A DNA stretch of 62,984 bases, counting the filler, from Ministeria vibrans ATCC 50519 (taxonomy: Eukaryota; Protista; Filasterea): NCBI GenBank assembly GCA_943704425.1. It is 5 parts of 5 records of this genome, joined end to end, with 100 filler letters (N's around TTAATTAATTAA, not from the genome) between each part and the next. Parts side by side here need not be neighbours in the genome. Positions count along the whole stretch, not along the records: positions 31,747 to 39,878 come from CALSCP010000324.1; 4 more parts are not named here. The stretch is one strand, 5' to 3'. A program made the translations under genes and the position numbers. Shown here one piece after another: positions 1 through 62,984 of the stretch. Every line of letters starts with the position of its first letter. Position 1 is the first letter of the stretch. The notes under the pieces were generated by a model. It worked only from the letters and a program-made list of their open reading frames with translations. It did no database searches and was not told the origin of the DNA.

Positions 1-72
<72 letters not shown>

Positions 73-115
73 TGACAGTGCTTTTGACAGTCCTGCTCAC
101 ACAATGTGATTGCAG

Positions 116-2627
116 GTCCTTGTGTGTTCCAGGATCGACACGGCATTTGTCGCTTTGGACTGCGCTGTGTGTTTCGTGATGCACACACCTACCGTCCCGA
201 TGCGGAAACGGCCGCGCAGCTCAGCATTGAGTTGGAGAGCGCCACACCGGAGCGCGCACAGGAGATCCGCAGTCTCATTCCGAAGAACTTTGACGCATTC
301 CTCACGACACTGCCCCACTGTGCCGTAGTAGAGCCTCTTGGCACGACCCTCAATGGACTGGCCAACACCAGCATGGTCGATCTACAGCGCCGTCGCTACA
401 AGTTCACCCTGTCGCAACCCTACCAGCGCGACACCATCACTAAACACGAAGCCACCAGAGACAAAGCCGCAGCCAATGCTGCTGCTGCTGCTGCTGCTGC
501 TGCAAGTGCAGGTACACCGCCGACGCTCACAGACGACACATCTGCGTCAGGTTCCGACCCAGAGATTGCTTTGCGCACGACCGAAAAGAAACTCATTGAC
601 TTTACGGACAAACTGATGCTCGCGCCACTCACAACGTAACAGAAGACTTTTTTGTATTGATGATCAAAATCGGTTCTTATGCCGATTCTCTTTGTACGTG
701 CACATAGTGTCGGCAACTTGCCCTTTCGTCGAATCTGCAAGGAATTCGGAGCAGACATCACATGCGGAGAAATGGCAATGGTATTTTACTTCTAGTGCAC
801 GCACACGTGACCTAACTCTCTTCTCTCTATCACTTTGGTTCTTTCTCCTCTCTCTATCACTTTGTTTCTTTCTCCTCTCTTTCTATCACTTTGTTTCTTT
901 GTCCTCTCTCCTTTGCAGGCACTGCCTCTGCTGCAAGGAAAAATGAGTGAATGGGCACTACTGAAACGGCACTCAAGCGAAGACATCTTTGGCGTGCAGC
1001 TGTGTGGGGGGTACCTGGACGTCACGACGCGCGCAGTCGAGCTCATCAACCGCGAGTGCACTGTCGACTACATTGACCTCAACTCGGGTTGTCCCATTGA
1101 CTTGGTCTGTCATAAGGTAAGAAGAGTCCTCATGACTGACGCACTCACACACGATACTATAATCGCATGTGAAGGGATGTGGGAGTGCGCTATTGGACCA
1201 GCCGAAGAAGCTGAGCAATCTTTTGCACGCCATGTGTACTGTCAGCGACGTCCCCATCACCGTCAAAGTGCGCACCTCGTATCGCAAGCAGCCCAATATT
1301 GTCGAGCGGGATGTCCTCACCCAGCTCAGCGCGACGGGTGTGCAGCTGGTAACAGTCCATGGGCGCACAAAGGAACAGCGCTACCAGAAGCTCTCCGATT
1401 GGTCCTACATTAACCGTAAGCAAAAAGAAAAACAACAAACATAATAATAAGGGACTAGATCGACTGTAACACATTGTACGCATATCAGAGTGTGCTCAGC
1501 AGAGCAGTGTTCCCGTGGCGGGCAATGGGGATATCCTGTCGTATGCGGACTATGTGCGCGCCCGTCAGACAGCCCCCGACGTCAAGGCCGTCATGATTGC
1601 AAGGTAACCGCAACATTTGATAGCGTATCTCTCACTCTCACTTCACAATCTCGCTCGTGCTTAATGACCAGTCTCATACGACTTACTTTTCCTACTTTCC
1701 ATGTACAGAGGTGCACTCATCAAACCATGGGTGTTCCAGGAGATCAAGGAGAAGCGCGAATGGGACATCAGTGCACAAGAACGACTCGACATGCTGAAGC
1801 GATATGCACGACACGGACTGGAGCACTGGGGATCAGATCCAAATGTACCTTACAAGAACGCAGGGCAGCAGAGGGAGACTGAGAGAGAGAGGAGGAAGAA
1901 AGAGTCAAAGTGATAGAGAGAGAAAGGAGGAAGAAAGAATCAAATGATAGAGAGAGGAGGAAGAAAGAATCAAAATGATAGAGAGAAAGGAGGAAGAAAA
2001 AATCAAAAGAAAGAGAAGGGAGGGAACAACGCAGAGTGATAGAGAGGGAAAATGGAAAGAAACATTGTGATACTGACTCGATTCTGTCATATTAGGGAGT
2101 TGAGACCACACGACGATTCCTTCTTGAGTTTCAGTCGTTCCATTGCCGATATATTCCAGTTGGTCTTTTAGGTATTCAAATAGGATAACATGCAATCGTA
2201 ATAATGATTATTTTGAAATTAATGGCGAAAAAGAACTCTGTCATTATTTTTTTGATATTTATTCACTACGCACTGATCTTGATAACTTGATACCCTCTGT
2301 TTCTGATTCTTTTACCCGCGTTTGTTTGTTTCTATTTTTATGTGCTTGTGTCCAGAGGAACCAAATACGATCAATCAACGGCCGCCCAGCTTTCGCGGCC
2401 GCAACGATCTGGAAACACTCCTTGCCAGTGGATATGTCGGCGATTGGATCAAGCTCAGGTACCGATAATTAATCAGTATTATATTATACACTAATGATGT
2501 TTGTATTTTTATCAATTATTGTGTGGGTTATAGTGAAATGATATTGGGCCCTGCTCCGCCAGATATGGTCTTCTGCCCAAAACACAAGGCCAGCAGCTAC
2601 GCAGCGCCCGCTGATGTATCCATCTGA
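116..2627 (+). CDS. DUS3L: tRNA-dihydrouridine(47) synthase DUS3-like; 5'-partial, multi-exon
   Basis: The spliced translation gives a CCCH finger ([22 protein letters not shown]), [85 protein letters not shown] and PKHKASSY. Introns are GT-AG; TGA at 2625-2627. Confidence 0.95.
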
Positions 2628-2948
2628 AACATTTCAAAGCTATATTTGCATTATTAGTGTTCTTTCTCCTCTTCTTCATCGGTCCCATTGGGTGTACAGA
2701 AAGCCAGCATCATCTCTTAATTATGTCGCGTCTTTTCCTTTTGTTGGCCTATCCAGTAGGTCGCATATACAAACACACTATTCTCCAACAACTGTGTGAT
2801 GCCTGACTGCGTATTCCTTGCGGCAGTCCAAGCAACATGACATGATAGAAGGCAAAAAGTGTGTCTTGTGGAACCCTCGATTTTTGTGCAATGCTATTAT
2901 TATTATTATCAGTATATGAGGTGTATTGCAAATCTTGTCTTGGGTATC

Positions 2949-4491
2949 TTATCGACAGAGCGTTGCGTCAATCTGCGTCAGTCCGTCTCCCAATGCGCGT
3001 CGCACCTTCACGCGGTACTGATTGTCCTTGGCCAGTGGATTCCGTTCAAAGTACACTGTGCGCAGTGCACTGTGACCCGATAGTTTATCGATTTCCCGGA
3101 AATCACTTACTTTGTTGTCATTACACTACGTCAAAAGACAACAAAAAAAAATTAAGAACGGTACACTTTTGCCAGATTTTGTTACCCAAAATTCCTCAAG
3201 AAGAGTCAATCGATCAAGTGAGTGGAGCGTCTCAATCTGATTGGAACCCACATCCAAAGTATTCAGCGAAACCTATAAAAAAAACAGAGAGATAGATAGA
3301 GAGAGACAGAGAGAGACATAAAAAGTGGAAACAAACAGAGGGGAGGAAGAAAGAAACAATGTGATGGAGAGAAAAAAATAACGAGTATAAGATTTCCAAG
3401 CACAAAAACAAAGTTCTCCACAGTGCAATTCTGACCAGATCTTGAAAGGGGTCGAGTGAGGAGAGGGCATTGTCACTGAAATAGCCTTCTTCTAATTTGG
3501 TCAGAGTCGCAAGTGATTCAATTTCAACCAGTCGATTGGCCTAAAACAAATCATTCAACATACGTCGCATTGGAATAGCAGTGTTGGCCTTACTTGGACA
3601 CTGAGTGTCTTGAGATTGATAAGCGATTCGATTCCTTTGAGCGACGTTAGTTTGTTTTTGCCCAAGTACAGTTCCTCCAATTGAGTGAGTGTTTCCAGTC
3701 CACTCAGCTCCTAAAAGTGAGTTAATCCCCGGTCAGATTCAGTGTGGATAAAAAAGAAGGGGTGTCGTACGCGAAGTCGATTTGCGCCCAATTCCAACAG
3801 TCTGAGGTTCGTCAATGACTCGAGTCCTGTGATCTACGAACTGCAAGTCAGAAGCGCCTTCCGACCAACGTGCTTGTGTGTTTTTTACTTGTTTGATTTT
3901 GTTTTGACAGAGATAGAGCTTAGTGAGGTGAGTGAGATGACCGATGTTTTCGATATGGCGAATCACATTGAAGGACACATCCAAATGTCTGCAACAATCA
4001 ACAGGTTCAGGTCAACCAGACAGCATTTCTCTCGTGTCTCAGCCTACGTGAGCTTCACGAGTGCCTGCAGATTCTCAATGTGCGCCAGACGATTGTCGTT
4101 AAGGTCGAGAAACTCCAGATCTTCGTGGTTATCGAGATTCTACATGTGAGCGAGTGTGAGAGGTGCAAACATGCAAAAGTGTTGTCGTAGATCCAACCTC
4201 AATTTTTGGGATTCGGTTTCGTCGCACGCTCAAGTGTCGCAACGACGTGACCTGAGGGAAGGCAGGAAGTTCTTCCAACTGGGCGTGCGTCCAATCGATT
4301 TCCTACTGAAAGCAAGCGACAGTGGCGTCGGACGAAATGCGTTGAGTCATCATCATACGGCGCGCGCACATCAACAGCGAATCAAAACGACATGTCATCG
4401 GCACACACCGCCACGACTCACACCCAGACAGACACCGTGCCACGTACCGTTTCGTCTTCGGCAATCGTCTCCGCTAACGGCGGGTGGTCTG

Positions 4492-4549
<58 letters not shown>

Positions 4550-4622
4550 AGCAGTGAGCAGATCACACACACACACACTCTCTCTCCGCCGCCTTACAGA
4601 TGTACGAGGGTCCCGACGACAT
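2949..4622 (-). CDS. PPP1R7: Protein phosphatase 1 regulatory subunit 7 (SDS22), LRR protein, multi-exon
   Basis: SDS22-type LRRs (DVSFNVIRHIENIGHLTHLTKLYLCQNKIKQ, LELGANRLR, LEELYLGKNKL) and C-terminal cap LRTVYFERNPLAKDNQYRVKV...LTQIDAT. Start ATG at 4622 inferred from in-frame splicing (MSSGPSYI/YHPPLAETIAEDET). Confidence 0.9.
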
Positions 4623-4922
4623 TTCCTCCTTTTCAACACGCGCAGTGTGCCTTTCGTCTTCGACGTCTGACAAGTCTGAGTCCATTTTGAGAGTGAGCGA
4701 AGAAAATAAATTGTGTGAATTGTGAAGACTGAAGAGTCAAAGACTGAAGAGTACAAGTTAAAAGTAGACTAACATCAGACTTTACCAACTGCTCCATCTA
4801 ACAGTAAATCCAACTATCCAGGCAGGCCCAAATGATTACCGTTGCTCTTTTACGGTTTACAACGGAAACAAACAAACCGCACATCAGACATATGTACTTA
4901 CAGAAACACATTCAAATCTTGT

Positions 4923-5153
4923 TCATTGTGATTGTGGGTGGCTGACTGTGACATTGACAAAGAGCACATCGTCGAAATCATAATTCTTGCCGCTAATGAG
5001 ATCCACTGCACGCAGTCCCCTCAGCGCTTGAAGGCCCTCGCTCACGCCAATCACAGTCAGACACACACTGGCACTCGTTCCGCTGTTGATTTCACCCACA
5101 TTCTAAAGAAGACAGTGACAGATAGTTATAAGTTAATGCTAGGAGTAATAGAG

Positions 5154-5244
<91 letters not shown>

Positions 5245-7871
5245 AGTGATAGAGAGAGAGGAGGGAGAAAGAAACAAAGTGATAGAGAGAGAGGAGGGAG
5301 AAAGAAACAAAGTGATAGAGAGAGAGGAGGGAGAAAGAAACAAAGTGAGAGAGAGAGAGAGAAACAAAGTGATAGAGAGAGAGAGAGAAACAAAGTGATA
5401 GAGAGAGAGGAGGGAGAAAGAAACAAAGTGATAGAGAGAGAGGAGGGAGAAAGAAACAAAGTGATAGAGAGAAGAGGGAGAAAGAAACAAAGTGATAGAG
5501 AGAGAGAAGAGGGAGAAAGAAACAAAGTGATAGAGAGAGAGAAGAGGGAGAAAGAAACAAAGTGATAGAGAGGAGGGAGAAACAAAAAAAAGTGATAGAG
5601 AGGAGGGAGAAAGAAACAAAGTGATAGAGAGAGAGACATACAGACAGACAGAGAGAGAGTAGGGAGAATGAAACTAAGTAATAGAGAGAGAGAGATGGTG
5701 TGTGCGTGTGCATGTACTTGGCCTGATACTCCCACGACGCGCAGTCCCTCCATTCGCTCACTCACTGAGTTGAGTCGCACTGAGAGTTTTCGATCGCTAC
5801 ATAAAGAGGTTGGAGCAGTGAGCAAGGAGAGAAAAGGAAACAAAGTGAGATAAAGAGAGACGGGGGGGAAAAAAGAAGGAAAGAAACAACGTGATAGAGA
5901 GAGAGAAAGAAGGGAGAAAAAAAAAGAAAAAAAACAAAGAGATACAGAAAGTGATAGAGAGAAAAGGGTAAAAGATTAACAATGCAAAATATTGATGATC
6001 GAGAGATACTGACCTGTTGTTGTCAAGTTGAAGGACAATGTGAAAGGGAGCAAGCAAAGCGACACTCTGAGGGGCATTCCAAGAACGCAGTGCAAGCTCG
6101 TCGATGGATGGAACCTGAAAAGCCAAACACACACAAGACGATAGAACATAGTAAGTGAAGGAGAGAGAGGGAGAGAATGGAAACATAGTAAGAGAGAGGA
6201 AGTAACAAGGCAATAGAGAGAAAGAGAACGGGCACTGACAGCAAAAAAGAAACCCACTCAAGGAATGCCACTCAATCACTGACCTTTCTGGGTAATTGAC
6301 TCGTCTGCAAACGGCCCTTCTCGCCCAAATTAGTGCGCCACACAATGTCAATTTTACCAATTGAGGGAGAACGCTAAAATGGACAGTATAAAACAAAAAT
6401 TCTTTGGCTTGACATTTGATGTTACGAGTGATTCTCTGAGCGCGTTTTCGAGAGGAGTGAGTTTGTAGAGATATTGTCTGATTTCCTGAGGATTGAGCAT
6501 TCCGTGAGTGGACGAAAAGGACTCACACACTACAACAAGAGAGAGAAAGAGAAAATGCAGAAGGAAAGTAATAAAGAGACAGAAGAAAGAACACAATGAT
6601 AAAAAGAAAAAATCGAGTGAGTGAATGGAAAAGAAAAGCTCAAGAGACACCAATAATCCATTAATATTTATACGTTTTCCGTTTGACTTCAAGGAGTTGA
6701 GATCAATCGCATCAAAGACAGTTGAAAGGGGTTCAAAGCGAACCGACTTGACAAACATCACTTGGGATGTCACATTCTGCATTTGCGCCTCAAGAAACAC
6801 ACAATCCTATCATCCGCGTCTCGGTTTAGTAATCAGGCATCAATAATTAGTTCACTGTTCTTATGATTTGTCGTACGGGTAAACTGTGTACTTTTGTCTT
6901 GACGGCCAAAGGCGGAAGAACTTTGAAAGAAAAGCGCTTTGCGTCAGGAAGACGAAGATCGCCGGAGGGTGCGAGGAACGCCACCGAGCACACCAGACTG
7001 CATATTAAAATTGTTATATTTATAATAATATTAATAATTATTATCATTATTATTATTAGCTCTTGATTCTCTATTATTATTATAATAAATTATAATAATA
7101 ATAATTATATTGAATACCTGTGTAAACCAAGTTCTTTGACATCGTGGGTCATGAGGGCGTCGGTGCTTTCGCCCGGCGCGAGAGTCGCGCGTGGCTCCTT
7201 ACTTGTGTCGACGAGTGAGACGCGCTGAGACGCCGTTTGCAGCTCCGCCTGCTCAACACCCGGTTATAAAACGTCTCTGTCACAACACTCGTAGTACTGC
7301 ACCTTGATCGCAACATTCGTGACAGGAAGCTCTCCTTCGTTATGGATACTTATTAATGCGGAAAACGTCTCGCCAAGATAGACCGAATTGCTGCAAAGGG
7401 CAGTCGAGTCTGGTCAGTCTCACCTCTCTCTGCCATGCCACCCCTCCTCGTACCCTTTGCTTTGCGGTAGAGCAAGAAACTCGCTCACGCCCATGTCAGG
7501 CGCCTCGACAACCGACCCCACCTGAAGTTGTCCGGCGGTAAAGTCACCTGAACCAAAAAACAAAAATGTGTTGTGAGTTGTGCAGCAAAATCATTATTTT
7601 TTTTGCACAATTCTGCCTTACCAGGACCCTCTGACAGCTCGCAGGGAACGGGCACGGTCGTCATGAGCGTTGGTCGTGTCAGACGCATCACTAGTGCGCC
7701 AACAGGTGAGTGTGTGCTTGTCAGACGCACTCTTGAGTCACCTTTCAAAATAAGCGTGTCGCGCCCTGGCCCCGTGGCCGCCGCCGTCGTCGACGAGGGT
7801 GGCGACAGAGGATTGCCTGAGACAACACTCGACGAGCGCGACGGGGTGTTTGTTCTTGCTGGAGATGCCAT
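4923..7871 (-). CDS. TRAPPC13: Trafficking protein particle complex subunit 13 (DUF974), multi-exon
   Basis: Exons encode [61 protein letters not shown] and GRLQT, ending [20 protein letters not shown]...*. Confidence 0.9.
5239..5635. repeat. Intronic ~33-bp minisatellite (AAACAAAGTGATAGAGAGAGAGGAGGGAGAAAG), about 13 degenerate copies, preceded by (AG)n
   Basis: Tandem copies are directly visible inside a TRAPPC13 intron. The same core motif occurs in other introns of the window. Confidence 0.9.
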
Positions 7872-7945
7872 GACAAAAATAATTATGAATTTATGATGAT
7901 CCTTAAAATATTTTTAATTCTTACATTATATTTTTTTCAACTGCC

Positions 7946-8060
7946 ATGAAGGCTCGCGCCAAGAAGATTGGCATCACAGCCATTGGCAGAGGGCGTGCCG
8001 ATGCCGGCTACGACACAGCATTACACGGTACAACTGCTCACACACACACACACACACACA

Positions 8061-8106
<46 letters not shown>

Positions 8107-10041
8107 CCCTCTTGCTCTCACGCTATCCTGTATGCACATGCATGCATGCATTGGCGCACGCACACTCCTTAAGAACACAATCACACACACACACACACAC
8201 ACACACAATCACACACACACTCAGTCAAGTCAAAAAACAGTATCTTGTCGCAAAAAAATATACTAAACCACCAGCCCTTTCCACTGCCTCACCACCGCTC
8301 CCCACAGAGCCCACCTCCCCTAAGCACGCCCCTACCACGCTTGGTTGCTGCGCATTCTCTTTCCTTTATCCTATCAGCTTTTCCTTTTTTTTTCTTCTTC
8401 TTCTTTTTTTTTTTCTCTCTCTCTCACTCCATATCGTCATCCCATTCTAATCACCCTTCTCAATCGTTGTATAGACCTTCAAGGACGTCACTCTGAGCAG
8501 ATGCGCTCGTTTGAGGTCCACACACAGGAGAAATTGCAACTTTTAGAAGAACTTGGCGACTTTGCAAAGAAACGCGCTGAGATCGAGGCTGAATACGCAT
8601 CCAGGCTGGACCGGCTTGTGGTACGCCGACCCCCTCCCCCCTTGTGCCCCCGTGCACTCCCTGCTTGGCGCCGATGCGACCTCGTTTGGCGCTATTTAAT
8701 GCCTTGTCTAAAAACGGAAATGCGCTGTGTGACTGTGTAGGAGAAGTACAAGACGCGCATGGTGTCCAAGTACGTCGCTGCACACGATCTCGAAGCCAAG
8801 GCGGCGGCGCAGTTCCTCAAGGACGACACCGGCAGAGCGGGCACCACAACGCACTATGTGTGGCGCACCATCCTGGACTGCACAAAGGACATCTCGCGCA
8901 TGCACTCCACCATCTCGCACACCTTCAGCAGCGACGTAGGCGACGCTGTCAACAATTTGCTGCGCATCACGGCGTCGGCGAGTAAGCAGTGCCAGGAGAA
9001 TGGCTTGCGTCTGCAAGAGAGCTGTCAGCACAGCCTCAGCGAACTCGAGGAGGCCGTTCGCGCACTCGCCCTCCACGAAGGCCGTCTCGAAGCGGCGCGT
9101 GTCAAAGTGGCCAGTGTCAAAGACAAATTGCGTTCGGGCAAGAGCAAGACGTCCACCAATCCGTTTGGCAAGAAAAAGGATATGGCCGACGAACTGGCGC
9201 GCGTTCAAGATTTGCTCGATCGTCAGAGCCAACGCACCAAAAACGCGAGAAACACCTACCTGCTCGCGCTGCGTGCCTCCAACGCACACAAAGACCGTTT
9301 CTTTGCAACCGAGGCAATCGATCTCATCGACGTCCTTGACGGTGGCTACCATCGCAAAATGCGCGAACTTTTCACCGCCATCTCGGCTGTCGAGCAGCGT
9401 GCCTGCAAGGAAGTCATGCGCTCCACGCGCGACCTCCTTGACCGCTGTTCGCGCATCGATGCCTCGCTTGAAAAGGACATCTTCATCAAATCACACCAAG
9501 ATGCATTCACTAACCCTCCCGAATTTGTCCTTGTTTCGACTGGCTCACCCGCCATTGCCGACACCGAAACGCTTCTTTGCGACGACGAGAGCGCACCCCC
9601 TCTCTCACGTCTCCTCGACAACGCCAACGCACGGCTGCGTGAACTTCGCCAAGACGCCGAAGTGTACCAAGAGAGCCTGGCCAAGGCCATGACCAATGCC
9701 ACACCCACCACCGGCCGCTCCTCATCCGCCTTGGTCTCGCGCACGGGCTCCGAGACTGCCGACAAGCCTGCCACAACACCTGAAGCGACCTCTGACAGCG
9801 ATTCAACTGCTGCCGACCAGCTTGAGCTCGAAGATGATTCGTATCTTGGTGGAAGGGTACCTCGCGCCTCGAAAAAGTCTTTTTTCTTGTTTTTTCTCAT
9901 TCTGGTTTCTTTTTCGTTTTGTGTTGCAGAAGGTTCGCCGATCGTCCATTCATTTGGACCAAACGGAAGACATTTCACATGTAAGGATGTTCAGAAAAAA
10001 CGAAGAAGGAAAAAAAAAAACCACACTCACAACAATAATAA

Positions 10042-10095
<54 letters not shown>

Positions 10096-13000
10096 TCATG
10101 CTTTTGTCTTGCTGTATAATAGTATGTGGACGTGTATGCGAGCGAGTCACTTGTGCAAGACGACATTTTGAAGCTAGAAACAGTGGTGGGTGCAGTGAGG
10201 GAGGTCATGGACGATTTTCTGGAGGCCGGTGGAGTGGTCCGCGAAGAGGCGAGCGGGCGCATGGCCAGTACTGCTCACCTCATGGGTGGCGGCAGTGCTG
10301 CGTCAGCAGGAGCTGGTCTCACGAGCATGGCGGGGGTGAGTCTCACTGGCGGCCCTCTCGCTGAAGATGGTGCTAACGAGCCCGCCACCTACATGATGCT
10401 CATGGGCTCGTCTGGTGGTAAACGCAAGAGACAACGCGGTGGCGGTGCAACTGCTGCTGCCACCGCTGCTGCTGCTGCGTCCACTGTCGCCGCGGCTGTT
10501 GGCGACGACTTTGATGCCGAAGGCAATGCAGCGGCTGCCGTCACAAATACCTCGATTGCCGACCAGGATGGTCCTCCGCCACGCCCCAGACCACCACCGG
10601 GTCGCCCACCGCCCCCCAAGACACAACCAGGCGGTCATGAGCACGGTAGTGGCAAGACTGGCAAGGCTGGCAAGACGGGGCGACGTGGGCCGTCGGCTCG
10701 TGCCTACGGTGTCAATGTGCAGGCGTACTGTACCAAAACAGGCTTGAGTGTGCCTTTCGTTGTCGACACGTGCATTGACGCGGTCGAGCGGTACGGACTG
10801 CAAAAGGAGGGCATTTTCCGCAAGTCGGGTCAGTTGGCGCTCATCAACCAGATGAAGGCGGAGCTGAACAAGGGTCGCAATCCTCTGGCCAACGGGCCGC
10901 ACAACGAAGACGATGTTCACGCCATTGCGGGCGCATTCAAGCTCTACTTCCGCGAACTACCCGACCCACTTTTCCCCCACTACGACCAGCTCGTCTCCAT
11001 TCTGCGCATTGCAGACTACGAAGAGCGTCTTAGCGGCATTCGCACCTACCTGCACAGCGACCTTTTCCCTCCCGCCAATCTCGCCACCCTCGAACGCCTT
11101 GCCGTGTTTCTCCGCAAAGTCTCGTCACAGGCGCACGTGAACAAAATGCGCGTGCACAATGTTGCCATTGTGTTTGGGCCAACATTGTTGCGTCCACCGC
11201 CTGAGAACATGGCCGCCGTCATCACCGACGCGGGTGTCCAGTCGTTGCTTGTGGAGAACATCCTCACGGAGATCGAATGGATCTTTAACGGCGCCAGCGC
11301 GCTTATCAAGGGCAAGGCGGCCGACGCGGCTGCTGCCAAAGTCGCCGCCGATGCTGCCTCGGCTGCCGCTGCCGTCGCCGAGGCAGCCGAGGCGGAGGCG
11401 CGCAACATGGCTGTCGAAGCAATCTACGCCACACCCGTGCTGAAGAGCGAAGCGCCCAGCGAGACTGAGCAAGAGAGCGACCGTGAGATGGAGATCAAGG
11501 AGGAGGGTGTTTTCGAAGATCCTCTTTATGGTGTGCCGCGTCGCCGCTCCAAGACGAGCGACACAGTGACCGCTGACTATGCTGCGACTGGTGACGGTGA
11601 CGACGACGACGATGATGATGATGATGGTGGTGGTGGTGGCGAGGGGAGCAGTGACGAGGAGGAGGGGTCAGATGAGGACGATTCGGATGAGTCGAGTGAG
11701 TCGGACGAGTCGGATGATGAACCTGATGAAATTGAAGTGGGCTACATGATGCATGCGTACACGGCTATGTCTGAAACAGAGCTGACGGTGAAGGCGGGCG
11801 AGGAGATCTCGGTCATTGCGCACGGTGGCGATGGTTGGGTGCGTGCACGCCGACCCGACGACACAGTAGGCTACGTGCCCGAGTCATACGTGTCGGTGCT
11901 GTGCAAACGCACAAATCCCCGCAAGAAAGTGAAGAAGAGCAGTATTGGCGGTGGCGACGAGCAGTCGATGGGTGAAGATTCGTCAAAGAAACAACTTCAA
12001 AAGAAGCAGGAGCCGGAAGAAGAGCAATCGACAACCGTTGTGTCGCGAAATCTCCCGCGTCGCGTGTCGGTCGAGCCGCCTTGTGAAGCTATTGACGACG
12101 AGTATGCGACGGTAGTGAAGAAGAAGAGCTTTTCATCTACACTGGACGTGACCAGTGAGGAGATCGCCGCAGCGGCAGTAGACGAACCTGCTTTGACGCC
12201 GCCTCCACCGCAGCGTGCCTCCTCGGTGACACCATCACTCCCCAAGCGTGTCGAAGCTGCTGTGTTGGTTGAACCTACGCAGGGACCACCGCCGCCCGTG
12301 CGCACCGGCAGTGTTGCAGGCGCTCTCAGTCCCGCGCCTCCTCCCGGTCTAGGCATCACGAAGCCTCTCTTTAAAACCCCACCACCCTTCACGCTCGACG
12401 ACGACGAAGACCACACCAATGTCGAGAGGCAACCACCGTCTGCAGGAAACGTCTCGTTGCCGCCAAACCTCAACCTACCACCACCGCCTCCCATTTCCCT
12501 TCCGTCGCCCACCAACAGCCCTCTGCCACCTCGTCCCGCCCCGTCTGCCGCGCCGCCCGACCCTGACTCGGCGCAGTTTGCAATGCCACCTCCGCCGGCC
12601 GCGTCGCTTCCGATCGATCAGTCGACCGGTCTGCTACTGGATGGTCCTGCCTCGCGTCCAGCCTCCACCTCGCTCTCCTCTTTGTCGTCTGCGCCATCCA
12701 CCCCCAAAGGCCTTCCTCCGCGTGTGCTTAACAAGCCGTTGAAGAAGGTTCCTTTTGCGTCCGTGCGGTCCTCCGTTCCCAACTGTCCACCGACGACTGC
12801 GCATCCGGTCACAACCGACGAACTTGACACTTCCTCTGATGACAACCTACCGCTTCCGCCGCCCGTCGATCTCGCTGACCTCCCTCCTCCCTCTTTCTCA
12901 TCACTCCCTCCTCCTCCTCCACCTCCCTCCGCTGTGTCCGACACCCCACTCTTGCCCGAGAGCCCTCCGACACCGCCAATGCGACTCAGCTCGGACGACG

Positions 13001-13491
13001 ACACTGCTCATCTACGCTCCTCACCACGCAAGCTCACCTCTCCCAAACTGGTACGTCGCACAAGCGACGCCAAAGAGGATGTGCCCATTGGCGAGCCGCG
13101 CGACAAAGACAAAGCCAAACCGCCTCGACCCGCTCCGCCCGTCTCCGCCCGCGTTGCCTCCGCCGCCGCCCTCAACGCTGGCCGCAAACCCCCTCCGCCC
13201 CTCTTCCAGAAACACTCATCGCCGTCTCTCACGGGCAGCATCAGTGCGGGTAGTAGCAACAACAGTGAGGCCAGCAGCGCGCCGCTCGACGTCGGCAGCC
13301 CTGCCATTCCGCAACGCAGCTCGTCTGCCACCATGCGCCCCCCTCCCCCGCAGAAGCGTCCCAAGCCCAAGGCCGCCGTCCTCCCACCTTCGTCGTCTGC
13401 CGCCCAGCGTAACAGCGCTCGTTCGTCGCGCGTCAGTTCCGATGGACCGCCTCCAATGGACGAAATGGACGACGATGAAGATCTCATTTGA
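7946..13491 (+). CDS. F-BAR + RhoGAP + SH3 + Pro-rich tail protein (srGAP/ARHGAP4-like)
   Basis: F-BAR (LLEELGDFAKKRAEIEAEYASRLDRL; KNARNTYLLALRASNA), RhoGAP (VPFVVDTCIDAVERYGLQKEGIFRKSG...AIAGAFKLYFRELPDPLF...NKMRVHNVAIVFGPTLL), SH3 (YTAMSETELTVKAGE...DGWV...GYVPESYV) and a long PxxP-rich tail. Confidence 0.9.
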
Positions 13492-13579
13492 TACTGTAAC
13501 TTTTTTTTAAAAAATTATGTTTTTTGTTATGTCTTTTCACTTTTTTTTTGGGACGAAGGTGTTATGTGTTGTTTAAATT

Positions 13580-16500
13580 TTAAATCAATTTTTTCATTTC
13601 GGGACAGTAAACAAAGGGTAAGTGGTAAGCATTGTAGTTGAGAAAGCCAAAGAGAAGACGGTCGGCGGCACTTGCCTGTTGGCTGTGGGCGTAAAAGCGA
13701 CGCAGCTCAGCGTGTTGGGCTGCACTGAGGGACTCGCCCGTGCTTATACTCTCATTGGCATCTGCGTTGGTGTTGCGTGTGTCGCGAATCTCCCGAAGGA
13801 GTGTTGGAAAGCGGTCGTGGAAGATGGCAAGGACGGGAGTGCTGCTCAAGTGAGTATACAGGTCGGGAATGAGACGTTCGTCGAAGCGATCGACGAGACG
13901 ATTCAGCAGGCGTTCCGGAAGACCAATGAGCGCTAAAAGATTTGCGACTGGCAAAGGAGTTGTACGGGTGCAGGTGAGACCCTCAATGAGACCATTTCCA
14001 TCGAGATGGATGGAACACAGGGCAGAGAGGGTGGTGTCCTCGACGTCGCTCGTTTCGGTGGTGAGTGTGCGTGCCTTGTGTGCTGCAATGGGCTGTGGGG
14101 TGCGCACTAGCAAAAACTCTTGTGCGTCTGGCAGAGTCCCACCCATAGCTTTGCCGCACGTGTACTCGGGCGGAGTCACTGTACTCGTGCTTATACTGAA
14201 ATCGGACGTCGAGGCATTGAGCACCCGTGCAATGAGACAGTCGGCAAGTCGTTCGCCCACCTCGACTGAACTGGCCAAGCCATGTGCCCCCGTGTCGCCC
14301 GCACGCAAGCGACGAGGAAACTTGGTGAGTGGACCGGCGGCGAGGACGAGCGGATCATTGGTGCAAAAGGACCACGGGTCGACGACGAGACGGTGGTCGA
14401 AGACGAGCGAGGCATCGTTGGCGGCACGCACGATGTGTGAATCGACTGTGCGATGGGCGAGACACACGAGAGTGGAGCAGGCAAGACGAGTACCGTCGGA
14501 GAGCTCGACGGTGCCCAGAAGCTTATGATCACTGTACAAAGGGCGGTCGTCAGGTAGAAGGGCGAACACAGTGGCGTCTGTCGGACCGACAATGGTCACT
14601 CCCTTGGCCTTGAGTGAGACACATACACGATTGTAGAATGCGCTTGTGCTGAAGCGAGTCCAGGGTGGCGTGCCCTTGGTCGGTTGGTGGCTAAGGACCA
14701 GGACAACCTTGGAGGGCGCAATTCCCATGCTAAGAATAGACTGGACGCAACAAACGGCGTCGAGTGTGTCGCCAAGGACCACAATGGGACGCACAGCGTC
14801 ACGCAGCTGCTGCACCTGTAGCTCGGTGAGTGGTGGTGGCGACAAGACCGTGCCAGGTACTGCACCGTCAACGTGTGGGGAGGCACTGTCACTGCGAATA
14901 GTAGTGCTAACAGTACCGCTGACGACTGAAGCGGAGCTGGGAATACGAACGGGGAGTAGCGGAGAAAGACCATGCAACAAAGGCACTGCTGAGGGGGAAA
15001 TGCAGGCGGGAGAGCGCACAACGCCCGTGGCTAAAATGGGACGCGGGTGTAGAAATGTCTCGAAGAGATGCGTGTGGAGAGCAAGACGATCGGCGTCGGT
15101 GTTTACCGTAAAAATGTGCTGCGCTTTGTAGGTTGTTGTTGTTGCTGTTTTTGATGTGCCGCGCTCGCAGGTATATTGTAGACCGGTGGCGAGCACAAGA
15201 AGATCGAATGGAAGGGAGTCATTGGAAGAGAGAAGCACACGCTGACGACGACGGTCGATGGCGACGAGAGATGAGTTGAAGTGCGCGACAAAGGATCCAA
15301 GTGACAATTGAGCGAGCTGTTGTGCAGTAAAGCAATGTGACAAAGTGCGAAAGGGAGGCAAATTGATGGGGTGCAAGAAGGGCGAGTGGACGGGCGCCAC
15401 AAGAGTGAGGTGGGTGAAGAGCAACATGGGATGGTAGACGAGGGAACGAAGAAGAGCCAGGGTCGTGTCTGAGGCGCCCACGAGCACAATGCGATTATTG
15501 ATGTGAATGCGCGGCTGAGCAAGCGTGTGTGGGCTCATGAGACGCAAGTGAAAGGTGTTCTCTTGAGGGGTGTGTGGGTCCTCAGAGGACAAGGGCATAT
15601 TGCGACGTCCCTCATGTGGGCTTGGGTAGACGATTTGTCTGCGAGGACGAATGGGCAGCGCGTGCAAGCGAGTGAGGGTGTCTGTGTGAGACAAATTTGG
15701 TGGCTTTTGAGAATGTGTATGAGTGCTGACGTTAGACGTGCGGTGGTAGAGACATGTATGGCCCGTGTAGCGCATAAGGAGGGTGAGTACACGCGAGAGT
15801 TGTGCGCTGAAGAGTGGACTGAGCAAAATGTGAACGATTGTGGCGTGTCCACTGGAGTGCTCCCACATCACATAGTCTTCAATGTCGTAGCGTGCGCGCA
15901 GACGCTGTGCCTCGGCGGGTGAGCAGTCGGCGAGCAGGAGTGCGCCAATGAGCAGTGCTGGAGCTGGGGGTGCGTGTGCACTGGCGGAATTGCTGAGAAT
16001 GGCGTATGCGTCGATGCGCGTGCCGGAGGGCCCTGGGATGCGCGCAGTGCCACGCACCGCCCGCTCACTAAGCTTCAGCGCTTCGGTGATTTCCTCTTGC
16101 AGTTTGTCGTTGTTTGGGTGGTGCGTGTTGAAGAGTGACTGCAGGTGTGTGAGGTCTGAGTCGACCAGAGGGCGCACAGAAAGATGGTGGCGCTCAAGGA
16201 GGGAGCGACGGTGAAGAGCGTACAGTTGATGAGAGGAAGACATGCACGTCGCATGATGAGTTGGTGTGTGCGTGCGCAGGGGGACGCGCGTGAAGTAGCG
16301 ACTGAGGGCACACGCGGAAATGTGTGCGGTATGAGGCAGAGAGAGAATGACGAGCGAGGCGGAGGCACTGAGGGCATACTGGGGATCGGTGAGGGCGGTA
16401 TCGAGAAGGTCGACGGAGCGACCGGAGTGCTCGGGGGCGATGCAGAACAGCTGCACGGCAATGACACTTGTGCTGGGACTGTCCTGGGGACTGTCCTGGA

Positions 16501-17504
16501 AGGGCTCGAGATGAAAGGCACTGCGAAGACTGTTCATATTGACGTCGTTGGTGAGTGAGAGAAACCCCACGGCGTGTCGATGATACTCGACTACGAGTGC
16601 AAGGGTATTTTCACCGTCCGCTTCGTCGATGAGATTCGCAAGGAAGAATTCACCAAAGGTTGATTGAAGCACTTCGCTTTGTCTCTCAAAGATGTCCATG
16701 AGATCGTCGTGGTCTTCGACGCGGGCACGACGCACACGCAAGTCCGGGGACACGTGGCGTCGTTCAATGCATACCAATACAAGCGGCGATATCGATGCGG
16801 CAAGCGGTTGCGAGCTGTTGTCGTCGATTCCATCGTCGTCATCGTTGTCGTCCTGATGGTGAGCACAGGGTGGTACGTCAATGAGACCATGTATGTCCAT
16901 GACGTGAGGCAGAGGCGAGCTCGAGTCAAAGTCGACGCAATCGTCGTCATGCGCAGTGTCGGCACGGGGTTTGCTCGCCAGACACAGACTGGCGTCTGGA
17001 AGGGCATCAAAAGCAAATTTGAGCACGTTGAAAAAATCCACCTAAGGTACGACGCGTACGTATACATTGAATAGGGAAACATATGGTATAAGAATTACAT
17101 TATATCATAAGTATAAAGTATAAACGTACCTCCGTGATATGATCGCTGGCAAAAAAGGCTTGCAGGAAAACGGTGCGGTTGGGCTGAAAGAGAAAGCGAC
17201 AAGGTTAGATTTCGCATTGGGCGCTTGTTTCGTGTCGTACAGTTAGCGATGGGAGGATATCGGACGGGAAATCAAATGAACGGAGATAATGAGCCTCCCA
17301 GTGGCGCAACGAGGGGGAGGGAACGGTGGAGAAGACCGCAAGCGCCTGGGGAAGGTCTGTTTCCATGGCGACGACGGTGAGCAGGCTCTGCTCGACTGCG
17401 CTGTGAAGCATTGCCTCTGAGGCAGCGCCAATTGACGAGCACACAAGACTCAAGTTGGCGAGGGTACCGGGCACGTCGCCGTGGTGGCCTTGGCGGATCA
17501 TCAT
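13580..17504 (-). CDS. CFAP61: Cilia- and flagella-associated protein 61 (C20orf26)
   Basis: VRRARVEDHDDLMDIFERQSEVLQSTFGEFFLANLI, INNRIVLVGASDT, LPFDLLVLATGLQY, ANDASLVFDHRLVVD, AAGPLTKF, LLNRLVDRFDERLIPDLY, AIFHDRF and NAYHLP. Two small 5' exons are inferred. Confidence 0.93.
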
Positions 17505-17776
17505 GATTGAAATAAATTGACTTAAAAGTCGAAAGTGTGTTTTGGTGAGTGGCGATCACTCACTTGTGACCGTACTCACCAACAGTCACCGTACTAACTC
17601 GGGTGTAAGTGAGTTGACAGTTGTATCTTCATAGTCCATACTCCATAGGGCGTAGCTACTAGTTAGTAGTACCTAGTACGTTACGCGACTTGATTGAGTT
17701 GATTGAGTCACTTGATAATTGTCAGAATTATACTTTTTTATTGCTACTTAACATATATAGCTTAATCACACTTGAC

Positions 17777-18629
17777 ATGTCTTGGTTCGGCGGCAACTCC
17801 TCGGCAAAGCTCGACGAGCAGCTGTTCAATTTGAAAGTAGGGCTTTTTGCGATTGAAACGATATTCTTTGCTGATGCGCTGTTGGCGTTGCAGTTCAGCT
17901 CAAAGCAGCTGGAGAAGATGGCGAAGAAGTGTGAAAAGGAGCAGGCGGTGCAGAAGCTGAAAATCAAAAAGGTTTGAACTCCGTTTTGTGTTGGGGAAAT
18001 TTTGAGACGAGTTAGCTTTTTTTTTTGTGTGTGTGTGTGTTTTGGTCGAGTTGGGATTTTCTGGTGGGTTTTGTCACGGATGAACGCGTGTGGGATGTAG
18101 GCGATCCAACAAGGCAACACGGACGGGGCACGGATCTACGCTGAGAATGCGATGCGGAAGAAGACAGAGGGCAACAACTTCCTACGGCTGTCGAGCCGAC
18201 TGGACGCAGTGGCGTCACGCATCCAGACGGCGATCACGATGAAGCAGGTTGCCGGCAGCATGGGCAGCTTGGTCAAGGGGCTTGACTCCGCCATGCGGTC
18301 GATGGATTTGGAGAAGGTTGTGAGTGCAAAGAGGGGAATTGTTGTGTCGCTCATGGTCGGTTCTGTGTGTGCACTTTGCAGATTACCATTGTGATGGACA
18401 AGTTTGAGAAGCAGTTTGAAAACATTGACGTGCAAACGGGTGTGATGGAGTCGTCGATGGGTGCAGCAACGAGTTTGTCGACGCCCGAAGATCAGGTGGA
18501 CAGTCTCATTCAACAGGTTGCCGATGAACACGGTCTCGAAGTGGCTGGCATGCTCGACGCAGCACAGGTATCAAGAAGAGAGAGGCGTATTAATCAAATC
18601 AAGAAGAAGGAGATAATTCATTTCAACTG

Positions 18630-18661
<32 letters not shown>

Positions 18662-18764
18662 GGTGTCGACTGAGTCACCCGCGGCCACTGCTGCCTCTAC
18701 CGAGAGAGACGCCGATGCCGACTTGTCTCGCAGACTTGCGCATTTGCGTGCCGATGCCATGTGA
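17777..18764 (+). CDS. CHMP1: ESCRT-III subunit CHMP1 (Did2/Vps46), 5 exons
   Basis: [21 protein letters not shown]...[21 protein letters not shown]...[13 protein letters not shown]...[14 protein letters not shown]...QVADEHGLE, with a C-terminal MIM1 motif ([10 protein letters not shown]). Confidence 0.95.
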
Positions 18765-18950
18765 TTCTTGTGAATCTGTTTGAAGAACTCTCTTCGTGTG
18801 TTTGTACAATAAAGAAAGGTGAAGTGAAAAATTGAGTACAGCTCTCGATTCTCCGTTTATTTTTCTATTATTTTTCTCTTATTCAATAATTTCAATTATT
18901 TTTTCGTGTACAGCACCCCACGGTCCCCTCTCACGCTCCCCACCACGCAC

Positions 18951-21900
18951 ATGGAGTGGACATGCAAGCTATGGGTCCACGAGCAGCAGTACCCGTCTGG
19001 TTCGCGTCTCCGCCGTGCAAACCACTCCGCTCACCCTCTCGCCCTTTCCCTCACCGTCTCGCCCCTCCCCTGCCCGTCTCGCCCCTTCCCTCCCCCCCGC
19101 AGACCTCGTCTTGAACACAGAGACATTCCCGGGCGTCCACGAACTCGATGTGCTTGAGATCTTCAGTCCCGGTCGGCCCAACGTGTAAGTGACCAGTGCA
19201 CCAGAGAGCGTTCTAACCCCACCGCAGACGCGTCATTGTGCAGGTGCCGCTCATCACGCCCACGAACCAGCTCAAGGGCGGCCGCCTGTCGCTCAACAAA
19301 CACCTTGCGGACACCTTCCGCTTGCAGAACCGCGGCGACGTCGTCGTGCGGCAGGTGGATGCCGCCGAGACGACCGTCGACTTTGTCCAGATCCAATTCA
19401 AAGATCAGTACCTTAGTCGACGCGACATGTGGATGTTCAAGGAGAGTCTTTGCAACCAGTGTGCCTTTGTGAAGAAGAAGGTTGCCAACCGAGCTCAGGT
19501 AAGGAACCCAAACCAAAAAAAAGACGAGACGGCAAAACCATTTGTTTAAACTGTTTGTTTGTTGTGCGCCTCAGGTGCGCGAGATGGTTACGCGCGGTCA
19601 GAGTGTCTCCAGCGGTCTCATTGGTCCGCAAACGAGAATAGTCTTCCGCTCGGCGACCGCCGAAATCCTGCTGATGATTCAAGTGTCGTCGGAAATGTGG
19701 GAGTTTGACGCGACCGGCGATCTTTTCTATGAGTTGGCTGTCGACGGATTTCTTGCAAAATTCTTCGATTCGCTGCGACGTCTCGAGTGCAACCACGACA
19801 TTACTGTGGTCATGTTTGCACGGTGCACGCGTCCCGACCCTCATCAGAAGAACGAGGGCACTGCCGCTGCAGCGGTGCTCACAGAGGACCTCTACCGCGT
19901 TGTGGCTCAGACGACCCTGCGCTCGTCCGATCCGCATTCGCTTGTACGCCCCATCAAGCGCCTCTTTGCCAGCTTCACACGTTCTGCGCTACTCGACGGC
20001 GCACGTACCGTCGTACCGGCGCAGCAAAGCTGTTTTCTTGAGGCAATCAATTTGGCACTGAACCACTTTGAGCTGTCGTTCACCGATCGCAATCTGGAGC
20101 GCATTGGACAGTCGATTGTGGTCGTAAGCGCGGGTACGGGCGTGTACGACGTCGACCGCAACCTCACGCACATTACAAAGCGCCGCATGATGGACTCGGG
20201 CATTGGCCTTGAAGTCATCTGCGTGCGCCCCCCTCCCCCTCACATCACCCCACTCATTCGCTTTCGTCCCTCGCCCGACGATCTCTCTGCTGCACGCTCG
20301 CGTCCTCCATACAACATGCCCCACTGGATCCACACTGCTTTCTACACCGAACACGACGCACACCACGACTCCTCCGCCAATGGCGCAACCACTGCTTCCG
20401 CAGCAACAACATCCACCACCACCACCACCACCACCCCCACACCAGTTGAATCATCATCCACTGTGACGCCGTCCAAATCCTCTGCAGCCGCAACAAGCGC
20501 CTCCGTCTCCGCACTCCTCCCCACCCGTACACATCACCAGCGTCGCAAACAACGCTTCACACCGACCCTTCTGACCCCACTCTTGCGCCAACACGCCGCC
20601 AACCCTGCCATGTCGTACCGGCCTCGTCCCCCCATGCCTCTTGTGCTCCTCCCGTCCCCTACGCCGCGCACTTCTTCCTCCTCCATTCTTGCTCCCCTTA
20701 CCTCGCCAGGCCCCTCGTCCGCTCCCGCGGGACCCCCCATCTTTGGCACGAGTGCTCCCGAGTCTTCCTCCGGCAGCTACATGCACGCCAACAAAGGCGC
20801 GTTCCCGTCGAGTGTGGGCGCAGTGACGGGCGCCGCCAGCTTCACGGGCACTGGCAAACACAGCGTGGGCAGTGTCAGCAACATGGCCCATTCAAACCAG
20901 CCGCTGTCGGCCGACAATCTTTACACCATGCACATGTCGCACATTGACCACGATGTGGGTGTGTTTATCTACGAGACAGCCAATGCGTCGGCCGACACCG
21001 CTGAGGTGCGTCGTAAGCAGTCGCTCGATGGGCAATCTCATCCGCAGCAGCGGGCCTCGTCACAACAGTCGGCGTTGGGTGGCGCTGGCGGGTCACCGTC
21101 AAAGCTAGCGATGCGACGACAAGAGCGCATTGGTATGTTGGGGCCCTTTGGGGGCGGCGGAGTCGACTCGAAGCGCACTCGGTCGTTCGTGTCGACGCTG
21201 TCAGGCGAGACGGGCGCTGCCGACGACCAATATTCGCGATCGTACGAAAGTCGCTCACTGCACGACCGTATTAGTATCAAGGATGTGCTGGTGGAAAACC
21301 GCGAGGCGGAGGATGCCGAGGAGAGGAGTGGGGACAGCCGTGCGCTGCGCTGGCTGAGTCGACGTCGACGACGACACCTCAGTATGGACGCAGGTTATCG
21401 AAGGAGAGGGGATGAAGATGACCACGAGGGTGATGATGAGGAGGAGGAGGAGAAGAGATCGCACGGGGAATATGGGTGCGAGGACGAAGGAGAAGAGGAA
21501 GCCGAGGGCGAGGGGGAAGAGGGCGAGGAAAGTGGAGAGGATGCTGACGACGACGGCGAGGGTGAGCTGCAAAAGGTCTGGGCGATTGAACAGCATTTCA
21601 ACACGCGCGACAAGACTGTAGCGCTAAGTAGCACATTGCCCGTGCCCACCACTGTGGTTCCTCCCCAGCCACCTACCATGGCGAGCAACAACAACAAGGA
21701 CTTGGGTGCCGCCTCAAACAACACTGGTGCGCCGCCTGCCTTTTCTATGGCCCCCACGAACACCACCACCACCTCTGCGCCCTTGCCCTTTCTCACCTCG
21801 GCTCGTCACACACGTGCCTCTACCTTAATCAACGCGCCCCAATCTCAACTACAGCATCAACAACAGAGCAGCAGCAGTCGGCAGCCCGAAGAGGACACCG

Positions 21901-22412
21901 AGACACTTCGCGGCGCCTCGTATGGCAGCAGTCCCGAAGTGGCCGTGCTTCATTCAGTGCGTGCCGGTGCGCCCCCCGAAGAACATCTTAGTCGTGCGCC
22001 TGCACTCAATCCGTTTGACCCGCGTGTTGAGGACCGTGACTCGCGACTTACAAGCAACCGTCGCCGCTGGACGCACGTCTTCCCCACTCCCGAAGATGCG
22101 GCGGCTCATGGTGGCTATGCCATTGACTGGCGCTCGCTCTGCACACCTGCCTGTCTGCCCCTCACAACCAACTACTTTCCGACACGCAAGGAACTCGAAC
22201 GTCTCTACAAGGAGGGAGCCTACCAGGTGTCCATCGACGACGACGACGGCTTTACCATTGCAGCCGACGTTGCCTTGCGCGAGCTTATTCTCCAGCGTCT
22301 CGTCCAGGGCTTCCAGATGATCGTCGACAACGACAATCTTGTTGCATTCCAGTCTCTTTCTGCTACCGCACCCAACCCCTCTACTGCCAGTAATTCTACG
22401 ACTAGCACCGCC

Positions 22413-22449
<37 letters not shown>

Positions 22450-24349
22450 TCAACCCCAGCACCGTCAACCCCACCGCATCCACTGTACTTCCCAACTCCT
22501 CTGCGTCGTCGTCCACTTTGCCCACCGCCATGTCTCAGGCAGCTGCTCCCTCTTTTCTCCGCCTCTCATCAGTGCTTCTCGGCGTTGGCTCCGCCTCGCA
22601 CAACAATGAATTCTTCATGTCAATGGGCAAGACATTCCATCGGCTTTCGTTCGATACGGACCGCGCGCAGTCAATCTACGTGACGCGCTTCCTACGCTCC
22701 GACCACAAAGAGCTTCCTCCATCGCCTTACACATACATTCTGCAGTCGAGCGAGACGGACGACGTCCTTTGCACGACAGAAGAGCACAAGAAGAAGAATA
22801 AAAAGGAGGAAGAGGAAGAGGAGGAGAAGGAGCGGGGACACGATGAGAAAGTGTGTGGTGCGGCGCGTCGTGGCGTGGGACTGCACCACGAGGAATGTCG
22901 CTCCGTCTCGTTTGTATCGCCCCCCGAATACGGCTGGAACAACCAGGACATGGTCATGTGTGGCATATTTAACGATATTCGCAGCCGTATCCAGTCGTGG
23001 CGCACGCGCTACGTGCTGGTGCCTCACGCTTACACCGCCGAGCCGACTCTGGCGCAGGAAGAGGCTCGCATGGAGTCCTTTTTGCGCTTCCTCGACATCC
23101 TTAACCGTACCGCACCCGACCTCTCTGTTATCCTCGAGCCATCGGCGCTTTCCTCGTACGACATGGCACCACCGCCCGTCAAGGTAGAGCCTGCTCCGTC
23201 CACCCTCGGCAACCCCGGCACCCGACTCGCTGCATTTGCGGCCGCCATTGGCTTCACTGGCGCCGCCCCCGCGTCGCCACCGCCGCCCTCTCTTCCGCAC
23301 GATGCGCCCATTGACGACGTGGTGTCGGCCATGACCCACCCCAAACATGGCCTACCCTTTGCGCGCGGTCGCTCCCACCCCCACATTGTGCTTGGCTCCG
23401 ACGCCGTCACCTGGGCCCTCAAGCGAATCACCGGTCTTGCCACCATGCCCTCACGCACAGACGCAGTGCGCTTCCTCGACACACTTGTGAGCGAAGGCCG
23501 CCTCCAACGTCTTGTCCCGCGTGCCTCTACTGCCATTCCCAGCCCAACAACAGCGACTGCGACAACACCCTCTCCACCTGCCACCTCCAGCATCACTACG
23601 AGCACGACGACGACATCAACCACATCCGCTGAGCGGGACGCGACAACTCCACCGTCACCCATCTCCTTTGTTGACGGTCCCTTCTTCTACCGTCTTGTAC
23701 TGGCCCTCGACAGCGACACCAGCGACACGCCCTTGCCCCCTCGCCCACTTCGTGCGTCCTGCGAGGCCCGTCTCGACCTGGGCGACGCCCCCGCGACTGT
23801 CCCCATCAAATCGTCGCGCGAATGGATCTCGCTCTTTCACGACGCGACCTACCATCCGCGCGAGTCCTTTTCTCTCTCGCTCTACTGGCTCGTTGCTACT
23901 TCATCCTCTGTCGATACCCTTGTGCAAACATGGTCGCGTCGTGCCCAGTCGTGCGGTCTGCAGCTCTGTCCCGTTCCCTTTGTTGCCCTTGCACGCGACA
24001 CGCGTCCCTTCTTCACGCCGATCCGTCTCCCCGTCCCTTCCTCCGCCAATATTCCCTTGCTGCTGCGCCAACTCGGTTACCTTCTCGACCGGGAGGGGTC
24101 CCTTGAGTCGCCCCAGTATGTTCACTGTTCGGGTCACGCACTCGTGTCCATTGTCGAGAACGGTACGGAGGCACACCACTCATACCAGCGGCTTGCATAA
24201 TAAATCAAATAACTTTCGTTTTTCTGTTTCTCGTAGGCACCACAATTTTGTTTGTGCGCAACTGGTTGTTGACGAACCGATGGCGACTGACAGGCAATGC
24301 GAGTGTGCTTGCAAAGGAACTGCGTGACAAACTCGCACAGGCACACTGA
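18951..24349 (+). CDS. DEPDC5: GATOR1 subunit DEPDC5/Iml1
   Basis: KLWVH, FKDQYLSRRDMW, TRIVFRSATA...IQVSSEMWEFD, FLEAINLALN...DRNLERIGQSIVVVSAG, YNMPHWI, NPFDP, NRRRWTHVFP, DWRSLCTPACLPLTTNYFP, ELILQRLVQGFQ, a DEP-like segment and QYVHCSG. The last exon ends at TGA 24347-24349. Confidence 0.95.
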
Positions 24350-24405
24350 CTTTTCACAACTCTTTTATACATACACTACAATAATATTACGATTGATTGT
24401 ACACC

Positions 24406-24533
24406 AATATAACACAACACCCCTCCCTCCCCTGTTTAGTAGTAGGGGTGAAACCCCGATTGATCAAGACGAATATAGCACAACCCCCCTCTCCTGTTTA
24501 GCAGTAGGGGTGAAACCCCGATTGATCGAGGCG
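24406..24533. repeat. ~62-66 bp imperfect tandem duplication covering the XRCC3 stop region
   Basis: Two adjacent copies of ...CCTGTTTAG(T/C)AGTAGGGGTGAAACCCCGATTGATC... at 24406-24471 and 24472-24533. Confidence 0.85.
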
Positions 24534-25672
24534 CAATTCGATTCGACTGGGAGGCAGGTGAGGCGCAAAGACAACGGAGAAGACACGCGAAGGGTCGCAG
24601 GCGGCGGAGGCGTCTGCAGCGTGGCGATGTCGCCGGGCAATGAGAAAGCGTGCGTGGATAGCATTGGACCAGGTGAGTCCCAGTGCAGGAATGACGCGCG
24701 AAGGACCTTCAAGACGAGTGGTCGCTGCGCTGCCGTCGTTGAAGTGGTCCGATACTTGATTGACAATAACGATGGCAACGTGAAAGAGTTCACAGAGACG
24801 GTGAAGACGTCGCGAAAGCGTGTTGAGCTTGAGAGCCTGTTCGCGTCCGCCGGTGCTCGCACTATTGCCGTCGTTGTACTCGGCACGAAATACAGCGGCA
24901 ACGGAGTCGATGACAATGAGACGAACTGGTCGTGCACTCAGGAGTGCGGGAAGCGAGCGGTCCACCACGTCCAGCAGATCGTCGCTCGTGTCGACACAGG
25001 CCACTAGAACACCATCAGTCAACTGCGATGCCGTGTGCCTTGTCGCTGGGTGTCGTTGTGTCCAGGCCTGAGCCATGTCGGCCAGGCGACGATGCGGAAA
25101 CTTGTCTTCCGTCGCAATGTACACAGCCTCTACAATGGTTGAAAGAGATTACAGATTTTGAACGTATGCTATAGCAAAAGTCGAACCTCCTTCGAGTCCT
25201 CCGAGGCCGAGCGGTCGCTGAACAGACAGACACAGTTGCAGACACAGTTGGCTTTTGCCCGATGCACTTTCGCCGACAATCTCCGAGATGCCCGGCAGCA
25301 AGAAGCCTCCTTGCAGAGCCGCGTCAAGCTCAGCACACCCAGTGTCAAGCCGCTGTCGGCAGGAGTGCGTGTCGAGTCGCATTGCCTGGACGGTGGAGGG
25401 CGTACGGGCGTAGACAGCAACGGCTGCAGCGCGTAGCAACGCAGCGGCGTTGACTGTCGCAGGCGCCACCCGCTTCTGCAGCTCGGCAGCGGAGCAGCAT
25501 AGAATCTTGTGCGGTAGATCGAGCCCATCTGGAAGAGGGGGTGTCAGAAGGGCTGGTCAGCGCAGAGACGCGACGTACGCTGTGCGAGAAGAAGACGCGC
25601 TTGCGACGAGACGGGGGCCGTGGCCAGAAACCCGTCTTCGTCGCTCGACGACGCCACTGTCGAGTCTGTCAT
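24498..25672 (-). CDS. XRCC3: RAD51 paralog XRCC3, 3 exons
   Basis: LDTGCAELDAALQGG...ISEIVGESASGKSQLCLQLCLSVQRPLGLGGLEGG, YIATEDKFPHRRL, Walker B LIVIDSVAAVFRAEY, IVNQVSD, IPALGLTWSN and VFAPHLP. Confidence 0.93.
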
Positions 25673-25801
25673 GTGTACAAGCAAAAACAAACCGAGCCAA
25701 GCTGGAATGTGTGTGTGGACGCTGTAAGTTTAATCAAGAAGGAGAAAAGTTGTGATCATTGTGTGAGCATTCAAAAATCAAAATTATTTTTTGTTTTCAT
25801 T

Positions 25802-26877
25802 ATGCGCAACTTACTTGTGATAGGTGTGGCTGCGCTGGCTCTGTGCGATCAAGGACGCGCCCACTGGCTTTCGCAGATTGCGCCTGCAAGCGTGCCTGGC
25901 GCTGATTTTGTCGACTCCATTGACACGGTTGCATTTTCGTCTGCGGCGCAACCTCTGATGCACCGGCACCTTGTGGGCACGTCGTCGCTGTCCAGGCCGT
26001 ACTCGGCGTGGCTTGCCGTTGCCCATCCGTCGCACTTCCACTTTGCGCTGCCCCGCGACCGGTGCGGCCTGCGTCAGCTGACGACGGTCACGTCCGCACA
26101 CCACCGCTGCAAATACGCCACCAACGGCGCCTTTTTCGACATGGACCAGGGCAATTGCATTGGGAACATGATTACCAATGGAACGGTTGCGCAGGCGTCG
26201 TCGACGAGCGCCGTTCTCTTTGGACTGTCCGCTTCGACGCACAACTTCGCGCTGGGCTACCTTGCCGATGTACACGCCTCTCCTGCCCCGCTCAGCGATG
26301 CCCTCAACGGCCGAGGTTGGCTGGTGCGCAATGGAACAAGCTATCTGAAGGAGAGCGCAAGCATCGAAGGGATTTCGTCGTCGTTTATTCTCGAGGAGGT
26401 GAGGAGGTGTCAACATCAGTCATGTGTACCCTAACCCTAAGATAATAATAATAATAATTATTATTATTATTATTATGTTTCACATGGATGTATCAGTGGG
26501 TTGGTAGACTTGGGGGTTGGGACATTCCCACCTCAAAGTCTACGACGGCAGTATTGTACCGCTCTTGCTTTGGCATTGATTACTCTTGTTTTTTGTGTGT
26601 CTATTCTATGTAGGCACCTCGCACAGCAGTGGGCATTTTCAGGAATGGAACAATATTCCTGGTAGAGGTGGATGGACAGGAGAACATTAAGACGGGCATG
26701 GACTTGAACGAACTGACGGCCTTGTGTCTATCGCTCGAGGCGCTGCACTGTGTTAATCTCGACGGAGGCGGTTCCTCCGTGAGCACTCTCGACTCGAAGG
26801 TCATTTCGTACCCGACATGCCAGGATACGTCAACAAAGTGCGAGAGGGCCGTCTCGTCCATCACGTGTATTGTTTGA
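25802..26877 (+). CDS. NAGPA: NAGPA/phosphodiester glycosidase (uncovering-enzyme-like), secreted, 2 exons
   Basis: Signal peptide MRNLLVIGVAALALC; CKYATNGAFF...CIGNMI, GWLVRNG, APRTAVG, LVEVDGQ, GMDLNEL, NLDGGGSS and CERAVSSITC. Confidence 0.88.
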
Positions 26878-26899
26878 AGAAAGAGCCAATGCTATGTGC

Positions 26900-26946
<47 letters not shown>

Positions 26947-26979
26947 TATCAACAAAATATCAAATTTTACAATGTTTTA

Positions 26980-29900
26980 TTATAAGAGGTGGGCGGTAGC
27001 ACGCCACGCAGCCGCCTCGCGTCGCGTGTTGGCCAAGAGGTAATCGAGATCGGCGCGAGCGGACGATACGGGTCTGAATGAAGAGGGGCGAGGAGGGGTA
27101 GGGCCCAGAGTAAAGGGAGCCGTCTGGTAGGCGGAGAGACGCGAAGGAGCAGGGCATGTAGGAGTTGAGGTGGGCGGTCGCGTGCGCTGGCGCTCGCCGA
27201 GGAAAACCACGTTGGACTTGTGATGAACACTGAAGGCGGTGAGGACGTCTTCGAGCTGTGACTCGGACGCGGTGCGAGCCCAGCGTAGGAAGCGAGCATC
27301 AGCGGACGTAGCATGGTCAAGAAGAAGCGGCGGCTCGTGCGACGCAAGGCGCTGTGTCTCGGCACTGTACACGCTGAGAAAGAGCAAGATTTGCGAGGCG
27401 ATGGAGCGCTGGCGGTCGATGCGGGGCCATGATAGAGGAGGAAGACGCAGATGGAAATGGTAGGAGGGGGGAAGATTGGAGGAGGCACGACGGAGAAAAC
27501 GCGCAATGAGGTCGAGTTGACTGTCCGTGTCGAGTGCACTCTCGGAAGTGTCGTCGACAAGACGCTGTTGAACTCGCTCGAGATAGCGAGCAAATGCGTG
27601 ACGGGCCAGAATGGGAGTGATGTGTCGGGGAGAGGGGAGAGAAGTAGGGGATGACGGAGGGGAGGAAGAGGAGGAGGAGGAGGAAGAGGAGAGGCAGTGG
27701 GCTTGAAGTGGTTCTGGTGGTGGCGAGGGTAAGTCTGTGCCTGGATGTGTTGGACGACGGCGACGAGTGTGTCGCAATAAAGGAGGAGGGGAGAAGGGAG
27801 GAGGACGCGGAATGGATTTAGGCGCAATGGAGGTGATCGTTTTTGTGGTTGCTGTTGTGGTTGCTGTTGTGGTTGCTGTGGTGGTTGCTGTGGTGGTTGC
27901 TGTGGTGGTCGTGGTGGTCGTGGTGATGGGGGTAGTATCATCAATGCCTCCATTGCGCGCTATGCGGATGAGGTCAGGACGCGCCTCGTGGAGACGACCG
28001 GCTGTTTGGGGACGACGCACTTGCATGCGCTCCACAAACGCACCGGTGCGCGAGGGCTCATCGTCATCGACACGAGCGTGTTTGTCTTTCCGCTTCGCAC
28101 TGGCAGTGGCACTGGCGATGCGCGTGTGAGGCACGTACGTGGTGGAGCGAGTAGACGAGCCTGGGAAGAGTTCGCGATGAAGGACCGCATTGAGCGGGCT
28201 CTTGCTCTGGATGAGAGGGCCGTAGCGAGCCCACGAGTCCTCTGAGGGGAATACCGCAACAAACCCACCGAGTCGCGTGCGCTCGTCTCTGCTCTGGGCG
28301 AGCACACGACGCTCTTCGGGGGAGAGTGTGCCACTGGCACTGCCCTGACGCCTGTCGAGGGTTGACAGTGTGGTGGTGAACGGCGGGCGCACGCGGGCGG
28401 TGGGAGTGGTGCCACGGGGCCGCGCGAGACGCGCCGATGTGGACGCAACGTGTGCGCGCCGCTGGCGGTCCAAGTAGCGCCGCACGTCGACTGCGGGAAG
28501 ACCCACGAGGGTAAGAGTGTCAGCAATAAGATGCGATTTGATGCGCATGTCCAGAGGAGACTCGCAGGCAAGCGACGGGGACAGATTCACTTCGAGCAGC
28601 CAGGGCCGCAGCGTGTCGTCGACAAGCACGTCAAACCCATACAGTTCAAAGCAGTTCTGGCGGTAAGGGACAAACTGACGACAGGCAGCGGTCACTGCAA
28701 GCTCCGCCGAGAGCACTGTTTTCACGATAATGTCTTCAATGGCGCTCATCAGGCGTTCGGGCGCGTGTCCGTCACTCTTGAGCCGACGAAAGAGCGCACT
28801 CAAAGACCACTTGGTGCCAAACGAGTCGTTGTCAGCCGATTCGGAGGCTACATAAGCATCGCTTGTCTTGTTGATCGAGTAGTTGGTCAGATGCATAAAG
28901 GTATTGCCGAGTCCCTCTGCAACATGCAAACGCANNNNNNNNNNNNNNNNNNNNNNNNNNNNNNNNNNNNNNNNNNNNNNNNNNNNNNNNNNNNNNNNNN
29001 NNNNNNNNNNNNNNNNNNNNNNNNNNNNNNNNNNNNNNNNNNNNNNNNNNNNNNNNNNNNNNNNNNNNNNNNNNNNNNNNNNNNNNNNNNNNNNNNNNNN
29101 NNNNNNNNNNNNNNNNNNNNNNNNNNNNNNNNNNNNNNNNNNNNNNNNNNNNNNNNNNNNNNNNNNNNNNNNNNNNNNNNNNNNNNNNNNNNNNNNNNNN
29201 NNNNNNNNNNNNNNNNNNNNNNNNNNNNNNNNNNNNNNNNNNNNNNNNNNNNNNNNNNNNNNNNNNNNNNNNNNNNNNNNNNNNNNNNNNNNNNNNNNNN
29301 NNNNNNNNNNNNNNNNNNNNNNNNNNNNNNNNNACATACGTCTAATATTTTGTTTCCGTCCCGTTTTTTTTTTTTTTTCACTCTCTCCTTTCTCTATTGT
29401 ATTGTTTCTCTCTTATCACTTTCTTCCTTGCCACTTGATTCCTTCACCCTCCTCTTCGTATCTCTCTATCACTTTGTTCTTTTCTTCGTAGCTCTCTATC
29501 ACTTTGCCCTTTCTCACGCACTATGTCTTTCTGTACCTTTGGGGGATGAAATCAAAATGACGAAGGCCAAAGGTCTGTTGCATGCGGACGATGGAGCGTG
29601 CAAGAGAATCCTTGCGGGTGATGGTGGACGAGCGAGGGAAGTGATTGATGCGCTGGAACTCGGTGAGTCCCGAGAGATACGCAGTCTTGATGTGACTGGC
29701 CCACAGCACATTGAAGGTAGTGCACGTCGAGGGCACTTCACGAAAGCCGTGGGCGCACAGGGTGCTTTGGATGAGGGACGAGTCGTTGAGCAGGACAAAC
29801 GTGAGCTCGCGCGTGGCTTCGGTTCGGGCACAGTCGCTTCTATCGAGCAGGCGAGACACAGGCGAGAACCGTATGACGGCGCGCCTCTTGCTTCCCGTCC

Positions 29901-30209
29901 CCGTCCAGCCAATCAGGGGCTCTTCGCCGTCGCACCCATCAGCAGCACCCTCGCCGTCATTGTCGGCATCGCTCTCCGACGAGCTGTCGTCCCCAATGAC
30001 GTCTGGCTCGGCAGGCTGTGGCAAAGCGACCGTTGTCAAGGCAATGCAATCACTGGTGTTTCAAAGTGTACCACAGAAATAGATCGAGAGGGCGAGCGCG
30101 ACGGTCGATGGCGGCTGGAGGGACGACCACGGTAGTAGACATGGACATCGTCATCGGAGCTGGCAGACGAAGGGGGGCGTGGAATGGCGGTGCGAGCACG
30201 AGAAGACAT
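26980..30209 (-). CDS. TTLL5: Tubulin polyglutamylase, TTLL5-like (spans N-gap 28935-29333)
   Basis: QRINHFPRSSTITRKD, FMHLTNYSINK, KWSLSA and NCFELYGFDVLVDDTLRPWLLEVNLSPSLACESPLD. TTLL5-type C-terminal segments RHAFARYLERVQQRL and ASESQLEDVL...VVFLG. Confidence 0.88.
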
Positions 30210-30538
30210 TTCAAGTTCAAACTGTCATCAAACGAAGGCACCAGACAAGATAACGGTACAAAGTAAAGGGGAGATCGGGGTGTTGTAGGTGAGACAAAGC
30301 AAGAAAAAAATAAATAAAAAAGAACAATAGTGAACGTAGGTCGTAGCGACGCAGCTAATACAAGTGTTTCGTGAGTAAATCGTGAGTTAATGTAAACTTA
30401 CTTGAGATGAACACACTTTTTTTTTTTCATTCACACATTCCACAACGTCCGTGTAACTGGTACCTTGTGGACTGCATCAAGTGCGACCCGAGAGACCAAC
30501 TGAGGCGGCAGCAGGGGCGGGGCGCCTCCGCCAGACAG

Positions 30539-31364
30539 ATGGACGTTCTGCAACGGTTGCGCATTGCGTATGCGTTGGCCCACTCCCTTGCCGATTGGCC
30601 CAACCACGAACTGCTGTCGCCGCGCGACGACGTGCACCACGACGCTGGTCGAGCAAGCGTGCTGATTGCGCTCTTTGTTGATGATGAGGGTACGCGAGTG
30701 CAGCAAACGCGACGGTGGAAGAGAGAGGGAGAGATGGAGACAGAGGGAGGAGACAAACACAGAGAGGGAGTGTGTGTGTGTGTGTGTGTCACTCTTGAAT
30801 GAATCGCCTGTAGCGCAAGTTCGTGTTCTGCTGACACAACGGTCGATGAAACTCCGAACGCATGCTGGAGAAGTCGCCTTTCCCGGCGGCAAGCAGGATG
30901 CGACGGATGTGGATGCGGTTGAGACGGCGCTGCGTGAGGCACACGAAGAGGTTGCACTGAAGCTGACACGGGCAGACGCGGACTGTGTTGATTCGACGGG
31001 CGACGCCAGTGACAGCACTGTGATTGGCTGTCTTCCGCCCGTCATGAGCAAGCATGGTCTCGTTGTTACGCCGGTCCTCGCCTACATCACAGCCCAAATG
31101 GCTGCCGAGACGGTTGCCAGTGAGCTTGAGGTGGAGGCCATCTTTTCGCCGCCGTTGACGCTGTTCACACGCGTCGGCGACGACTCTGTGCACCGCTCGA
31201 TGGCTGTGGAACACCAAGGCGAGACCATTCGCATGCACTTCTTTGCCTACGACGATCCCCTTGCAGGCTCCTTTACCATCTTCGGCCTGACTGCAGCCAT
31301 TCTCGTGCAGGTCGCCACGCTCGCCTACGCTGACGTGCCCCCCACGACACCTGCACGGCTCTAA
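30539..31364 (+). CDS. NUDT7: Nudix CoA pyrophosphatase (NUDT7/PCD1 family), 2 exons
   Basis: RASVLIAL, the UPF0035 motif LLTQRSMKLRTHAGEVAFPGG, the Nudix box ETALREAHEEV and IFGLTA. Confidence 0.9.
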
Positions 31365-31537
31365 GTCGTCGAGAGAATACGAAGCCACCCGTCTATTGGC
31401 AGATGGTTAATCTTTGTACTGTATTGTCATTGTAATTAAGACGGACGCGTCACTTAATCATCCCAACTCAAAACTAAAATCGAATAAATTATTTGTCTCC
31501 TCTCCACCGAGGAAGTTCCCGCCTTGTATCCCGGCCA

Positions 31538-31580
31538 ATGTCGGGGGCTTTAGAAGAAGGAGGGTGGCTCACGAAGCGAG
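31538..31580 (+). CDS. First exon of a probable PH-domain protein, truncated by the contig end
   Basis: MSGALEEGGWLTKR(G) followed by a GT donor; resembles PH strand beta1 (xxEGWLxKRG). Confidence 0.45.
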
Positions 31581-31605
31581 GTATCAAACCGCAAGAATTG
31601 ATCGC

Positions 31606-31646
<41 letters not shown>

Positions 31647-31746
31647 NNNNNNNNNNNNNNNNNNNNNNNNNNNNNNNNNNNNNNNNNNNNTTAATTAATT
31701 AANNNNNNNNNNNNNNNNNNNNNNNNNNNNNNNNNNNNNNNNNNNN
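31647..31746. other. Artificial contig linker N44-TTAATTAATTAA-N44
   Basis: 100-nt spacer with stop codons in all six frames. Confidence 0.97.
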
Positions 31747-34700
31747 GGTGACGATTGCGAGACCAACATCAACGAGTGTGGCTCGAACCCTTGCCAGAAC
31801 GGCGCCACTTGCGTCGATGGCGTCAACGGTTACACTTGCTCGTGCGCCTGTGGCTGGACTGGAGCATTGTGCTCGTCGAACATCAACGAGTGCTCGTCGA
31901 ACCCATGCCAGAACGGTGCGACATGTAACGACGCGACATGCGGCTACACTTGCACGTGCGCGCCCGGTTTCTTCGGTGCTCATTGTGACTCGAACACGAA
32001 CGAGTGCGAGTCGAACCCGTGCCAGAACGGAGGAACGTGCACTGACGCTGTCAACGGCTACAGCTGCGCGTGTGCGTGCGGCTGGGAGGGAGTCACTTGT
32101 GGTACCAACACTAACGAGTGTGCGTCCAACCCGTGCCAGAACGGCGGTGTGTGCTCCGATTTGGTGTGTGGTTTCTCGTGTGCATGCGCGGACGGATACG
32201 CCGGCGTCAACTGCGAGACGAACATCGACGAGTGCGCCAGCAACCCGTGTGTCAACGGCGCTTGTGTCGATGGCGTCAACGGCTTCACTTGCAACTGTGA
32301 GTGCGGCTGGGCTGGTCCTCTGTGCTCGTCGAACATCAACGAGTGCTCGTCGAACCCGTGCCAGAACGGTGCGACATGTAACGACGCGACGTGTGGCTAC
32401 ACTTGCACGTGCGCTCCTGGCTACTTCGGGCCCAACTGCCAGTCCGACACGGACGAATGCGAGTCGAGCCCATGCAAGAATGGAGGTGTGTGTACTGACG
32501 AAGTTGATGGATTCTCGTGCTCGTGCGCGTGCGGTTTTGCCGACACTACATGTTCGACCAACATTAACGAGTGCGCGTCGCTGCCGTGCCAGAACAACGG
32601 AGTGTGCAGCGATGCTGAATGTGGCTACACGTGTGCATGCCCTACTGGCTTTGTTGGTACTCTGTGCGAGACCAACGTCGACGAGTGTGCTTCCGATCCT
32701 TGCCAGAACGGCGGCACGTGTGTTGACGGCGATAACTCATTCTCTTGCAACTGCCCTTGCGGCTTCGAGGGCGCTCTCTGCTCCGTGAGCATCAACGAGT
32801 GCGCATCGAACCCGTGCCAGAACGGTGGTGTCTGCAACGACGCGACCTGCGGCTACTCGTGTGCCTGCGCAACCGGTTACTTTGGTGTTCTGTGTGACTC
32901 AGAGACCAACGAATGCGGTTCGAGTCCGTGTCAGAACGGCGCTACTTGCTCCGACGTTGTTGGCGGCTACACTTGCGCCTGCCCTCTCGGCTACGTTGGC
33001 GACGAATGTCAGACCAACGTGGATGAGTGTGCTTCGAACCCCTGTCAGAACCTGGGCACCTGCACCGACCTTGTGAACGGCTACTCTTGTGGGTGTGTTG
33101 TCGGCTTCACCGGGACTCACTGCGAGACCAACATTGACGACTGCGCCGCGGCTGCTTGTTCCAAGAGCTCTACTTGTATTGACGGTGTGAACAGCTACAC
33201 GTGCCAGTGTGCCTGCGGCTGGACTGGGGCTCATTGTACTACCAACATTGACGAGTGCCAGGGACACACATGCCTTAACGGCGCAACCTGTGTCGATGCA
33301 ACGTGTGACTACTCATGTACATGTGCCCCCGGCTACGGCGGCGACTTCTGCGAGACGGAGCTTAGTGAGTGCAACTCGAGTCCTTGCGAGAATGGCGGTG
33401 TGTGCAGCGAGCCCACCGTCGGCTCGTTCTCGTGCGCGTGCCCGTGTGGCTACGAAGGTGCTACGTGCACCGTCAACACTAACGAGTGCGCATCGGCACC
33501 CTGCCTGAATGGCGGCTTCTGCACCGACGCTGTTTGTGGCTACTCCTGCACGTGCGCAGCCGGCTACGCTGGCGACCACTGCGAGACTAACATTAACGAG
33601 TGCTCATCGCAGCCGTGCCTGAATGGCGCCACCTGCATCGACGGCCTCAATGGATTCTCGTGCAACTGCCCCGCCGGCTACACCGGCAACGACTGTGGAT
33701 CAGATGTTGACGAGTGTGCGTCGATGCCGTGCCAGAACAGTGGCACGTGCACCGATGCGCTTGCAGGCTTTACTTGTCAGTGCACACCGCACTTTGCCGG
33801 TGACACGTGCGAGACGGATATTGACGCGTGTGGCTCCAACCCGTGTCTTAACGGTGCTACCTGCACCGACACTCCTACGGCTTACACGTGCGCCTGTGTG
33901 CCTGGCTATGTCGGTGACAACTGCGAGTCGGAGGTTGATGAGTGCGCTTCGTCGCCTTGTATGAACGACGGTCTGTGCGTGGACGCCATTAACGGATATA
34001 CGTGTGTGTGCGAGGCGTTCTATGTGGGCGACCAGTGCGAGACGGACACGGACGAGTGCCGCGAGTCACCTTGCGAGAATGGTGCGTCGTGCGTGAACCA
34101 CAACGGCGAGGCACTGTGTCTGTGCCTTGAAGGTTACACCGGTATCGACTGCGAGACGCAGACGACGCCGTGTGCTTCGGTGCCTTGTCAGAATGGCGGT
34201 TCGTGTAACACGGTCAACGCCGAGTTGTATTCTTGTACTTGTGTCCAGGGCTACACTGGTGGTCACTGCGAGACGTTGATGAACCTGTGCGATTCGTCAC
34301 CATGCCAGAACGGCGCCGACTGCGTCCTGGGCGAGCTTCTCACCTCGTACGAGTGTGTGTGCCCGCCCTTTACGACCGGCGTGCTGTGTGAGACGCAGAT
34401 GATTGTGACTGTGTGTACCTCGCAGCCGTGCCTTAACGGTGCCACGTGTATCGACCAGGTGACTAATTACGCATGTCAATGTGACTTTGGTTTCACCGGC
34501 GACATCTGTGAGACCAACCTCGACGACTGCCTGCCAGACATTTGCTTCCACGGCGGCACCTGTGTCGACGGTGTCGACTCCTACTTGTGCGAATGTGTTG
34601 ATGGTTTCTTTGGCGAGCATTGTGAAGAGACCATTGACGAGTGCACGTCGAGTCCATGCGAGAACGGCGCTACGTGCCACGACGGTGTCTTGAGCTACAA

Positions 34701-36300
34701 CTGCGCTTGCCCCATTGGCTTTGCCGGAGCACATTGTGAGCAGAACACCGACGAGTGTTCGTCATCGCCCTGCGAGAATGGCGCCACTTGTGTTGATGGC
34801 GACAACTCCTTCACGTGCACTTGCCTGTTTGAATTTGCGGGCGAGACGTGCGGTCGCTTGAAGAACGACTGCGAACTGAACGGCTCTCCGTGCCTGAACA
34901 ATGGTGTGTGCGACACGATGGAGGGCGTGACTGGCTGTGTGTGCGAGTCGGGTTACACAGGCGACCAGTGCGAGAGCGAGATCAACGAGTGCGACTCATC
35001 GCCGTGCGGCAACGGCGGCACCTGTACCGACCAGCTTGATGGCTTCTCGTGCGCTTGCCTCGCCGAGTACACGGGTGTGCAGTGCCTCGACGACTACAAC
35101 GAGTGCCCGACATCTCCATGTGCTAACGGCGGTACCTGTACCAACACTGCACCCGGATTCTCGTGCGCCTGTGTACCCGGCTGGATTGGCGACACATGCG
35201 ACGTTGCCGACCCGTGCCTGTCCAACCCGTGCGGTGTCGACTCCTACTGCTCGACATCGGGCCTGGCATACGTATGCACTGATGCGTGCAGTCCGTCTGG
35301 CTGCCTTAACGGTGCCACCTGCACCACGGGTGTCTCAAACGACGTGTGTGTGTGCCCCACCGGCTACACTGGCGACCTGTGCGAGTCGACCTTCGACCTG
35401 TGCGACGCTCAGCCGTGCTTTAACGGCGGCACTTGCATCCAGGGCGCTACCCATGTCGAATACACGTGCGCTTGTCTCGCGTCGCAAACTGGCGATCATT
35501 GCGAGACGTCCATTGCAAGCGGCACTAAACTGTCGTCGTCTAGCGGCGCTGTGCCCACATCCATTCTTATTGCTGTTGTGGCCGGTCTGGCCGCACTTGT
35601 GGCGCTCGTGGCTATTGTTGCCATTGTGCGCCGTCGTCGCCAGGAGCCTTCTGCTCCTATGGATCAGGTACCCCTCGACCGTACGACTTCGGTTGAGTAC
35701 ACAACAGCCTGGGGCGAGGCCGAGAATTTTATGGGTGCGCGCAAGAACATGCCAAAGCGTGACCAGAGCATCATTGGCGGAGCCACGGAGGGTACATCAG
35801 CGTCGCCCAAGTCACTGCGCTCGCCAAGCATGAAGAAGAAGAAGGATGCGGCGGGCGTGATGGAGGCGAAGCGCGTCAACCCATTGCTTGCATCGGGTAT
35901 GGCGGAGCCTGTTGTCGACGACGACTGGTACGAGCGCAACTCGGCGGCTCTGCCGGGCATTTCCAACTGGATCTACGAGGACGAGCCTGACGAGACACCG
36001 TCGCCGTCTGCGTCGCGCACCAGCAGCTCGATTATGGCAAGTCTTGCGGCAAGCCTTGCTGCCGACAAGGCGGCAGCGGCCGCCGCATCGTCGGCACGCC
36101 GCACATCGCGTAACGGCTATGAGCAGGCACCCGACATTGAGAGTGGCTCTGATGAGGACACTGGTCCCGTCACTCGCTCGGCTGCGCGCCGTCAGCCTTC
36201 CTTCCAGCCTGGTCTGGATGCCATGGAGTGCGAGGCGGATCGTCCCAGCCTGCGTCGCCGCAGCTCGCGAACACCGCGCGTCAACGAAGACGAGACGTGA
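31747..36300 (+). CDS. Type I membrane protein with ~33 cbEGF-like repeats, one TM helix and a low-complexity Tyr-containing tail; 5'-partial
   Basis: Uninterrupted ORF of xNECxSxPCxNGxTCxDxxxxYxCxCxxGxxGxxC repeats. TM ILIAVVAGLAALVALVAIVAIV-RRRR at ~35563-35640. No LNR or ankyrin repeats. Confidence 0.93.
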   Translation, partial: GDDCETNINECGSNPCQNGATCVDGVNGYTCSCACGWTGALCSSNINECSSNPCQNGATCNDATCGYTCTCAPGFFGAHCDSNTNECESNPCQNGGTCTDAVNGYSCACACGWEGVTCGTNTNECASNPCQNGGVCSDLVCGFSCACADGYAGVNCETNIDECASNPCVNGACVDGVNGFTCNCECGWAGPLCSSNINECSSNPCQNGATCNDATCGYTCTCAPGYFGPNCQSDTDECESSPCKNGGVCTDEVDGFSCSCACGFADTTCSTNINECASLPCQNNGVCSDAECGYTCACPTGFVGTLCETNVDECASDPCQNGGTCVDGDNSFSCNCPCGFEGALCSVSINECASNPCQNGGVCNDATCGYSCACATGYFGVLCDSETNECGSSPCQNGATCSDVVGGYTCACPLGYVGDECQTNVDECASNPCQNLGTCTDLVNGYSCGCVVGFTGTHCETNIDDCAAAACSKSSTCIDGVNSYTCQCACGWTGAHCTTNIDECQGHTCLNGATCVDATCDYSCTCAPGYGGDFCETELSECNSSPCENGGVCSEPTVGSFSCACPCGYEGATCTVNTNECASAPCLNGGFCTDAVCGYSCTCAAGYAGDHCETNINECSSQPCLNGATCIDGLNGFSCNCPAGYTGNDCGSDVDECASMPCQNSGTCTDALAGFTCQCTPHFAGDTCETDIDACGSNPCLNGATCTDTPTAYTCACVPGYVGDNCESEVDECASSPCMNDGLCVDAINGYTCVCEAFYVGDQCETDTDECRESPCENGASCVNHNGEALCLCLEGYTGIDCETQTTPCASVPCQNGGSCNTVNAELYSCTCVQGYTGGHCETLMNLCDSSPCQNGADCVLGELLTSYECVCPPFTTGVLCETQMIVTVCTSQPCLNGATCIDQVTNYACQCDFGFTGDICETNLDDCLPDICFHGGTCVDGVDSYLCECVDGFFGEHCEETIDECTSSPCENGATCHDGVLSYNCACPIGFAGAHCEQNTDECSSSPCENGATCVDGDNSFTCTCLFEFAGETCGRLKNDCELNGSPCLNNGVCDTMEGVTGCVCESGYTGDQCESEINECDSSPCGNGGTCTDQLDGFSCACLAEYTGVQCLDDYNECPTSPCANGGTCTNTAPGFSCACVPGWIGDTCDVADPCLSNPCGVDSYCSTSGLAYVCTDACSPSGCLNGATCTTGVSNDVCVCPTGYTGDLCESTFDLCDAQPCFNGGTCIQGATHVEYTCACLASQTGDHCETSIASGTKLSSSSGAVPTSILIAVVAGLAALVALVAIVAIVRRRRQEPSAPMDQVPLDRTTSVEYTTAWGEAENFMGARKNMPKRDQSIIGGATEGTSASPKSLRSPSMKKKKDAAGVMEAKRVNPLLASGMAEPVVDDDWYERNSAALPGISNWIYEDEPDETPSPSASRTSSSIMASLAASLAADKAAAAAASSARRTSRNGYEQAPDIESGSDEDTGPVTRSAARRQPSFQPGLDAMECEADRPSLRRRSSRTPRVNEDET

Positions 36301-36368
36301 TTTTGAGAGAGGAAAGAAGAGGGAAAGTGATATAGAGAGTGGTATTTTGTTTAATCCCTTTTGGTGAG

Positions 36369-36412
<44 letters not shown>

Positions 36413-36745
36413 GAGCAACTATATTCATATCTATTTCAATAAACACAACGTTATTATTGCAAAAAGCATCTTTTTCAGACACGACTTGTTTAGCTTATTG
36501 TGTTTTTTCTATTGTGCCCTTGTCTCCCTTGAATAATTGAATACGAAATAATTATTAATTAAAATTAATATAGTATATTATATTTTTTCTTGCTTGCATT
36601 TGACCTTCTTGGCATCCGAACCTATTCGCATTTCGCCCTCAATATCTTGCATTGCTGTTGTGCAAGTCAGGCGTGATTTGGCAGATTTGAATTTGCAAGG
36701 TGTCAAACCGAATTCCACCCGTCATCGATGCCTTGGGCCACCGCA

Positions 36746-39700
36746 ATGCGCGTTGCCGTCGTCGCGGCAGCGCTCCTATTGTGTACAACTTTGAATGGCG
36801 TTGGTGCTGAGCGCATCGACATTGAAATCGGACGGCGCAGTGGTACGTGCGTTTGTGATGTTCGTTGCTGCTGATTGACGTCAATATGACTGTGGATTTC
36901 ATTTTTGCAGTTCCTCTCGCTCTTCCCGAGGGCCCTGTGACCCTCTCCCGCGTCACACGAAGCAATTCGTGCAGTAGGTGAGTCGCTGGGGGGTCGCACA
37001 CTCGTATTTCTGTTCTAATTGGCTTACAGTGCCAATTTCAAAAAAAAAAAAAATAGCGAAAAGAGAAAACGCCATCTTTTTTCACACATGAATGAATATC
37101 TCTCATTGATTCTCCATTCCAGCAACCCATGCAACAACGGCGGCACATGCGAAGACACCGTCACGTCGTCGGAGGTTGACGTCGACATGGTCTTCATGCT
37201 GGACAACTCGGGCAGCATGTCGTCCAGTGACATTGAGTATATGATGTTGGCAGTCAAAGAGACGGTGAGTCCTTTCTTCTTCTTCTTTTTTTTTTTTNNN
37301 NNNNNNNTTTTTTTTTACTTTTGTTCTGAATGATTGTCTTGCGTCGACTTTCCCTTTCTGCTTCATTCAGATTGCCGTGCTCAAAGCCAACGATCGTGTT
37401 GCTATTTTCAGCTTTGGCTTTTCCAATGGGCTGACGGGCGGCGGCAGTCAGTACGACGCACGCCCGTTTCATGTGCTTCCGTTCACCGCCATGACGGACG
37501 CGAACAAGCTGGTGGTGACGCAGACGCTGCGGAATGTCGTGTACTCGATTCAGACGTGGACGCCATTGTGGGACACAGTGTGGGCGGCCATCCACTACTC
37601 AGACGAAAACACACGCGACTCCGCGCGTGGAGTGGTGATTGTCATGACGGACGGCGAGGACACGTCGAGTGTCATCAACAACGTCCAGAGCGACGACTCT
37701 GATGAGATTCCCGACGGCGACTGGCTCGGTCGTCAGGGCTACGACGACGCCAACATCCGCGACGACTACGGGCCCGCCTACGTCGGCTCCGACGGCCACG
37801 ACGGCGGCTGCAACCGCGCTCCCATGCCTGTCTTCTGCGTCGGTCTGCAGGTGTCCAGCTACAATGCATACCGTCTCACCGAGGTCGCCAGGACGTCCGG
37901 TAAGAACGATTGCTTAAATTTTGTCCTTCGTGTTTTTTTTTATTATTTTTTTTATGCATTTATTTATTTATCGAATCTTCTTTCTCATGATGCAATAATA
38001 ATACTGACACTAATAATATAATATTATATATGTTTTGTGTTATTATAGGTGGAAAATACTTTGGGACTTCGAGCAGTTCGCAACTGGTTGACATTTACAA
38101 GTCAATCTCGCAGGACGTGATGAACTTTCATATGTGCAAGTGCCCCGAAGGGTACACCGGCGTATCATGCGAGACGCGCCTCTTTGAGGTGTGTGACTCA
38201 TTGCCGTGTACCAATGGCGGCACGTGTCTGAACGAGCCTACTACATTTTGGTGCCAGTGTCCGCCTGGCTTTACTGGACGTCAATGCGAGACTTCCATCA
38301 ACGAGTGTGCCTCCAACCCGTGTCGCAATGGTGCGACATGCTACGACGGCAACTCAGGTTACATCTGTCAGTGCGCATGTGGCTACGAGGGACTACATTG
38401 CGAGGCCGACACAAACGAGTGTGCGAGCAATCCGTGCACGAATGGCGGAACTTGCTTCAATGAGGTCTGCTCATTCTGGTGCCAATGCCGTCCCGGGTAC
38501 ACTGGTCCTCAATGTCAGTACAACATCAACGAATGCTCATCCAATCCGTGCGCCAACGGTGGTAGCTGTATTGACGGCGTCAACTCGTACAAGTGTGATT
38601 GTCCCTGCGGCTGGACCGGCTTCCAGTGCACGTCGAACATCAACGAGTGCTCGTCCAACCCGTGTCAGCATGGCTCGACGTGTGTCGACTCTGTGTGTGG
38701 CTACACGTGTATCTGCGCCCCGGGCTACTATGGCGTTCACTGCCAGACGGACGACAACGAGTGTGCGTCGAATCCGTGCCGGAACGGCGCCACTTGTTAC
38801 GACCAAGTCAACGGTTACACCTGTTCGTGTGCTTGCGGCTATGCGGGCGTAACGTGTGCGTCTAACATCAACGAGTGCGCGTCGAACCCGTGTTTGCACT
38901 ACGGCACATGTACCGACAAGGTGTGTGGCTATGAGTGCACGTGTCCCCCTGGATACGCGGGGCCCCAGTGCCAGACTAATGTGAACGAATGCGCATCGAA
39001 CCCGTGTGCCAACGGCGCGACGTGCATCGATCGCGACGATGGCTACAGCTGCATTTGCGCATGTGGCTGGCAGGGAACGCACTGCGACTCGAACATCAAC
39101 GAGTGCGCGTCGACACCCTGCCAGAATGGCGGCACGTGTTTTGATGAAGTCTGCGCATACTGGTGCTCGTGTCCGCCAGGATACTTTGGTCTGCTATGCC
39201 AAACCAATGTTGACGAGTGCAGCAGCAATCCATGCGAGAACGGCGCAACTTGCCACGACTCTATCAATGGCTACTACTGTACCTGCCCCTGCGGCTACGA
39301 GGGAGTTCATTGTGCCACCAATACCAACGAGTGTGCATCAAACCCATGCTTGCACGACGGGTCGTGTACCGATATGACATGTGGCTACCAATGCAATTGC
39401 CGCCCTGGCTACTCCGGACTTCAGTGCCAGTACGACAACAACGAGTGTGCGTCAAACCCGTGCGCCAACGGCGGAACCTGTGTTGATCAGGTCAACGGCT
39501 ACATTTGTCACTGCGACTGCGGTTGGACTGGCACTCAGTGCTTGTACAACATTGACGAATGTGCTTCAACACCCTGTCAAAATGGCGCAACATGCATTGA
39601 TAAAACATGTGGGTTTACGTGTGATTGTCCCCCGGGTTACCACGGTCTTCTTTGTCAAACGAACACGAACGAGTGCGCCTCCAACCCTTGTACTAATGGC

Positions 39701-39878
39701 GGTACATGCGTTGATACGGTCAATGGGTACACGTGTGCGTGTTCCTGCGGCTACGAGGGATCGCACTGTCAAACGAACACCAACGAGTGTGTCAGCACTC
39801 CTTGCCAAAATGGCGGCACGTGCTTTGACGAGGTGTGCTCGTTCTGGTGCTCGTGCAGTCCTGGGTTCACTGGCGTGC
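36746..39878 (+). CDS. Secreted or membrane protein: signal peptide, RVTR site, EGF split by a VWA domain, then at least 15 cbEGF repeats; 3'-partial
   Basis: Exons splice in frame: MRVAVVAAALLLC...RVTRSNSCSSNPCNNGGTCEDT-VDMVFMLDNSGSM...TPLWDT...VIVMTDGED...VFCVGL...SGGKYF...LVDIYKSISQ-FHMCKCPEGYTGVSC, then the EGF array. Confidence 0.9.
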
Positions 39879-39978
39879 NNNNNNNNNNNNNNNNNNNNNN
39901 NNNNNNNNNNNNNNNNNNNNNNTTAATTAATTAANNNNNNNNNNNNNNNNNNNNNNNNNNNNNNNNNNNNNNNNNNNN
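39879..39978. other. Artificial contig linker
   Basis: N44-TTAATTAATTAA-N44. Confidence 0.97.
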
Positions 39979-42900
39979 GGCACGTCGACGCTGCCAACCG
40001 TCGGTGAAATCACCGGCGCCTCGTTCACATCAAGCACAAATATCGTCATGGTCTGCGAAACGGGCGCCAGCTGGCCGTCGCTCACCTCAATCTCAAGCGA
40101 CACCTGACCGCCCACCACAGTCTCATAGTCGAGTGGTCCCAAGGTCGTCAACAGACCCGACGCTCCATCAATCGCAAAGAGAGTCTGGCCACTTCCACCC
40201 GTAATCGAGAACGCCAGGGTGCCTCCATCCTGATCAATGGCCGCCACAGTGCCCACTGACGTGCCCGTGCTCGCCGACTCGCTCACCGTAAAGTTCTGTG
40301 ACAGCACAATGGGTGCGTCCGGTGCATTGGTCGCACTCACAACAACGCTCGCATCGGTAAACAGCGTGCCATCCGACACGCGCACTGTCAGCGCATAATC
40401 AACCTGCGTCTCAAAGTCAAGCATACCAGTCGACGATCGTTTCAGCTGGCCACTCGCACTGTCAATGATAAACAATCCATTGCCATCCGTCATCAGTGAG
40501 AAGGTCAGCGTGGGCGTCGGCACGTCCGCGTCCGTCGCCGTCAGCGCCGCACCAACGTCGGTGCCGGCCGCGGCGTCCTCGGGAATCGTTCGTGTCACGT
40601 TAGCATTGGTGAACACGGGTGCTTCGGGTGAGTCCAGCACATTAATGGTCAGAGTGCCGCTAGCGGTCTGCACGGGCACACCATTGTCTGACACGGACAC
40701 CTGCACCGTGTACGAGGGCGTCGTCTCGTGGTCCATCACACTCTGTGCATTCACCGTAATGCCACCAGTAGAGTTCACCACAAAGAGGCCCGTGGGAAAG
40801 CCGCTCACGAGGACGTATGTCAGCGTATCTGCAACGTCCGCGTCCGTCACCTCAATCACACCAACAGTTGTGCCTACACTGGCCACCTCGGCAACCGACA
40901 TGACCATGCCTGGAGTGAGCACTGGCGCATCGTTGCTGTCCGTCACAGTCACCGTCACGGTACCGGTGCTCGTGCCGGGCGTCGGCGTGTTGTTGTCGCT
41001 CACACGCACAGTCAGCGTGTACGACGAGGTCGTCTCAAAGTCAATCATCGCACCCGCAGCCAGGCCCAACTGTCCACTGCTCGACAACGTAAAATAGCCA
41101 TTGGGATCGCCAGCCTCGATCGTCGTCGAGAAGCTCACTGACTGGGCGGTGTCCTCGTCGACGGCCACGAGTGGCGCACCAAACGGACCCGCACTCGCAT
41201 CCTCGGCCAACGCACGTGTCTGATCTGCCATCAACACTGGCAAATCGTTCTCGTTGAGCACCGTAACCGTCACAAGCGCCGACGACCACAGGCCAGTGGC
41301 GTCCGTAGCGCGTACAGCAACCTCATACGTGGGTTGCGCCTCGAAGTCCAGCGACTGCAGTGTCGAGAGTGTGCCGTCACTCGCGAGTGCAAACAGCGTA
41401 CTCGTGCCGTTAAGAGCAAACGACGGCAATCCCGCACCCGGATCAAGATCAGTGGCCTCCAGACGTGGCAGCAGCTGCGTTCCCGAAGGCAAGTTCTCGC
41501 TCACCGAGCGCGCCTGGTTCGCAATGATGGGGGCCTCGGGAACGTTAGTCACGGTGACTGTGACGGTTGCCACCGACGAGGCTCGTCCGTCCGTCACCTC
41601 CACAATGATAGAATGTGTTGCAGTCGACTCGTAGTCCAGATCGTTGCGTGCCACCTCAAGCTGACCCGACGTCGAAACCACGCTAAAGAAGGAGCCCGCG
41701 TTGCCACCCGTAATGGACCAGGTCAACGCACCCGCATTGGCGTCCACGTCGGTCGCCGCCAACGGACCGCCCACCGCTGTACCAATCATGGCATTTTCAG
41801 GAACCTGACGGGCAATGGTGTTGCCCTCGGTGAACTCAGGCGCATCGTTGGTGTCGACGACATTCACAGTGATGGTCGCCAACGATGAGCCACTGCCATC
41901 GCTCACCGACACAATCAGTGGGTAGGTCGTAAGCGTCTCGTGGTCAAGGGTCTTCAGTGTGCGAATTTGCGCACTCTGTCCGCCCAGCGAGACAACCTCA
42001 AAACGAGTTGTGTCGCCCGACGAAATGCTAAACGTCAGAGTGTCGCCGTCCTCGTCGAGCGCCGTAATGGGCGCGCCCACGTCGCTACCAACAGTGGCAT
42101 TCTCCATCACGCTGCGCACCTGCGCCATCATTGTCGGCTTATCGTTCACGTCGGTCAGCAGTACAGTGTAACCCGTCGCAACCGACGACAGTGGCGGCGT
42201 GCCCTTGTCCGTCGCAATCACCTGCACCACATACGACGACTGAGCCTCGTAGTTGAGCGTTGCATTCTGCACGCGAAGCTGTCCTGTGCTCGCGTCAATC
42301 GCAAAAGGTCCAGCGGTGCTGGACAACGCGTACGTATGCTGTCCCCAGGGCGACAACGAATTGTCCTCGTCGCTCGCCGAGATAGGCAGACCCACAGATG
42401 TGCCGACAGGACTTCCTTCAGGCACAGTCATGGTGCCTCCCGGCAACGTAGGTACCTCGTTCACATTGTTCACATCAATAACGAGTGTTGTCACGGCCGA
42501 TCCGGTGCCATCGTACGCAGTCACATCGAGCGAGTACAGCGACTTGAGCTCGTAGTTGAGACCAAAGTCACGCACAGTGATGATACCCTCCTGTCCCAGC
42601 ACGCCCGACNNNNNNNNNNNNNNNNNNNNNNNNNNNNNNNNNNNNNNNNNNNNNNNNNNNNNNNNNNNNNNNNNNNNNNNNNNNNNNNNNNNNNNNNNNN
42701 NNNNNNNNNNNNNNNNNNNNNNNNNNNNNNNNNNNNNNNNNNNNNNNNNNNNNNNNNNNNNNNNNNNNNNNNNNNNNNNNNNNNNNNNNNNNNNNNNNNN
42801 NNNNNNNNNNNNNNNNNNNNNNNNNNNNNNNNNNNNNNNNNNNNNNNNNNNNNNNNNNNNNNNNNNNNNNNNNNNNNNNNNNNNNNNNNNNNNNNNNNNN

Positions 42901-45900
42901 NNNNNNNNNNNNNNNNNNNNNNNNNNNNNNNNNNNNNNNNNNNNNNNNNNNNNNNNNNNNNNNNNNNNNNNNNNNNNNNNNNNNNNNNNNNNNNNCTGAC
43001 CAAATGCAATGAGAGACGAGTCGGGATCCGAGGCCGAAATCGTCTGCGCCAACAGAGTGCCCAACGCAGCACCCTCAACCACCGACGCCGCACCCGCAAC
43101 AATAGAGGGTGCCTCATTCACATTCTGCAACGACACCGTCACCTGCGCAACCGTCGAGAGACCGCCGCCGTCGGTGACATTGACCCACAGCGTGAGCGTG
43201 GGAGTCGCCTCGAAATTGAGCACGGGGTCGCCGGGTGCCACAAGAACCTTAACAGCTCGCACATTCCCGACCACAGGAGCCAACACAAATGCAGTGGAGC
43301 TACCAAGTGTCTCGTCAATCGCAAACGTCAGCGTTCCAAATGGCGTGCCGGCAGCATCAGGATCAGTCGCCGTCAGTTCCGCCTCGACGCCCACCACCGT
43401 GGTGCATGCGACCCCGGAAGCACTGTTCTCGGGCACGTACACGGTCGAACTGGCGAGGTACGGCATCTCGTCAACATTGTCCACGGTAATTGTAATGGTG
43501 CCTGTGCTCGACAGACCGTTGCCATCCGTCACCGACACCGTCAACGACAGCGTTGGCGTCGTCTCAAAGTCCAGACCTGCGCGCACCAGCTTGAGCATAG
43601 CTGTGCGACCGTCTCCTGCTTCGACAATCTCCACCCATGTCTGTCCCGTGCCGCCCACAATGGCAAAAGTCACCTGGCCCGACGAGATTGTCACATTGTC
43701 GGCATCCTCGGCAGTGATCACGGCCGTTGTGGTGCCAGTCGTGCCCGACAACAACATGGTGTTCACAGGACTGTTTTCGGCAATGTGCGCCGAGTGCGAC
43801 GCGAGCGTCGGCGCATCATTTGCATTCTGCACAATCACAGTCACATTTGCCGACGAAGACAAGCCTCCTCCGTCGACAGCTACCACCTCAAGCACAAGAC
43901 TCGACGCAGTTTCGTGATCAAGTGCCGTGCTTGAGCGCAGTTGAACGCTCACCTTGTTCTGGCCGGCCGGCACCAGTTGGAACAGAAGAGAGCCCGAGCC
44001 GCCAAGGATTGAATAGGTGAGCTGCCCAAACGGAATCAACGAGCTATCCGGATCCACCGCCTGCAAGAGAGCAATAGGATCGGAGTCGGCCGGTCCCGAA
44101 CGAGCAAACGAACTGCCCACGGCACCCTCACTGATAAACACCGTCGCGGCAGTCATCACGGGCGCCTCGTCCACGTTGACAATGGTCACTGTCAGAGTCG
44201 CAGTAGCATTCAGGNNNNNNNNNNNNNNNNNNNNNNNNNNNNNNNNNNNNNNNNNNNNNNNNNNNNNNNNNNNNNNNNNNNNNNNNNNNNNNNNNNNNNN
44301 NNNNNNNNNNNNNNNNNNNNNNNNNNNNNNNNNNNNNNNNNNNNNNNNNNNNNNNNNNNNNNNNNNNNNNNNNNNNNNNNNNNNNNNNNNNNNNNNNNNN
44401 NNNNNNNNNNNNNNNNNNNNNNNNNNNNNNNNNNNNNNNNNNNNNNNNNNNNNNNNNNNNNNNNNNNNNNNNNNNNNNNNNNNNNNNNNNNNNNNNNNNN
44501 NNNNNNNNNNNNNNNNNNNNNNNNNNNNNNNNNNNNNNNNNNNNNNNNNNNNNNNNNNNNNNNNNNNNNNNNNNNNNNNNNNNNNNNNNNNNNNNNNNNN
44601 NGTCTCGTGGCTCAGCACGGGAGCGGTAGGATTCAAAAAGAGAGTGGCTGACGCCGTTGCGGCATCGGGCAGCAACAAAAAGTATTGCGCGCCAGTACCG
44701 CCCACAATCGAGTAGCTCAGCTGTCCGTCGGCAACGGATGAATCATCAGGATCCACACCGACAATGACATAGGCGGGGAGGGTGGCCGCCAAAGCTGGTT
44801 GCTCGCCCAACGACACGTTTACCAAGGCCGCATTCACAAGCGAAGTGGACGGGGCGCTGTTCTCCGCAATGTACAGCGCTGCACCCTCCAGCGTCGGGCT
44901 CGTGTTGCCGTTGTCAATGGTCACATAGAATTCAACCTCGGCGTACGCACCAGCGCCGTCCGTCGCGCGCACCAGTACCGTCATGTTGGGTGTCGTCTCG
45001 GCTGTGGGCACTGTTCGTGTCGCAATGAGGTAGGCGCCGCTCGAGGGCGATGATGGATTCACCAACTCGGCCGCGAAGAAGTCGAGACCGGTGCCGTTGA
45101 CAACGGCATACGACAGTTGGCCGAGGGCCGTCTGTGAATCGTCCGGGTCCGTCCCTTGAATCACAAGTCCCGTAAACACCGAGCCAATCTTAAGCACCTT
45201 GCTTCCAACCACACTCAGTTCCAGAATATGACCATTGTCACCCGTCAGCTGAGGCTCCTGGTTCGTCTGAACGTCCACCGAGAAATTGGCTGAGTTCGTC
45301 AGGAGGCCTCCGTCGGTGACCGTCACAATGATCCACGAGAGACCCGCGCGGTACGTCACAAGTGAGATGTCTTCCACAAGCACCGTGGCCGTGTTTGGCG
45401 TAGTGCTCGCACCAATCTTAAACGCACCAGGAGCCGACGAGTCCGTCAGTTGGTAGGTCAGCGTTCCAAACGGCGTATTGGCCGAGTCTGGATCGGTGGC
45501 ACGCAACAGGAAAACGCCACCCGTTGCAAGTGTCAGCGGCGTGCCCACCTGGCTGCTTGACGACGCAAGAAGCGACGACGAGGTCAACGTGGGCGCCTCG
45601 TTGACATCAGTCACACTGATGGCAACCACCGACGTGGATGTGAGTCCCACCGTGTCCGTGCCAATGACATTCAATGAATACGAGCTCTGCCCCTCGTAAT
45701 TGAGCACCTGCTTGGTCGACAGCTGTCCTGAATTCGGATCCACGCTGAACACACTTCCGGCCGCGCCGTCCACCGAGTAGGTCAGACGACTCCAGTAGCC
45801 CACAAGGTCAGCGGTGGGTGGCAGAGCACTGATGGTCACATCGTCAAGGTACAACTCCCCGCCATAGGGTGTCTGTCCCTCCGTCGAACACGCCTGGTTC

Positions 45901-48900
45901 AAGATGAGTCCGTCGATGTAGTAATCACGAACACCCAGGGCCTCTTGTACATGCTCGAGCAGGTTAATGCACGAGCGGTGCCACTGGTTGTCGGCCGTGA
46001 CGCCCCAGTCGGCAATGATGGGATAGCTGTATGTTGTGCACTGGGGCTGAGTAAGAGCAATGGAGTACCACACGGAGGTGGGGTACTTGAAGTGGATAAG
46101 CATGTTGGCCGAGGTGTCCTCAGGAATCTTGTAGGAGATGCACCAGTAGGGGTTGCCGTCGAGGTTGACTCCGTTGGACCATTGTCCCGTGGTACTCTCA
46201 AACGTAGTCGTCTCAAAGTCCCGTCCGCCGGGATTCGGAAAGTACAGAGAGTAGTTGCCACTTGCTGCGGTCGTCGTCTGGATCACTGGATCAACGTTGC
46301 CCTGTGAAGAAATGCCATTCGCCCGTGCACTCCAGTCGTCAGGCGACCCAGGACCCGCCTCAAACGTGTCACGCTCGTAGTACACGGCCGACGCAGAGAA
46401 GTCGTCAATGTGAAACTCACCGGTGTACGCAATGTCAGTCAGTCCGCCAGGGTTGCCAAAAGCAATGTTGGTAATGACATGCGATTTGCGCCCGAGTGAC
46501 GCGTCGAGCTGTGCGTCAAGATCAATGCAGCGGTAGTGCCATGCACCGTCGTTCAAGAGTGGTGCCCACGTAGCCTTGCGAGGGTACGCATTTCCCTCGT
46601 CTGAGGTCATGCCCACACTCAGACGCCCTTCGCCCACCACATCAATGAGCATGTTGGTCTTCACGGCCGCACCAATGCGATAGGCCATGCACAAGTACTG
46701 GTAAATCTTCGTGTCAAAGCCCGTTGCGGTGCGCAACGTGCCAATGGCGTCACCCGAGGACAATTTCATAGAGGCAACACCACGGAACGACGTGGTCGTG
46801 TCCTGTACCACCGTCGTCTCACCCGTGCCGGGCGTCCACACGTCTTCGGGGTTCTCAAACAAATCGAGGACATAATTGGCGCTACTAATGCTAAAGTCGT
46901 CGATCCAGAAGCCACCGCTCACCGTCACGTTCTGGCGCGCCTGGAATGAAATTTCCGTAATGGTAAAAGAGGTCGTAGTCTCGCGCGCAAAAGTGCGACG
47001 CAACTCACGATGCAAGTCAACACACGTGTAGTGCCACTTGTTGTCCAGGTGAAGATTGCCCCACGATGCACCCACTGGTCCGTACGTGGCAGACGACGTT
47101 GGTGTGGAGGCGACTGTCGGATAGATGCCAGGCGTCAGAGGCATGCTGATCCACTGTGACTCGGACGAGACGTACATGACCATGGTGGCCACCGTGGTGG
47201 GCGGAATCTTGTAGGCCATACAGATGTAGGGGTAAGTAAGCACATTGAACGAGCTAGGCTGGTACGGCTCGAGATAGCCACTCTTGAAAACGATGCCTCC
47301 CGACGAGACGGGCATGTAGAGGGAGTAGACACCATTGTAGGCGGTCGCATTGGTGATCGTGGGCGTCACGTCGTTGCTGGCGGCCCATTGGTCCATCGAG
47401 CCAGGACCACCCTCAAAGTCGTCCGCATCAAAGAAGCGGTTTCCAACGCCCATGTTCTCCTCGTAAATGACTCGCGAGTCAGCAATGTCCACGTCCGAGC
47501 CCACAATGGGTGAGCCCACCAACGAACCGACCGGTTGCGCCTCGGCAACGGATGCCGCTGACGCCCCTGGCATAACTGGTGGCGAGCCCTGAGTGAGCAC
47601 ATTGATGGTGACCGTGGCCGCTCCCTGCTGGCCGGCAGAGCGTACTCGTACAAGCACCTCGTACTTCTTCTGCACCGCACCATCCAGCTCAGCATCGGCA
47701 CGCAACCGCATCTGACCATCCGTATCCAGACTAAACGGAGTGTTCTCCGACACAAGCTCCCATGTGAAAGGTGTCACCCACTGCGAGACGTATTCCTTGC
47801 GCGAGAGCTCCACCTGCGGCTCGGGCACACTCGAAATGGAGAAGTCGTCAATCCAGAATCCCGTCGAGTACGACGCGTCTGTGGTATCGTCGGTGTTGCC
47901 CGGATGGAAGCGAATGCCGCTCACAACGTGCATAACAGTGCCAAAGTTGATGTCGAGGTACGCGTCAATGTCAATGCATCGGTAGTGCCACTTGTCGTCG
48001 TCGTACACTTCGCGCCAGGTGCCCTTGGCCGTGTACAGCGAGGGTGAAGCAGACTCGGTCATGGTGATAGAGTACCACGTTCCGCCTGCCAGCTGCACCA
48101 GCATGTTGGTTTTGGCACCCGTCGGAATGCGATAGGCCATACACATGTATGGGTAGGTGTTGGTGTCGAATCCTGAGTGGAACTGGTCCGACTCGGGCGT
48201 GAACATTGCCCACGAACCACCCGACAGGTAGAGCGAGTGATTGCCACTGAACGCAGTGTCANNNNNNNNNNNNNNNNNNNNNNNNNNNNNNNNNNNNNNN
48301 NNNNNNNNNNNNNNNNNNNNNNNNNNNNNNNNNNNNNNNNNNNNNNNNNNNNNNNNNNNNNNNNNNNNNNNNNNNNNNNNNNNNNNNNNNNNNNNNNNNN
48401 NNNNNNNNNNNNNNNNNNNNNNNNNNNNNNNNNNNNNNNNNNNNNNNNNNNNNNNNNNNNNNNNNNNNNNNNNNNNNNNNNNNNNNNNNNNNNNNNNNNN
48501 NNNNNNNNNNNNNNNNNNNNNNNNNNNNNNNNNNNNNNNNNNNNNNNNNNNNNNNNNNNNNNNNNNNNNNNNNNNNNNNNNCTTGATGAGTCCCTGCATA
48601 CCTTCGGGCACACTGTCCACGCACACATGCTCGCCACGGTACTGGCTATATGCCGGACTCATAGCCATGCCAGCGTACGCGCGGCGGTAGCCTAAAGGAA
48701 AGAAATTCATGAGAAATGTGACGCGAAAAATATTGGAAAACAATCAATAGTGTACCGGCTGGACAGAAGGAACTGCCCCATTGCACAAATACACTTGATG
48801 CCGTTGTCTGACAAACAGTGCACGCTGCAACAATCCCATCCACATCCTTGTACTGCTGATCGCTGTACGTCGAAGTGCGGTACTCAGTGGGATAGATCAT

Positions 48901-62559: not shown

Positions 62560-62937
62560 CTTGTTTCGTGTCCATGTAAATGCTGTGGTTTTTCAACCCC
62601 TCTGTTCGCAACGGGATTCGCCCCCGGCTGACATACACACACACGCACACACACCGCTCCTTATCCCTCTTTGTCTCCTTGTTGTAGACTTGCGTCGTTC
62701 GCCGAGCGGCTGAAGCGTGCAGGGATTCTGGACAGCGTCATCGAGCGAGACATTGCCCTTCAACGCGCGCTCGACATTGAGCCGTCACGCGCGCTGCAGG
62801 AAATCTGTTGCTCTCGCCAGGTTGCGGGCAGGAGGGATATGTTCAAAGGACGCATCACAATGTACACGAGCAAAGCGTGTAAGTTTTGCCGTCTTGCCTT
62901 AGCGACCCTTGTCGGTCTGGACCTCCCGATCCATCTG
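62332..62937 (+). CDS. Glutaredoxin-domain protein, 3'-partial (possibly GRX-DEP-DUF547 type)
   Basis: Exons ~62332-62513 and ~62688-62937 splice in frame to ...MFKGRITMYTSKACKFCRLALATLVGLDLPIHL, a CxxC glutaredoxin N-terminus, followed by a GT donor. Confidence 0.65.
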
Positions 62938-62984
62938 GTACGTACATCCTTCCGTTCCAATTTCCCTCGCTCCCCCCCCCCCCC

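What the first reader, a model, noticed from the sequence alone, without database searches (positions are those of the whole stretch)
31768..33585. Disulfide-'stapled' EGF pairs: 7-Cys cbEGF domains in strict complementary A-B pairs
Seen in sequence: type A repeats carry an extra Cys two residues after C5 (CACGW, CECGW, CACGF, CPCGF, CPCGY). Each is followed at once by a type B repeat with an extra Cys in the major hairpin turn (DATCGY, DLVCGF, DAECGY, DATCDY, DAVCGY). There are 7 such pairs with no orphan extra Cys. The two intervening repeats and all membrane-proximal repeats have neither extra Cys. Established knowledge: in tandem cbEGF pairs (fibrillin, Notch), the C5-x-x-G-aromatic loop of domain n packs against the hairpin turn of domain n+1, and unpaired EGF cysteines are normally deleterious (e.g. 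CADASIL). Inference: the two extra Cys form an inter-domain disulfide that locks EGFs into covalent two-domain units, giving a rigid or force-resistant distal rod. I do not know of a described EGF class built this way.
Basis: partly seen in the sequence, partly recalled or inferred. Interest (0 to 1): 0.85.

Follow-up and report, generated by a model that had tools for sequence, protein, structure and literature searches.

The report
Paired seven-cysteine EGF domains, likely stapled
Two neighbouring genes of an unidentified eukaryote encode long rods of calcium-binding EGF domains in which one domain with a spare cysteine is always followed by a domain with a matching spare cysteine at their shared contact face, so each pair is probably locked by an extra disulfide bond, an arrangement I could not find described elsewhere.

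Summary
Gene 1 (31747-36300, cut at its 5' end) reads ABABABABAB-NN-ABAB, then 16 ordinary EGFs, a membrane span and a tail. Gene 2, downstream, reads N-ABABABABABABAB up to the piece's edge. Type A has an extra Cys at C5+2, directly before the Gly-aromatic packing motif. Type B has one at C3+5, in the turn of the major hairpin. All 14 A and 14 B Cys are kept, although the AB units are only 51-73% identical in DNA and saturated at synonymous sites.

Both motifs are about 3 in 10,000 among roughly 7,100 database EGFs. One unrelated metatranscriptome protein (P0378) has a single A immediately followed by a B, and its two homologues lack both Cys together. Published structures place these two positions at the canonical cbEGF-cbEGF interface. 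An AlphaFold model of ABAB fits Notch1 EGF11-13 at 1.5-1.9 A.

An A(n)-B(n+1) interdomain disulfide is therefore the best reading (about 0.7). It is not proven: the tools return no coordinates, so the S-S distance was never measured. No relatives with AB arrays and no paper describing them were found. The source organism remains unknown. I rate it a new variant of a known kind, of moderate interest.

The parts
31747..36300 (+). Gene 1, a coding fragment cut by the 5' edge of the piece. It is one open frame with at least 32 EGF repeats, a membrane span and a cytoplasmic tail, ending in a stop at 36298-36300.
   Evidence: ORF list. Pfam finds EGF, hEGF and EGF_CA only, with no Notch LNR or ANK domains. 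Repeat typing.
31762..32895 (+). First block of five A-B pairs (repeats 1-10).
   Evidence: All extra Cys are invariant in alignment A1.
32899..33123 (+). Two ordinary six-Cys cbEGF repeats (11-12) between the AB blocks.
33127..33582 (+). Second block of two A-B pairs (repeats 13-16).
33586..35502 (+). Sixteen ordinary six-Cys EGF repeats plus one four-Cys half-EGF (about 35200-35271), on the membrane-proximal side. Only 7 of the 19 ordinary (N-type) repeats of the two genes keep the Ca-binding N-terminal consensus.
35563..35628 (+). Predicted membrane span (ILIAVVAGLAALVALVAIVAIV) followed by an RRRR stop-transfer sequence.
   Evidence: read from the sequence.
35629..36297 (+). Cytoplasmic tail of 223 aa with no recognised domain.
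   Evidence: Searches gave no significant family.
36746..37264 (+). Gene 2, exons 1-3 (36746-36842, 36911-36977, 37123-37264; an alternative ATG lies at 36728). They encode a signal peptide, then C1-C3 of an EGF domain, then the start of a VWA domain with DNSGS.
   Evidence: Frames and GT-AG splice sites read by eye. Pfam VWA positions 1-31, E 0.005, below threshold.
37371..37899 (+). Gene 2, exon 4: the body of the probable VWA domain.
   Evidence: Pfam VWA positions 43-126, E 2.6e-4, 21.7 bits against a cut-off of 23.8. Splice sites.
38049..39878 (+). Gene 2, last exon seen. It encodes the end of the VWA domain, C4-C6 of the split EGF, one ordinary EGF, then the AB array, and is cut by the 3' edge of the piece.
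38291..39878 (+). Gene 2 AB array: six complete A-B pairs, then a seventh A (39659-39769) and its B, which is truncated at 39878 but shows CFDEVCSFWC.

Best explanation
Both genes encode secreted or membrane-anchored rods of Notch-like calcium-binding EGF domains. In the part of the rod far from the membrane (gene 1), or next to the VWA head (gene 2), the building block is a two-domain unit. The first domain (A) carries a seventh Cys two residues after C5, directly before the Gly-aromatic motif that packs on the next domain. The second domain (B) carries a seventh Cys five residues after C3, in the turn of the major beta-hairpin that receives that aromatic. The two spare Cys most likely form a fourth, interdomain disulfide across the A-to-B interface, on top of the usual 1-3, 2-4 and 5-6 bonds in each domain. 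That bond would fix the pair covalently next to the Ca site of B. The result would be a rod in which every second junction is stapled and therefore stays stiff and joined whatever the calcium level or load. Shown here: the pattern, its conservation under purifying selection, its rarity, its independent recurrence as an adjacent pair, and the location of both Cys in the elements known to form the interface. Inferred: the bond itself and its mechanical consequence.
For: Pattern and order: ABAB arrays begin with A and end with B. All 28 extra Cys are kept in units with 51-73% nucleotide identity, dS at least 1 and dN/dS about 0.2. Both positions lie in the interface elements. The B Cys is residue 60, between strands 54-58 and 61-65 of the model. 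The A Cys precedes G-W/Y/F. [quoted passage not shown] PMC3906135 describes the Gly-aromatic packing motif. 12 of 13 B repeats have the Ca-binding N-terminal consensus, 13 of 13 have D/N at C3+2, and 14 of 14 A repeats have the aromatic. The ABAB model has pLDDT 89.6 and fits Notch1 EGF11-13 at rmsd 1.5-1.9 A over about 118 residues. Any three consecutive domains include one A-to-B junction. Trp at the packing position occurs in 7 of 14 A repeats against 1 of 32 others (p 4e-4), as if the aromatic had adapted to a neighbouring disulfide. Independent case: P0378 (loci L056, L057 and L082, three samples) has one strict A followed at once by one strict B. Its homologues P0379 and P0380 have Lys-Pro or Leu-Pro at the A position and Asn or Asp at the B position, so they lack both Cys together. 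P0379 does share a third odd Cys (the C-C-C domain) with P0378. The chance that a given A is followed by a B is about 3e-4.
Against: No S-S or C-beta distance could be measured, because the structure tool returns no coordinates. Only one of the five AF2 models was confident; their mean pLDDT values were 89.6, 78, 76, 64 and 58. Orphan A-like or B-like repeats do exist elsewhere (P0242, P0302, L087 and L089), so a seventh Cys at these positions is tolerated without the partner. The alternation within the window is largely inherited from duplication of one AB unit, so the 14 pairs are not 14 independent events. Only one independent example was found. No relatives with AB arrays were found in which covariation could be counted.
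Confidence: 0.7

Rival explanations
1. The spare Cys make disulfides between chains, not within a chain. The AB region would be a covalent zipper that joins two or more rods side by side, as teneurins do with the odd Cys of EGF2 and EGF5.
For: Teneurin EGF2 and EGF5 each carry a free Cys used for covalent cis-dimers (PMC9058538). Orphan seventh-Cys EGFs exist in other proteins. P0378 has an odd total of 101 Cys.
Against: Strict adjacency and fixed order A then B. The two different positions both map to the same intramolecular interface. In P0378 the A and B Cys come and go together, while the third odd Cys is conserved on its own. Two thiols held next to each other in the ER would be expected to bond with each other first.
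Confidence: 0.12
2. The bond is within the chain but the wiring is not canonical. The extra Cys would re-pair with canonical Cys, for example C-prime with C6 in A and C5 across to B, giving a shuffled seven-disulfide two-domain knot rather than a simple added staple.
For: Three Cys in five residues (C-x-C-x-C) leave room for alternative pairings. Some EGF domains, such as thrombomodulin EGF5, are known to be wired differently (from my own knowledge, not tested here).
Against: The model keeps the canonical EGF fold and matches Notch1 EGF11-13 closely. All other consensus residues of cbEGF are retained.
Confidence: 0.08
3. The extra Cys are not bonded at all. They would be free thiols, redox or metal sites, or a neutral feature carried along by duplication of one AB unit.
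For: The pattern within the window could in principle be inherited from a single ancestral unit.
Against: Synonymous sites are saturated while all 28 Cys persist and dN/dS is about 0.2. Free thiols in secreted EGF arrays are generally harmful (CADASIL literature listed). The same pair recurs in P0378.
Confidence: 0.05

Closest known systems
Tandem calcium-binding EGF rods of Notch and fibrillin (e.g. Notch1 EGF11-13, PDB 2vj3, 4cue, 4d0f)
   Same: Six-Cys EGF core, the D/N-x-D/N-E/Q Ca consensus, the aromatic at C5+4 packing on the next domain's hairpin turn, and a one-residue-spaced 38-aa period. Identity is 42-48%. The AF2 model fits at 1.5-1.9 A. O-glucose and O-fucose consensus sites are present in most repeats.
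   Different: Notch and fibrillin junctions are held only by Ca and hydrophobic packing. No aligned solved chain has Cys at C5+2 or C3+5; Notch1 has Glu and Ala there in the best match. Gene 1 has no LNR, NOD or ankyrin parts.
Teneurin EGF2 and EGF5 (odd-cysteine EGFs)
   Same: EGF repeats with an odd number of Cys are used on purpose for an extra disulfide (PMC9058538).
   Different: The teneurin odd repeats are not adjacent, and their bond joins two chains. Here the odd repeats are always adjacent, in a fixed order, and the Cys lie on the shared interface.
Eight-cysteine EGF relatives (laminin-type LE, integrin beta I-EGF)
   Same: An EGF scaffold reinforced by a fourth disulfide. This comparison is from my own knowledge of these families.
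   Different: In those families both extra Cys lie in one domain, giving eight per domain. Here each domain has seven and the pair spans two domains.
P0378, a VWA-EGF-chitin-binding protein from JGI metatranscriptome contigs Ga0099807/8/9
   Same: It has one strict A (CECECGF) immediately followed by one strict B (CYDKVCGYVC) inside an ordinary cbEGF array.
   Different: It has a single pair rather than an array. Overall identity to the window is about 55% in the EGF region only, and the rest of its architecture is unrelated. Its homologues lack the pair.

Membership tests
Calcium-binding EGF-like domain (Pfam EGF PF00008, hEGF PF12661, EGF_CA PF07645) | Six Cys with C1-C6 spacing of the EGF type | tested here: met
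   Pfam EGF E 1e-88 with 16 stretches in 31747-33585. The regex matches 46 repeats.
Calcium-binding EGF-like domain (Pfam EGF PF00008, hEGF PF12661, EGF_CA PF07645) | Ca consensus D/N-x-D/N-E/Q before C1, D/N at C3+2, and an aromatic before C4 | tested here: met
   24 of 27 A and B repeats have the N-terminal consensus and 26 of 27 have D/N at C3+2. EGF_CA E 1e-23.
Calcium-binding EGF-like domain (Pfam EGF PF00008, hEGF PF12661, EGF_CA PF07645) | Canonical fold and rod-like tandem arrangement | tested here: met
   This rests on a prediction only. The AF2 model has pLDDT 89.6 and fits Notch1 EGF11-13 at rmsd 1.5-1.9 A, TM 0.83-0.90 on the target.
Calcium-binding EGF-like domain (Pfam EGF PF00008, hEGF PF12661, EGF_CA PF07645) | Disulfides 1-3, 2-4 and 5-6 and no others | not testable with these tools
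   Connectivity needs coordinates or mass spectrometry. Seven Cys per domain shows that at least one further partner is needed.
Notch receptor | LNR repeats, heterodimerisation domain, RAM and ankyrin repeats after the EGF array | tested here: not met
   Pfam on 33586-36297 finds EGF families only. The tail has no domain.
Teneurin-type dimerising EGF | Non-adjacent odd-Cys EGFs in a type II protein with the teneurin superfold | tested here: not met
   The odd repeats are strictly adjacent. The membrane span lies C-terminal of the EGFs. The EGF_TEN Pfam hit only reflects generic EGF similarity.
Laminin-type or integrin-type eight-Cys EGF | Eight Cys within one domain | tested here: not met
   Each A or B repeat has seven Cys.
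VWA domain (gene 2 head) | Match to the VWA profile with the MIDAS motif DxSxS...T...D | tested here: inconclusive
   There are two colinear matches below threshold: profile positions 1-31 at E 0.005 and 43-126 at E 2.6e-4. DNSGS and MTDGED are read in the sequence. There was no PDB sequence hit. The single-sequence AF2 model of exon 4 failed with pLDDT 33.

The most novel reading that the evidence does not exclude
A-B is a distinct, previously undescribed two-domain EGF module: a covalently stapled cbEGF pair with seven disulfides. It arose or was retained at least twice, once in this unidentified eukaryote's tandem gene family and once as a single pair in an unrelated metatranscriptome protein. 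It makes every second junction of an EGF rod independent of calcium.
Probability: 0.55. Interest if true: 0.6.

Novelty: new variant of a known kind. Interest (0 to 1): 0.5.

Why it matters
EGF rods are the backbone of Notch, fibrillin, Crumbs and many matrix proteins. Their stiffness is thought to depend on calcium and one aromatic contact, and a single odd cysteine in them causes disease (CADASIL, Marfan). A natural design in which two odd cysteines on neighbouring domains cancel out as an interface staple would show that the canonical cbEGF junction can be cross-linked without changing the fold. It would give a simple sequence rule (C5-x-C-G-aromatic followed by C3-x4-C-G/S/A/D-aromatic) for annotating such pairs. 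It would also offer a template for engineering calcium-independent rigid EGF rods, and caution against calling every seven-Cys EGF a defect.

Tried and rejected
- Measuring the S-S distance: structure prediction returns only pLDDT and DSSP, and no model file appears in /data. The test was not possible.
- Three word-index protein searches found no AB arrays other than P0378: scanned, scanned. The profile search of 1.84 billion representatives (scanned) also found none. The window's own fragments would have scored 1414 and 910 bits, within the listed range. Comparable AB-array proteins are therefore absent from that library, though proteins with few pairs could be hidden below rank 150.
- The genome-contig scan did not find the window's locus.
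The Atlas gave only generic EGF clusters or nothing. An exact look-up of one exon ORF was not on record.
- Domain-level similarity does not separate A from B beyond the Cys (A-A 58%, A-B 57%, B-B 60%). I could not tell whether the two ordinary repeats 11-12 are a unit that lost both Cys.
- The single-sequence AF2 model of the VWA exon failed.
Exons were searched one at a time.
- Four literature searches found no description of paired seven-Cys EGFs. The library is incomplete, so this is not proof of absence.

Full report
**What is there.** The piece (31747-39878) carries two genes on the + strand. Exons are 56-63% G+C and the spacer and introns are 40-50% G+C.

Gene 1 is one open frame from the 5' edge to a stop at 36298-36300. 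Pfam sees only EGF-type families in it: EGF at E 1e-88 to 1e-91, hEGF and EGF_CA. There are no Notch LNR or ankyrin domains. A regex that types each repeat by its Cys pattern gives A B A B A B A B A B N N A B A B followed by 16 ordinary repeats. After these come a Ser-rich stalk, a membrane span at 35563-35628 and a 223-aa tail without a recognisable domain.

Type A has a seventh Cys two residues after C5 (C-x-C-x-C-G-W/Y/F). Type B has a seventh Cys five residues after C3 (C3-x4-C-G/S/A/D-Y/F-x-C4).

**The pattern reaches further than the finding.** About 430 bases downstream, a second gene starts at ATG 36728 or 36746. I read its exons by eye from the three frames and canonical GT-AG sites:
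- 36746-36842
- 36911-36977
- 37123-37264
- 37371-37899
- 38049 onwards

Its last exon reads one ordinary EGF, then A B A B A B A B A B A B A and a B cut by the piece's edge. The piece therefore holds 14 A and 14 B repeats, always adjacent and always in the order A then B. Arrays that follow an ordinary repeat begin with A, and arrays that precede one end with B. This fixes the unit as A(n)-B(n+1).

**More than chance, and more than recent duplication.**
- At that rate, 14 A among 46 repeats has a probability near 4e-39.
- The alternation inside one protein could simply be inherited from duplication of one AB unit, so I measured the age of the units. Eleven units of equal length are 51-73% identical in DNA. 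The median proportion of synonymous differences is 0.79, dS is at least 1 for every pair, and dN/dS is about 0.2.
- The extra Cys use both TGT and TGC codons.
- All 28 extra Cys are invariant, while the units are 51-68% identical in protein.

This is long-term purifying selection on both Cys.

**Where the two Cys lie.** The best solved matches, Notch1 EGF pairs, align without gaps and have Glu and Ala at the two positions. An AlphaFold2 model of A-B-A-B (31990-32439, using an alignment of ten such stretches) has mean pLDDT 89.6 in the best of five models. The other four range from 58 to 78.

The model's DSSP puts the B Cys (residue 60) in the two-residue turn between strands 54-58 and 61-65. 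The A Cys (residue 30) lies just before the short strand that starts with the aromatic. The model superposes on Notch1 EGF11-13 at 1.5-1.9 A over about 118 residues. Any three consecutive domains include one A-to-B junction.

The literature states which elements touch in such rods. [quoted passage not shown] The motif is described as Gly-aromatic (PMC3906135). The A Cys is the residue directly before that Gly-aromatic, and the B Cys is in that turn.

All 14 A repeats keep the aromatic. 12 of 13 complete B repeats keep the Ca-binding N-terminal consensus and all 13 keep D/N at C3+2, so the canonical interface is expected at nearly every A-B junction. Trp is the packing aromatic in 7 of 14 A repeats but in only 1 of 32 other repeats (p 4e-4). 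This would fit an aromatic lying on a disulfide.

**Independent evidence for coupling.** A scan of metagenome contigs with the ABAB alignment returned 80 loci with 1130 typed EGFs. Only two of the 80 loci, fragments of one transcript, contain any A or B. They contain exactly one A immediately followed by one B.

The encoded protein, P0378, is 1093 aa: signal peptide, VWA, EGF array and a chitin-binding-like end. It is found with identical sequence in contigs from three JGI samples.

In an alignment with its homologues P0379 (49% identical) and P0380, the A position is Lys-Pro or Leu-Pro and the B position is Asn or Asp. Both Cys are therefore absent together. A third odd Cys in the preceding repeat (C-C-C) is shared by P0378 and P0379 but not by P0380. 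So the A and B Cys behave as a self-contained pair. The chance that a given A is followed by a B is about 3e-4.

**What weakens the case.**
- I could not measure the S-S distance. The structure tool gives no coordinates and none are stored.
- Only one independent example was found.
- Orphans exist. One strict A in P0242 and one strict B in P0302 each lack the partner. Two B-like repeats sit in eukaryote-like contigs binned into a 'Dehalococcoidia' MAG (L087 and L089). These are genomic and may be split by introns.
- P0378 has 101 Cys, so it must carry at least one unpaired or intermolecular Cys.

**Rivals.**
- Intermolecular bonding has a precedent in teneurins, where EGF2 and EGF5 each carry a free Cys for covalent cis-dimers (PMC9058538). 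However, those repeats are not adjacent, and nothing there explains two different positions that meet on one interface.
- A shuffled wiring inside the pair, or unbonded thiols, cannot be excluded without mapping. They fit the retained canonical consensus and the purifying selection less well.

**Comparison with the known, and novelty.** The repeats are members of the cbEGF/hEGF family by every feature I could test. The protein is not a Notch receptor, because it lacks LNR and ANK.

Neither the PDB sequence search nor the fold search nor four literature searches turned up an EGF class with complementary seven-Cys neighbours. The profile search of 1.84 billion representative proteins listed only ordinary EGF giants at 618-2682 bits. 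The window's own fragments would score 1414 and 910 bits. Proteins with comparable AB arrays are therefore absent from that library.

I rate this a new variant of a known kind: a stapled two-domain cbEGF unit. The functional reading (a calcium-independent, force-resistant distal rod) is inference.

**Limits.**
- The organism is unknown.
- The spliced model of gene 2 was not joined in any tool. Its exons were searched separately.

Noticed in passing
window 36911-38140: In gene 2 the first EGF domain appears split by a whole inserted domain. C1-SSNP-C2-NNGGT-C3-EDTVTSSE is followed by about 260 aa of a probable VWA domain (DNSGS, WTPLWD and MTDGED motifs). Then comes NFHM-C4-K-C5-PEGYTGVS-C6. 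So a VWA domain seems to be inserted in the major hairpin of an EGF domain. The VWA assignment rests on two colinear Pfam matches below threshold and the motifs. There was no PDB sequence hit and the AF2 model of exon 4 alone failed.
   Followed up: partly
window 36300-36746: Only about 430 bases separate the stop of gene 1 from the start of gene 2. Both genes are on the same strand and both carry AB arrays, so this looks like a tandem paralogous family in a compact genome. Gene 2 has short GT-AG introns of 68, 145, about 106 and 149 nt.
   Followed up: partly
window 31762-35502 and 38177-39769: Most repeats carry the O-glucose consensus C1-x-S-x-P/A-C2 (38 of 46) and a Ser or Thr just before C3, as in the O-fucose consensus (36 of 46). 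Fourteen carry the O-GlcNAc-type C5-x-x-G-x-S/T-G. The organism probably has Notch-type EGF glycosyltransferases.
   Followed up: no
window 35200-35271: A four-Cys half-EGF (C-LSNP-C-GVDSY-C-STSGLAYV-C) lacking the C5-C6 subdomain sits between repeats 30 and 31.
   Followed up: no
window 37265-37370: Intron 3 of gene 2 holds an assembly gap (N run at 37298-37307) flanked by long T runs. A GA-type microsatellite follows the stop of gene 1, seen as an ERERER run in the translation near 36375-36410.
   Followed up: no
L057:44-3325 (protein P0378): This protein has a repeat with three consecutive Cys (YECCCDEGW), which is conserved in homologue P0379. It also has an extra Cys in one linker (HCDCPIDNC). 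With 101 Cys in total, at least one Cys is unpaired or intermolecular.
   Followed up: partly
L084:9296-11584: A 762-aa ORF in a 3.47-Mb contig of a Pseudomonadota MAG lies next to a GAPDH gene. It encodes a lipoprotein-type signal peptide, about 15 Notch-like EGF repeats (56% identical to the query stretch) and a C-terminal domain with a VFCDMTTDGGGYT motif. It looks like a bacterial protein with eukaryote-like cbEGF repeats. L092 (a Polyangiales MAG, G+C 0.71) has about 30 such repeats.
   Followed up: partly
L087 and L089: Contigs binned as a Dehalococcoidia MAG have G+C 0.41-0.44 and exon-like blocks of two EGF repeats. They are probably eukaryotic contamination of the bin. They hold two B-like seven-Cys repeats without an A-type predecessor.
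   Followed up: partly
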